Source: Moniliella sp. 'wahieum' | Taxonomy: Eukaryota | Direction: 5' to 3' | Length of the DNA: 64,000 bases | NCBI GenBank assembly: GCA_003971905.1 | Contig: RSEE01000022.1 | Span: 1-64,000, forward strand | Shown here: one piece after another, positions 1 through 64,000 of the stretch | Position numbering within the stretch: the stretch's first letter is position 1 | Layout: each line of letters opens with the position of its first letter | Notes under the pieces: generated by a model | Seen by the model: the letters and a program-made list of their open reading frames with translations, nothing else | Databases searched by the model: none | Told to the model about the DNA's origin: nothing | Position numbers and translations under genes: made by a program

Positions 1-592
1 ACTGGCCTACACCCCCGCTGTCCAGGATGACACCTGAACGAGCCGAGCGCTTGTGGTTGGTGTATTTGTGCGACCGCCAGATGCTTGTAGAAGTCTTAGA
101 AGTAAAAGTAGTAGGGGTTGCGCCCGAAGCGTTTGGGGCAAAAGTAAAAAGCACCAGTTATAGGTGTAGTGAAAGAAAATTGGAAACTTGGAGTAAATGC
201 GGTCCAAGGTCGTTTGGCATCAAAATTGGATGCGTTGGTATTGTGTGGTTCCGCATGCCTGGTGCCAGTGGGGTCCATTGGGCATGGGAAATGAACGGGC
301 GCTATGCGTCAACCGTCTTGATCTGTTTGGGTTCTGTGTTGTTGAAAAAGAGGAGTGGAAGATTGGGTGACCACCCCCCCCATCCTTTCCCAGGTCCCCA
401 GGTGCCCGGATGAATTGGCAATCCGGGCGTGTAGCCGTGGGTGGGCACTTGATGAGCAGCCACCCCCGCTTTTGCGATTCGCCTGCGCCGTTTTGTCGTT
501 GGAGGAATTCGTCTCGTTGACGATACCCGACACGTTTTGTTCCGTCGTGTGTTGTCCCTAAAAATCATTGCCCCATCTGTGGGGGACGAGTG

Positions 593-667
593 TGCCGATT
601 GTGGCGGTAGTATGCGATTGTGGCGGTAGTATGCCGATTGTGGCGGTAAGGTGCCGATTGTGGCGGT
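593..667. repeat. ~20-bp tandem repeat, 4 imperfect copies of TGCCGATTGTGGCGGTAGTA
   Basis: Core (C)CGATTGTGGCGGT read four times consecutively. Confidence 0.9.
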
Positions 668-1239
668 GGGTTGTTGGGCGGGAGGACGGGTGTCTTGTGG
701 GCTTGGCGGCTTAGCTTGGGCTTGTAGGCTTGGGGGTGGCTTGCTTGAAGAGCGCTCCCCTTCCGGGGGATCAGATTGTAACTCTGTTGGCCTAGGGAGC
801 CGGACGGGCAGAAGGATGAGGAGAAGGTGATGGATTGGAGCCAGAGTTGGGTCTGGGTACAGAGGCATCTATATAGGAGGCTGGATAGGCACAGGGACAG
901 TGAGTCACACAGGAGAGAGTGCAGGGCACAGGGACAGTGACACGCAGGGACGTCAGCGTGGAAGCCGATGGAACCGAGGCGAACCTGGTCTACCGACTGG
1001 GAGCCAAGGATCACAGTCAACAGGAAGAAAGGATACGGATACCGCCGAACGCGCAACGATGAGAACAAGAGGGAACTTGTGAGTGGACGGATACTATGGA
1101 CAACGTCTGCAATGGCTGTGCTGTACCCACCTCCACATCCTCTCGGCCCGGTCTCCGCCCGGCTGCAGGCTGTTCCTGCTGCGTAAAAAAAATACCGGCG
1201 ACGGCGATGATCGTGACGCGTGATGAGGTCGATCGATGA

Positions 1240-1274
1240 GGCATCATGCATCATGCATCATGCATCATGCATCA
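1240..1274. repeat. (GCATCAT)n microsatellite, ~5 copies
   Basis: gcatcatgcatcatgcatcatgcatcatgcatca read directly. Confidence 0.9.
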
Positions 1275-1524
1275 GGCAGCACGTGGAAAGCAATTAGCCC
1301 CGCAGTCACGTGCCAACCATGCAGTTAAATGAGAACGACGGCAAGAATAGCCAGAAGGAAAGGAGGGCAACAAAACCCGGCGACGAGCGAACAGAGGCAG
1401 AGTTACAAGCGAGGCGGGGGACGGGCAGCGGCCACACCATCTCCCAACCAAGTCCTCTCGCAGCCGAGAGGCGTTGCAGGAGGGAGTGTTTAAGTTAGGC
1501 CGGTTTGGCTGAGCAGACACCCAA

Positions 1525-1928
1525 ACCGCGGTGGTCTAACGGCGATGATGCATCTCTTCTACGTTCTCCATCCGCATGATGGCCCAAGCGAGGAACGCAA
1601 GCAGTGGTGACCTGTTAAGCCGCCCAAACACACCCACCTGGTCACAGGTTCGTTCCCCCACGAGCGCAAGCTTCATTTGCAAGCTGCTTAGGGGAGGGTG
1701 GAGTATAAGGGGGGTGCACACAGAAAAAGTATCACAAAACACAGGCCGCAAAGGGGGGGGCACTCCGTCCGATATCGATTGATATATGCCGAGATGCTTG
1801 AGTCCTGCCACAGGCTATGAGGCAAGCAGGTCTGGCGGCCTCCTTGACTCTGCTTTGTGCTGGCTTGCGTCCATCTCCGGAGAGAAACAGACAAGATTGA
1901 GATCCGGGTTCGACTCCCGGCCGCGGTA
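1525..1928 (+). tRNA. tRNA with anticodon TCT (nominally Arg) interrupted by a 331-nt intron (1562-1892)
   Basis: 5' exon 1525-1561: ACCGCGG TG GTCT AACGGCGA TGAT G CATCT CT TCT A. 3' exon 1893-1928: A AGATT GAGAT CCGGG TTCGACT CCCGG CCGCGGT A. Acceptor stem 7/7, T stem 5/5, anticodon stem 4/5, joined loop CTTCTAA. C32 (1556) can pair with the antepenultimate intron base G1890. T6 follows at 1932-1937. Confidence 0.8.
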
Positions 1929-1931
1929 GAC

Positions 1932-1937
1932 TTTTTT
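1932..1937 (+). terminator. Pol III oligo-T terminator
   Basis: TTTTTT 3 nt after the tRNA discriminator base. Confidence 0.75.
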
Positions 1938-3459
1938 CTTGTCCACGGAGAGATATGAGGAGAGGGCTCGGCGCATACCCATGACATGCTACCACTTTCA
2001 CTAGGCATTCGGTATAATACCCAATGCAGTATAGATAGATTCTTGTATGCGCGACCAAGTTGGCATGGCGACGGGATATATTGCCGCAACTTCAAAAGCC
2101 TACCAACACAAACAATGGTATGCGTAAGCCGTGCACAGAGGCTCCACCGCAAATGGCTGAAGCCGGTGGTGTCCCTTCCTTGGTGTGTCCCCGTCCTCTG
2201 TACCCAACGTCATATCGATCTGGATTCTGGAAAGCTATGTGACGATAGGAAACGCACAGGGTACGGGGCAGCACGATAACTAGACTTGCTCATCAGGAGC
2301 CCCCAGCAAGCGCTTATGGGTAAGGCACCGAGGCGGGCAGATGTAATTGAATGCGCCGCTATGTTCAACCTCATACGATCTTCTGGCTCGCATGAGATTC
2401 TTGAGCAGCTCCTTCCGACGCTCCTCCGGCAGTGGCCAGCAACGCGGCCTTATCCTCTCAGAATTTCCGGGCGTGTGGAGGCGCTCAAGATGCAAAAACG
2501 TCATATGACCGAAGACGTCTCGGTCGGCCTGGTACCCGCGCGGGACGCAAAAACGAGTACCGTGGACATCCGTACCCCGCTTCGCTCAAGGGATAGACTT
2601 GGTGAGCAGGCCAAATGATGGACGTTGCTATTCTAGGATTCACATCCCTCCGAAGATCCCTCCGAGTCCGACTGAATTCCTCCCGCAAGGGAAGGCATCA
2701 GTCTCGGCCCAGACATCTTCCAGGGTGCCTTCGAACTGCATGAAGCGGTGCAGGTGGCGCATCTTGGTCTGGGAACCGTAGTAGTACAATAGCAACCCCC
2801 TCTGGGTACTACTTTCCGCGCCAACGTGGGCATCTCTTGCCCCTGTCCCTGCAATTGGTGCGAGACCCGTATCCTGCGGCTGTCCCCGTTCCCTATACAG
2901 GTACCCAGAACCTGGGCACCCTCTCCGTGAATCCAGCCTCAGTACCAGTGGCGGGCCCTCTGGAGGATGCACTTTCATGGATTGAAGGAACAACCAGAAG
3001 TGCCGTCAGGCTTCCTTCTCCGTCTCAGCCAGCGAGTGTAAGTGGCGAGGCCACCCCATTTCCAACCACAAGGAGAAGATCAGCGCACAGCAAGCAACTG
3101 GGGAACTCAGGCAGGTAGGCGTCTCAAGGGGTCCCGCGAGCGGAGTTCTTCCATGGCGATCGGATGAGGACAGAGGCCGGTCCCTGTGATTCCCGGACAG
3201 GCACGGGTGCGACGTGCGGCTGCAGTGGTGGTGGTCGCGGGGGTCGGGCCAGGAGTGCGCGAGTGCGCTTGAGTAATTGGCGATGAGGGAACGAGTGATC
3301 GATCGATGATCCCTGGGAGTGGACGAGGGCCCCCACAGAAGAAATTGAATGTTTCAGCGTGTGTGCCCTGCTGTCTTTAATTTCTTCTTTTTTTCCGCCA
3401 CCCATTTAAATTTTCTTCCGCGTCGGGCACGCCTGCGTGCCTGGTGCCCGCTGGGCCTG

Positions 3460-6400
3460 GGAAGCACCGCCATCTTCGCCTCTTGGCCTGCACCTGGACA
3501 TGCGAGCCCGCTAACCGCTGCGTCGCACCCGCTCCGCTTCCCGCGATGGGGTTCTGGTTGGGGTGGACACGTGGGGCCGCAAGCCCACTTTGTCCACCTC
3601 GTCCGTCTGCCGCACCCCCCCGAGGAACGGGCAATGGGAGTCGGACCGGGAGAGGCGCACCTACCCGAGGAGGGGCAGTGGGAGTCGGACAGGCAGAGAG
3701 GCTCCGCGTCGACTTCGTTCCCTCGGCCCAGGTTCATCCGTGGGGCTCGGACCCACGAACCGCACGATGCTGACGGTCCGACGATGTCGTTTGGAGAGGG
3801 TATGGAGCTTGGGCAGTCGCGGAAAGTGGTGGATGGGGGCCTGCCCGGGGACCGGAACCGGCGACAGACGAGGGACAGCGACAAGATGCAAGCTGTGGTG
3901 AAGAAGATGCATTCCGAGTGGGCCGAGCAGAACCGGGAGTTCCAAGCGTCGTGGGACATGATCGCCGAGAAGATTGATGTGGACGTGGGTCCGGACCTGC
4001 ATGCGACGCAGACGACGTTGAAGGAGAACGTGTTTCGGTCAGGAGACTTTGTCCAAGTACGAGAGTAGGTCCAGTTTCTTCGTGTTTTGGGAGGGCGATG
4101 TGGGTGTGCTGCCTTGGTGGTGCGCATCAGAGAGATCAGAGAGGCTGACCGGTACCTGCAGACGCACGGGCACGTTTATGATTGGGGCGGTGGTACCCCC
4201 GCCTCCCGACGCAGCGAGTTCGATGGACGCGATTTACGTGTTGGGTGTGTCGGGAACGATCCATATGCAAAAAGGGAAGACGTATTGATGCATTTCCCCG
4301 CGATGCTGGACCCCCTTACATGTGCCCGAGCCAGGCCGCTGAGCTACTACATGTACGCGGGGCGAGGCGATGTTTGAGTCGTCTGGAATGGGTGCGGGGA
4401 CGATGGTTCAAGAAGGGACGGAGCCCATGGACCCGGCCCGCTTCCGTGCGCGTGCGGGACTCATCACGGTTCTCCGCATTTTCCGTCAACGCTGCACCAA
4501 GGCACGCTGTTCTGCACGAAGCCTTTCTTCAGCACTATGGCGCACGCCAAGTCTTGGCCAAGGACAACCAAGATGTGAAGGAAACCATGGCGGAGCGCAA
4601 GTGACGGTACATGAAGCGGCAAGGAAGTTGCTCTGCCATCTCGGCCATCCTCCTGACGCGGAAGTATCGCGTTCGCTTTATGTCGCTACCCACCCAGCTC
4701 TTCTTCCACGAACCCGAGACGTATGTGATTGACGATTACTCCTTCCGCACCTCCCAAACCTACACTGCTCGCAGCTGGCAGGAAACTGCGGTGATTCAGC
4801 AAGTGATGGAGTGGACCCGCGGGATCGAGGGAGAGACAACGAGTGCAGTCGGGTCCCAATCATCCAAGCGTTTGTCGACCGCGTCAAGCAGGTCCAAACT
4901 TGGCAAGCCGAACAAGGACGAGATTGATGCAGCGACGGCGGCACTCAAGTTGGGCGAGATGAAGCGATTCGAATTCCTGGGGTAACCTGGACGCCAGAAG
5001 ACCAAATCATCTTCCGCTTCCTCAAGTTGGTGCTCTTGCAGGGTCGTTATTTGCAACGTGACTTTATCACTGGGCCCGCCATGGTCATTCTCAAGCGAAT
5101 CACGGGCCCATGCCCATGTCGCCGTTACCGCTGGCTACCCCAGCCCAGCCGCGCGCGACAACCCACGATTATCCCGATGTGTCCAAGGCGCTGACGCATG
5201 CCAACCCGACATTTGTCAGTATGTTGGTCCGCCAGCTGTTGGAGCAGATGGGGGTGCTGGCGCCGTGGCAATCCCTTCTTTCGGAACTGCACACGTTCCC
5301 TTCTGCAGAGGAGGTGGTGAAAGAGGCGCGTGCCGAGCTAAACCAAGGCCGCGACGCGAGCAAGCCGGCGCAACAGTTCTTTGAGCCGCTGGACGTGGGC
5401 GTCCCGCGCACACGTTTCTCCCACCCAGTCTACGTGATTGACGATGCGGATGCGCGCGAGTTGGACGACGGAGTTTCGCTGGTGCCGATCGAAGGGTCGG
5501 ATGACATTTGGCTTCACGTTCACATTGCCGATCCCACAGCGTACTTTTCATCGACCAGTGCACTTGCCAAGGCGGCCTCCCATCAATTCTCCACGCTCTA
5601 CTACCCCGAAAAAACCTATCCCCTTTTGCCCGACGAACTGTTCAAGAGTCCGCCGGTCTGGCGGCGAGTGGAACGGAAGCCCAGCGTGCAATGACCTTCT
5701 CGGTGCGCCTCACGCCCGAGGGCAAGTCAGTGGCGTACGATGTGTCGTTGTCGTTGTTGGAAGATGTACGGACGCGGAGGTATGATGAGGTGGATGCCTT
5801 TCTGTCGCTTCCCTTGGCGGCAGTGGAGCCATCCCAGAAGGCAGAGTGGCAAGCGCTCACCCGATTGCGAACGTACCTGTTTGAGGTACAAAAGCGGCGA
5901 TGGAAGAACCATGGACAGTTGCCTCCACCTTTTTCAGGCCCGGTGGTGAATACCCCTTCGTTGCTCGAGCCACCACCTGCTTTAGCGCCTGCTGTCTTCC
6001 TCGGTGGGCCCGATGTGCAGATGAAGGAGCAAGATACGGTGGCACTAAGCAAGGGAGGAGGCACTGGGGCTCCTTGGAGCCCGAGACAGCGGACGAGTAC
6101 AGTATCCGGGCCGTGGTGGCAGAGGCTATGATTCTTGCCGGACGAGTTGCCGGAAAGTGGGCGGTGGATAAGAAGGTGGCGCTGCCCTACATTGGGCTGG
6201 AGCCGCCCGAGAAGAAACGGTTGGAGAAGCGATGAAAGCGTATCCGTCTCGGTTTGGAGCGATGACACGACGTGTGTTCCTCAAGCTCAACTCGCTCTCC
6301 ACCTACACTGCCCCGCACCCTGTCGTGCACGTTGCGATGGGCTTCGCGCCGCTCCCGTACTATCCCCCTGGGGAGCCCGAGGCTCTGGATGGATCGGGTA

Positions 6401-7009
6401 TGTGCGGGTGACCAGTCCCATGCGACGGTATGGGACATGGTAGCCCATTGGCAGATCCGCCACGTCCTGGAAGGCAGGCAGGGCCCGACACCTTGGTCGT
6501 ACGCTTCCATGACAGAGCTTTGCCCGTTGCTCGACCAGGGCGCACGGCAAATCAAGACGCTTTCCAAAGCCGGACTGTCGTTCTGGAGTGCTTACCTTTT
6601 GCAGGGCGTGCTCAAGCGGCAGGCAGCCAATCCGCTCTTGGATCCCACCAGCGACCGGGCCAAGGCCGAAGAGCAACTGCTAGCCCCGCGGCCAGCTTGG
6701 GTCATCAGCGAATACGTCCGTATCGATCCCGACATTTTCGCCAATACCCGTGTGAATGTCCGTGGGCTGGGGGTGGCGGCCGAGACACGGTTGCCGATTG
6801 ACTTGATGAGCACTGGAGACGATGCACCCGGCAGGCAACTTAGTCAGGACCTCATGGCCGGACGGCACAGCATTACTGAAATTGTGCAGCGCTACCCTCA
6901 CATACCCAACATTGGGCTTGGTTTTGCCGTCAACGTCCAGCTTGTCGCGGCTTTCTGCATTGGACCGACCAACACCTTTTTCGCCGATCTGTTGCCGGTG
7001 GAAAAGTAG
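3460..7009 (+). CDS. RNase II/RNB-family 3'-5' exoribonuclease, probably mitochondrial Dss1/CYT-4-like (frameshifted; start approximate)
   Basis: RNB motifs spread over consecutive ORFs: VYVIDDADARELDDGVS, VHIADPT, TLYYPEKTYPLLP, VVAEAMILAG, YVRVTSPMRRY. The mitochondrial assignment is an inference from architecture. Confidence 0.85.
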
Positions 7010-7039
7010 AAGCAAAAATTCACTCCTTGTTGGCTGGTA

Positions 7040-8330
7040 CTATGGGGTTGCTATCGTAGCTATGGACATAGAGGTCCGCAGAAGCGTGCTAATGAAGGGC
7101 GGTGGAAGTGGTAAAATACAAGATGAAGGGGGGGCTGGATACCGAACAGAAGAGCAAGACGAAGCACAAGACGAGTGTGGCGAAGATCCCGAGCACGGGG
7201 TCGCGTGTCGTTTGGACGCGTAGAAAGAAAACAGGAAGACTTTAGTAGGAGAAAGTGTGAAGGGGTTAACGAATAGAGATGGTGTGGTCGATTGCAAGAT
7301 GTTACCACGCTGGAGCGTCCCATCGGTACGAAGCTGGATGAACATGGCCCATCCTCTTCGAGGGCTCGTAGTGAGCATAAGGATGCGGGGGGCTGGCGTA
7401 GCCCACCGCGTTCCAACCCGTGTACTCACGGTCGGGAACGGCATAAATGGGCGGTTGGTTTGCCCCCACCACCGCCCGAGCGTGGAAGGGTGCTTCATGG
7501 TAGCCTCCTCCGGGGGAGCAGTAATTGGGAGCATAGTGAAATGGCGCAGGGGGATGCGATGAAGACAGAGGAGGCTGCGGCAATTGCGACGGATACGGGG
7601 AGGGAGCGTGTGTGTGCGTGTATGGGCGGGAGTGCCACGGAGGAGGGTACGGCTGCAAGGGCCCAGGGTATGCATCACGATCTAGGGCATGGGCGGCATC
7701 GAACGATCGACCACCGTTGTCCCACTGTTCCCGTTGACTCCGGATCGGGGGCAGGGGGTCCAGGGCAGGCAGCTCAGGGAGGGCAGAGGTGGGCGTCGGA
7801 AGGGCTGGCTCGACGGGCGATTCGGAAACATCGGCCATGAGCGGCGGAGGGGGCTGGCACTGGGACTGGCACTGGGGTCGCCACAGGCATTGACACCGCT
7901 AGGTGGTGCGAGAGGCACAGAAGAACGGGAAAGGGGCGCGAAAGACGGATGAGGACTGAGTTCGGCAGTAGCAATCGCCGCCAAGAGGTCCACCGAGCCA
8001 TGGAGGGAGCGACGGCTGGCGGGCCGTGGGGCGAGCGATGGACGGGAGGGAGCGACGGTGAGATCGCTGCGCCGGGGGTGCTGAGCCGACGGTCCCGGGT
8101 AACCACACTTGCGCGGCGGCGGGGACGGTCTTGGGCTTGGGCTTGCACTTGGGCTTGGGAGCGCGGTCGGCGTTGGTGGTGCTGTTGAGGGAGCGAGGCA
8201 AAGTAGTAGCCGGCGTGGGTGGTGATGGGCAGGCGGGAGCAGGTGTCGCGCACACAGGAGGTGCGGCGGAGGGCGTGCAGGAGCGGGCGCGGGCGCAAGC
8301 GGGGGGGGGCAAGGGGAGGAGGAGGCCATG
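7040..8330 (-). CDS. Pro/Tyr/His-rich hypothetical protein (frameshifted)
   Basis: Overlapping minus-strand ORFs 7682-8569, 7302-7838 and 7040-7678 with low-complexity, protein-like text (e.g. VDLLAAIATAEL). No domain recognised. Confidence 0.45.
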
Positions 8331-9793
8331 GCGGCGGGCAGGCGGCAGGAGAGACGGATGGGGTGGGGGCGAGGGTGCGGGCGAGAGCGAGGCGGTGGTG
8401 AGGGTGGAGCAGGCAAGGAGGAAGAACGGCGTCGGGAGTACTTGGCCTGCGGATGCAGTACAGCCGTCGACGATCCGGGGCGAACGCAGCGGCGGAGAGT
8501 GCGTGGGGCCAGTGTCGCGTGCTGTACTATCGTGCTCGGCCAGGGCAGGCCCACGCCAGCCCGCAGCACGCATGCGGCGATCCCTGTGGGGAGCCGCTAG
8601 CGCACTGCACCGCACTCCCGCACCACAGCCGCCAGCAGCGCTGAGGCTCACGCACCCCGTCACCGCTCGGCCTCGGTTCAGTGCGTCAGTATGCTCAGCG
8701 CTGAGGCTCAGCGCTGCTGCGTGCGGCTGAGGTCCGCACCAGTCACCCACCCGTTCAGGCGCAGGGCTCAGACACTCAGGGACATCCAGCGTGAGCACGG
8801 CGCACGCACAGCGCACAGCAGCAGTGTCTGGCCCGCTCGTCGGGCTGCAAGCTGCCCCAGGCGGCACCTGCTGCACCGCATGACACTGCATGACGCGGAC
8901 GCCGCCCTGCTCCGGCCACTCCACTCGCTCGCAGGGTGCCTGGAGCTCAAAAGTCACCGATGCCCGCCAGCTCATCGTTCGTCGGTCACCGGCACGCGCG
9001 CCGTGGAGCCAGTGTTCGGGCGCCACGCCTTCGGCCCGACGGCTGCCCCCCCGCCGGCGGGGTATTAAGCCGGTTAGACTGCATCGACCGGCACACTGCG
9101 GCCCCATGCGGGAGGGTGGCACGGGGCCAGGCAACGTGGCGTTCCCGCTTTGCGTTAAATGCATGCAAGGTTACACTATGGCGCACAGCAGATGAGAGGG
9201 TGCAGTGCGGCGAGGGCACAGCTCTTGTTGGTATATATCCTGCGTGGTTGCTTGGTACACGCTGTCTTCGGGACCCCTAAATATTCTCAAGCGAAGCGCA
9301 AGGCCCCTCCAAACGGGAAAGAGGATATAATGAGTGACCTACCCATACATCCGTGACGTGTATACACCAGAATAGTATGCTCCCTCACTCCAAGACCCTG
9401 CACTGTAACTGCCGGTGGCCTTCAGCATGGGGTTGTTTCCTTCTGTTTGCGATTTCGACGGATAGCCGACCTGCACAGATCCCTTCCGTACGAGCTACCC
9501 TTCTAGCTGCCCCACCGCTTCCTCTTCAACAAAGACAACGGATGAAACATCCGAAGAATTCGTCCCACGGTGACGTCGCCTCTGTCGTGTAATAATATGC
9601 GCATGACCCATCGTCACTCTGTGACAGCATAACCTGCACTTCCCGGTAAGCTCTTATATCACACCCATCCATTACGACTTCATTCCGTTAGGTGCGCCCC
9701 GGCGACACTTCCATGCTCACCACTTGATCCGTTGTTGGAATCGCCACCTGGGTCTACGCAAAGCAGTCAGCAGTTGATCTCTCGGTTCATGGC

Positions 9794-10652
9794 TGTTACG
9801 GGGCGCTCCGGTTATCTCCGGACGCTGAGCCCCGCATGTCGTAGACATCTCAGCCCAACATGCGTCAGTCCGGTTAGACTAGCGAGAGAGAGCCAGTCGA
9901 CACCTTATCCTTGCTGCGGATATCCTCCGCGGCCCGCCATGGCCGCATGGTCTTATCGGTACGATGCTTTGTGCCTATTGCGGCCAGTCTTGTCAGAACC
10001 CTTCCTGCTGCGCCCGACTGCGCAGCGTCAGCGCTTTGGGAAGCAAGGGCTGTGCATTAGTCTTCTTTACCTTTCTGGGAAGTGCCCCGCATTCTGTCTA
10101 TACCGTCATGAGGCACTTGAGGCCTGGTTCCTTCTGCTGTATATAAGCAGCCATGTCTAAGACTTGCTAGCTGTGGTCCTTGTCGACCATCCTGTCTATT
10201 ACCGTTGGTCTCCCCGACTACCAGTTCCTCTCTCGCCCTTCCACCTTCTACCACCCTTACGCTTACGAATTTACGACTTACGTCGAGTGCACTGCAAGCC
10301 GCGGTTACACACATCAGTAGCGCTTGCTCTTCTTTAGGACTCTGTCTGTTCCCGCCGGCTACAGCGTACCGAGTGTGGTAACGCGGCGAGGAACAGAGTA
10401 ATTCCGGAGCTCCTGGACCCCTTCAGCTGGTCTAACGACCTACGTACACGGCTCCTACCTCGGAGGGTCTGGACTGCGGCCTTTGCACGCAGGCAGCCAC
10501 CCAAACTAGAGGGTCTCTCCTAGCCTCTACACCTGCTCGGTTCAACCAGGATCTGGAGCAGGACCTAACGTACGAGCCACCGATTGATCTGTCCAAGGGT
10601 TTACACCCCTAAACTACAGGGGGGGTCCCACCTCGGGACCCCCCCCATGACA
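9794..10652 (+). mobile_element. Solo LTR (859 bp) of an LTR retrotransposon
   Basis: Begins TGTTACG and ends CATGACA (imperfect terminal inverted repeat). Identical ATGGC flanks at 9789-9793 and 10653-10657. Internal TATATAAG at ~10140 followed by a pyrimidine-rich tract. Confidence 0.8.
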
Positions 10653-13345
10653 ATGGCGGGGCTTGGGGTGGGCATCAACTATTAAGTGGTGGGCTATATA
10701 CCCAATTAACCGCTGACAAAAGTTGTCTGTGGGGTACAAGATTTCGGGAACCGCCAACCTGCTGAAACGGCTTTACAAACTCCTGTGTACTGCTGTATAG
10801 CGGGCCATCGTCGTTCCTTACATCGGCACAGTCGCGCCGAGTCCTGACTGGAGCAGACGCGCATGAAAAGCTCTCTCACATTGATGTTGGGCTCCGATAT
10901 CTTTTCTTTATCGTCAGTTGGGGTTTTTGACTTATTAACACACTTCAATCCAGCTCTTCTCGTCATCTCGGTTCCTCGCATGGAGCTCTCAGTGTGCACA
11001 GTCATCACATTACGCACGTAGTTTGCCACGGACTATGTTTCACGCCGTTCCCATCGGTTTTGTTACGGGTCACTGTGGGCTCGCCTAAACAACCCTCTCT
11101 CTCCGTGGAGCGTCAACGAAGTGTGCTTCCTTTTCTGTCCGGGCGGCCAAGATCGAATCCCTTCCGTATGGCTGAGGAGATCTGTATGTGAGCTTTGAGC
11201 GCCTACTGATTTTATTCTACTTCAAAACTACTTGACCTTTGGTCTGTACGAAAGTGAGCTCTAGGGTAAGCTGCCGATTTGGACATCCGTTTCCTGATCC
11301 GGGTGTCTCGTTTTCGTTGTGAGGTTCCCTATCATGCATTTTACTACGTTCTTGCTGAGAAAGGGCAGAGAACCTGCCCGTTACTTTGGGTGTTCTTTCG
11401 TGTTTTATTGTTCCACTGTTCCTGTTCCTAGGGATCATTTCCCTGCTTATTGTTCTGTGCTCTTTTCGAGAGCCATTCGTCGTTATTCCTGGCTATGTCT
11501 ACGTTTTAGGTTGCTCCCTACTGAAATTCCTGTCTGAGTATAGCCTATTCTCTGCCCCTCCCCTAGCGTGCCATTTTGTCTCTTCATCTTCTCACGAATC
11601 CGTCCTTGGCCATCAGACAACACCCCGTTACTCCCTGCAGTTCACAATCCCACCGACCTTCTCAGCGACCACCTCTCATCCTGGTCTCCCGGAACCCCTT
11701 CGTACGGGCATCCTTTGCCGTCGATCTTCCTCTCCAGATTTCACAGTCTCCACTGTACCTATCCCGCTGCGATTCTACAAGTGTTGAGTTGTGCTGTGAC
11801 AGGACCTGTCCGTCCCTGTTTTGTCTGCGCCAACCTTCTGGCCAACTTTCCACGGTTCTGTGTCTACACGTACGCTAATCTCGCTCGTTCTGGTGCATAC
11901 GCACCCTTGCCACGCGCGCCGACGCCCCAATTGAGAGGCATAACCTCATCTGTAGCTCCGTTCGGGTCCGCCAATAGCGTTCTCAAGCTAAATAAACCGC
12001 GGGCTCTCTTCCTCCAAGGGAAAGCACCCCTAAGCCGTGTGCGTTGAGCTCCAGTGACAGTTCCGCCTTATGTTAACTTGTAGGACGCGGGCAACTTCGG
12101 GGGGAAAGAAGGGAGAAAGTGACCCAATAAGGACAAATCGAACCCACACAGTCTCAGTAGCCTTACGAGACAAAGATGTGCTTGACCACTGCACTATTGA
12201 GTCTGCATGGGAGCGTCCGGAGGATTGAATATGATTGACTTGTGGACCTCTGGGCAAAACACTATACTCAGGGACGGGTTTCCCCACAAGCGTCCTTGTG
12301 GGGGGTGGGCGTTGGGGGAGGGAGCGACACCACAGCTGCTTTCAGTTCTCATTCGGGCTTCGTCTGGGCCATGTTCGACCCGGCCGATGGAAAGACAGCG
12401 GGGTCTTGGCAGACGGGTGGGCCGGCCAGGTGGAGTATAGTAGGCAGAGGCACTTTGGCTGCATCCGGCATCTGCCCGCGAAACAGAGCTGGGGAGACAT
12501 CACACAATCATCCACCGGCCACATCCTCCACCACCATGTCATCATCGCTCACCGGCCTCACCGGTCACGGCCTTACCATCATCTGCACATCGATGCGTTT
12601 TCTTGAGACGCCACGGGTGCTGGGGTTGTGTCCGTGGGGCGTGGGCCACACGCAGGCCATAAATCCGACGAAATGCCGATGATGTCCGAGGAGGCACGAG
12701 GCCGCGGGAAAAAGACGTCACGCGTCACACCCTCATACGCCATGCACTACGTCACTGTTCAACGTTTACCGTTCATCGATCAGCTATAGAGGAGCCCCGC
12801 CTTGGATGGCGATCGGAGCGCCGAACTGCCTTGTTGTTCGGTTTCTTTTTTTCGGGTAACATCCCTATCGTTTAACTACGATGCACTCATCCCGGCTGTA
12901 TTACCTGCCATATTACGCTCAACGCGCCTCCTGCCCGGCGGAGGTAAGGCAGTGGTAACCGCGGTAAGGCCCAGGCCTCAAGCCTCTACCCACGCTTCGG
13001 CCTCTCGAATAGAGCTAATGGAGGCCGGGTTTCTTCCGGACCCGAGAGGCAGGCCAGTCACAAACGAAAGGAGGGTGCCGCGGAATGCTCTCTGCTCGGC
13101 GAAACAATGGTGGATGAGGCCATGAGGTCTAAGACGGCAAAGGCGTGCGCGCGAGTCGTTTTGCTATATAGTCGCTTGCTGTCAAGCCCCATACCCCATA
13201 ACCCTTCCTCTGGTCCCTCCGACAACCCGGGTATACACGCGCCTGCACCCCACCACCACCACCTCTGCCTTTGCTCCCTCCCACCTTGGACCTTCTGCAT
13301 TCGAAACACGATCTTGTCGTTGGATTCGAACTCACTTCGCTCGCC

Positions 13346-15083
13346 ATGACTGTTGACACGACCGGAATCGATTCGCCCGCCCCGCTTCGCCGGGAGCGGT
13401 TGAGCGTGGCCACACTCCAGGTGACGCCCGTAGACGAGGCGTTTGCGTCCAAGCAAAACACGTTGGAGGGCGAAAAGCCTGAGCGGCAAGCAGCGCAGGA
13501 CGACACCGACGCCGACGTCGAACAGCAGCAGGCCTCTAGCGCGCCCGCCTCCGCCTCGGAACTGCAGTTTCGCGCTCATGCGCTGTTTGACCCGCGTCTG
13601 CGGCCCATGATCAAGATGGTCATCAAGGGTCTAGTACCCATGGTTGCCATTCTGTGTGTGGTAGTCATTTGGGGTCTCTTGCCCGTTTACGTACGTCTGC
13701 CATGCTTCTTCTTGACCGTCGTGCCGAGTCTGGCGGTTTGTTCTGAGATGATCTTCGGTGATGTGCTAACTATTGGGGGTGGGAACTGCAGTGGGGCTCG
13801 TTGTACAAGCTCACGCCGCGTCGATTGCCAGCGTGGGTTGTGAATGGGGATGTGGGGGGTGCGATTGGGGAGGCGGTGGAGCAAGGGATCCTGACGCAGC
13901 CAGGGAATGCGATGCGGATGAAGTGGTCCAGTCGGTCGGCAGTGCAGTACCCGACAGCCGGGATTGAGCATGCGGTGGTGCGGGAACAAGAGGCGTGGAT
14001 GGTGGTGCAAGTGGCAACGAATGCGACACAGCGCCTGATCACTGCCCAGACCACGGGCGACACGAGCTTTGATCCAACGAGCCTCATCACGCTGTACTAC
14101 ACCTCGGCACGCAACTTTAATGCAGCGGCGACGTACATCAAGGATCCGACGGTTGACATGTTGGAGGGCATTCTGGCCACGCTTACCGAAGACCTAACCG
14201 CCTCCTGGTTTGCCCGTCTTCAAGGCGCCTCGAATGCTACTGCCATCCTGGAGGCCGCCGGGCGGGCACCGCGAACGATTGGCCAACCGGTTCGATACAC
14301 CGTACGGGATCTGCGACCGTTTGACCAAAGTGTAACGGTGGCCACCACGTTTGTCGGGCTGATCTACACGGCATCTTGACGTTCAACGTGGCCATGGCGC
14401 TGTATGGACTGCGACAAGGCTTGCAAGTGTATCTCACCCCGCGTGCGCTGTTGCTGATGCGGTTGGGTGGGCCGGTCGTGGTCTATGTACCGATCGCGCT
14501 GTTGTTCTCCATGATCAACTTGCCGTTTCAAGTCAACTTTGCCGCCATGGGCCCAACGAATGCGGCGGGGTTTTTTGCGTTTTTTGCCGCGACCTATACG
14601 GGCTTTTTGGTCACCGGCTTTTGGATCGAAAGTCTTCTCTCAGTGCTCACCATCCGCCTCGCGGTGATTGGACTGGTCATGGTCATTTGTACGGGGGTGG
14701 CTGGGGCCAACTACCCGATTGAGATGTTGAATTCGTTCTGTACGTTAACGCTATCCCTTGCCTCTTCTGATCATTGTCGACTGGCTATTACTTGGCCCTC
14801 CGCCTCTCTGGTGTGCGTTTGCTAACAATCGGTACGCTTTTGTATGTCGTTTCTGGTCATTACAGACAAGTGGGAGTACGCCATGCCGTTCTACAATCTC
14901 AAGCAGATCTATACGACGATCATCTTCGATGTGGGAGTGCCCGTCAAGGTGATTATGAAGTCGATGGGCATTCTGTGGGCTTGGCTGTTGCTCCTCGCGC
15001 TCACCTTCCCCGTTTGGGCGCTGCACGAGCAACGCGTGGCGATCAAGGCGCGCGGTGGGCCGGTTCGACGTTGGCCCCTGTAA
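13346..15083 (+). CDS. SNG1-like / DUF3533 multipass membrane protein
   Basis: N-terminal TM (VAILCVVVIWGLLPVY|WGSLYK), luminal WMVVQV and LYYTSARN, DLRPFD...ATTFVGLIY, then several TMs and YAMPFYN. Introns at ~13691-13789 and ~14740-14865. Confidence 0.8.
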
Positions 15084-16521
15084 GCAAACTGTTATGCATA
15101 GCTCCGACCATGCATCACTGCCAGCATCCCCATTCTGCTACTTGTTACCTGTTACCCCTTCAATGCTTTCCCACCGCCCCCAAGCGCCCGTTTCTCAATA
15201 TGCATATGTATTTCACTCGCTGTGTATAGGGCAGGCAGAGAACAGTAGTGACATGTGGCTCAGTTCCCCGCCCTTCAACAATGGATCTGAATCATGGACG
15301 TAGAAGTGACGAGACTTTCCTCCGTTTTCACATTGTTTCTCAGTACCTTGGGGGCTGTGGCTGACATGCTCGTCCAGCCCGCAGCCATCGGGAGCAGCAC
15401 GTACGTTGTGGCGCCGGTCGAGACCCTCCCGCTTGGCTGCTCGAGCGAGTGCACCAAGAGGCGCATGGGCGTACCCAAGCCGCCAGAGCCGGGCGGGAAG
15501 GGCTAACTGTACGGGGGCGGCAATGCGGTAGCTGCTCGCGGCTCAGCACGGATCAAGCTTCAACCGGTCCTTTTGCCCACGGGGGCGGGTAGGAGCTGCT
15601 ACTGCAGTGACGGGGCAGCGGCGGGCGTCGTCCGGAGCGTGCTGGATACTGTTGGGACACTAGTGCGGTGTGCCAAAGGCATAGCCGGACTCTGGCGCTC
15701 CCAGCCACTTCAATCCAGCGGCTAGCTCCGCTAGTTCCGCTCGGGCGGAAATGTGGCTGGCTGACTGGTCTCCTATCTAGCAGCCCCGGCAGTCGTAGCT
15801 CTTAGTTTCCCTCTTCCACTCCCTCCTCCTCCTCCCTCTCCGCTACTCTCTACTATCGCTCACCAGCAATCAATCCCTATCGTCTATTGACCCAGTTCTT
15901 GATTGCTGTCTCGCTTGGCATCGGGATCCGGTCACATCAATACTCTGCCCAAAAGAAGACGGTAGCGGGGGCGGGAGGGCGCATGTGGTGGGTCTTGGCT
16001 TCCGCATTACTTGGAACCAGCTACGCTCGTCCGCGCTCTGGGGACCATTTGACTGACCATCTGTATTTTGCTGTAGCCTGCCCGTCGGAGCGTGCGCTGT
16101 TTGCCCGGCCCAAACCCCAAACCCAAGGGCCAAGGGCCAAGACCAGCAGCACTCGACATGTAGCTGAAGTACCCCATGGCGCCACGCGCACGAGCACAGG
16201 ACGCCAGCCGAGGTCGCAGCTGCAGAATCTGTAATCGATAACCGAGATCTTGGACGGATGGGTCGCAGACTCAGCGCTCAGCGTCTCAGGGGAATCAGGA
16301 TCAGATCTCAGAGCGAGTCCCTGGAATATAGTACAACTAGCCAGAGTAGTGTAGTGGGATAGGCGCGTAGCGGCCCATATACAAAAGGATTATAAGGCGG
16401 GGAGGGGGGGGAGCAGGAGGAGTGTGGCGGCGCGGCCGAGGGTACCGGTCACCTTCGAGGGTGGAGGGTGGAGGGCACCGGGCACCACACGCCGGCACCG
16501 GATACTGGACCCAGGGCCTGG

Positions 16522-19500
16522 TTAGGCTTCCTCGCCCTCGGGGATCCACAGCAGTCCCTCTGGTCCGAGGGGGAGGGTAGTGGAGTGGGTGGAGCGAAGG
16601 CCGAGGAAGCGGGTGAGATCAGCAAGGACGTCAGTCGCGATTTCTTTCACCTCGGCGGAGGAGCCTTGGCACGCGCACTGGGCCAAGGTGCGGCGCAGTG
16701 CCATAGCCTGATCCAGCAGCGGCGTCAGCTCTGCGCTCGTTTCGCCCGGGCAAAACAGCGCCTTGTTCCGTCCGAGCAGACGGAGAAACAAGAGCCATTC
16801 CCCGGCGGCGGTAACGAGCGACAGGGCAGCTTGGTCCGCGGCCAAGCTCAGCGCAAGCTCCCCCCGTTCGATCGGCAGGTCCAGAACGAGGCGGAGGCAG
16901 GCCCGGACTGCAGTGCGCGTGCCCAGCATGTCGCCTCCGTTTTGCAGGGACGAGAGGAGGGAGAGGGCATAGGCATGCGCGCGGTAGCAAGGTCCGACGA
17001 GAAGAAGGACCAAAGGGAGAAGGTGATTTGGGTAAGGTAGTAGGCCGGCGTCCCGCTCACCCTGCCCTGTCCGAGTGCAGTAAGGAGCATGGCAATTTCC
17101 TCCTTCGTCTCGGCCTCGGCGACATCAACCGACAGCAGCCCAGCCTGCTTGCGACGGAAAAACTCCGAGACAAAGGCGTTGATGTCCACCCCAGCGACGG
17201 TTCGTCTTCCACCTCCCTCATATTGCGTGCGCGAGCAGAAAACGTCGTAGGACTGCCAACGTAATGACGGAGGGGAAGAGCAACGTCCAGAGACGGTGCA
17301 AGCGCTGCATCTGGATCGCGTTGGAGACCATCTTGAGCGGGCAGGAAATGAAGGTGCGCATTTCCTCGTCAGAGCCAAGCAGCGATGCTGCCTCCGCCTC
17401 CGTAGGGCACAGGGACAGTGCCCTCTCCAACGGAAGAGCCAGCACGTCCTCGAGCCAAGCGGGCTTTCCCTCGGCACATTGGGCACGAGCCCAGTAAGAG
17501 CGGGAGTAGCTCCGTGCCACGCTGCCAACCGCGTTCAGGGGCGAGCCTAGACGACCGAGCGCAAGACCAAGCAGTGCATGAACCTCAACGACAGAGAAAC
17601 CTGTTGCGGGTTCCGGTACCTCTTGCGGGTTCCCCTCCCCATTCAGCAGTTTTGGTTCGTCCGAGTCTCCCTCCGCCTCATCCCACATCCCTGCAATCTT
17701 ACCGACACATACAATCGTGTGAGCCTTGAGTACGAGAGAGCGCTGGGCGAAGGGCCCCCAGGTGGTTTCGATGGCCAACAACTTGATCCAAGCGTGGACC
17801 TCGTCACGCTTCGTCGCCATGTCCCACTGAGTGGTCGGGCGCGATGAATATGCCAAGGCCAACAAGTCCTTGACCAATGCGACAGCAGCACTGAGGGACC
17901 CGTTGGGCGCGAGAAGAAATGAGCGAAGTGCCACATCCATCCTCACTGGGTTGACGGGGGGAGAGTCCAAACAAGCACGAAGGTCGGCCCTGCGCTGGGA
18001 AAGGGGAGTAGTCCGTCGCCTCTTACCCTGCTGAAGTGAGGAAGATTGCTTGGTGAGCGTCCGGAACAGGGGATAGAGCACAAACAGAACGCAGCCGACG
18101 AAAGAGATGAACCGAACCACCTCGACCACCAAATGAACCAGTGGGACATGATCATAATGGTGTGCGCCTGAAGAGGCAAAAGAAGCGCGCTTGAGCAGTT
18201 GCTGGCTGGCACTAGCAGCACGGGCAGCTGCATGCGGAGAGGCTGGGTGGTGCAAGTCGGTGGAAGAACCAACGAGGGTAAGACCCAAGAAGGCCGCCAT
18301 TACATACGACCCTGTCGGGTTGGACTGTGGTGCCGTTCGGTTGGCGAGCTGGACATGTCATCGTCCGAATCCAGCAGATAATCCTCCAGTCCGTTTCCGT
18401 TCGACTGGTCCTCCTCCTTGATAGGCACCAAAGCCTCGAGACGAGCCTTTTCCGCCCCCGCTCTTGGCGAGTTTGTTCCATCTCATGCAGCCAAACAAGC
18501 AGTACGTCCTCCCCTCCTTGGAGAGAGCGGATCAATTCCTTCAGTCCTTCCGACTCGGACGAGAGCTGAGTTTCACGGCGTTTAAGATGATGAATGTAAT
18601 CGGTCGCCTTACCCAGAATAGTCGCCTTGTTCAGTTTGGTCGCTGCACTGATCCCGTCGACCAAGTCCTCAGGGTCCCCTTTTTTCTTTGGCTTGCGCGG
18701 GAGAAGGGAAGTGGAACCACCATTGTTCTTGGGAGTCAGGTTACTGAGCGCGGGTACGGCCGCCCGCAGAGTGGCAAAGCGTTCGTTGATGTTGTCGCGG
18801 TAACGCCGCTCGATCGCATTGTGGGGCACTTTATCGTCGGGGTCGGACACTTTCCTCCGGGCACGCCGGCGGTTCTTTTCCGAGTTTGAAGAGTTCGCCT
18901 GCGTCTGGAGAAGAAAGTCCGGTGGCTGGCTGGCTTGGCGGACGAGCCGCTCTTGCTGCCGATACTGGAGTTGGATCATGACTGAGGATACGTTGTCAAA
19001 CGCTGTAAAAAAAGAAAAAAGGACCGATGGCGTTAGTTTGACCTTCTCAGCACCAAACGATCGCAGTTTCCACGCGCCACGCATAAATAGAGTGCCGTCT
19101 CAATCAGACCAGATGGGTCCGATAGGTGGATCCACACGTATAAGGCCAGCAGGCCGGAGGAGAGATAAATAGACAAGACGTACCTTCGGGCGGGAGGATG
19201 TTCCACTGATCCACGTCTTCACTTTTCGCTTGGTCCTTGGCATGGATGGTGAGCTTGTGGGCCAACGAGGTTTCCGACTTGATTTTCTGGCCCGGGCGCT
19301 CCAGCAGAGGGGGCACGGTTGGCTTGGCCATGCCGTGCTTTAGTGCCAAGTCCTTTGGTGTTCCATCAAGAGTCACTGCCCGTGCGCGGCCACGGCGGAT
19401 GGGACCAAGTCCAGAGGGCATGGCTGCCGGCGGAGCTGCCTCTCGCTTTGGGCCCCGCGAGGAGGGGCGTCCATCGAACGAAGCAGGGGGTGAGGCCGAT

Positions 19501-20421
19501 TTGGCCTTAGAGGGGGCCGGTGGAGGTAGGCCAGGGTGGAACGAGGGCATGGACGGCATCCCAGCGGGCATAGACATGGGGACATTCGGGTGGCAAACCC
19601 ACTTCCAGCTACCGAGTTGGAGAAGGGAGCATCGGGCAAGCCCATTGGCTGGGATTGAGACTGAGACTGAGACTGAGACTGTGGCTGAGACTGGGATTGG
19701 GGTTGCGGCTGGGACGGGGACTGGGACTGCTGGAACGACATGAGCTCGGCGACATCTACCGAACCGGGGGGCGCAGGCATGCCCATCGCCGGCATGAAGG
19801 GGGCATAGGCACTTTGGCCCGAAGCCGACTGGGCAGCGGACATGGCGAGCGCCTGGGGTGGCTGCCACATTTGCGGGGGCGTCTGTTGCGGCAGTTGTTG
19901 CTGCGGCATGCCAGCAAAGGCAAAGGGGTCGAAGAGGGTGTTTGGGGAGCGGGCAGGCATGGGATTGGAGGCGAACTGGGGGTTGCCGCCAAAGGAGGTG
20001 AGGAGTGAGTTGACGTCGAGCCCCATCTGGGGATACTGGGCCTCCTGGACCAGCAGGGAGCCCTGCTGCGGCGGCGGCTGGGACGACGCAGTGGCGGAAG
20101 GGGCGGAGGAGTTGCTGGCGCTGTAGGGCGAGACGGTGGGGGTGCTGAGGTCGGAGGCGCGGTCGGGCTGGAGGTGGGGGGAGGTGGCGGTGGCGGGGCG
20201 GTGGCGGTGGGCGGGGGCTGGAAGGGGAGGGAGGCGGGGGCGGGGGGCGGGAAGAGCATGTTCTGGAACGAGGCGGGCGTGTCGGGCTGCGGCGGGTGCT
20301 GTGGCGGGGGCGGGTGTCGCGGCGAGGCCGACGTTGTCGAGGTACATGGCGAGGCTGGCGTCGTAGGGGGGCTGTGTGCCGAGGCCCCAGGCGGGCGGGG
20401 CGAGTGGGGGCGGGACGCCAT
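16522..20421 (-). CDS. SRE1: SREBP-type (Sre1-like) membrane-bound bHLH transcription factor (frameshifted; start approximate)
   Basis: bHLH KVPHNAIERRYRDNINERFATLRAAVP...KLNKATILGKATDYIHHL with the SREBP-diagnostic Tyr (ERRYR). Two hydrophobic segments (MAAFLGLTLVG; VVRFISFVGCVLFVLYPLF), a long C-terminal domain and a Q/P-rich N-terminus. Intron ~19003-19183. Confidence 0.85.
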
Positions 20422-20961
20422 GGAGGCGGTGGTGGTGGAGGTGGAGGTGGCGGTGGGACTGGAGGTGTGCTGTGGCTGCGGAAGCACGCCTGCATGCAGC
20501 AGGCACCCCAGGGCAGCAATCGGGCAGGCGTGTCTGAGCGCTGCGGCTGCTGGCTGGCGCGGTGCGGTGCCTGAGGCCTGAGCCGCTGCTCCGGCCGGGG
20601 CGGAGAGCTGGAAACGGGACGGGAGCGCTCTGGGCTTCTGAGCGCTCAGGCTGAGCCTCCGCCCAGCCCAGCCGCCGCCGGGCCGAGCCGGGTTGGGGTT
20701 GCGTTGGCAGCTTGAGTACTCAACTTTTAGGAGTGGCCTACTGCCGGAGCGCTCCCAGGGCGAAGACGCGTGGCGGCTACGGCCGGCTGCTGCCGTGCCT
20801 CGGACTCAGTACGTACCGCACCAGCTGTCACATGTCGCATGTGGCACGTGACTAGTGACTGACTGCTGGCTGGCTGGCTGCCAACCTGTCACACGTCCCC
20901 GGCGAAACACCATCGGGCCCTGTCACCGGTGACCACCATCCACACCCGCCCACGCCAAAAA

Positions 20962-21061
20962 TGATCGAACCCGGGATCGAACCGGGGACCTTACGCGTCT
21001 CAACGAGACCTGCTGCTCCAGGATGTGAAGCGTACGTCATGACCAGCTAGACCATCCGACC
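20962..21061 (-). tRNA. tRNA-Val(CAC) with 26-nt intron
   Basis: Reverse complement: GGTCGGA TG GTCT AGCTGGTCA TGAC G TACGC TT CAC A [26 nt] C GCGTA AGGTC CCCGG TTCGATC CCGGG TTCGATC A, then TTTTT. Confidence 0.95.
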
Positions 21062-21790
21062 GTGATGCTCAGCCTGTTTCCTCTTCCGTCGTCTGTTCCC
21101 CCGGGGCATGATCATATTAGCCCAACAACATCGATTCCAAACCCATGAACGCATCCGCATCCGCCTCCGCCTTACCCAGGCCCGAGCGCGTCAATTCCTT
21201 GTAACGCACTCCGGATTCGATGGGAAAGAGCCTGGTAGGGCAGTGTTAGGCACCACTTTCCCTGTCCCACACTTGCGTTTTGCAAATGATATCAAGCTTC
21301 AAGCCAATAACAGGAAGAGTAAGCTACCAACCCACACAATAGTAAGCGCCGTTAGCGAACGCTGCTGGAGTGGCGCACTGAAAATGCTGAACTAGACCAC
21401 GTTGAATCTTAAAGTGAACTACCAGAACAGCCGGGAACCTTATCGCATGGGAACCCCATCAACGTCAACGTCGTCGCTGATTCCTAAAACAGAGGGTCAA
21501 AACGCATCCGCCATCCTGCCCGTGCCAGTCCCCCGCCCCTTGTCCCCCAGCAACCACCTGATCAACAATTCGAATTACATTAGTTCCGTCCCATGTCCCC
21601 CACCCTCCCCCACGCCTCCCATCGACCTACGAGCCCAAGGCAGAGAGGAATCGGCGAGAGAGAACCCGGCCCCAAATGAAATACCTCGCCTAGCCTGGTC
21701 TGGTCTAGCCTGGTCTGGTTTCGCCTCGCCTGGCCCCAGGGTGCAACAAGTCGGGTGACCAGCGGGTCGTTCAACGTTCATCGATCACGC

Positions 21791-24700
21791 TCACCACTTT
21801 CGCTTGGCCCGGGGCTTCTTCTTAGGCCGCCGTTCGTCGTTTGATTCGTCGCCGTTTTCACGGCGATGTTTATCGTCGGCCTTGGCGGCCTTGCGTTCCA
21901 AGTCGTCCCAGTCCTCGCCCTCGTCAGGCGGACCCCGAGTCGTCCGAGGCGTCCTGATCAAAGTCGGACTCGGACCGTTCGGTCGACTCGTCCTCTGAGC
22001 CAGTTGGCCTGCCATCGGTTGGGAAAAGCCCGACCCCTGGTCCGACTCGGACGAGGCGTCTTGGTCGTCCGAGCTGGCCTGGAGGAAGGCCCAACCACCG
22101 ACGCGGAAGAGTTCGGCCGGATCCTCCTGCACCGTCTTGATGATCGCGGTCCAGTTGAGGTTGACCTGGCCGACCGAGAGCGGGATGTCGACCGAGTCGA
22201 GCCACTCCTTGATGCTGTCCAGCTACTGGCTCGGGATCGAGTTGAGATGCACCACAGACTTCGAGTAATCCTTCAAGACAAAGACCAAGTCAAAGTTCTT
22301 CAGGCCGTACTGCACGCGTTCGAGGTGAGCGATTTCCACCTCGGCCAGCGTCAGAACAAAGAACGGCGGCTCAGACAGGTGAACCAGAGCATCCATCGTC
22401 GGTGCCACCAGCACCGAGCTGCAGAACGGAACCGCATTAAAGGCCAGCTCGCGGAAGGGCACATTCATCCCCCGGCCTCGGCAGGCCTCGGCAATCTTCT
22501 GGGTAAAGGCCTTGAACTCCTTGTTGAGCTAGTGCCGGTGCCTCCGCTCCTCGTTTTCCAGTTCAATCTCATGGTCGTCGCCGGTCCAATTCTTGCGTTT
22601 GCGGGTGCCCGTCTCGTCAAATGGCACGTCGCTGGCCTCGCGGAAAAAACTGCATGTCACGCGCCTTCTTTATACCGTCCATGATGGGATGCTTCAAGTG
22701 CACATGCACAAGCACAATCAACTCCTTTTCCGTCGGCAGGCTGAAAAAAGAGATGCTTAATGTTGCTAAACAGCAAACCCACCCTCTGTTGTAACGGCGA
22801 AGTAAACCGGATGCCATTTTGATGGATCTCCAGGTCCCCAGGGACCCGCTTGCCCCCCAGCGCAGGGCGCGGGAACACCTCGCGCAGTACTGCGGGCGCT
22901 GCCTATTGAGGATCAGCTTCTCCTGCTCCACCACGTCGGCCAACTCCTTCTTCTCGGCCACGCGCTTGATCGCAGCCTTTTGAATTCGGTGATTTCCTTG
23001 TAGAGCTCAGCAAAATGGTACGCATCTTGGCTGAGGAAAGTCATGTTGCGAATAAACGTCGCATCTGGGTCCTCAAACGGCTGGTCCTCCTTCTTTCCCA
23101 AGATCTGGCCGAGGGAGAGGAAGTTAAAGCGGAGATAGGTCCATTCGCCCTCGTCGGATTGGGACAGATTCTTGAGGGTATGGATGTGGAGAACGGCACA
23201 GCAAAGCCGTAGATGGGAAGGATGGTTGACGAGAAGCGCGCTGGTCGAGGAAGATTTTGAGGTCTTTCGCTCGCGAAGGCACTACATGGTCTCCCTTGTA
23301 GCTCTCGAACCGCTTCCACACCTGGCCTCTTGATTGGTTTTCTCCCGTATATCGTCGTTGGCAAAGCGGGCGAGACCTTCCTCCTGCTTCTGCCGAGCGA
23401 GTTCTTTTGGTGCTCCTTGATGCGATTGTCCACACTATCCTCTTAGTTGGTGGTGCGGTTGGAGCTGCGCATGGGTCGCCCGGTAAACGACTCGAGCAGC
23501 GTATCATCCGTCTTGGCTTTTGGTTTGGGTTTGGGCTTCTTTTCCTCGCTCTCTTGGAAGAAGGAAAGGTTCGAGGTGGATTTGACCGCCGTCGTGAGGA
23601 ACGTCGCAGGTGCATTTTCGTTGATCCTTACGGTGCCGATGAGGAGGAGAGCGTAGATCTTACCCGGATGGTGGGGTCAGGGATGTTCTCCACGCTGAGA
23701 GTAAGGTCAAATACCATATCCTTCTTGATCTTCCGCTCGTTCCGCGAAGAAAGGAGGAAGGCCGAGCCGCGTAACTCGAGGCCCGTGGCAAAGCCAATCG
23801 ATTTGGTGAGATGGGAGGCCAGGTCGGCATCCTTGGATTGGAGGCATGCGACCCCTGGTTGTACACTTGTTTCCCGTTGCGCCCTCGCGGAAAAAGTCCG
23901 TGGCGACTTTTTGCTGGGTCTCAAGAAGGGAATAGGCAGCCGACTGCTTCTCGTGGGGGTCAACGAGATATGTACGACCTACGTTGGAACAATATGAGCG
24001 ATAACGAATGCCAACTTCGGCAATGATCACACTACCTCTCCATCAGCCCCCTCGAGACACTTATTGTGCTTTGGGCCGAAGTACGCAGATCATACTCGCC
24101 ACCACACATGATAATAGGGGTGTAGCACCAATCAGCATACGATGCGTCCGGACCAGGCAGAATGGCACTCTGCCTGCGCCAAAACCCATTGTCGTCCAGC
24201 TTGTTTTCCAAATTGAGCGCCAACTTTTCATGCGAAACCTTGCGTCCATCATCCAGGACGTTGGACATTCCTCCACAAACATAGTCTTCAGCAGCGCCGT
24301 CGATATCTTGGCCGCCGTACGAGCGGGGCCAACATCCAAGGAGGCCCATTTATTTGCGTCAATGGCCTTGCCCCAACTGTGGACCACTCCTCAGCAAACT
24401 TGCCCACGACCTTGTCCTTGACACCCACCTGGGCCGAGGTGGCGTCCTTGACCTGAGCAAAAAGTGTATCCCAGCCGGCCTGTGGCCGCCTCGTCCTTGG
24501 TCCGCTTGATAATCTCGATAGCGATGCCCTCCGTGTTTGGGCAAGCGGCTCGAGGAGTTGAGCTGGCAGGATCGTCAGCTCAGGCAGGCACATTTCGCAC
24601 GGGGGAAACATACCTTTGGCAGATGAAGTTACAAGGTAACCTTGTTCTTGGTGAGAAAAATGACGGTGGACAGGAACTCATAACCCAGAAGCCAAACCTG

Positions 24701-24900
24701 GGACCGGGGGTAGCGGGGGGTGTCACAATGCGGGCATGCGCTCCGCTCCGGCTCGCCGAGGGGAGAAGAAGAACATACATGAACAGCGACAGTCTTGCTG
24801 TAGGGCATGTTGTCTTAAGCGCCCATGGGCACCACGATGGCGCCCGTCTCTGCGAGCGGGTGCAGCGCCGGGTCCTGGCTGGGCTTCTGTGGTGGGAGTA
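21791..24900 (-). CDS. SPT16: FACT complex subunit Spt16 (heavily frameshifted; start approximate)
   Basis: [93 protein letters not shown], and an acidic tail [14 protein letters not shown]. Confidence 0.95.
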
Positions 24901-25523
24901 AGGGCGCGAGGGTCAGCACGGTCAGCAACCAGGAGTGGCACGGGCGGGAGGAGCGAGACAGCCGTCCCCGGCTCCGAAGCCGTGGCGCAGCCCTAGCAGC
25001 GCCCAGGCCCCAGACCGCGGCCCACGCGAGAGCGCGACGCGGAGGCTACGTATAGTGGGGCAAAGGAGGTCGGTGACAGTGGAGTGTCACGTGATCGGTG
25101 TGATGGGGAGTGCGTGCTGCATTGAATATTGATTCCTCCCCACTACACAGCCACAGCGCAGACGCCTCTTCTGGAGTGGCTGGTGGCGTGGCGGCGGAGG
25201 CCAGTGGCGGCGGCACGTGACTGGCGCACGTGGACCACCAGGGTCCACGGCTGAGGCGCAGCCCGCAGTGGCTAGTGGCGCCGCCACCGCCGCTTCGCCG
25301 TTTCATCGAGCCACACCAGCCTATACTCCTCCTACATCCTCGTCCGTCTGTGTGTCTCGCCCATCTCGTAGCAGGGGGATCGGTTCAATGCCAACAAACA
25401 GAAAGAAGGAGGAGCCAGCTGAACAGACAGGCAGAGCGTGCAGTGTACCATGATGCGGCCTGGACCGGCGCCGACCAGGCCCAGCCCAAAACGACAAAAT
25501 AGAGGAAAGCGGGGATGCAAAAG

Positions 25524-25570
25524 GAGCGAGAGCGAGAGCGAGAGCGAGAGCGAGAGCGAGAGCGAGAGCG
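25524..25570. repeat. (GAGAGC)n microsatellite
   Basis: About 7 copies read directly. Confidence 0.9.
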
Positions 25571-25579
25571 TACAAACGA

Positions 25580-27228
25580 TTATTGTCTGGCAAGCAAGGT
25601 CGGTTGGTCAGTACTCGCGCGCGTTCTTCCTCCCTCGTAGGGACAGCACGGCAGGGGACGTACGTGGTCTGGAGGGTAAAGGGGCAAGCCACATCCGTCA
25701 AGGTCGTGCCCGACCCTTTCTTGCCAATCATGCCCATCACCTTGAATTCCAAACTGAACACAAGCTTGAGAACTGGCGTGGCAAAGCGGCACAGGCAAAC
25801 AGGCAAACAGACAAACAGGCAAACAGGCAAACAGGCAAACAGGCAAACAGGTAAACAGGTAAACATGCAAACAGGCAACAGACAAACAGGCAAACAGGCA
25901 GATGGGTTAGTAAGGATGACTGCGCACACCAGCTAGAGCTCCACCGCGCGAAGCGAGGCGCACGTACCCGGTCTCGACGCGCCCGGCCACTTAGGCCCAC
26001 ACCCATTGTAAAAGTCGAGGAAGGTCTGGTCGCCGGTCAAGTTGATGGACTTGTAGACAAAGTCGATGGGGAATTGGAATTCTTTTTCTGGCCGGCGACG
26101 TGGAGGGCAGGGATGTGGCCCTCGCCGACGAGCGCATTGGTGCTCTGGTCGCGCACTTTGAGGTCCATGTTGGTGATCTTGATGGGGACGTAGGAACCCT
26201 TGTTGTTGGCACGCATGTTGGCCATCATGGTCATGCTAAAGTTGAGCGGATTGTGGCCAATGGTCATCGAGTTGCCATCCGGGTAAGCATCGAGCGGACG
26301 AACGGTTAAAAAGTCAAATGTCGGCACACGCGGAATGACAAAGTACAGCGTCAAGCCCAGTGCAATGCACACGAAAACGCCAAAAAGGTCGCCGCACGAC
26401 AATCCATGCCGAGCACCTTGGTGTCGCCTCGGCCCCAAGCGGCAAAGGATGCCTTTTTGGCCTTGCGCTTTTGGCGACGACGATAGGGTGCCGTCATACG
26501 CTTGCGCTCCTCGTCGGTGTACTCGGCGCCGAGGGCGGGCACAGTGATCATCTCAATCCCATGGTCAGCCAGCTCGAGTTGCATTTCCGGATTGGGTTGG
26601 TTGATCGCGTTCCTCTCCTTGGCAAGCGAGGCGGGCGGCGCGTTGTTGGTCGGTCCAGGTGCGTGGATCGCTGTTTTGGGCATCGAAACCAAATGCGTTG
26701 GACAGCAGTGCCCGCTTGGGACGCACGCCCGCCGCCAGAGGAACCAACTCGTCGTCGTCCCATGAATCGGTCGAGAAGCGCATGCACGCGCCTCGACGTC
26801 GTCACTTGGGTCGGTGAGGCCAGCGGCGACGGGACCCTTGGCAAGTGGGCGGATGTTGTTAAAGTCGTCGTACACGTTCCAATCCTCGTCTTCGCTTTCC
26901 TCCTCGACCTTGTCGGCGCCCCACAGCCCGCTGCCGCGCTGGAAGGTCGACGTGGACCCCGCCGCACTGGGCATGCCATCTGCGTACGAGCCGTAGGGAT
27001 GGGCGAGGCAGGGGGGTGCCTCCTGCAGGGGAGGTCGTCGGTGTAGGGCTCGAGCGCGGACACGGGACGCGAGGCAGAGGCGTGCATGGCCGCAGGCGAG
27101 CTGGACAGGCGGGCGGAGGGGGTGGGCTGAGGCGAGGCGATGGTGTGGTGGAGTGGATCCCACTCGGGCGGCGGCGCTCCGACGGATGCTGAATGTTGAA
27201 TGTTCAAGTGCAAATCTTCAATATTCAA
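25580..27228 (-). CDS. Single-pass membrane protein with LEA_2-like C-terminal domain
   Basis: Disordered N-terminus, TM LFGVFVCIALGLTLYFVIPRVPTF, then NMRANNKGSYVPIKITNM, CGPKWPG and VACPFTL. Introns 25773-25967 and ~25587-25665. Confidence 0.65.
25791..25900. repeat. 8-bp tandem repeat (ACAGGCAA)n inside an intron
   Basis: About 13 imperfect copies read directly. Confidence 0.9.
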
Positions 27229-27384
27229 TGTTCAGTGTTTAACGTTTAAGGTTTAAGTTCAATGGCGACTAGCGTCGACTTTTGCTGGTGTAAAGAACCA
27301 CCCACGGGGAGCTCGCTTCTATGTGGTCTACAGTCGGGCAGCCACCAACCAATGCAGCGCGGATCATACATCACCCACACAGCA

Positions 27385-30300
27385 TCACGCATGCGGCGGC
27401 GCAAAGGGAGCACGGGCAGGCACCTTACGCCCGCGGTGCTCATTCCAGTCGGCTGGCGCACAGAAGTTGCAGTACCACGGATCCACGTCCTGGGCGTTGC
27501 GCAGCCCACACACCGCATGTGGAACCACTCGCGCGGACACGGCCCGTTGTCGCACCGCACCATCTGCCATCTCATGGTCAGTACCATACCATACCATCCA
27601 TACCCATCCCACGCCCAGTCGTCCCACACGCAGGGGGGAGACGCCACGTACCGTGCCGTAACTTGAACGCCCGCATAGCAGTACGACTGCTTCTCTTCGC
27701 TTCCTTCTCTGTCAGCAACGCGATCACCATCACCATCACCATCCCCATCATTATCACCATCACCATCGTGCGCTTGATCTTGCTCCGCCTCTTGCCCTCC
27801 GTGCTGTTTCGTCTCATTCTCAGCCGCTCCTTCTTCACGTCCTGCACCTGTCCCTCACCCGCCACGGCAGAGGACGGTTGGCTCTTGGCGGCGCGATGAC
27901 GGTAATCCGTCGTTTCTTACTGGGAGGTGCTGGTGCGGGGGCATCGGTGGCACGGAGCGAGCGCGCTCGCTTCGTCCGTCCCCGAATAGGTTTTGCTTGG
28001 AACCGAAGGCTTGGGCCCGGTGGATCCTTCGCGTGAGTGCGCGTGCCAACCGTACGCGCCGGTGGATTCGGGGTGAGTGCGCGTGCCAACCGTACGCGCC
28101 GGCAGATCTTCGGGGGCACTCGTAGCAGCCGCAGGCGCTGGGGCGCTTGAGGCACTGGGACTCAGGGGTGCTGGCTCCAGGTCAGGAGCAGTGCGAGAGC
28201 GGCGAGTAGAGCGGCGGGGCGGTGCCTCGGTTGTCGTGGGCGAGGGCAGAGAAGCAGTCGCCTGAGGCTTAGGCGCGAGGCACGACGAGACCGTGTCTTG
28301 GGCCGTGACTCGGTCGAAGGCGCAGGTTCGGCGGCGGGAGCAGGAGCCATATCGGACTCGGAAGTAGGAGCTGGAGCGCGTTCCAGTTCTACAGCGGGGT
28401 AGGCGCAGGAACCGGCACGGGGTCAGACTCTGCTCAGGATGAGGATCCAACTCCTGCAGAGACAAGAAGGACGGTGCGGCAACGAGCTAGCTGTGGATCA
28501 GAACCAGGATCAGAACGGGGGAAGGAAGGCAGAACGGCTGATCATCCGTGGCAGGGACAGGGCCCTGAGGACCTGGTAAGAGGGCGAATTGTCCAGGGAA
28601 AATGGTGCCAGGGTGGAGCAGCGGGAGAGAAACAGAGGACGCCAAAGAGGTCGCAGGAGGTGGTACGTGGGCACCCACCCCATCGTTGCTCTGGTTGTTG
28701 AGCATCACACCAGGCGCTGAGGCCGGGGCAGTGCTAACTCCTCAACCAGTGGCAGCGGGAAGTCTAGCCTAGGGCGGCGAGGTACCCTCTGAGAGGCGGT
28801 TGGCGGCAGCCTTCTTGGGTGGGCTCGGGGTAGGGGTTGCGTTGCCGGCGGAGAGGTCTCCAGAGGCAGAGGAGGTTTCGAGCCCACGGTTGAGGCAGCG
28901 GAGGGAGCCGCAATTTCGTCCTCTGCTGATGGCTGGGTCGACGGATTGCCCGAGATGGGCTCCGTCGTGGACCCCGTCGTGACCTCGGGCGTGGGCTCCA
29001 CGGTGGACACACCATCGTGGTAGATCCGGGCGCGCTTGCGGGAGTGGCTGGAGGAATAGCCTGCTCATCGGGGATGGAGACTTCGGCCGGCAGCGGTTGT
29101 GGATCGACGGCAGTGGGGAGAGGGATCCGTGAGCGGTGTCGGGTGTCTGGGTGGGAAGATCAGGTAAAGGTGGACGCTCCTTCTCAGGTTCGTCAGGAGG
29201 TCCCTTGGGCTCCATCACAGGCTCGTCAGGATACGTGTCCGGCTCCACCTCCATCTCTTCCGGCTGAACCGCCTCGTTAGCTTCTGCGCGAGGCACGTCT
29301 GGTTCCCCTCCCACCTCCGTGGGGTGTATGCTCTCGTCGACAACCGCACTTTCCCCCGGGGCAGGGCCGCCTCTCCTGCAGCCTCAGCCGAATGAATAGG
29401 GAGCATGCCCTCCACCTCGGCCAGCTCGGCTCCTTCCCCATCCGGTTCGTGAAGTACGGTTCTCTCCTTCAGCGTCATCGCCCCAGGCGCTGGCGCTGGC
29501 CCAGATGCGTCGCCTGGTACCACGTGTGGCTCGACACTCGTTCCCTGCGCCATCTCCCCAGTCTGGCTGTTGCGAGGAGCCTTGTCGTTCTCGACAGGCT
29601 CGTCAGTCTCTGCAGTCTCGACGTAAACGTGCTCCCCACCCTCGATGTGTTCCCCGCCCTCAACGTGCTCCGCACCCTCGACGTGCTCCGCACCCTTACC
29701 GTGCTCCGCATCCTCACCGTTCTCTCCGCCTTGGCCATGCGCACCACTATGCTCCCCCTCATTTTCAGCGGGCGGCATGGCGGGCGGGTGCGGGTCGAGC
29801 TGTGGGCCAAGAGGCGCAGGGAGGGTGGGGACGCCAGCGGCACGTTCGCACGCAGAGACCATTGCGCGGTTCTCCGCACCCAGAATCTGGTGGGCTCGAC
29901 GAAGGTGGCAAGCGAGGCCGTTGTGAGTACGGCCGCGGTAGGTGCACTGCGGACACGCCCAGACGCCCTCCTCGACGATACGACGTTTCTTTCTGGGTTG
30001 CTTGGCTTGCCTCGGTTCGACGTCGGGGTCGGCGTCGGGGTCGTAGTCGGCGTCGGCGTCGGGAGCGGCGGTGGGCCGAGACGAGGTGGTAGGTGCCAAT
30101 CGAGGCGTGGTGGCTGCGTGAGAAGGCGAGGGGAGAGTGGGAGAGGGAACGGGGACGGGAACGGGGAGGGGGACGGGGACGGGGACGAGAGCAGGCAAGC
30201 GGTGGATCTGGTCCATAGGCAAGGGTCCTTCATGGTCCGGCTTGGCCCTCCAATGGCCCGAGAGCTGCTTGAGATGGCGACAGGTGTAGACGCATCGAGG

Positions 30301-33050
30301 GCACTGGAACCGTTCGGTTTGGAGTGTAGGAGACGGGTCGGGAACCAGCACCGCCTCGGGCTCGCCGCGTCCGCGACTTCGTCCCACCCTTGCTGGCGAT
30401 CGGGCCGGCGTGGCCTGATGGTCGTACCGACTCATATGCCGCTTCCAATTCGACGTGGAAACGACCAGGGAGCAGATGGGGCACGTGCGCTCAGCCCCCG
30501 ACCGCGCTGGCTCCTTACTGGGAGAGGGAGCGGTGGGAGCCAGAGCCTGGCCCTCGGCCAGAGCATGGTAGTACGCCTCGGTCCCGTCCACGAGCGGATG
30601 GGCCGCCAGGGGCACCTCGGCGGCAGGAGAGGGAGGATGGAGCAATAGATAGATCTCCCTCGCGCGGGATGCTCCAATCTGAGTGGGAGCGTGGACGTCA
30701 GGATGAGAGAGCTGTGAGATGAGAGCAAGAATGTCGAGCACGAGCAACTCTGTCCTCTTTCTCTGAGGGGAAGGCAGGACCGACTTGAGGTCAACATGAA
30801 ACGCGTGCCCCATCGCAGCGAGATAGGCTTCCACGCTCTCTGTCAGCTCATCGCAGTCACCCTGTTCAAGCGGGGCGTCAAACACGGATGTGTCCCAGTT
30901 TCGCTCCTCAAAGGCCTGGGAAGCGACCAAGAGCTGGCAAGTGATCGCTTCACCAAACACATCAATCTCATAGTAGAGCTGCTGCGCGCGCTCCACCCTC
31001 TCGCGAGCAAGAATGGAGAGTGCCTGCGCACCACGCTCAAGCGGCTCGAGCGTGTCTCCCCGTTCGATCCAAGCTAGAAGAGCTGCGCGTTCATGTGCAA
31101 AGGCAGAGCGGAGCGTGGCGAGCACTTGGGCCTGCTCCAAGACCGACTGTGGGAGCGTATGTAGAACTGGTATGAGGGAGGGAGGGGATGTCAGTATTTT
31201 TTTGTTTTTTCCTCAGAGAGACAGGAACGTACAAGGTTGATATTCCTTTTGCCAGGGATAACTCTCGGTTAAGACAGGGGAAACGGATTCCACGGTCATG
31301 GGAAAGTCAGGAGGCACGATGCTAGACAATCGGGGAGGTGCAATGGGCACAATCTGTGCTTCTTCAGGGGGGCTCCACCCCAACTGAGGAAGATCAACTT
31401 TCACGCGAGCGACGAGTGACAGATCCGAAGGATGCGACTGGCGAACCGAATCAAGCACGGCGTCCAGCCGTTTGCGGGTCGAAGAGGCGAGAGAACGGGC
31501 ACGTTGGGCATCTTGCTTCTTTTGAATTTCGAGGGGAGGGCAAATGGTCTCAGCCTCCAACATCTCCTCCTGGGTAGGAGGAACAGCGAGTGGTGCCACA
31601 GTCTCCAACACCATTCGCAACACCGCTTGCACCGCCCGTGCGGCCATGACGTGGCGAGCAATATATCCAGGGGGGACGGGAAGATGTGGAATGGGGGAGC
31701 AGACATCCTCAACGGTCGGGGGGTCTCCTCAACGGCGGAGGGGGCACCCTCCTCATCAAAGGCCGGGACATCATCAACAGGGGAAGAGAAATGCGCCGCA
31801 GTGGGGGCTGCGTCCTCAACGAGGGGAGGGGACGCGTCCTCAACGGGGCGGGCAGGGGAGGCACCGCCAATAAGGCCTGGCAGATCATCAGCGGAGGCAT
31901 AGGCCTCTTTACCTGGGCTGCGGGTCCCCTCGCCAGCGGTAGGCGCATCCTCAGCAGCAAGGACAGCAGAGGGGTCTTCCACCGCGTCGGGGTCGTCGTC
32001 AGGGGACCGGAGTATCTGCAGCGGGGCCTGATGCATCCTCACCGGCGACCGTACGATCCTTGACTAGGCGTGAGGCATCATCCGTGGGTCCAGGAGCGGA
32101 TTGATCAGCAGCGGTAACCGGGGCCTCATGAAGATTATCATCCCCAGGGACCGGACACCCTGATGGGAGGCAAAGCTTTGCTGCTCAGGGGTGGAGATGT
32201 CCTCTGCCACGCGGTCCGAGACGTGCTGCATCGGAGCAAGAAGGACCTCGTCAGCGGGGCCGGGGGAGCACTGGACGGAGGCCGGGCCACCTTCCAATGG
32301 GGCATGGGAATGAGCATGGGCATGGACGTGGACATGTACATGAACATGGTCATGAGCATGAGCATGAGCATCGGCATCGGCGTCGGCATCGGCATCCTGG
32401 ATGGCCGGGGAAAAGTGCTCGGCGAATGCCAAGGGGGAGGGGCGATCGTCCATAGAGAGAGAAGACGAGCCTAGGTCGGACGACGAAGAGCCCGGGTCGG
32501 AAGGAGTAGGCGAGCGGAGGAGGGGCACAAGGGTGCGTCGGGTGCTCCTGGCTGCCTTGAACGGCGAGGGGGGGTCGGCCTCGGGTTCGGTCAGGTCCAG
32601 GTCCAGGTCCGGGTCCAGATCGAGGTCCAAGTCCAGGTCCAGGTCCAAGTCAGAATCCAGGTCCAGGTCGGCGTCACCATCAGCGTCAGCGTCAGCGTCA
32701 GCATCAGCGTCGGCTTCTTCGTCCAGGGCGTGGCGGCGGCGGCGGGCGGCGGGGGTAGGGGAGGAGGGGAGGTGTCCGGCGTGCCTGCGCTGCAACGCCT
32801 CGCGCCGGAGCTGCTCGTGGCCTTCTGGGAGGCGAGCAGCGCGGCTGCGCGCGGGGCGCGTGCGGACGGGAAGGGGGCGGGCGAGGGCCCAGGGGACGAG
32901 AGCGGCGACGCCGACGCACGCACCCACGCGCCCGCCGCCGCGCCCGCCGCCGCGCCGCCGCGCCCAGCGGCGACGACACACGCGACGATGCACGCGACGA
33001 TACACGCGACGACGCATGCGACGACGCCGGGGCAGAGGCGCGCACACGCG
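27385..33050 (-). CDS. Large low-complexity nuclear protein with three C2H2 zinc fingers and a C-terminal ING-type PHD finger (start uncertain)
   Basis: C2H2 motifs CPIC...HMSRYDH, CPRC...HWRAKPDH and CPQC...HLRRAH in ORF 29215-31140. PHD: YC.CGRSSYG|MVRCDNGPCPREWFHMRCVGL...WYCNFC at ~27450-27690. Colinear minus-strand ORFs fill the gaps. Confidence 0.65.
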
Positions 33051-33394
33051 CACTGCGCATGCTCGCTCGACGCTGTCCGAGGCGCCCCCCATGCTGCGTG
33101 CTGGTCAGGCGACGGCAGCGGAGCCCTTCGCAGTCGCCCCGACCCCATCCATCCATCCTGGCCCCAGCAGGCGCCCCCGCCGCACCCACATCACATGTGA
33201 CGTCCGCGCCTCACATGTCACATGTCACACCCCCATCCCCCGCTTATGTCATCTCGCCTCACGCCTGCCTGCCGCCCGGCCAGTGTGGTGGTGGGCCACA
33301 GCCTCGGCGCAGCCGTCGCTGGCCACGCCGCGGCGCCAATCGATGATAGTGGCGCCTGCTCCCCACCACCCGGCCGACCGCCCCGATCCGCAGC

Positions 33395-34298
33395 ATGAGT
33401 GGCATGGAGAGTACGTCCGCCCGCTCCGCATCCATCGCCGCGCTCGAGAGGGCTGCTCGCTTTCCTTGCTGATTCCTGACCCGTCTGCCGCAGAGTCGCT
33501 GTTCCAGCTCAAGGTGTGTGCTGCCCGCCGCGCCGGCCCTGCGCCCCCTACTAACGACACGTTCCAGTTCACCGCCAAGTCGCTCCAGCGGCAGGCGCGC
33601 AAGGCGACCAGGACGAGGGCAGTGAGAAGGCCAAGCTCAAGAAAGTGCGCCGTTTTTTTTTTCTACCCCCCCCCCCCCCCCTCCCCCCTTACTGAACGCT
33701 AACACGGGTTTTGCACTAGGCTCTTGCTCAAGGCAACACCGAGGGGGCCCGCATCTACGCGAGCAATGCGATTCGGAAAAAGAACGAGTCGCTCAACCTA
33801 CTCCGCTTGTCCTCCCGCATTGACGCAGTGGCCAGCCGGGTCGAAACAGCAGTCACAATGCGCCAGGTGACGGGCAATATGAGTGGTGTGGTCAAGAACA
33901 TGGACCGAGCTATGGAGAGCATGAACCTCGAGCGGGTACGCCCTTCCCCTCCGCCCTTCCCCCCCTGTATGATTGGTCCTAACAATCCACCTCCCAGATC
34001 TCGGCTGTGATGGACAAGTTTGAAGGTCAATTTGAAGATGTGGATGTGCAGACGACGATTATGGAGAACAGCATCAGCAACACGACTGCCACGGCTACCG
34101 CAGGACGAAGTCGACACGCTCATCAACCAAGTGGCCGACGAGAATGGGATTGAGCTCAACCAGCGTCTGGCAGAGACGGAGATTGCGTCCAACCCGCGCC
34201 TGAACCAGGAACTCAAAGTGCCCGCTGTCGCTACGCCCATTGCGGCTGATGAAGATCGATTGGCGGAACGGCTGCGGGCGCTTCGACCGGCTACGTAA
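33395..34298 (+). CDS. DID2: ESCRT-III subunit Did2/Vps46 (CHMP1)
   Basis: [22 protein letters not shown]...[32 protein letters not shown]...[11 protein letters not shown]. Four introns; first coding exons 16 and 20 nt. Confidence 0.95.
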
Positions 34299-34338
34299 CG
34301 TGCAAGCATGGTGTGCATCTGTTCATTTTGTTTTTTCC

Positions 34339-35103
34339 TTATACGAGCAAGGCGCTCAGTTGGGGTAGCTTGTTCTGTAGTGGGGTTAGAGAGGACATCA
34401 AGCTGGCGGGGGACCAACAACGTACGCCAGGAATAAAGTGCCGTTCCACCCCCGTTTCCGAGATGTCGGTCATGCGGATCGTGCCGCCCGATGAGCCATC
34501 GCGGGACATGGCGAGGGCAAGCGCTTCCGAGCAGTGTTAGCTGGAGTCCAATGCAGAAAAACGAAATACACATACCATTCTTGACAAACTCGAGCGTCTG
34601 CTCCTTGTTCATCCCCGGCTTCCAATTGGCATCGCAGTAACCGTAAATGTAGGACGAACCGGAGCCGCAATGGCCAATGGCCCAGGGCTGTTGGAACAGG
34701 CCCCCTCCGAGCGGAACATTGAACACAGACCCACCAAACTTGGGGTCCCAGCCAGCCACAATGATGCCAGCTGACAGCGCGTCCTTGTTCTGGTACACCA
34801 CTTCCTGGAACAGCGACGCGGCCGTCTTGACAGGCGGCTGGCCATGCTCGACCGAGTAAACGCTGAGATAATAGGTGATCATGTCCGCCACGGCCTGGTG
34901 TCGGCAGCCGAGCCACTGCGGCAACAGTAGATGCGGTCGGAGATGTGGGTGAGCTTGTCGGTCACGCGGTTGGCAATGTAAGAGCCCATGGTGGTACGAC
35001 TATCAGCACCAAGGACGACGCCTCCGTCGTAGGCGACAGCCATGATGGACGTGCCGAGATTGACCTCGCCCTCCTTGAGATGCTGGACGTCAATGTCGTT
35101 CAT
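34339..35103 (-). CDS. PRE3: 20S proteasome subunit beta1
   Basis: Propeptide ending EVNLG, then catalytic [33 protein letters not shown]. Two 3' introns. Confidence 0.95.
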
Positions 35104-35739
35104 CGTCAACGGCGGGTGGTGGGGGGGGGCGGGGAGGGGTGAGGGGTGACAAGGGGGGTAGAGGCGGCGGTCGGTGGCGCTGCTGCTGCTGCTGCCGCTG
35201 CTGGTGGTGCGCCAGCTGCTGTTGCGGCCGGGGGTCGCGTATCGTACGCGGCCTGCGATGAAGTAATTCCGCAGCAGACGTGGCTGATCGGTGAGTGCCA
35301 TGGGTGAATCCGTTCCGCCCGAGCGGCGTAAGGCATGTGCATCACGTGAGCGCAGGAGCCAGCGGCCGGACTGGTCCTCGGCTGCATGGCCGAGGGGGCA
35401 CCTGGGGGAACTAGCAGCAAGATCGATTGCGGATGAAGGGGAGCATACCGGGTGTGCTGCTCGTGCGGGCGCCGATGAAGACAGCGAGGTGGAGAGAAGG
35501 AGAGAGGGTGGCATCCGTTGGGCTAGATTTGATGCTACGATGCCCACAACGCGCTGAGCTGGGCAGCAAGACAAATGCAGACCAGACTTGTGCCAGCCGC
35601 ATATCTGTCTCTACCTCTGCCCATCAAACTTCAAGCTGCGAGCTTCCAACCTCATCGAACATTGATTGTTCCCATCCCCTCGCCCGCTCGTACCATTCCC
35701 TACATTCACAATGAGCTTTCATAGAGGAGCGCATACCAT

Positions 35740-36466
35740 TCAAATCTGGGCAAAGCGTGCCCTGGCCACCTTCTCCACGGCCTCCCGGACAGAACCTGGG
35801 TGGGTAGAGTAGACGGTGCGCGTCCCAGTGGGGGTCCAGGCCGAAGGCGCAGCAGTCGAGTAGAAGCGGCGATCGATCCGGTTGAGCTTCTTGGCGGTAC
35901 GTGCGTTGGAGTGGGTACGCTGTCCATTGACGGGGAACCCGAGCGCATGACGCCGACCACGCGTGGTGCCAATATGTTGTGGTGCATAATGTTGGCGCGG
36001 TACTCACGCTTGAGCTCAGCTTCGATCTTCAGTTGTCGCCCGGGGTCGAGTTGGGACGAAGGACGCTGTGCATTCGGAAGCAAAAGCTGCTCCTCCTCCG
36101 TCAAGCCCTTGCGCCCCGTCGATTCGGCGGCAAAGGAGCCAGCGGCGACAGCCACAGGCAACGCCGCCTGTCCGTACACGGGAGTCATGGCAGTCGGCAT
36201 AGGTGGAATCGCAGGCACAGATTGCGGCGACGACAGGTAAGCACTGAGCTCAGTCACTTGTGCCTCAGTCATCTCAGCGACCTTGGTCTCCATGTGGATG
36301 CCAAGACGGGCGCAGAGTGGTAAGATGTAGAGTACCCAATACCAAAGAAGTTGCGCAGCGCGAGCTATGGAGGACAAGAGTCAGTCGAGCGCCAGGCCGA
36401 GAGAGAGAGACGCAGACGTACGCGCACAAGCTTGTGGTCGGGCAGATGGGTGCCGAGGACGAACAT
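35740..36466 (-). CDS. SWS2: Mitochondrial ribosomal protein uS13m
   Basis: [67 protein letters not shown]. One intron and indels. Confidence 0.9.
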
Positions 36467-38399
36467 GCTGCCTCGCTGGGGACGGCGCCAACGTCAACGG
36501 GAAGGGGGGAAAGCAAGCTGCAGACAGGTGGTTGGTTAGGAGGGGTTGGACAGCAGCCAATGCGAAGAAGAAGGTCGGGCGATTATGTAACGCACGCCCT
36601 CCCGTGTCATCGATCTGTCATCGATCATCGATCATCGATCAGATCGATCATTCCCCCCCCAAGCAGAGGGCATGGCAGTTGTAGATTTCAAATCGGCCAG
36701 TAGGCAAAGGCTTGTTGTGTTGTAGGGGGCCCAAAGCCCACAGGGCCCGGGACGAGGCAACTAAGGCAACTAAGGAGGAAATGAAGGAACGGGCAATCCT
36801 TTGAGGATTGAAGCTAGTGAAGCACACAAGCGTTAACCGCTGACAAAGGACGAAGGGAAGATCGGAGAAGTCTAGGGCGATAAGACGAAAAGGTGAAGGA
36901 AGAGATGCAAGAACACGAGTGTCCCGCGTCTCGTTTGTTTTCCAAAACCTTCTGTCTAGCCGCAAACGCCACATAGCCACAGCCCTAGAAGCCCAATGGC
37001 ATTAATAGGCCACTGTCAAGGTAAGTGCCATTGATTACTGGCTCCAGATGAGGCCACCGAGTAGCGGAAGATGGAAAAGCTGGGGGGGGGGGGGGGAAGA
37101 GAACAGAAAGAAAGGGAGACTTGGAACCATCCGTCAGCAAAAAGACCCATTTTTGGTACAGCTGCCTCAATATATACCCTCAAAGTTAACCAACTTGCGA
37201 ATCATGTTGGGTGCGCAGTCGATCTCTTCAGTACCGACGGTAGGAAATGCGGGGGATCGACGGGGTGGATAGAGGAAAATGACTCAAGTATATATTCTCT
37301 CAGTTCAAAACAGCTGCAAAGTACTTGTATATGACGCACTGTGTTTGATATAAACCCGCTGCTGCATGAATGATGGTGTTGGACCGCGACCTTCCCGGTT
37401 ATACCACCAGTGTTGCTCCTGCTTGCCACAGACGGCACTATAGTTAACCCACATTGGATATTGGCGTCATCTTCCGGGTTGTTGGGATAGTACGATGGGT
37501 TGTAGCATGTAAAGCGAGCGGCACAGTGTCGTAAAAGTGTCTCAGGACGGCTTTTGGGAATGTTGTGTGCGACAGTAGCTCTGGTGGGAGAGACAATTGG
37601 GACCTGCTTTTATTATGTTAGAGCGGCATGGAAAGCACTATTAATCACGAAGGTGGCTTTTGAAATTTGAAGCTGGATCTATGCTCGGGGGGTATAGGAG
37701 GGCATGGCGCATAGACAAGTCAGATCTCAGACCTCAGATCGGGTGTGCCGCCATGTACAGTGTTAGTACTCTTCTGAGAAAGCTGACGGAGAGTACTGGA
37801 TAACGCTAGTATAACGGAGTACTTGGGATGGCACAGATCATCTCGGTTCCTACTCGTACAACTCATCGAACTCATCCCCGCATCCCCAACACGCCTATAA
37901 GAGTGTGTGTATTTATGCGACAAACATAAATGCAGCATCGTCGCGTGTGATATGGGATGGGCAATTACCGATTCTCTTCCGTTGCATGGTTAGTAGCAGG
38001 TTATTGACAACCAAAGGTACGGAGGCATGCAGATCCTTATGCGACGCGTGGATGCCGATCTATTTGAAGTCACTACTCACTAGTCAAGTTGGCGATCCTC
38101 CCTCGACTGTGCACGGCCTCCAATGGTCCCGACAGACGCGAGCAACGGCAGCAAGACGCGTCCTGGCACGATTTGCACGTCTTTGTTTGTTGCGCCGAGT
38201 AACGCGATATCAACAGAAGCAAAACACACGGTCCGGATGTTGCAAATACGCTATTTGCTCGGTATTTGGTCCCCCTTCTCTTAGTGTTTTCGCATCTCTG
38301 TCCCATCTTCACTTCCACCACCATTCTCCTGTCTCCCTCATTTCTTTCTTCGGTGGCCCATGAACCGTACACACGACCAACGCCTCTCCTTCTCCCATT

Positions 38400-39234
38400 C
38401 GGGATTGCCTTGCACTCTGGGGTGGGGTGGGGGCGAAGACTACGACCGGTACAGAACTGTGGGCCATTCGTACCTCCATCCATGCTCCTCTAGCTTCCCG
38501 CCTAAGTCTCACCACCGACTTGGCCGAGGAAGAAGATGAACGCAACGACTTCCCTGTACTGTCAGCGGAAACATTGGAGCTGGTCATGCAACTTGACGTA
38601 TCTGACCCTTGGCCGTCTCTCGCGCCAGGAGATTGTCCAAGCCATCGCCCAGAAGGGCAAAGGGGGCGTCTCGAGTAGCAGATGCACTCCATTGAAAGGG
38701 GACGGATCCCCTATTCCGTGCCGGCCGCAAAGAGCATCAACGTCCGGTTCTCAATTCTCGGTTCCCATCCACTCATCTCCTTCGCCTAGCTCTTCAATAA
38801 AAACACCCTCGCTTGAGCAACGCGTCTTTCACCGCTCTTCATCCTGGAGTACACTATCTGCTTTCACCAGTACTGCCAGTACCTCTTCTGCCTCCGGTCG
38901 GTCCATCTACCTCACCCCCTACTTGACGCGGGGGATGACGTCCTTGTTGGAAGACGGAGAGAGGGGCGAAAGTCACTGCTACACCCCCACTCGATCACCT
39001 CGTCGCGTGTCCACAAGTATTTCGCCCTGTCTGTCCCTAAAGATGAAAGAGTGGGAAGAACCGAAGAGACGGGTCTCAACACGCCGTTCTTCCTTGCTCT
39101 CGCTCACAAAGTGGAATTCGCCCACGCTAGGGACTTTCGACCCATTCAAGTTAGAAGCCTTGCCTCCCCGCCTTATTTTCCGAGTCGGTAACATCCCACA
39201 AGCCTTCAACAAGCCTGGACCAAGTTCCCACTGA
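38400..39234 (+). CDS. Ser-rich hypothetical protein
   Basis: Adjoining ORFs 38427-38678 and 38536-39234 with protein-like composition. No domain recognised. Confidence 0.35.
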
Positions 39235-39363
39235 GCAGGCGGGAGAGTTGAACCAGAGTGCGGACGCTGCTGCCACTTCGATGAGGGCACTCAACCGCAG
39301 GAAATATCAGATCGGGGCCTGGATGCGGGGTTTGTGTGGCGGGAAAGGAGCGATGGGGGGGGC

Positions 39364-39737
39364 TGTGATGAGGGTGTGGAAAAGTATTATGTACTAATTG
39401 TATTGTATTGGCAGTCTCTTGTTGTGCTTTTCAACCACGCCGTCAGCAGCCCCTGTTCCGTCCTAGCTCTGGCAGTGTTTGGTCCACTGGTAACCTGTCC
39501 CAAGCCCCGGATCCTTTACACACGTTATTATGCTCCAAGCCGGTGCTTACGCAGCCTTGCCAACAACGTGTAGCCGCCTCCACTTCACGCCCAAAAAGGC
39601 CTCTCCTGGTCCCTAGCTCCTCTCGGATCCAAAACTATTAGCCCAATCCACAACTACCGTGGGTTGTCCTTCCGTCTCCTAAGGGATTGTACCCCATAAA
39701 CCTAGTCGGTGACCCCTGGCGGGGCCTACCCGTAACA
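39364..39737. mobile_element. LTR-like element (~374 bp)
   Basis: Ends TGTGATG...CGTAACA. On the minus strand it starts TGTTACGGG, identical to the first 9 nt of the 9794 LTR. A purine-rich tract lies immediately 5' on the plus strand. No clean target-site duplication at these ends. Confidence 0.5.
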
Positions 39738-42083
39738 ATATCGCCATTGCAAACTGCTCTACATATGGCATGAAGTCTTGCACCCCAACCTTGAGTCCCT
39801 CCGTTTTACACGGTTGGAACTACAAAAAGCATTCACTACAGTCCACTGGGAAGTTTAAACGAACCACTGTGATTGGGTTGGGGTAGGGTGGTAGAGGGGT
39901 GGAGGGTGGTGGTGGGACACACAAAGCCTGTTTTATGTTCAGCCAATATAACAGCCACTTGCGCGGGTGCTCGCATGCGGGAAGAGATAACGGGTCCACT
40001 GTGGGGAGAGAAACAAAATCAAGAGTCAACAAAAGGTTTGGATATAGGCGCGATGCTGGCGGGATGCATACGTGTGAGCTGCGTTCATAGAGGCCGCATT
40101 CTCATCGGCACCTCCCTCTCACTCTCTATCGAATGGCTGAATCGACGGAGATTGCAACATAAAGCGGGGACACATAAAAAGAAGCGCCCCCCAGGCTCTC
40201 TCAGCAGCCATTAATCATTAGATCATTTCTTGGCGTTTGCTGAGATAGCTGACATGCTGACAGTGGCGTCCACCCAATTCTTAATCAGGAAGCCAAGATC
40301 TGATGGCGTCGTCTTTTCTCGAACATGACACATACAGCACTATATCTCTCGCCCCACACAAGTGAGAGGCCGGGGTAACCGTCGGTGATAATAACATGTT
40401 GCTATCGTTGGTGGGTAAAAAGCAAGAGAGGACATGGTGCAAAGACACTAGGGAAAGAGCGAGACACGCGCTCGGGAGGAAGAGCTTGAGAATGGGAGCG
40501 AGAGCGATCAGCCACAAACTATGGCACTTTCCTTAGTCTTCTCCAGCTTCAAAACTTCATTGGTCCAACAGCATGCAGCATGCTCTATAGGGTGTCTCTC
40601 GGATTTTCCGCCGCATGATCGATGCATGATCATGACATGTGGCAGCATGATCTGATGCATATGAGGCAGGATTCCTCCTCTTCCTCCGCACTTTATCTCC
40701 GTCGTCGCTCAATAGATTCAAGCTCATTGAAACTGAGTTTATGCCCCTGAGGTCTGTCTCACTTTTCGCAGTCCGCAGGTGACACAGGCAGGATGAAAAC
40801 ATGGGAAGATACTAAAAGATTAGAGATGCTCGATGCGGGGGGTGGGGCAATGAAAAACTCTGTGCCCGTCGAGAGCTAGCGATCAATAAAGCGCCCTGCT
40901 TGGGCACATATATATGAGTTTAAAATGATATCTGTCCGCACGGTTTTGTGGAGAAGGCGCTCAAAACCACACGCTTGTGTTAACTCACACTGATGGCCTG
41001 AGGGAGGGTCACCGGTCAGCCGTGAGAAGAATCTATACTTTTTGGAAGTGTGGGAGAAAACACAATCAAAAACTTCCACGCAGAATACATCACAGTGGCG
41101 GCGACACTCTTTCGCAGGCCGCGAGCGCGAACGAAGCGTTGAGCTGTCAGCATTTCGGACGAGACGAGTGGGAGCGATTGTGGTGATGCCACGATAGAAG
41201 GGGCACTGAAAGCCTAATGTCACCAGGATGGCGTCCACACCCGCCACAGGTCGATCTTTCAGACGAGTACAGCCGAGCGCTGACCCGGCGCGACTGACAG
41301 ATCCACACACTGCCCCCATGTTGGGTTTTCCCCCGGGTCCGGGGGCAGTGTGCAGGTGACGTCAAATACATTAATCATTCGACATTGATTGGCGGCGCGC
41401 GCGTTCCCCTGCGTTCCCCCGCACCCCGGCACCGGGCAAGCCTTGCGCCACACCCCCCCAAAAAACAGAGTGTGTCGTAACGGCAACCAACACTACTCGC
41501 TTCTTCCCTTGCAGTGCAGTGCATCTGACTGGTGAGTGACTGGCTTGGGCTGCCCGTCTGGCTTGGCGCCCACCTGCACTTTCGCTTAGAACGGCCGGCG
41601 TCTCGGCTGGTTCTCTGGATCGCCATCGTTGGTTTTGATGATTCAAAAGAAGAAGAGAAGAGACAAAAGGGCAGTCTCTGTCCTGCGGCAAGCTAATTGG
41701 CTGTCTAACGCCCAGCCACCCGGAGCAGAACCCCACCTCATCCCCTCCTCCAGCCCCCCGCCCCCATGCGCAAAAAGCGGTGTGGCTCTCATCACGCGTT
41801 GCATGCCATCGTCAGCGACCGCCACCCTGGAGACACGCCACTGCATCTCATCCCTATATGTGTTTCGTATAGACCAAGTTGCCCGACCCGGTGGTGCAGG
41901 GTCGAGGACATGTCGTTCCGCGTTCGGTGGATAGCCACCTACTAGCCAAATAAAACGCGCCCCACCCTCTTCGCACCCCCACCATCCACGCAATCCTCCG
42001 TACTCTTCAGGACCAGCCACCCGGGCCTGCCGCACTACTCGAGCGATACCCACTACGCTCTCATCACCCCCCCCGATACCACC

Positions 42084-43222
42084 ATGTCGATCCCATTCCG
42101 CACCCTCGGCGGCACGGCATCCGATACCCCTGTTGGCGCCAGTGCGTGTTGTACCCATTTTCCCACCCGAAGCAACGGGCTGAAGGCGGGACTGCTAACG
42201 TTACTTCCTTTGCCGCAGTTGGCTACGGCGCCCTCGAACTCACCTGGACCACAACACCCCTTCCGATGAACAGGCTTTTGAAGTGTTACGCCGCCCTAGA
42301 AGCGGGCACGACCTTCTGGGTGTTTGGCACTACTATTCCATGGACCAAACAATGGACAATCTCCTCTTCTTGCCCGTTACTTTTCCGCCTTCCCGCAAAA
42401 CGCCGCGCATGTATTCCTAGCTGTCAAGGGCGGCTTTTGCCCTTTAACGACTTGACACGCACCCAGTCCAGCATCGAGACGTTGCGACAAGAGCTCTCGG
42501 CTGCGTACCGTTCACTCAACCGGCATAAGCGCATTGACCTCTTTATTGGCACGCAAGGAGAGCCACATGAAGAACAAGCAAATCGGCAAGACGCTCAAGA
42601 AGTCGTGGCCGAGGGCTTGGCAAGGCACGTTGGCCTGTGCGGTCTCGGCGCAGACTATTCGGGAAGTCAATGCCATTGTCCCTCTGACCGCTGTCGAGGC
42701 AGAATACAACCCTACCGCCCTCGACATTGAGAAGGAAGGTATCTTGGCCACGTTGAAAGAGCTGCAAATCGCATTGATTGCCTCCCGGCCCCTGTCCCGC
42801 GGGGTCTTTACTGGTGCCCTTAAAACCCGATATGACCTGCCCGAAGGCGATCCGCGGCAGGCGATGCCCCGCTTCTCAGACGAATTGTTCTACCATAACC
42901 TTGCCTTGGCCGAGCCGGTGGCAGAAATTGCAGCCCGAGAGGGGATCCCTCTGTTCAACTGGTGCTAGCTTGGGAATTGGCTCAATACGACAAACTCATT
43001 CCAATCCCTGGAACTACCCATCCTGACTTGGTCGCTGAGAATGCGGACGCTGCCAACCTGATCTTGTCCCCTGAACTCAAGCAAGAGCTACGCGATGTAT
43101 TTGAAGCCCTGGGCCCACAGGTCAAAGGCGAACGCCATTCCGAGACGGTGTCAAGATCATCTACACTTGATCCCTCAGTCGCGAACGACCCTCCTCTCTC
43201 CCCTCTGATACCTTCTCCATAG
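42084..43222 (+). CDS. Aldo-keto reductase (pyridoxal reductase/AKR13-like)
   Basis: IPFRTLGG...VGYGALELTW, KRIDLF, LTAVEAEYNP, ASRPLSRG, DPRQAMPRF, LIPIPGTT...AENA. Intron ~42142-42218. Confidence 0.9.
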
Positions 43223-44045
43223 TTCATTTGAATTGTTGCATTTACCACATGTTGTTTTGAGTCGTATCAGATCTCAGAGGACACAAGACTACTATTACAG
43301 TCACATATCGATAGCGGAAGACAGGTGATATAGGCATGTGGGCCGGTGCAGCGGTGAAGCAAGAGATGGTGGTACAATTTATATAGAGAGGTACAGACTA
43401 TGACTCCCCTTGAGTACCATGTGGCACTAAGCGTAGCTGTCGTGCCCAGACTATCGCAGTCTCTCGGAGTGACCAGGGAGGATGGAAGTGTCGGCACAGC
43501 CGAGGTAACAGTAACAGTAAGTAGGACTCACCCTTCTCTCTTGTCAATTGTATTATTACAGCACTACCGCACTCTGATAGTTAGCACCACTGCATTTTTC
43601 GGGAGCTCCGAGAGCTCCGTTGCCTGTTGTGGGGTTTGTGGAGTGGCGAATGGCATCTGATTCATAGTTTCTCATCTCTATATTTAGTTCAATCGCGATC
43701 TTTACTATTCTCCTTCATAGCTTACACCACCACTATCCGTACAGGATGGACACTGTACGTTTCGAAATCCCTCGTATGCGCCTGCCCAGGCGAGCCCAGG
43801 CGAGTGTGTATGTTGACGCGTGTATGGGGTGAAGGAACGCTTTGGTACGTGCGAGCGTTGCCACGCCCTCACTCTATCTATTACCGTGACCGCGACGGGG
43901 TTTGGCTATGTGGGATGTGCCTGCGCAGATAACTCGTTTCTTGCATATGGTGATGAATCCACACCCCATTGTCATTTCTGGGAAACTCGCAGCTTGGCAT
44001 ATAGGTCCAAAACGAGTGGGGGCAGATAGGCTGGGGCAGCGGCAG

Positions 44046-45278
44046 CTAGGTGGGCTGCGGGCTGGAAAGCCAAGGGTACCAGCGCTGGACTACGTTGGGG
44101 TGGGAGCGGACGAGCACCTGGGTGGCAATGACACCATAAGGCTCGCCATCCGCCGCGTGCAAGTCAGCTTCTGGGACCTCCGACCGTCGCTCCCCTCCCC
44201 GTGCAGCACGTGCACGATCGGCCGCCGCGTAGACAGCAGCACCAATGGGCAAGCCACGCCGAACAACCGCATTCAAAGCTGGGGTGGAGAAGTAGGCGAC
44301 CGAGAGCCGGTCTTGTTTGCTTTGAGAGGGGATGGTGACGCGGTGGGTGGCGGCACGGACGAGACCGTGGGTGAGGACCTCAAACTGCTGGCCAAAGTTG
44401 ACGATCACTGCATCTTCCACCGCCGGAACCGGTAGCCAGGTCCCGTCCAAATCCTCTACCTCCAAACCGGGCACATCGCTTACAGCCAACAGAGTGAGCC
44501 ACCCTCCGTCGCGATGGGCTCCCACGCCCTGTGTGCCGGTCCCCTGAACTCCATTCGAACGTTGCACCCCGTCCACCACCTCGCCCGTGGGGTAGCGGAT
44601 GGTCTTGAGACGTGCGTAGGGGAGCGTCTTGTCCTCTGCTCCTGGGATCGGTTGGTACTCAACTGCTCTTACGTCCGGCTTGGGCTGGCCAATGAATGCC
44701 AGCAGCGCCCCCTCTTCGAGCCAAGCGCTGCCTCAATCGCGCCCGTCAGGCTCTCGTTCACGCTGGTGCAGAGGAGAACCAAGATTTGACTGTCGCTTCG
44801 TGACCGGGCAGCACTTGGTCCGACACGTACTGGTTCGGGCCATACAGCCGGACGTAGTCGGGCCCGGCTCGGGTCCACACCCTTTTCGATCAGTTGGTTC
44901 CAAAGTGCAGGACGAACGTCCGTTCCAAAGTCGATCTGGTCACGATTGTCGACCCGCATTGCGGGTACGCTCTTCGGCAAAGGGGCTGTACCCGCGAAAG
45001 TGCGGGAGTTGGTCATGGAGATGGCCAGGCGTTGCTCCAGCGGCAGCGCAAAGAACTGGGCCGACAGGTCGAAGAGGCGTTGGCGGAGCGTGCCTTGGTC
45101 CAGGGGCTGTGCTGGAGATGGAAGAAGCCAAGGCCAACGGCCGCGTCGCGGAGCTGGACCAAAACTGGCGTTGGCTATCGGGGGTAGCGCTGGGACCGGA
45201 CCAGTTGCGCCAATCAAGGACAGGGAACTTTGGGGCAGATCCTGTGGGCGGTGGGGCGGGGAGGGACGAGGGTGACAT
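44046..45278 (-). CDS. 2-oxoglutarate/Fe(II) dioxygenase, IPNS/DIOX family
   Basis: FPVLDW, FFALPLEQR, HFRGY, QGVGAHRDGGWLTLL (HxD), VNFGQQFEVLT, ATHRV (distal His), RLSVAYF (RxS). Confidence 0.9.
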
Positions 45279-45599
45279 ATCGGATCCGCTGCACGATAGG
45301 TGTTGGTGGTGGTGGTAGTGGTGGTGGTGGTGGCGGTAGTATGGGTGCGGGAAGCAGCGTGCGCCCACAGTGATGCCAGTTGCGTCTGTGCCATCATCGA
45401 CATCATCATTTAATCGGAATGGCGTGATGGCTAACACGGTCCAGTCGTAAGTACACAGAAACTGCGCTCTGCTCTAATTGTGGCGGCGCCGCCCTCTTCG
45501 AGACATGGGGCGTGTGTATTTTAATGGATGCTCAGTGCGCGCTCATGCTCTCAGGGATGTCAGTCTAAACACCCTCTACATTTTCTTGGAGCGAGCACG

Positions 45600-46857
45600 A
45601 CGTGCGTGAGTATTGGCATTTACATTTGATGCATTAGAGGAACGGTACGGTAGGCTGAACCACACTACCAGGACGATCACGCACGCAGGCCTCCGACCTC
45701 GGCACTGTGGGCCTTGCCCTCGTAGATCATCTCCGCCATCACCTTGCCCGTGCCAGGACCGAGGGTGATGCCCCAGCAGTGTGGCCAGCGGCAATGTACA
45801 GGCCTGTCTCCGGAAGCCGTCAATCAGCGGCCCACGGAACGCCCCGGCCGGAAGATAGCAAGCATGCCTCGAGCAGCGCACCGTCGCCCAGACAAGTGGG
45901 GGCAATGATGCGGATTGCTCCATCAGTTTTTGGTCTGTCGCGGCTCGTATCCAATGTCGTCCGCCAGCGCTGGTAACGGTTCGTTGTCCGAGCCGCCACA
46001 AATGTACACCGTTCCATCACCGCGGGCGTAAATCTCCGGTCCGCGCGCCACGATCCCCGTGTCACCAAAGCGCATGTCAGTGAACAGGCAGTGTGCGGTG
46101 GTAGGTCGGGTTCCGCGAAGGATGATCGAATGGGCTCGGGAACCACCGACGGTACGGCCTTTCCGAGCAACCTTGCTGTGGTACAGTAAACTGGTAGGTT
46201 GGATCAAACTCTTGAACACTCTCCGGTCCAAGGGCCGGCGGCCACTACTACCCGATCGCAATCCAGCGTCTCGGAGTGAGCACCATCCACACTCGCAATC
46301 ACCAGGCCCTTGATCGTGTCCTCTTCCGAGAGGAGAATCTGAGTGGCCTTGGTGCCCACAAGGCACTCGACGCCTTGTTCCTTGCACGCCTCCTCCACCA
46401 AGTACTCGACGAGGAACTTGGGCGTGACCTGAGCTGTCGATCCTTTGCCGCCCATGTGCTTGGTGGAAGTGACAATCTTGGGGTCGATCCAGTGAAGCTC
46501 CTTGGGCACTTGGAGCGATGTTTGGAGGTGTCATGTTGACTTGCAATGTTTCGACCTCGCGGTACCCCCAGCGCTCCACGCCATTTCCCTCTTCGGCCAG
46601 GTCCTTGTGCAGCTGGTAGCTGAGACGCCAAACTTGAAGTAGAGAAGCCATGCCAGTCGCGGCCAAGAAACCGCCGGAACGACCGCTGGCGGACGCAGCC
46701 AGCTCATAGCTTGCCTCAAGAAGGGTCACCTTGCTGCCTGGTGGGCGGTAGGGGTGCTTGGCCATGTAATACAGAATGGACGCGCCAATGATGCCGCCGC
46801 CAATGATGACAACATGCGTGGGGGGGTGTGGGTATGGGTGTGCTGGAAAGAGGACAT
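45600..46857 (-). CDS. FAD-dependent oxidoreductase, DAO family (Tda3/Btn3-like; 3' end approximate)
   Basis: VVIIGGGIIG, ASASGRSGGFLA, AQVTP, VVVAAGPWT, PEIYARGDGTVYICG, WGITLGPGTGKVMAEMI. Confidence 0.9.
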
Positions 46858-47619
46858 GGCGGTGGTAGTGGTGGTGGTAGTAGTGGTGGTGTGGTGGTGG
46901 TGGTGGTGTGGTGGTGAGGTGGTGGTGGCGACGGTGGCAAGAAGATGCTGCGCTGCCGTTCGGTCATAAGCGCGGTAGCAGTCGCAGGCCCCCAGCAGGA
47001 CCGTCGGCATTAGGTTGGATCGGTGCAAGGGGCTTACTCAGATTGCACAATTTATCATAATCACCGTAATCCCGCAACCCAGCATGGCGTTGCCACCCTG
47101 CTTCTGCCGCGAGTGGCCCAGTGCGTGCCGGTACTGAGCTCTGGGTAGCTTACCTGGGCGCCTGAGTCCCGATGATATCGACAGGCGTGAGTCTTATATA
47201 TATCGAGGGAAGAAACATGGCTGACAGCTGCCCTCGCTCCCTGCTCGCGTTGCATGTCTTCTCCCGTCTCACCACCATGGTTCTACGGTAGGTTACGTTT
47301 CCTTTTAGCTCTATGGACGAAGTGAGGTACAAAGATATGCACAATGCATAACACCTGCGATCGACCATCCGAGCTACGCATCATACCACGCTCTGGGCGT
47401 CTCTGTTGCGATGGCACGCCCAAACACATGAGCCAGCAGAGCAGGTTAAAGGGATGAAAATGGATGATCGATGGTGGAAGTGAGGTGAGGATGAGGGAAA
47501 GATGAGGATGGGGGGTGTGGATTGAATGATGATCTTGATTATGGCGATGAAGCGAGGGGGGAGAGATAAGATGCGTGAAGGAGACGCTTTGGTACCACGA
47601 TTGCACTGCATAAATAGCC

Positions 47620-50600
47620 ACTTTAGACTGATTCCAAGCCACAAGTCAAATCAATCTCCCTGTTAGCAGCGACCCACACCCAAGCACAAACGAACGAGAA
47701 AACGTACAGGAAAACATGCCTGATCCACGGCCCCGCTTGCCGCCGAGGATGTAACAGACTGTCGTAGCCGCAAACAGCCCAACGCTCAGCCCAATCGCAC
47801 CGACAAGAGCGACTCGGCCACCTGGAAGCCGGATGAGATGGTAGAGGTAGCGGTCACGGTGGATTTATTGTCGTGGGTGTAGTTGGTGTTGGCAAAGTTC
47901 AGCAGGCCTCCCCCTGCCCAACCAGAGGGAAGGAGGTAGAGGATACCCGTACTGCCACAACAAACGATCGACCGTCAAAGATTGCACCATACACGGATGC
48001 TGTCACCCCCGATGCCAAGCTGCCCAACATGGCGGTAAAGTCCTGGCGGTTTTGCAGCGCCTTGCGTTTGCCACTAAAGTGGTTTACGCACCAACCCCCT
48101 ATCGCAATGATGGTCATGACGAAAAACTCCTTGCGGATCGGCTTGGCGTAGTTGCGCAACACGAAAGACAAATGGCGTACCCGGGCACACAAAGGAACGC
48201 GTAGTGGATCCCGATCGTCTTGAAGTACCAATGATCTCGGTCGTGCGATTTCTGGCACGTGGAATCACCCGAAGTGCAATGATCCGTCCCGAGATGAAGG
48301 TGTAGAGCACCGCGCCCACCGACAAGCCAAAGCCCTGGACCAAAGTTAGGACATGCGAGGGAAAAAGAAGGCATTATACAGATCGAAGCAGCAGGGACGT
48401 ACCAGGAAGAGACTGTACAAGAACCCATATCTAGCCGGACACTTCCCGAAATAATCGACTTGCTCTGAGTTCGAGCGAGCCTTGGAGGAAATGCATACCG
48501 GGTAGAATGAGCACAATGACGCAGGAGTGACGGCGGCATAGCAATCCCACTTCTGAGTTCTGGTAAGCCGCAGCAGCATGAACGAATTGATGCCAGCAAA
48601 GACGATTTCAAGACGTTGGAGAAGAGTTCAGCTTTGATCATCGACTGACACAAGACCAGGATGCCACCCAAGGGAAAGCATTATACAATCGACGAACTTC
48701 CATTGAAGCCCATCGGTCCTGCACAAATCATGCACTGCACAGGGCCCCAATGATTACCATCCAGAACCGGTTAATCAAGGGCTTGGAGCGCATCAATTCG
48801 TCGAGCTGTTTGCCAGCTTCATCCACTCCAATCTTGTCATGGATAACATTCCAATATGGAATGCATGTTCGGTCAGTTGGCTACCAAATGGGTCGCGTCA
48901 GCCTCCGTTTAACGTTACAGACACGATAGATCTACGAGGGGGGGGGGGGACATACAAATCGAGTAGACTGGGCTGTTTGATAAACCGGGTCCGACGTGTG
49001 CGTCATATCATCCGAGAAGAGACAAGCATTAGCGAAGGGATAGATGCAGCGGCAGTTGATCTCCAGCACCCGAGCGGTGGCTTGATCTGCGTCCTCGATG
49101 CGGTGGGTGGGGGCTCCAAACATCATCAGAGCACGAGCAAGCTTGAGCAAAAACTCCTGTCGTTGCAGGATGCGGCGACTGCAGAGTAATCTGTGGCATA
49201 CACACAAGCAACGTGTACCTGTGGGCATGCAACGCAGGCACGATCAACGTACAAAATCTCTTCCTTCTTGGTCCGCTTAGCGCGTTTGCCACCTGCCGCT
49301 GCCAGCGTTCCTTGTCCTGTTTGGCCAACTTTTGCTGGGAGCGCAGCTTATCCGCCACACTAGAACCAAAGTAGTCGCCCCCCTCAGATGCGTCCGGAGT
49401 GTGAGCACCGTGGGACAAGCGCCAATTACGGAAGTGGGCACCAGGCTTGGTGAAACTGGTAGTCGAAAGACTGCTTGAAGATACCATGGCGTGGATGGCC
49501 CTCTGCAGTGGGCGTGCTAGCCATGCTGTACCCCCCACCTTCAGTAGGAGAGCCGGGGGCCGCGGTCTGATCCCCCCCGGGAGTAGTAGCCCCTGAGCGT
49601 AACTTACTTCCCCCGGGGTGACGGCGCTTCCAGCACGCCCTCGACGCTGTTGAGGACTAGGTCCGGAAGCCTGGGCAATCAGCTTGGCTGTCCGACGCAT
49701 CGTTTTAGCATTCATCTCGGGTAGAAGATAGCGGTCCAGAGTGAAGCCAGGGCGGAAAGGATTCGGTCCCAGCTGTGCATGCAGGGGTGAGACGGCGCCG
49801 ACGAGGTTGCCCGCCGTGGCGACGAGCGCACCGGCCACGCCTGCCCCACTCCTAGCAGCACGTGGCCGTTCTTCCTTCTCGTATTCCATCCCAATGTCCT
49901 TGGCTGCGGTCGTCGCACGGCTTCGCGTCGCTCTGCCCATCTCGGACAGAGCATACTTTCCATCATCCCAATACTTCTCCGATGCGGCCCGCCGCCGGTT
50001 ATTCGTGCCCGACTCGCTCGGAGACATGGTTGATGTCGGAGAGGGCATCGCTGAGGAAGAGCGCGTGAATGGACGTCGTTTGATCCCGAATGGATTCCGA
50101 GGCACGCCGGGCGCCGTATCCCCCATTGAGGTGGAAGCTTTGGCTGTCCCCCCCAAGTCGGAAGAAGGGGCAGTGTGAGGTTCGGCACTGATTTCACTCC
50201 CGCCCCGCACTGGTTGGCCCGCAGCGGCCTGCATTGCCAACTTTTGCTCCCGCTGCTGCTGCTCATACAACATGAGCAGGTTACCCAACACGCCTCCCTG
50301 AGCCACAGGGCGAGCATCGAGTTTCGTGGCCGTATCATTCGCATCGGGCGTGGTAGCATTCGAGTCCGAAGGCAGATGATCCTGATTGATGGGCTTGTCG
50401 GGGTGCAGCATATCTCCTGCCGGCAGTGCGAAACGTCGGTGGCAGAGTTGTTGGCACTTTCTCCCCTCCAAGTCCCATCATTATCCGATGGCTCTTGACC
50501 AGCCTAGCAGCCTGGCGCTCGTATTTGGACGGTTTGGGTTTGCCGCCCGTCCACGGACGCCAGTGCTGGTCTCAACCGGGACTGACTTGAGGTTGGTAGG

Positions 50601-51740
50601 GCCTGTTTCTGCGCGCTCATCCGCTCGGCCTTCCTCCACTTTCTCTGTGTCCGAGTCATCTCCGTCGTCGCGCTTGATCTTCTTGAAAATAGAGACGGCT
50701 CGGTCCAAAGCCGACTTGACCCCCTCCTCCACTTTTTCGACATCCAAGCCAAGAATGGGAATTTCATGGCTTTCCTCCTTATGAGAGTGGCGGGAGGAGC
50801 AGGCATGCCATCCACCTCTCCCGGTAAGATGGGGACATGCTCCAAATCCGAGTCCTCCATCGGATTATAACTCCCCTCTGACGGCGTAGCCGTACCAGAA
50901 TTTTGACCCGAGACCGGAGCCGGCGGTTCCGTGAATGACAACTCAGGAGGGGCAGCCTCAGGGACTCTTCCCATCTCTGAGCCGGACGCATTACTGATAT
51001 GGTCCTCGTTCTCAATCTTCTCGAGCTCTTTACGCAACTCCACAATCGCCTGGCCGTTCAACCCTCGGTTGTCCAGCTCGCTTGCAGACAGGCCCGCCAG
51101 GGGGGGTTCAACGGGTTCTTCGGTATGCACATCCTGTTCACCCTGGGAAGGTGGGCTGGATGCCTCAGCAGAAGGATGCGTAGCTTGCACGGGCGCATCA
51201 GTAAGGTCACCTATGTTGTCGGTGCTGTGTTGGTCGGGGTTTTTTCCTTTCTTTCTCGTCAGCCGCCGGTTGCTGAGCCGGGGAGTGGGGTTGGTTGTAC
51301 CCGGGGATGCGGTTGGCCAGGCCTAGTGGGCCAGGATGGTTGCGCCGCCGCAAAGAGGGGCTAGGCAGTGCCGAATCGGCTGTCGAGGGCAGCGAGGCAT
51401 GCGGTTCGGCCTCTTCCGCCGCTGCCCGAGGGCCCCGAACGGTAACTGTGGGCCCACGGGAAGGGAACGGAGCGGGACGACTGGGAGCATATGAGGGGCT
51501 CAGGGCGTCGCCATCGCTGATGGCATGATGACTGAAGCGTACGCGGCGTGCTTCAGAGGCGCCGGGCGCAGAGGCAGAGGGGTTAGGAGTGCTGCCGGAC
51601 GCATGCTGGGCGGCGGAGACGGCTGATGGGAGGGGGGCAGGGTGGTCGTCGGTGCTGGCGAGCGAGTCGGTCTCGAGGATGGTGGGGGGCACGCCGTCTA
51701 CCGCCCTCGCGTCCGACGGATTGGCCAAGTAGGGGGGCAT
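47620..51740 (-). CDS. PRM10: Prm10-like ThrE/DUF1212 family membrane protein (multi-intron)
   Basis: Long disordered N-terminus with GGVLGNLLMLY and RPRAARSGAGVAGAL, then RQEFLLKLARALMMFGAPTHRIE, SKSIISGSVR, and a C-terminal GLSVGLFAA. Confidence 0.85.
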
Positions 51741-54297
51741 AGTATGGGAGGGGCAAGGTGGGAAATAGCGCTCCAATAAGAGCGTGCGAAGCGTGGAGGC
51801 AGGAGGGAGAGAAGAAGACGCGAGGCTATAACAATGCACCTTGGTGAGAAAAGCGAGGATGCACTGCGTGTGCTGCGTGTGCTGCGTGTGACATGCCTAA
51901 GGGCGCCACCGGCCACTGGCCACGGGGCAAACGCACTGGCGGGCCACTGGCCACCAGCCACCAGCCACTGGGCATGGCCGGCATGACCTCAGTGATGGTG
52001 ATGGCGATGGCGAAGGAGGCCGTCGGGCAAACACGACGATGACGTAGCTGGCCGTTCAAAGTTCAAACTCATTTAGCATGAAACGTGTGGGGCGGGCAGC
52101 GCAGGGGGCCAGTGTGGGTGGCTGCCCCATCACATACATCACATGCACCCGCGGCAGCGCAGCACCGCTGGAGTGCGCTGCTGCGCCCTGCCCGGTTTGA
52201 TCACCAAACACCTCGCAGGCCTCCTGTCTCTTCTCCTCTGCCCTGCCCCGAGCGACCCATGTGCCGTGCGCGCCGTCTCGGCAGCGATGAGCGCGATCGC
52301 TGAGCGCACAGTGCTCGTCGCATCTCACGATCGCCAGCCTCGCGTGCGGTGCCTGTGTGCGCTCTGCTTGAGCGCGGAGCCTGTGTTACATGCTACAGGA
52401 CAGCCTCATCGAACATCGAGATCATCCCCGTCAGTGAGGTTGCCCAGGGTGTTTTGCCCCCGTCTTTTGAGTGTGTCTCCTCATCTCATCACACTCTGCA
52501 TGTGATCCAATCTCGGACCGACGGCCTTCCTTGGCACGACGTTCATCGAGTGTTTCCGTTCAACACGTTCAACGTCTTCACCTACAACACTCGGTGCATT
52601 GCTGGATTTGGCCAACCAACACCTGGCCCTGTGTTTGTCTCTCGTATCGGGGGGCGTTTTTGCCCTCCATGGCGCCTCAGGCTGAGGCCTGCTGAGGCCT
52701 GAGGCTCGGCGCTCAGCGGCTCAGCGATGAAGCTCATCCATCATGAATCATTCATCTCGTACACTGCACCATTGAGGACAGATCACCACATGCCACGGAC
52801 GTGCATCCAAGCAGTGATGTTGTCAACTTGCTGACTCTCTCGCATGCATCGCAACTGCGCAAGCCGAAGCGGAGCCACGGAAACCCGGCACTTGAAATGG
52901 CGGCTTGTGTACTAGTGCGGCCCCATGCAGGGAAAGCAAAATGAAATCAGAGTATGTTGGTCTCTTCGTCTCCGTTTTGCCAAAAAATATGGTAACGTTT
53001 AAGTGCGGTGGTCTCTATGCTTCTATTCAATCCTGCCGCCTCATCGATCATCGACCATCGTATCAATTTTGCCACCCTTCACAAGCTTTACACATGTGCA
53101 TGATGTCTCCTTCGGGAAAGAGTTCTGAACGAAGTCGAGGTCTATGCCGCCGTACCTTTTGAGGCGGAAGAGTGTGAAGAATGAACTGTACCCTGGCCTG
53201 CATCGTTCTCGACGTCATGGAAAAGGGTTTGCTCTGGTACCTTTAAAAGAAAAGTGAGGAAAATAATTTCCCCCTTTCGTTGTTCGCTCAAAAGTCCTTA
53301 TGCTCAAGCATCAGAACCCCAAGACCTTGGAGTTTCATGTTACAGGAGCACGATGATCTAGATCTATGCATGTGGTCCACCTTTTCTTGTCACTTTCGTC
53401 ACCAACTGAAATGGGTATGTTAGTTGCGCCCACCACACGTTGAACTCTCCAGATTTTGAAGCCTACTTAGTACTTAACCCCCCTGAGTGATTCAGTCTGA
53501 ATCGTAATAAGGCGTGGCGCTTGAAGCTTGAACTTAAGGGCTATATACCATCTACAACGTAACAAGCACAGACATCACAATAACAACTCTCGATCCCTGA
53601 TGCATGTCCAACTTGGTTGTGCTCAGCAGAACGGAACCTACTCTGCGTCGGAGGGCCGACGACGTTACCCTCGTCCAGGGTTGTCCTCCCGCCGATTCGG
53701 CCGTTGTGGTATAGGAGAGGAATGAAGCAGTATGGCACAGGCACAACAGACACGGCTGATTCTGTGGTTTTCTGAAATCCTCGAACATTGCTCCAGGACA
53801 CCAGAGTAATGCCGCTGACGACAGAATCGCGTGCACGTGAGTTGAACGTTGACGGCCCATCGTGAGACGAGCGCGTCTACTAACCGGTGCCAATTAAGCC
53901 CAAGATGAACGTGTTGAACTACAACAACTTCAATGTTGAGTACGTTGAACTTCGACAGCACCCCAACTTATTCATACAACCTTCTACGCCGGCGAACGTT
54001 ATGTTATACGCACACTTTCCAGGTCTTGGCGCCCAACATGACGCCCCCACCGTCGCCGCTCGGGCCGGGGGTGGAGGCTCGACCAGAGGACCTATTCTAC
54101 CTGTCCCCTTAAGGCAAGCCAAAACCTTTTGAGGAAACAAGGGAGGTCGGTAGCAGACTGGCACTTGTAAGAACGCAGACGAGTACTAGCATACTATGTG
54201 GGGTATACTGAGCTTTCCATGGGGGTAAGCGTACAAGTACAATTAAGTGAATGGAGGCGGTGCCGGGCCAAGGAGAAGAGCTGCCGAGTGCTGAATC

Positions 54298-54787
54298 TTA
54301 CTTGGTGCTCGAGAACTTGGTCACCGACTTGGTGCCTTCCGAGATAGCGTGCTTGCTCAGTTCGCCGGGGAGGATAAGGCGCAGCAGTTTGAATTTCGCG
54401 CGACGAGATGGTCGACTTCTTGTTGTAAGACGCCAGCTTAGACGCTTCGGTAGCGATCCGTTCTGGATTGCCCAACACCCAGTCAGTCTCATGTGTGCAA
54501 CCGAGATCAAGCAGGGTAAGAGAGAATGACGTACCAAAAATGTCCGACACAAACGAATTGAGAATGGCCATGGCTTTGTTGGAGATACCAGTGTCAGGGT
54601 GGACTTGCTTGAGGACACGGTAGATGTAAGTAGAGTACGTCTCCTTGCGCACAGTGCGCGCCTTCTTCTTGCCACCTTCGACGGGCGACTTGGACGTCTT
54701 CTTGGCGGCAGTGGTCTTGGACGCGCTGGCCGGCGCCTTTCCGCCGGTGCTGTGGGGAGCCTTGGATGCAGTGGACTTGGGGGGCAT
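54298..54787 (-). CDS. HTB1: Histone H2B
   Basis: MPPK...[27 protein letters not shown]...[10 protein letters not shown]...[26 protein letters not shown]. One intron ~54461-54534. Confidence 0.98.
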
Positions 54788-55202
54788 GGTGGACAAGAGC
54801 GCAAGTGGGGCCTGAGGTAGGTGGTGAAGTGGCAGGGGTGGTCGCTCTTGTTCCCTTCCTGAACCCACGCCTTTTTATGCTGGGTGGCCCTGCGTCGCTC
54901 GGGGCTGTTGGCCGTGCGCGCGCGCGTTGGCTGAAGGGTTTTGATGCGCATCAATACTCTTCGGCGTAACCCAACGGGCACCACGCCAGTGTCATGACCC
55001 ACAACAGTTTCAACAGTGACCCTGTCTCATGATTCTGGTGCGCACCATAATTCCTACCTTCTGGATCCGCCATCCCGCTTCAGCCTCAACGGACTGCAGC
55101 TGAATATATAAGAGTGCATCTGGGCTGCCACTGGCTTACCTTCCTCCATCAACGCCTTCCTCTTTCCATTCTACCTCTCCCCCCAACCTTAAACAAAGCA
55201 TC
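54788..55202. promoter_or_regulatory. Bidirectional H2A/H2B promoter
   Basis: About 415 bp between divergent ATGs. TATA-like elements on both strands (ATAAAAAG on minus at ~54871-54878; TATATAA on plus at ~55105). Confidence 0.7.
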
Positions 55203-55759
<557 letters not shown>

Positions 55760-57389
55760 TAGGACTCTAATAACGCCATGTTTTGAGCAATTCCAATTGC
55801 GTGGCTGTAGGCGACATTTCCCCTGCTTCGAGAATCCATGAAGGGGTGCATAGTCTGCGTAGGAGCAACCGAACTACGCGCACAGCACGAAACGGAGCTG
55901 ACGAGAAGGGACTTGTAGAAGGGGGTGCTAGAGTGAGGAGCCCACAGGATCGGGTGCAGTTTAGCGTTCAGCTAAGGCGAAAAGATTAAAAGCAGCGAGC
56001 CCAAAAGCCTTTAAGCACGTTTGAAGAGAAGAAGATGATAAGGGAGATGGAGATGGGGTGATGCAAACAGGGGCTAGACCTCCTGCGACTAGAGCGGAAC
56101 CCTTCTCCCTAGTAAGCAAGCGCGTTAACCGATCAATTTGAGGTCCGTGTGCAAGGAAACCCCAGGGCCACCCTCATTGTGCACAGTACGTGATGAGACC
56201 TGGAGTCCTGATGGCCCTCAAGGGTGGTGCAATCGCACTAGTGGTGGCGGCGGTCGTGGCGGTCGTGGCGGTGGCGGTCGAAGCCAAGCCGCAATACCTA
56301 CAGAGGGACATCACGCAGCCAGTCGTCACCAAGGGGTAGGCTGCGGAACAAGGAAAACAGAAGCGAGAAAACAACGGAACTCCTAGGCCTCAGGAGGGTC
56401 GTTGGCCAAAACGCACCACCTACCCGGCGACTCAACACAGCGGACACAGGTGGCACCAGCAGGCTCCTCACCAACCAGCTGGTCACTCAGTCCACCCGCC
56501 CATGCAGCTCATGTCGGCGATGGCTGAAATCAGGACTTCTTATTGCCAGTCTTTCACCCATCGCACAAACACGCCCAAGCTTTCCTGTGCTATGTGTGAG
56601 CAGGCGGGACAGCTCATCTGGTCTGGTGTATGTAGCTGGCCGGAGGCATCTCGATGGTCACATTCGATTACCCTCTCCTGATCGAGTCATCGGCCATGAT
56701 GCTCATCATGGGCTGTAGACGTGCAGCTTGAACGCAAGCTCAGGGGTACCACTGGGGTACCCGCCGTGCCGGCCCCGTAGCGGCCGGGAATAGCCGAAGC
56801 GGCCGATCGTCGCGGGCAGGGGCTATGCGATGGCAGAACGAGGGAGAAGGAGAGGAGGAGGGCAAGCGTGTGGAGGCACCTCGATTGGGGCGAGGCGGGC
56901 GAGGCGGTGGCGGTGGAGGCGGCGGAGGCGGTGGAGGCGCGGCGCGGCGCCGTGTGGGCGCTGGCGCTGAGGATCGAGCAGGCCCGGCCAAGCCAGGCCC
57001 AGACGGCACGGGTTCCGGGGATGGCACATGTCAGCCAGAATATCCTAATCTCGTCCCGCACCTCCTCCTGCCGGACACGGACACAGGCGCCGTGCTGGGC
57101 AGGTCGTCGACGAACATGTGGCGCTTAATCCGATCTTTTTTTTCCGCATCGGCACGCATCGGCTCGGCGGGTGATTAATGCCTCGATTAATTTAGCGGCA
57201 GTGGCCAGGGAGGCGCATCTAAGCCCAAGCCATGGAAGGCAGCCTGCGCTGCGCCGCCGCCCCAACCACCTCCACCTCCACCTCCACCTCGCCTCTTCCA
57301 CGCCTCTTCCACCTCCTCTGCCCCCCCTCCCCGGCCGCGCCCCGCTCGCCTCTCCCCCCCCCCCCCCTCACGCCCACCCCCAGCGTAAC

Positions 57390-58106
57390 ATGCCTTCTCC
57401 CCCCCCGGCCGCAGCAGCCCGCATGCGGCCTACAACGCGGGATCGCAAGCTGGCTGTGCTGGGCAGCCGAAACGTCGGCAAATCCTCCCTCGTGGTGCGG
57501 TATGTGGAGGGGGTGTTTGTCGACAGCTACTACCCCACCGTCGAGGGTACCTTCACCAAGGACATCCGCTTCCATCAGCAAGTGTACCCGTGCCACATTA
57601 TCGACACGGCAGGCCAAGACGAATTTTCGTTGCTGTATTCGCACCATGCCGAGGGCATTCAAGGCTTTTTGATTGTCTTTGCCCTCAACAGCCGCGCCTC
57701 CTTTGACATTGCCCCCGCCATCTGCGCAAAATCTCCGAACGTACCGGTCTGGAGTCCCTCCCCGCCGTGCTGGTTGGACAAAAATCCGACCTGCACCAGC
57801 AGCGCAAGGTATCGCGGGAAGAAGGGAAGAAAATGGCCCGAGAACTGGGCCTGCCGTACATTGAAACGTCCGCACGACACGGAACGAATGTTGGTACGTC
57901 TGTCCGCCTTCCCCTTTGGGCCTCGGTGCAGCGCGCTGCCTCCGAGCGCAGAACCTCGAGATGCGGGACAGGCAGAACTGACCTTATCTCAACCCGCAGA
58001 CCAAGTGTTCCAACTACTGCTTGAGCAAACAGAGAAGCATCTTCAGCCCCAGCCAACACTGCCGGCACCAAGCACGAAGGAAGAGAGCGCATGCAACGTG
58101 ATGTGA
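57390..58106 (+). CDS. RHB1: Rheb small GTPase
   Basis: G1 LGSRNVGKSS (Rheb-type Arg), effector DSYYPTVE, DTAGQDEFS, ETSA, CaaX CNVM. Intron ~57894-57999. Confidence 0.93.
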   Translation: MPSPPPAAAARMRPTTRDRKLAVLGSRNVGKSSLVVRYVEGVFVDSYYPTVEGTFTKDIRFHQQVYPCHIIDTAGQDEFSLLYSHHAEGIQGFLIVFALNSRASFDIAPAICAKSPNVPVWSPSPPCWLDKNPTCTSSARYRGKKGRKWPENWACRTLKRPHDTERMLVRLSAFPFGPRCSALPPSAEPRDAGQAELTLSQPADQVFQLLLEQTEKHLQPQPTLPAPSTKEESACNVM

Positions 58107-61100
58107 TCTTTTCAGCCGAGAGCTCTTTGCCTACTTGGACCGAACGCCGGTAACCCCCGCCTTCTGCCTGAGTTCTCCCCGTAGAGTTGGCCGTCCCGTT
58201 CGGAGCTAGCTGCGTGCGCGTGCTACCCTCCTGCCACTCGCTTGACTTAATCGACCGACCCCCTTGGACCTGCGACTGTACACTAGCGACCCTCTCCTAC
58301 TCCTTTCGGGGTTCTGGTCAAGGGGGAGGGAGCGGATTCGGTTTCGACCGAAACGGCTCCATCCCCCACTGCGTTATGTGTCCTGCTTCTCTGCGATCTC
58401 ACGAGAGGCATGGATTCTTGTTGTTAATACACCCCTTTCCGAGTCCCGGACGCGCCATGGGCGCAGGCACAGACACAAGCCGTGTCCCTTGTCCCTGGTC
58501 CTTTTGGGCCGCCGGTGCCCCTCCCGCACCTTCCTCACATCTCAGCGAACTGAGCCAGCGTTGCTCTCCTCTCCCCTCCTCCAATATTATCTCGGCAGTA
58601 GCCTTTTTGGGCTTCATGGCGGAGGGCTGCGGCGTGCGGAGTATACTAGGCACGTGGGGTGGGTCCTATAGGCGACCAAAATGGGTGGGGTGGGGTTGGT
58701 CGGACGCTGTATGTCGTGCACCACTTGCCACTTTCCTTTGTTCACCTGTACGTACAACCTAGCCTCTCCACTGCTGAAAGCGGCTGAACCCCCGGTGGCT
58801 CATGCTTCGGGGCAAAAGGTCCAAGTTCCTTCACCGCCTTCAGCCCCTCCTCAGGTCTGGGAGCTCCGATGTTTTCCCACGATTCGGTTTTCCCATTGAT
58901 CCGCAACCACACCCGGGGGGGCCGTCGGACGGTTGGCGATGTGCTGTGGCAAAAAAAGTGTCGTCAGTTGACTGGTTTAGTAGACCACCCCTCTACCACC
59001 GCTCTCACTCTCGTTACCCATCAAGTTGCAAAGTCGCTTTCCCGGCCTCCCTGCCGCCTGTCTCGATATGGCCCTTCGGATGCAGCGAACACACAGCACC
59101 GCGCTACCGACTTGGTCCACGGCAAGGGGAGGGAGGGAGGGGGGGGGGCAGGGCATTAGTGCATCAAGGCCAACACGGAGAAGGGAAGAGTGTGGATAAT
59201 TCAGCTCAACCGCACCGACGTGTTTCGCTCTCCTATATGTGCTCTGCAGTCCTCCGAGCTCCGAACGCCGGGTCTCCAACAATTCCTTCCTCCCTCTTAA
59301 CCGCACGTGGAACCAAATACCAAAGGCTCTGGGTTCCGGGTGGTGCTAGAATCGAAGCGCCTTTGCTACTGGCGGACTTCATATGTCACTGCAAACATAA
59401 AAGGTACAGCAACTATTGCGCGGTATACAGAAGAACAGGCAGATATGCGACAGAGTCCGTCCGCCTTGTTGGGCGCGTTAGGACAGTTCCCTCAATTGCT
59501 CCAAATGTAAGAGCATCTTAGGCTACGTACAACAGGGACCTATCCTGGAGCGGAGACCACCGCCGCAATAATGATCCCCCTTGCGGGTACATGTACCCTA
59601 ATAGTGGCCAAAGTGTGTGGCATCAGAGGATCGGTGTGCAGTCGCTAGTCATGATGAGGCATACATGTGCATGATGGTGCGTATGATTTACCCCCTCTAT
59701 ACTACCACCCAACACATGTATGGTCGCACCATGATCTGCATGATCCGTAGGGTAATAGGGAGGATATGGGAATGTTGCCCGGAAAAGTGAGCCCCCCGTG
59801 AACAGCCGGAGACCTTCTATCACGGGGGGGAGCGAAGACTAAGTCGCCAGGCACAGCCACCTCCACTATATTATCGTTACTCTCGCTTGACGGTTTCCTT
59901 CCCTATGACTACTATCAAGTTCTCCACCATATCTTTCGCTATCGCACGCTATCGTGACTCGGTTTCTCGGCCATATCTATGTACAAAAACCCACAACAAC
60001 CGTCTCTTCTTCGTCTCAGGCTCGTCTATAAACTGCAAACCTACACATATGGTTTCGACTCGGTTTCTCGCCTCTCGTTTCTCATTTTGAGTCCGTTTTC
60101 CCCTTAACTCTCGCCTCGTCTCTCGCCTCGTGCCTTTTTGGTGCTTTTCGTGCTTGGTCCACATTTCTCCCCCTTGATTCATTTCCCCTTTATACCGCAG
60201 ACCTTTTATATAGTCTTTCCTCTGTTCCCCTTCTCTTCTATAAACCGTTCCTGTTCTTATATTCCAATTGTGATGGGACCCACCAAGCCTCCCATCTCCC
60301 CTTTCCCTCTCTCCTTCTACGTACTCCACTCTAAAAGAACCGTCCTTTAAATCAGCTCGCTCTCCCTCCCTGGCCCATCGGAGCTCCCCGCTTTCATGTC
60401 CGGCTCCTAACGTGCAACTTCCTTCTCCGACGCTCCCTGGCTGTGTCCGACGATGTCTAGCAAATCAATGCTCGCGACCATTTTGTGTTCACGCCAGTGT
60501 TCTTTCGACTTTGGATATGAAACGTGTTCAGTCCTTCGTCAGGCTTTTGTCTCCGATATGGACACAGGGAAGGTATCTCATTCTGGGAAGCCAGCAACGC
60601 AGTCACACCCTAAATGGCCTGCGTATTGATGGTCAGAATAATGTTTTAGCAAAAAGGGTGGTACACTATGTGCTCTCGACATACTTGTGCATATTATCTC
60701 TGTCGTCTATAGTAGTATCATCCATAATAACAGAAAAAGAACCGCATCCACGGTGGGTGTGTATGTCGTTCGTCGGCAATGACAAGCAATCAAAAATCTC
60801 TCAAACCCGAATGGTCTTCAAGTGGAAACATAGATCCTCGCCATGGCGCATCACAGGAGGGTATGGACGTACTCGCTGGACCGCACACACCGTTAGCATG
60901 TGTATGCATTCCATTACATATAATGCAGCACACTGTCCTATAGCTATCCATCTTCTCTTCACTGAAAGTATATCTCTACTTCGAGTGTTTTTCATGGCAT
61001 TTTCATAACAAGAGGGTAATATGCTACAGCCGGGAACTGAAGGTTATACAAGGCAAGAAGGCTTATAAGAACCAGAGTCGAGGCTACATTCTATGGATAG

Positions 61101-62342
61101 AAAATGTAGCAATCGATCGTGGGGAAAACAGAGACAGGAACGAGATCAGTCGATATATGGCAGTATTGTACATGAAGAAAGAAGTGCATCCGCCGAACCT
61201 GGTAAGCTTTCTTGGTTTTGTGGTGCGGTCTCCGATTCAACACAAAAGCTCTTGAAACGAAAGTATGTATGCCATCATATGATGCTTCTCAATCGGGCCA
61301 TTATGATCGTCTGCGAAAGATCACTTAGTCCATACATGAGAGCATCGGAAAGGCATTACGCTCTATCGTTTCGCGCATGACAATGGGTGCGATTCATCGT
61401 CCTTAGTATATGGTTTTCATGTTCCCTCTCTCATCTCATCATCTTCACATGGTATATTCACCGTGAGAGAATCTGAAAATGTTGCTGTAAGTGCTTACCA
61501 GTGCTAGGCTGTGCGCTTTAGCTTCTTCCTCTTTTTATACAAGAAAAAGACCCCGTCCAACATTCGGCACACATTAGACCTCTGTCAGATCGCCAAGAGC
61601 AGTTGAAGACGATCACACATTCGATTGCAGTATTAAGAGTAAAAAAGAGCGCCGTCTCAGCATGCAGTTTTGTAGTATAAACCGACAACCACTGAAGGAA
61701 GCATTGCACCCAAAATGTCGATGGGACGGGGAGGAGATGTGAGTGGCACTTTTAGCTGCGCCACACAGGTTCGTTCATTGAATTTGTGAGTGGTGCAGAG
61801 AGTTGTGTGTTCAACTGAACTGTAAGCGCTAAGCCAGGGTATATAACTGTGAAGCAGCGTTCAACGTTTAACTCAACCCTCCGTGTTGGCCCTAAAGGCG
61901 TGAAGCTTGAAGCTTGAAGGTTGAACGACCTCTTCGTCGTCGCATACTGTACACGTGAAAGGCAAGCACATAATATGAGCGTTGGGCCATTTGCTCTCTG
62001 CGTGATGCTACGCGCTGTGACATGTGATGCGGGGTGGTGGGTGTGACATGTGAGGTGCATGTGACATGTGAGGCCTCACCGGCACCTGGCCTGAGGCCTG
62101 AGGCTCAGGTCTCATTCTGCGGCTTTGGGGCAGAGTGCAGCTGGTTAGGCTCCCTCTTCGTGTATTAGGTGGTGCCAGAATTATCTTTCTCGCTAAGGTG
62201 GCGACGGGGAACAGTGGCTAAGGTGACCGGTGATGGCGAAGGGGAATGGAGCTGACCGGGCCGTAGGCCGGTGGTCTCCTCTGTGACATGTGAGATGATC
62301 GATGTCGATGAGGGCGATCATGTGGTCGACGTGCAAGAGAAC

Positions 62343-62556
62343 TTAACGTTTAACGTTTAACGTTTAACGCAGCACAAACTCTAGAACAAAAATATTGGAG
62401 CGATGCATAGGTTCATTCGTCGTCCCCTAGTAGTACTCCCAAGTGTGTTGAACGCGTTTATTGCGTGAACGCGTGAACGTAAAACGTTAAAACGTTAAAC
62501 ACGTTAAACGTTGAAGCTTGAAGCTTGACTAGCTTGACTAGTGACTAGTGACTAAT
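62343..62556. repeat. Arrays of short palindrome-containing repeats (TTAACGT, TGAAGCT, TGACTAG)
   Basis: ttaacgtttaacgtttaacgtttaacg; aacgttaaaacgttaaacacgttaaacgttgaagcttgaagcttgactagcttgactagtgactagtgac. Confidence 0.85.
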
Positions 62557-63372
62557 GATTAATGACGCATGGTGCATGATGAACGATGCACGTGGTGTAG
62601 TACTCACATCATGAATCCATCTCAGACTGTGAGTGTGTCGACACGTTTTTGTAGGCGAGGCGGGGAACAGCAGGGAACACATGCAACACATCTCTCCCTG
62701 GTTTGCCTCTTCCCGCCTCTTGATGCAGATGCTCTTCTCTGATCGATCTGAACGGATGAAGGGGGCCAGACACCATGGGCAGTGCTGCCACCATGCATCG
62801 CACATGTCACATGCCCACCAAACGACGCCAGCCGGGCCATCGGCCAGGCCAGGCCGTGTGAAGAGAGCGGGAGGACGATGGGAGCGTGTGGGAGCGGCTC
62901 TGCGGTCGCGATGGCGTTCTGAGCGGCACGTGATATGGCTGGGGAGTGTAGGCGGGTGTAGGCGAGTGTAGCGCCCCTCGAGGAAGAAGGGGTCCCGGTG
63001 CATGATCGGCGTGATCGGCTTGAACTTGACTTGATCGCTGTGCTGCGAGTGGCCCCGGGGCTCGCTGTGGGCTGCGCTGTGCTGCGCCCCAGCGCAGGCA
63101 GGCCAGGGCACAGCCGCCTCCGAGCAGCCGCACCGCGCCAGCGCTGCCCCCGTGCGGGGCCACCCACTTCGGCCGGTCTCAGCCAGCGGCCTGGAATGTC
63201 TGTGCTGTGGTGCTGGCGGGTGGCAGAAGTGCGCAGGGGGGCAGTGCCCGGATGTGCACAGCTCCGAGAGCATGCCGCTGGCACAGGGGCAGTGTCCGGG
63301 CGTGCTGGACGGCGTTCGGCTTATAACGCGTAACGCGACGCAAGGATCGTCTGCCCAGGCCACCCAAGCGAT

Positions 63373-63440
63373 GCCCTGCTCTGCCCTGCTCTGCCCTGCT
63401 CTGCCCTGCTCTGCCCTGCTCTGCCCTGCTCTGCTCTGCC
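63373..63440. repeat. (CCCTGCTCTG)n tandem repeat, ~6.5 copies
   Basis: Read directly. Confidence 0.9.
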
Positions 63441-63699
63441 CTTACGCCTTACGCGTTACGCTCTCCCACAGCAGCACCGCCTCGTCGCCCGCCGCCGCAC
63501 CACGCTGCACACCCTGCACAGACCACACACACGCGACATAAACCTAAGCTCAGTATTCAATCTCAACTTGCTTCGCCGGCCTTGCCACCCGTCTTCCTTC
63601 TGCCTCTTCTTCCTCCCAGCTCCTGAGCCCCCCTCCACGCTCCCTACCCCCCCACGTGCTGGGCCGTGCGCCCCTGCCAACCCCATAGCTGTCGCTCCC

Positions 63700-64000
63700 A
63701 TGCCCCTCCACCACGCCCCGCTGCCCACCCGCCGCCACGCCGCCTTCGCATCGGCTCGTCCCGCATATGCCCCTCGCGAAGACGGCGATGCCCACCACCA
63801 AAACGCCGGCGACAACAGCGCCCCATCTTCCTCGTCTAACGGCAGTGCTACCGGCAGCAGCGGCAGTACCCGCTCCTCTGGTGCTGATGCCACCGGCCGC
63901 GGGGCTGCCTCTGATTCCTCAGCTGCGTCCACCGGCGCCGGGTCCGACGCGTCCGCCCACGACTCCTCCTCGAGTTCGGATTCGGACGCGGGCTCGGGTT
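63700..64000 (+). CDS. 5' part of a Ser/Gly/Ala-rich protein running off the window
   Basis: Open frame MPLHHAPLPTRRHAAF...SSSSSDSDAGS with no stop before the edge, preceded by a pyrimidine-rich 5'UTR-like tract. Confidence 0.5.
   Translation, partial: MPLHHAPLPTRRHAAFASARPAYAPREDGDAHHQNAGDNSAPSSSSNGSATGSSGSTRSSGADATGRGAASDSSAASTGAGSDASAHDSSSSSDSDAGSG

Follow-up and report, generated by a model that had tools for sequence, protein, structure and literature searches.

We describe a split tRNA-Arg(TCT) gene at positions 1525-1928 of the window, by which we mean the whole 64-kb stretch of DNA that was analysed. Its two halves are separated by an insert of 331 nt at the canonical site of tRNA introns, and this arrangement is confirmed. 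Judging from the sequence, the locus is probably a live nuclear gene for tRNA-Arg(UCU) in a GC-rich basidiomycete, whose canonical 37/38 intron has grown to 331 nt. Tentatively we go further: this may be a working gene that is possibly the only AGA decoder of its genome, with the longest canonical tRNA intron recorded in a eukaryote and the first such intron outside the budding yeasts. The mechanism is not a new one.

If the gene is live, it would raise the upper limit for both Pol III/TFIIIC (boxes 363 bp apart) and Sen/TSEN (a 331-nt intron), move the phenomenon from one yeast clade into the basidiomycetes and again tie intron expansion to rare codons. Fungi would then have expanded the introns of rare-codon tRNA genes repeatedly and convergently, and standard tRNA annotation would silently lose essential isoacceptors; a genome could falsely seem to have no AGA decoder, leading to wrong inferences of codon loss or reassignment. 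The long intron might throttle maturation of a low-demand tRNA or keep anticodon nucleases away from the precursor's anticodon loop, and once excised it might persist as a stable 331-nt RNA that has its own function. A dead gene would be an ordinary pseudogene.

Anatomy of the split gene

Exon 1 (1525..1561, forward strand) supplies tRNA positions 1-37, comprising the 5′ strand of the acceptor stem, the D arm, the 5′ strand of the anticodon stem and the bases CTTCTA, which contain the anticodon TCT. Exon 2 (1893..1928, forward strand) supplies positions 38-73, comprising the 3′ strand of the anticodon stem, a 5-nt variable loop, the T arm, the 3′ strand of the acceptor stem and a discriminator A. 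The 331-nt intervening sequence (1562..1892, forward strand) separates positions 37 and 38, ending in ...ACAGAC.

Read from the sequence, all seven acceptor pairs form between 1525-1531 and 1921-1927, and the T arm has a complete 5-bp stem with the loop TTCGACT. The D stem consists of three pairs and a U13/U22 mismatch, with GG in its loop, and the anticodon stem has four of five pairs, C27/U43 being mismatched. Joining the exons gives the anticodon loop CTTCTAA with anticodon TCT, and the resulting cloverleaf is a complete class I tRNA with a 7-nt anticodon loop and a 5-nt variable loop. The conserved tRNA positions are intact (T8, A14, the D-loop GG, A21, T33, A37, G53, TTC, A58 and C61). 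The first-pass annotation of this DNA had proposed a cloverleaf built from two halves, with a 7/7 acceptor stem, a 5/5 T stem and the loop CTTCTAA, and every one of these elements is present. It had also placed the insert exactly at 37/38, and here the junction bases fix both boundaries: exon 1 ends in A where the intron ends in C, and the intron starts with C where exon 2 starts with A, so that neither boundary can be slid.

Run by default, with introns off, ARAGORN finds no tRNA gene in the intact 64-kb window, which bears out the earlier suspicion that default scanners could miss the gene. With introns allowed it reports a tRNA at exactly 1525-1928, so that the proposed check in intron mode recovers the gene, though with a poorer intron model. 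Deletion of 1562-1892 in silico, the other check that had been proposed, leads default ARAGORN to call a 73-nt tRNA-Arg(tct): the joined exons pass and are not rejected.

The model that ARAGORN -i prints for 1525-1928 is an 86-nt tRNA-Arg(CCG) whose variable arm is long and whose intron, of 318 nt, lies at 32/33. We consider it extremely improbable as a description of the gene, its printed output notwithstanding. Arginine tRNAs belong to class I and have a short variable loop, which counts against the long arm. Placing the intron at 37/38 yields a clean 73-nt tRNA with a 7-nt anticodon loop and a 5-nt variable loop, and the program misplaces the intron of a neighbouring gene too, giving Leu(cag) with an intron at 35/36 for Val(CAC) with an intron at 37/38. 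Eukaryotes with the four-subunit TSEN are moreover described as excising introns at 37/38 alone (PMC10485636).

That neighbour, the second tRNA gene of the window, is a tRNA-Val(CAC) gene on the reverse strand (20962-21061); its intron, at 37/38, measures 26 nt, its variable loop is short, and the gene is directly followed by a T5 tract. ARAGORN -i applies its Leu(cag) label despite the short variable loop. The gene had been cited earlier as a comparison with a 26-nt intron, and it holds up as such when the intron is set at 37/38. The two genes are alike in the canonical position of the intron, in having A and B boxes and an oligo-T terminator, and in the upstream motif GGCTGAGCA; they differ in the length of the intron (331 against 26 nt) and in the spacing between the A and B boxes (363 bp against a few tens).

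Judged from its matches in shuffled copies of the window, ARAGORN -i has limited specificity. It gave 18 spurious matches over 150 block-shuffled copies, and in a smaller run one match in 10 shuffles and none in the reversed window. None of the 18 spurious matches carries the B-box consensus, whereas it is present in both real genes, whose acceptor stems are also fully paired (7/7); the consensus matches just twice in 64 kb, once at each tRNA gene. The absence of a B box from the spurious matches excludes chance as the origin of the tRNA call. By our own estimate, a random insertion would hit the 37/38 position of a 73-nt gene about 1 time in 72.

The two stem mismatches (U13/U22 and C27/U43) would also suit a dead or dying copy of the gene, in which a short intron has swollen by about 300 nt through insertion, filler DNA or slippage while AGA is read by another copy. 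Such a copy would be supposed to be poorly transcribed, with its boxes 363 bp apart, or poorly spliced. This is the main rival explanation, and we rate it as unlikely. DNA inserted inside an older intron would preserve the 37/38 boundaries, and intact exons and flanks are expected in a recently inactivated gene as well as in a live one; against decay, the conserved tRNA positions, the B box, the terminator and the upstream 9-mer shared with the Val gene are all intact.

Promoter, terminator and upstream element

The preferred reading of a live gene implies a Pol III transcription unit, and the sequence contains an A box, a B box, no oligo-T within the gene and an oligo-T tract after it, with the boxes 363 bp apart. 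The A-box-like internal promoter element (1532..1543, forward strand) covers tRNA positions 8-19 and starts with TGGTCTA, as does that of the Val gene. The B box, GGTTCGACTCC (1907..1917, forward strand), is perfect and is one of the two consensus matches of the window. From the end of the A box at 1543 to the start of the B box at 1907 the distance is 363 bp. A T6 tract resembling a Pol III terminator (1932..1937, forward strand) begins 3 nt past the discriminator.

The insert contains no run of four or more Ts. The earlier account had taken this, together with the T6 tract, as a sign of a live Pol III gene; both observations are true, while the first is weak evidence of life because 52-57% of 331-nt windows are likewise free of such runs (3305 of 6367 on the forward strand and 3599 of 6367 on the reverse strand).

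The 9-mer GGCTGAGCA (1507..1515, forward strand) ends 9 nt before position +1 and is a candidate upstream or start-site element. When both strands of the 64 kb were searched it was found twice, at 1507-1515 (forward) and at 21066-21074 (reverse). Each copy closely precedes a tRNA gene in the sense orientation, that of the Val gene ending 4 nt before it. We estimate roughly that two 30-nt upstream regions would share a 9-mer by chance in a few cases per thousand. Possibly the motif is an upstream or start-site element specific to the Pol III genes of this lineage; we know of no such upstream 9-mer in the literature.

Transcription would begin with TFIIIC binding the B box (1907-1917) and reaching the A box (1532-1543) over 363 bp. 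In yeast, TFIIIC reportedly coped with about 365 bp between the boxes, a result attributed to Baker et al. in 1987. Pol III would then initiate a few bases upstream of 1525, traverse the intron, in which it would meet no run of four or more Ts, and terminate at the T6 tract (1932-1937), producing a precursor of about 410 nt. We infer this route, and the splicing described in the next section, from the elements named.

The spacing of the boxes is the main worry for a live gene. Human tRNA genes are given a natural A-B range of 30-67 bp (PMC11811891), which the 363 bp found here far exceed, and a distance so far over the usual range is a point in favour of a dying copy.

The insert and its removal

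In composition the insert resembles its surroundings, with a G+C content of 56% against 58%. It has no second copy in the 64-kb window, where BLASTN gives no off-target match longer than 13 nt. On the forward strand it has stops in all three frames. Frame 1 of the reverse strand is open apart from one stop, and a 172-aa ORF on that strand over 1688-2206 has no Pfam match. A search of the whole window against Rfam at gathering thresholds gave no match; at E <= 10, the region 1400-2100 gave four weak matches at the level of chance, with no group I intron among them. One of the four is mascRNA, which reflects the tRNA-like 3′ half.

An intron or element of another type, whether a group I intron, a spliceosomal-type intron, an archaeal-type bulge-helix-bulge intron or a transposon, is very improbable. 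Small group I introns do occur in the anticodon loops of bacterial and plastid tRNA genes, and their size range includes 331 nt. Here, however, exon 1 ends in A1561 and the intron in C1892, not in the U and G of a group I intron, and Rfam yields no group I match at E <= 10. For a spliceosomal intron, a GT...AG sub-interval is available at 1563-1890; excision from GT1563 to AG1890 would enlarge the anticodon loop by three bases, and GTTCTC makes a poor 5′ site. In the canonical register of a bulge-helix-bulge, C32 pairs with G-3 and U33 with A-4, whereas U34/C-5 and C35/A-6 stay unpaired, giving two pairs where four are needed. As for a transposon, the insert shows no target-site duplication, no terminal inverted repeat and no LTR-like end, and no other copy is found in the 64-kb window. 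Taken jointly, these other elements, the tRNA-Arg(CCG) model and chance are very improbable.

The lack of transposon hallmarks and of a second copy in the window bears on the dying copy too. The insertion does not look recent, yet the exons are undecayed, a combination that argues against a dead gene.

We also considered a snoRNA embedded in the intron. An ACA at 1887-1889 lies 3 nt before the intron end, and ATGATGG at 1576-1582 lies 15 nt from the 5′ end. The candidate was dropped: inspection by eye showed no D box (CTGA) close to the 3′ end, no hinge was seen, the folds have no local hairpin before the ACA, and Rfam gives no match. The H/ACA-like and C-box-like motifs are probably chance occurrences.

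The predicted folding is no more stable than that of shuffled sequences, with a z-score of -1.2 for the intron and -0.7 for the whole precursor. A fold compatible with the cloverleaf lies 2.5 kcal/mol above the minimum free energy; in it the intron closes on itself adjoining both splice sites, and the two intron ends can pair together.

The A-I pair was among the claims of the first-pass annotation, which paired C32 with the G at intron position -3. C1556 (C32) and G1890 (-3) are indeed complementary, and their pairing leaves A1891, C1892 and A1893 as a 3-nt bulge at the 3′ splice site. The Val gene offers a possible T32:A(-3) pair in a matching layout. So far the claim stands; folding does not favour the pair, and complementary bases at position 32 and intron position -3 are expected by chance in 6 of 16 cases. 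When folding is constrained to the cloverleaf, the anticodon pairs instead with the AGA at intron positions -4 to -2, and the C32:G-3 pair has a computed probability of 0.00016. Protein-bound geometry may differ from the constrained fold at this pair.

Statistically, then, the absence of T4 runs, the stability of the fold and the A-I pair are each uncompelling as signs of a live gene, a point in favour of a dying copy. More informative are the exact 37/38 placement, the full set of conserved tRNA nucleotides, the perfect B box, the T6 tract, the cloverleaf-compatible fold with its closed intron and the upstream 9-mer GGCTGAGCA.

A live gene would be processed by known means. Four-subunit TSEN is described as excising introns solely at 37/38, using the mature body of the tRNA as a ruler together with the A-I pair (PMC10485636, PMC10539383), and as coping with varied intron lengths through a flexible intron loop (PMC10539383). 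In the ~410-nt precursor, the mature domain would form the cloverleaf while the intron folds on itself, and the paired intron ends would bring the two splice sites together. A heterotetrameric Sen/TSEN endonuclease would measure from the mature body and cut at 1561|1562 and 1892|1893. A fungal Trl1-type ligase would then seal the halves into a 73-nt tRNA for AGA.

Codon demand and comparison with known long introns

Under standard wobble rules AGA is read only by a UCU anticodon. Among 1,359 Pfam-backed codons of the window, AGA is 1 and AGG is 4 of the 81 arginine codons, and GC3 is 0.71, a strong bias; the Pfam-backed stretches include 13762-14376, 34550-34912 and 57129-58103. Demand on an AGA decoder is very low, not zero. 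By the same codon usage of the window, little demand falls on either AGR decoder.

An inefficient gene layout is likely tolerated because AGA is rare and demand for the tRNA low, and on this ground we infer a link between rare-codon demand and expansion of the intron. The same low demand implies weak selection to retain every copy of the gene, which a dying copy would also reflect.

The genes around the tRNA are ordinary eukaryotic nuclear genes, with histone, Ras, proteasome, RNB, HLH, fungal OrsD and DUF3533 domains by Pfam. For the proteasome beta-1 exon the best named matches are in Ustilaginomycotina, with Tilletiaria anomala at 73%, followed by Parajaminaea, Sporisorium, Violaceomyces, Ustilago and Malassezia; further assemblies match the exon at 83-90%. 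On the strength of this one conserved protein the host is taken to be a basidiomycete. Elsewhere in the window, a single-exon ORF of 641 aa (29215-31140, reverse strand) gives weak matches to OrsD and to a SUZ12-like zinc finger, and a word-based homologue search with it found no relatives. It may encode a fast-evolving or lineage-specific zinc-finger protein.

Patterns taken from the tRNA exons were searched in other DNA. A 21-nt stretch of exon 1 matched nothing in metagenome contigs or in genome contigs. The T-arm/acceptor stretch, written with two N, matched three places in genome contigs, all inside GC-rich bacterial coding DNA, and four metagenome loci, none of them a relative. One of the four lies in an array of 11 tRNA genes within about 1.5 kb (contig L001, 99-1608, reverse strand), of the type found in phages and some bacteria, where one T arm and acceptor resemble the query. 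At another, ARAGORN makes a poor call whose intron is 1,283 nt long, and two of the four have no tRNA call. Metagenome contig L002 (1420-1530, forward strand) has a T arm and acceptor 3′ strand like those of a tRNA, with TTTT after them; ARAGORN finds no tRNA there even when introns as long as 3 kb are permitted, and the site could be another tRNA gene, split or degenerate, from an unrelated organism.

The length of the insert can be set against published values. tRNA introns are said to be 'generally 15-30 nucleotides' (PMC10485636), and in a set of 3,723 yeast tRNA introns the lengths have an interquartile range of 15-31 nt (PMC5951914). Krassowski et al. 2018 report tRNA-Leu(CAG) introns of 134-318 nt in Kluyveromyces, Eremothecium and Lachancea kluyveri (PMC5951914). 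The intron had been called exceptionally long at first, and at about ten times the norm of 15-31 nt it is so, while the yeast tL(CAG) introns provide a precedent of the same order (PMC5951914). In the literature searched, subscription journals being outside its scope, we found no other eukaryotic cases of long tRNA introns.

Two further kinds of tRNA intron invite comparison. Group I introns of bacterial and plastid tRNA genes also measure a few hundred nucleotides and also lie within the anticodon loop; the insert differs from them in its boundaries (A|C...C|A), in having no group I core by Rfam and in its nuclear fungal context. In prasinophyte algae (Ostreococcus), introns at the canonical position exceed the eukaryotic norm, and at about 64 nt they are far shorter than the one described here (PMC13578239); the algae are also of a different kingdom. 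Their length is a genome-wide habit (PMC13578239), whereas the only other tRNA gene seen in the window has an intron of 26 nt.

The yeast tL(CAG)-Z genes, as described in PMC5951914, share with the Arg gene the 37/38 position, an intron longer than the norm by an order of magnitude, an intron predicted to fold extensively on itself and a rare or dispensable codon. Both were also missed by default scanners, tRNAscan-SE having overlooked tRNA-Leu(CAG) in some Kluyveromyces species (PMC5951914). Although their introns reach 318 nt, the yeast genes are regarded as the functional tL(CAG) genes of their species (PMC5951914), which counts against the Arg gene being a dying copy. Their authors speculate that expansion slows maturation or guards against anticodon nucleases (PMC5951914).

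The differences from tL(CAG)-Z begin with identity and host: the present gene is Arg(UCU) and not Leu(CAG), and it comes from a basidiomycete resembling Ustilaginomycotina and not from a budding yeast. Its fold is no stabler than shuffles, and its 331 nt exceed the published maximum of 318 nt by 13 nt (PMC5951914). The long intron of tL(CAG)-Z is conserved across genera (PMC5951914). Since the two genes are not orthologous, we class the Arg gene, which by its sequence combines a canonical intron of more than 130 nt with a rare codon, as an analogue of tL(CAG)-Z and not as a member of that group by descent.

Follow-up and report, generated by a model that had tools for sequence, protein, structure and literature searches.

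The window that we analysed, a 64,000-nucleotide (nt) stretch of DNA, carries at 1525–1928 on the forward strand a tRNA-Arg(UCU) gene, which ARAGORN detected when introns were allowed and which is split by a 331-nt intron (1562–1892, forward strand; 56% G+C). The 5′ exon (1525–1561, forward strand) supplies tRNA positions 1–37 and consists of the acceptor strand (1525–1531), the D arm (1534–1549), the anticodon stem strand (1551–1555) and the anticodon TCT (1558–1560). The 3′ exon (1893–1928, forward strand) supplies positions 38–73 and consists of the anticodon stem strand (1894–1898), the variable loop (1899–1903), the T arm (1904–1920), the acceptor strand (1921–1927) and the discriminator A1928. 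Both exons were delimited by ARAGORN on the sequence spliced in silico, and the 5′ exon also by the introns-allowed run. The intron sits exactly at the canonical position 37/38, and in silico removal of 1562–1892 produced a canonical 73-nt tRNA-Arg(TCT) that ARAGORN folded into the standard cloverleaf, with an acceptor stem of 7 bp, a T stem of 5 bp and the T loop TTCGACT. The anticodon stem of the spliced molecule has 4 bp and a C27:U43 mismatch, and its D stem has 3 bp, one of them a G:U pair, together with a U13:U22 mismatch that is common to both tRNA genes of the window. Judged by its sequence, the tRNA-Arg(UCU) gene at 1525–1928 is genuine, and it is a nuclear gene from a eukaryote.

At default settings, ARAGORN reported no tRNA in the 64-kb window, and with introns allowed it reported two tRNA genes, at 1525–1928 (forward strand) and at 20962–21061 (reverse strand), the second having a 26-nt intron. 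The program itself called the first gene Arg(CCG), placing a 318-nt intron at 32/33 and giving the tRNA a long extra arm. This is not a normal class I tRNA, and we rejected it because the 37/38 reading yields one. The introns-allowed run mis-assigned both tRNA genes of the window.

The remainder of the window holds segments matching the Pfam families of histone, Ras, proteasome, HLH, RNB, aldo-keto reductase and DUF3533, and its Ras-like gene has a spliceosomal intron of about 105 nt with the pattern GTACGT...ACTGAC...CAG. On this content the window is eukaryotic and its host is probably a filamentous fungus. In searches meant to place the host, a 641-aa open reading frame (29215–31140, reverse strand) had no match at 1e-10, and the RNB exon gave no informative taxa. 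Three conserved genes shift frame with no intron-like spacer, namely the proteasome subunit gene at about 34,900, the RNB gene at about 5,650 and the Ras-like gene at about 57,720, and the assembly therefore probably carries single-base indels. Because of these frame breaks, homopolymer lengths in the intron are uncertain, and little weight can be put on single mismatches in the tRNA.

The tRNA-Arg gene is furnished with RNA polymerase III (Pol III) signals inside and outside the transcribed region. The A-box region, TGGTCTAACGG, was read against the general consensus at 1532–1542 (forward strand; tRNA positions 8–19), and the B box, GGTTCGACTCC, at 1907–1917 (forward strand) is a perfect pattern match; the B-box pattern GGTTCGANNCC has two matches in the window, one in each tRNA gene. 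A T6 run at 1932–1937 (forward strand), 4 nt past the discriminator, would serve as the Pol III terminator, and a T5 run follows the second tRNA gene. Upstream, at 1507–1515 (forward strand), −18 to −10 of the tRNA-Arg gene, lies the 9-mer GGCTGAGCA. A search of both strands found just two copies of it in the 64 kb, each in sense orientation and directly upstream of a tRNA gene, the second at 21074–21066 (−13 to −5 of the second tRNA gene), and alignment of the two upstream regions revealed no similarity beyond GGCTGAGCA. Because a random pair would not fall at both sites, we read GGCTGAGCA as a common upstream element. Several signals, namely the B box, the T6 run and GGCTGAGCA, would mark a live Pol III gene.

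The intron places the A box and the B box of the tRNA-Arg gene about 375 bp apart, a spacing that may be near or beyond the tolerance of TFIIIC. According to one review, TFIIIC binds the boxes at various distances (PMC4090602). The longest T run in the intron is 3, and the absence of a T4 run is uninformative about Pol III read-through, as 52% of the 331-nt stretches of the window likewise have no T4. A B-box-like sequence inside the intron, GGTTCGTTCC (1647–1656), was rejected, the loose pattern having 3 matches against 3.05 expected.

Next, we compared the ends of the intron with what is described for protein-spliced tRNA introns. The 3′ tail ACAGAC (1887–1892, forward strand) includes AGA at 1889–1891, which is able to pair with the anticodon UCU (1558–1560). 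C32 (C1556) is complementary to G1890 (intron position −3), so that a proximal (A-I) pair is possible; C32 to A37 is 6 nt; and A1891, C1892 and A1893 can make a 3-nt bulge at the 3′ cut site. The same regularities are described for all 16 intron-bearing Drosophila pre-tRNAs, in which the A-I pair joins nt 32 and intron −3, 6 nt lead from the C to the exon end and the 3′ bulge has 3 nt (PMC6614914). In a fold with the tRNA body constrained, UCU paired with AGA 1889–1891 and both cut sites lay in internal loops (2×2 and 3×2). In the unconstrained ensemble, the UCU/AGA pairing had a probability of 0.37–0.45 and C32:G1890 one of 0.001; the acceptor pairs reached 0.89–1.0, the T stem 0.49–0.81 and the anticodon stem 0.3–0.4, and the intron formed one long arm.

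Animals and fungi are described as having a conserved intron in tR(UCU) (PMC12168002), and the present intron is canonical apart from its length, which alone is odd. Eukaryotic tRNA introns are stated to span 6–133 nt (PMC4090602), and the longer metazoan ones about 40–250 nt (PMC4536317). With 331 nt, the intron is 2.5 times the 133-nt maximum, exceeds the metazoan figure of about 250 nt as well and lies outside the described length range; searches of an open-access library on long or fungal tRNA introns and on tricRNA/fitRNA brought up no nuclear tRNA intron above about 250 nt. An origin of the intron by tandem tRNA duplication was rejected: local alignments between exons and intron scored at or below the shuffle mean (278–423 of 500 shuffles were as good), and this lack of exon similarity above shuffles speaks against such an origin.

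The two ends of the intron pair with each other. In the minimum free energy (MFE) and constrained folds, the 5′ arm of this terminal helix (1564–1589, forward strand) consists of TTCTC, TCCG, GATGG(C) and CAAGC, and the 3′ arm (1863–1886, forward strand) of GCTTG, (G)CCATC, CGGA and GAGAA. The earlier note on this DNA had described a four-part terminal pairing, the stretches of which do sum to 22 Watson–Crick pairs. Its first three helices stand, with mean pair probabilities of 0.82–0.99 in the Boltzmann ensemble, but its fourth, 1595–1602 with 1863–1870, has a probability of 0.0; the MFE partner of GCTTG 1863–1867 is CAAGC 1585–1589 and not ACGCAAGC at 1595–1602. The duplex formed by the first 45 nt and the last 45 nt of the intron reached −37.0 kcal/mol, against −21.5 ± 5.3 for dinucleotide shuffles, and was equalled by 11 of 1,000 shuffles and by 5 of 193 other 331-nt stretches of the window. 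The terminal pairing alone thus modestly exceeds chance. In reporter tRNA introns with a large insert (an aptamer), splicing is reported to require that, beyond the bulge-helix-bulge-like motif, there be a stem of 8 bp or more (PMC6614914). An aid to folding and splicing is a simpler explanation of the terminal stem than the scaffold of a hosted RNA.

The remainder of the intron did not bear out the proposal of the earlier note that it folds like a structured non-coding RNA. The MFE of the whole intron was −120.9, against −113.8 ± 5.8 for shuffles (z = −1.22; 13 of 100 as good), and a repeat gave z = −0.99, with 20 of 150 shuffles as good. For the interior (1603–1862), z was −0.46 and 43 of 150 shuffles were as good. 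Six smaller segments of the intron had z values from +0.29 to −2.18, the lowest belonging to segment 1603–1745 (6 of 300 shuffles as good), which is the best of eight segments tested and not significant after eight tests. All eight complementary stretches that had been listed are present at their coordinates, seven as exact Watson–Crick matches and one, 1696–1704 with 1762–1770, as 7 Watson–Crick and 2 G-U pairs. The four interior helices drawn from them nevertheless had ensemble probabilities of only 0.0–0.05. The G+C content of the intron, 56%, compares with 58.3% for the window. The hexamer GCAAGC, for which 0.3 occurrences are expected, is present in 5 copies in the intron, which corresponds to about 0.03 after correction for 2,080 hexamers.

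Searches for known RNA families were likewise negative. The Rfam comparison that had been proposed for assigning the intron to a family returned nothing at gathering score in the whole window. At E ≤ 10, the region 1400–2050 gave six weak matches of 10.9–16.7 bits, against gathering scores of 37–80; one of them was a tRNA-like model on the T arm, and there was no group I, H/ACA, C/D, SRP, RNase P or MRP model. For a box C/D RNA we looked for a C box (RUGAUGA) near the 5′ end, a D box (CUGA) near the 3′ end and a terminal stem: CTGA occurs nowhere in the intron, and the only near C box is ATGATGG at 1576–1582. The hairpin-hinge-hairpin-tail layout of H/ACA RNAs did not emerge either, as the MFE and the centroid structure alike form a single long arm in which the two ends of the intron are paired with each other. 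The ACA noted earlier at 3 nt from the intron 3′ end is indeed there, at 1887–1889 of an intron ending at 1892; the 331 nt hold 10 ACA triplets, and its placement carries only about 3% surprise.

Sequence searches recovered no relative. Blastn of 1401–2000 against the 64-kb window revealed no second copy (best non-self match 13 nt, E = 1.3), and blastn of the intron in distant mode against plasmid and phage collections gave no match. Metagenome contigs were scanned for two exact words, a 24-mer from the 5′ exon and a 25-mer from the 3′ exon, and each had 0 matches; assembly indels could defeat searches of this type. An 18-mer of the 5′ exon was found in prokaryote genome contigs at 15 loci, about the chance number, all bacterial and none with a tRNA. 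A spurious open reading frame of 91 aa over the intron (1536–1811, reverse strand) had no protein relatives, and another of 154 aa (1688–2152, reverse strand) had one match (E = 2e-5), to an unrelated repeat protein at 21–26% identity. As for the view of the tRNA as a cassette that releases an RNA, its first half, a Pol III tRNA gene whose 331-nt intron would be freed by tRNA splicing, is supported by the anatomy (the 37/38 site, an intact mature domain, the possible C32:G(−3) pair, the B box and the T6 run), but the half that concerns a hosted structure found no positive evidence. The idea of a hosted structured RNA is unsupported rather than refuted.

These observations allow us to propose an account of the locus, in which we place about even confidence: a live tR(UCU) gene carries a canonical but oversized intron, which is probably excised as a linear molecule and degraded and whose interior has no function of its own. 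The account builds on the observed gene anatomy, fold statistics and absence of a family match, and from these we infer that the gene is transcribed and spliced and what becomes of the intron. The canonical anticodon-loop intron would have grown to 331 nt. Pol III would start from A and B boxes about 375 bp apart, read through the intron and stop at the T6 run. In the transcript, the intron ends would pair over about 20 bp in an interrupted helix that prolongs the anticodon arm, and this helix would hold the tRNA halves together and so let the mature domain fold. The tRNA splicing endonuclease, measuring from the mature domain and using the C32:G(−3) pair, would then cut at 1561/1562 and 1892/1893, a Trl1-type ligase would join the exons, and the 331-nt intron would be released as a linear, 5′-phosphorylated RNA and degraded. 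In fungi, Trl1 is described as joining the exons, and the linear intron as being phosphorylated and degraded by Xrn1 (PMC6614914; PMC4536317); because fungi are also reported to have no RtcB (PMC6614914), a circular intron product is unlikely. Several observations count against the account: the length beyond described ranges, the A–B spacing of about 375 bp, C27:U43, the weak D stem and the probability of 0.001 for C32:G1890. To these are added the miss by ARAGORN at default, its preference for Arg(CCG), the z of −2.18 for segment 1603–1745 and the unexplained enrichment of GCAAGC.

The same length and box spacing can be turned into an argument that the gene is dead or dying, its intron having outgrown transcription (through the spacing of the boxes) or splicing, with other gene copies supplying the tRNA. 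We consider this unlikely. It would account for a length outside every printed range and for an A–B distance of about 375 bp, as well as for the C27:U43 mismatch, the weak D stem and an interior that resembles unselected sequence (z = −0.46; G+C 56% against 58% in the window). However, the acceptor stem, the T arm and the B box are perfect, and the terminator, GGCTGAGCA, the exact 37/38 position and the nucleotides of the proximal pair are intact. The terminal helix, moreover, beats chance, which suggests continued selection for foldability, and the tRNA mismatches weigh little given the indel errors of the assembly.

It is distinctly unlikely that the interior is a foreign insertion (foldback element, MITE or filler DNA) in an ancestral short tR(UCU) intron, with the terminal helix representing its inverted ends. 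Most tRNA introns are short, like the 26-nt one in the second tRNA gene of the window, and the imperfect pairing of the inverted ends is like that of terminal inverted repeats; yet perfect pairing at the outermost tips covers only 5 bp, no target-site duplication is seen, and the interior has neither a second copy in the 64 kb nor a plasmid or phage match. This reading concerns the origin of the intron and fits a live or a dead gene alike.

We give little credence to the proposal that the intron functions as a structured non-coding RNA to which the tRNA gene lends a promoter and end processing, the product being a stable linear or circular RNA. Its size and long terminal stem recall tric31905 of Drosophila (PMC4536317), free introns of yeast are reported to be able to act on mRNAs (bioRxiv 10.1101/2025.11.19.689297), and the terminal duplex, which is better than 989 of 1,000 shuffles, the z of −2.18 for segment 1603–1745, the enrichment of GCAAGC and the ACA 3 nt from the 3′ end can all be cited for it. 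Against these stand a whole-intron fold no better than shuffles, interior helices with probabilities near 0, Rfam searches that gave no match at gathering score and only negligible ones at E ≤ 10, no D box and no two-hairpin H/ACA layout; the stem is expected of any spliceable long intron, and fungi are described as having no RtcB and as degrading linear introns (PMC6614914). The case for the intron as a candidate hosted RNA is weak. Very little probability attaches to a more specific version, in which the intron would be kept as an RNA in its own right, either as a stable linear RNA (in effect a giant version of the yeast fitRNAs, or a fungal analogue of the tricRNAs) or as a cis domain throttling the maturation of the sole AGA decoder, with GCAAGC and segment 1603–1745 as the functional core. 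Last, there is hardly any chance that an assembly artefact misjoined 331 nt into a normal tRNA gene, for although the assembly is error-prone and three conserved genes change frame, its errors look like single-base indels and not insertions, and the exact 37/38 site, the anticodon-complementary AGA, G(−3) and the pairing ends are not expected of a random misjoin.

Among known systems, the closest to an oversized canonical intron in a live gene are the nuclear introns of tR(UCU) that are removed by the Sen/TSEN endonuclease (PMC12168002; PMC4090602), with which this intron shares the same tRNA, the position 37/38, a possible C:G A-I pair, the 6-nt spacing and pairing of the anticodon with the intron 3′ end. 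It differs from canonical tRNA introns in its 331 nt, against 6–133 or up to about 250 nt, and in the extension of its anticodon arm by a terminal stem that is interrupted and about 20 bp long. A stable circular RNA, tric31905, is made from the 113-nt intron of the Drosophila tRNA-Tyr gene CR31905 (PMC4536317), which is likewise unusually large for a tRNA intron and has a long stem continuing the anticodon–intron helix. That RNA is described as having a conserved structure, with covarying pairs across species, and as being circularised by RtcB (PMC4536317), whereas the interior fold of the present intron is at chance level. The archaeal tRNA-Trp intron, which nests a box C/D RNA (cited in PMC4090602), offers a model of a guide RNA hosted by a tRNA intron; here, in contrast, there is no CUGA D box and no strict bulge-helix-bulge, and the host is a eukaryote. 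Group I introns of bacterial and organellar tRNAs are of similar size (a few hundred nt) and also lie in the anticodon loop. They are set apart from this intron by the absence of a group I Rfam match at E ≤ 10, by the nuclear setting and by the Pol III and 37/38 features, which belong to protein-spliced introns. In yeast, tRNA introns are tens of nucleotides long. The fitRNAs of budding yeast are linear tRNA introns released by Sen, turned over by Xrn1 and possibly pairing with mRNAs (bioRxiv 10.1101/2025.11.19.689297; PMC4102763).

If the gene is active, it would extend the size range of protein-spliced nuclear tRNA introns well past the printed maxima, and it would provide a natural test of the limit on A–B box distance and of the cargo tolerance of the Sen endonuclease, limits that engineered tornado/tricRNA cassettes probe artificially. 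Long tRNA introns may also be under-counted in fungal genomes, because tRNA finders work with short default intron limits and because, in this window, ARAGORN missed the gene at default and mis-assigned both genes once introns were allowed.

Within the 331-nt intron of the tRNA-Arg(UCU) gene, folding energies were compared with those of dinucleotide-shuffled sequences, and among eight segments tested 1603–1745 was the sole intron sub-segment to fold above shuffles (z = −2.18; 6/300 shuffles), with C-rich tracts at 1626–1660 paired with G-rich tracts at 1691–1714. The hexamer GCAAGC is present in five copies in the intron, four on the forward strand (1597–1602, 1666–1671, 1679–1684 and 1822–1827) and one on the reverse strand (1863–1868). 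From the window-wide rate, based on 58 copies in 64 kb on both strands, 0.3 copies would be expected (Poisson p ~1.6e-5; ~0.03 when corrected for 2080 hexamers). These copies give rise to alternative pairing registers within the intron. Two further repeats were found here: a direct repeat, AAGGGGGGTGCAC (1707–1719) and AAGGGGGGGGCAC (1751–1763), whose copies lie 44 nt apart, one on either side of an A-rich stretch, and a perfect 10-nt palindrome, TCTCCGGAGA (1874–1883), in the terminal helix formed by the two intron ends, on its 3′ arm.

Inspection of conserved genes in the window revealed three in which the reading frame switches without an intron-like spacer, encoding an RNB-domain RNase (about 5,640–5,660, forward strand), a proteasome beta subunit (about 34,880–35,000, reverse strand) and a Ras/Rheb-like GTPase (about 57,715–57,730, forward strand). 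Single-base indel errors of the assembly are the likely cause of these switches, and therefore exact base counts in homopolymer runs are not trustworthy.

The second tRNA gene reported by ARAGORN (20962–21061, reverse strand; intron 21023–20998) was read by that program as Leu(CAG), split at position 35/36 by a 26-nt intron, despite the gene's short variable loop. Removal of 26 nt at the canonical position 37/38 yields tRNA-Val(CAC) instead. Thus, when run in intron mode, ARAGORN mis-assigns the two tRNA genes of the window that carry introns.

Upstream of both genes we found the 9-mer GGCTGAGCA, at 1507–1515 (forward strand) for tRNA-Arg(UCU) and at 21066–21074 (reverse strand) for the second gene. 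These are the only two copies in the window, both in sense orientation and 5–18 nt upstream of a tRNA gene, and the flanks of the two copies show no alignment beyond the 9-mer itself. One possible role for the 9-mer is that of an upstream Pol III gene element specific to the lineage. The 5′ leader of tRNA-Arg(UCU) also carries an 11-nt inverted repeat (1501–1511 and 1518–1528; 91% complementary, 6-nt loop) that takes in the tRNA's first four bases and could form in the precursor at the expense of the acceptor stem.
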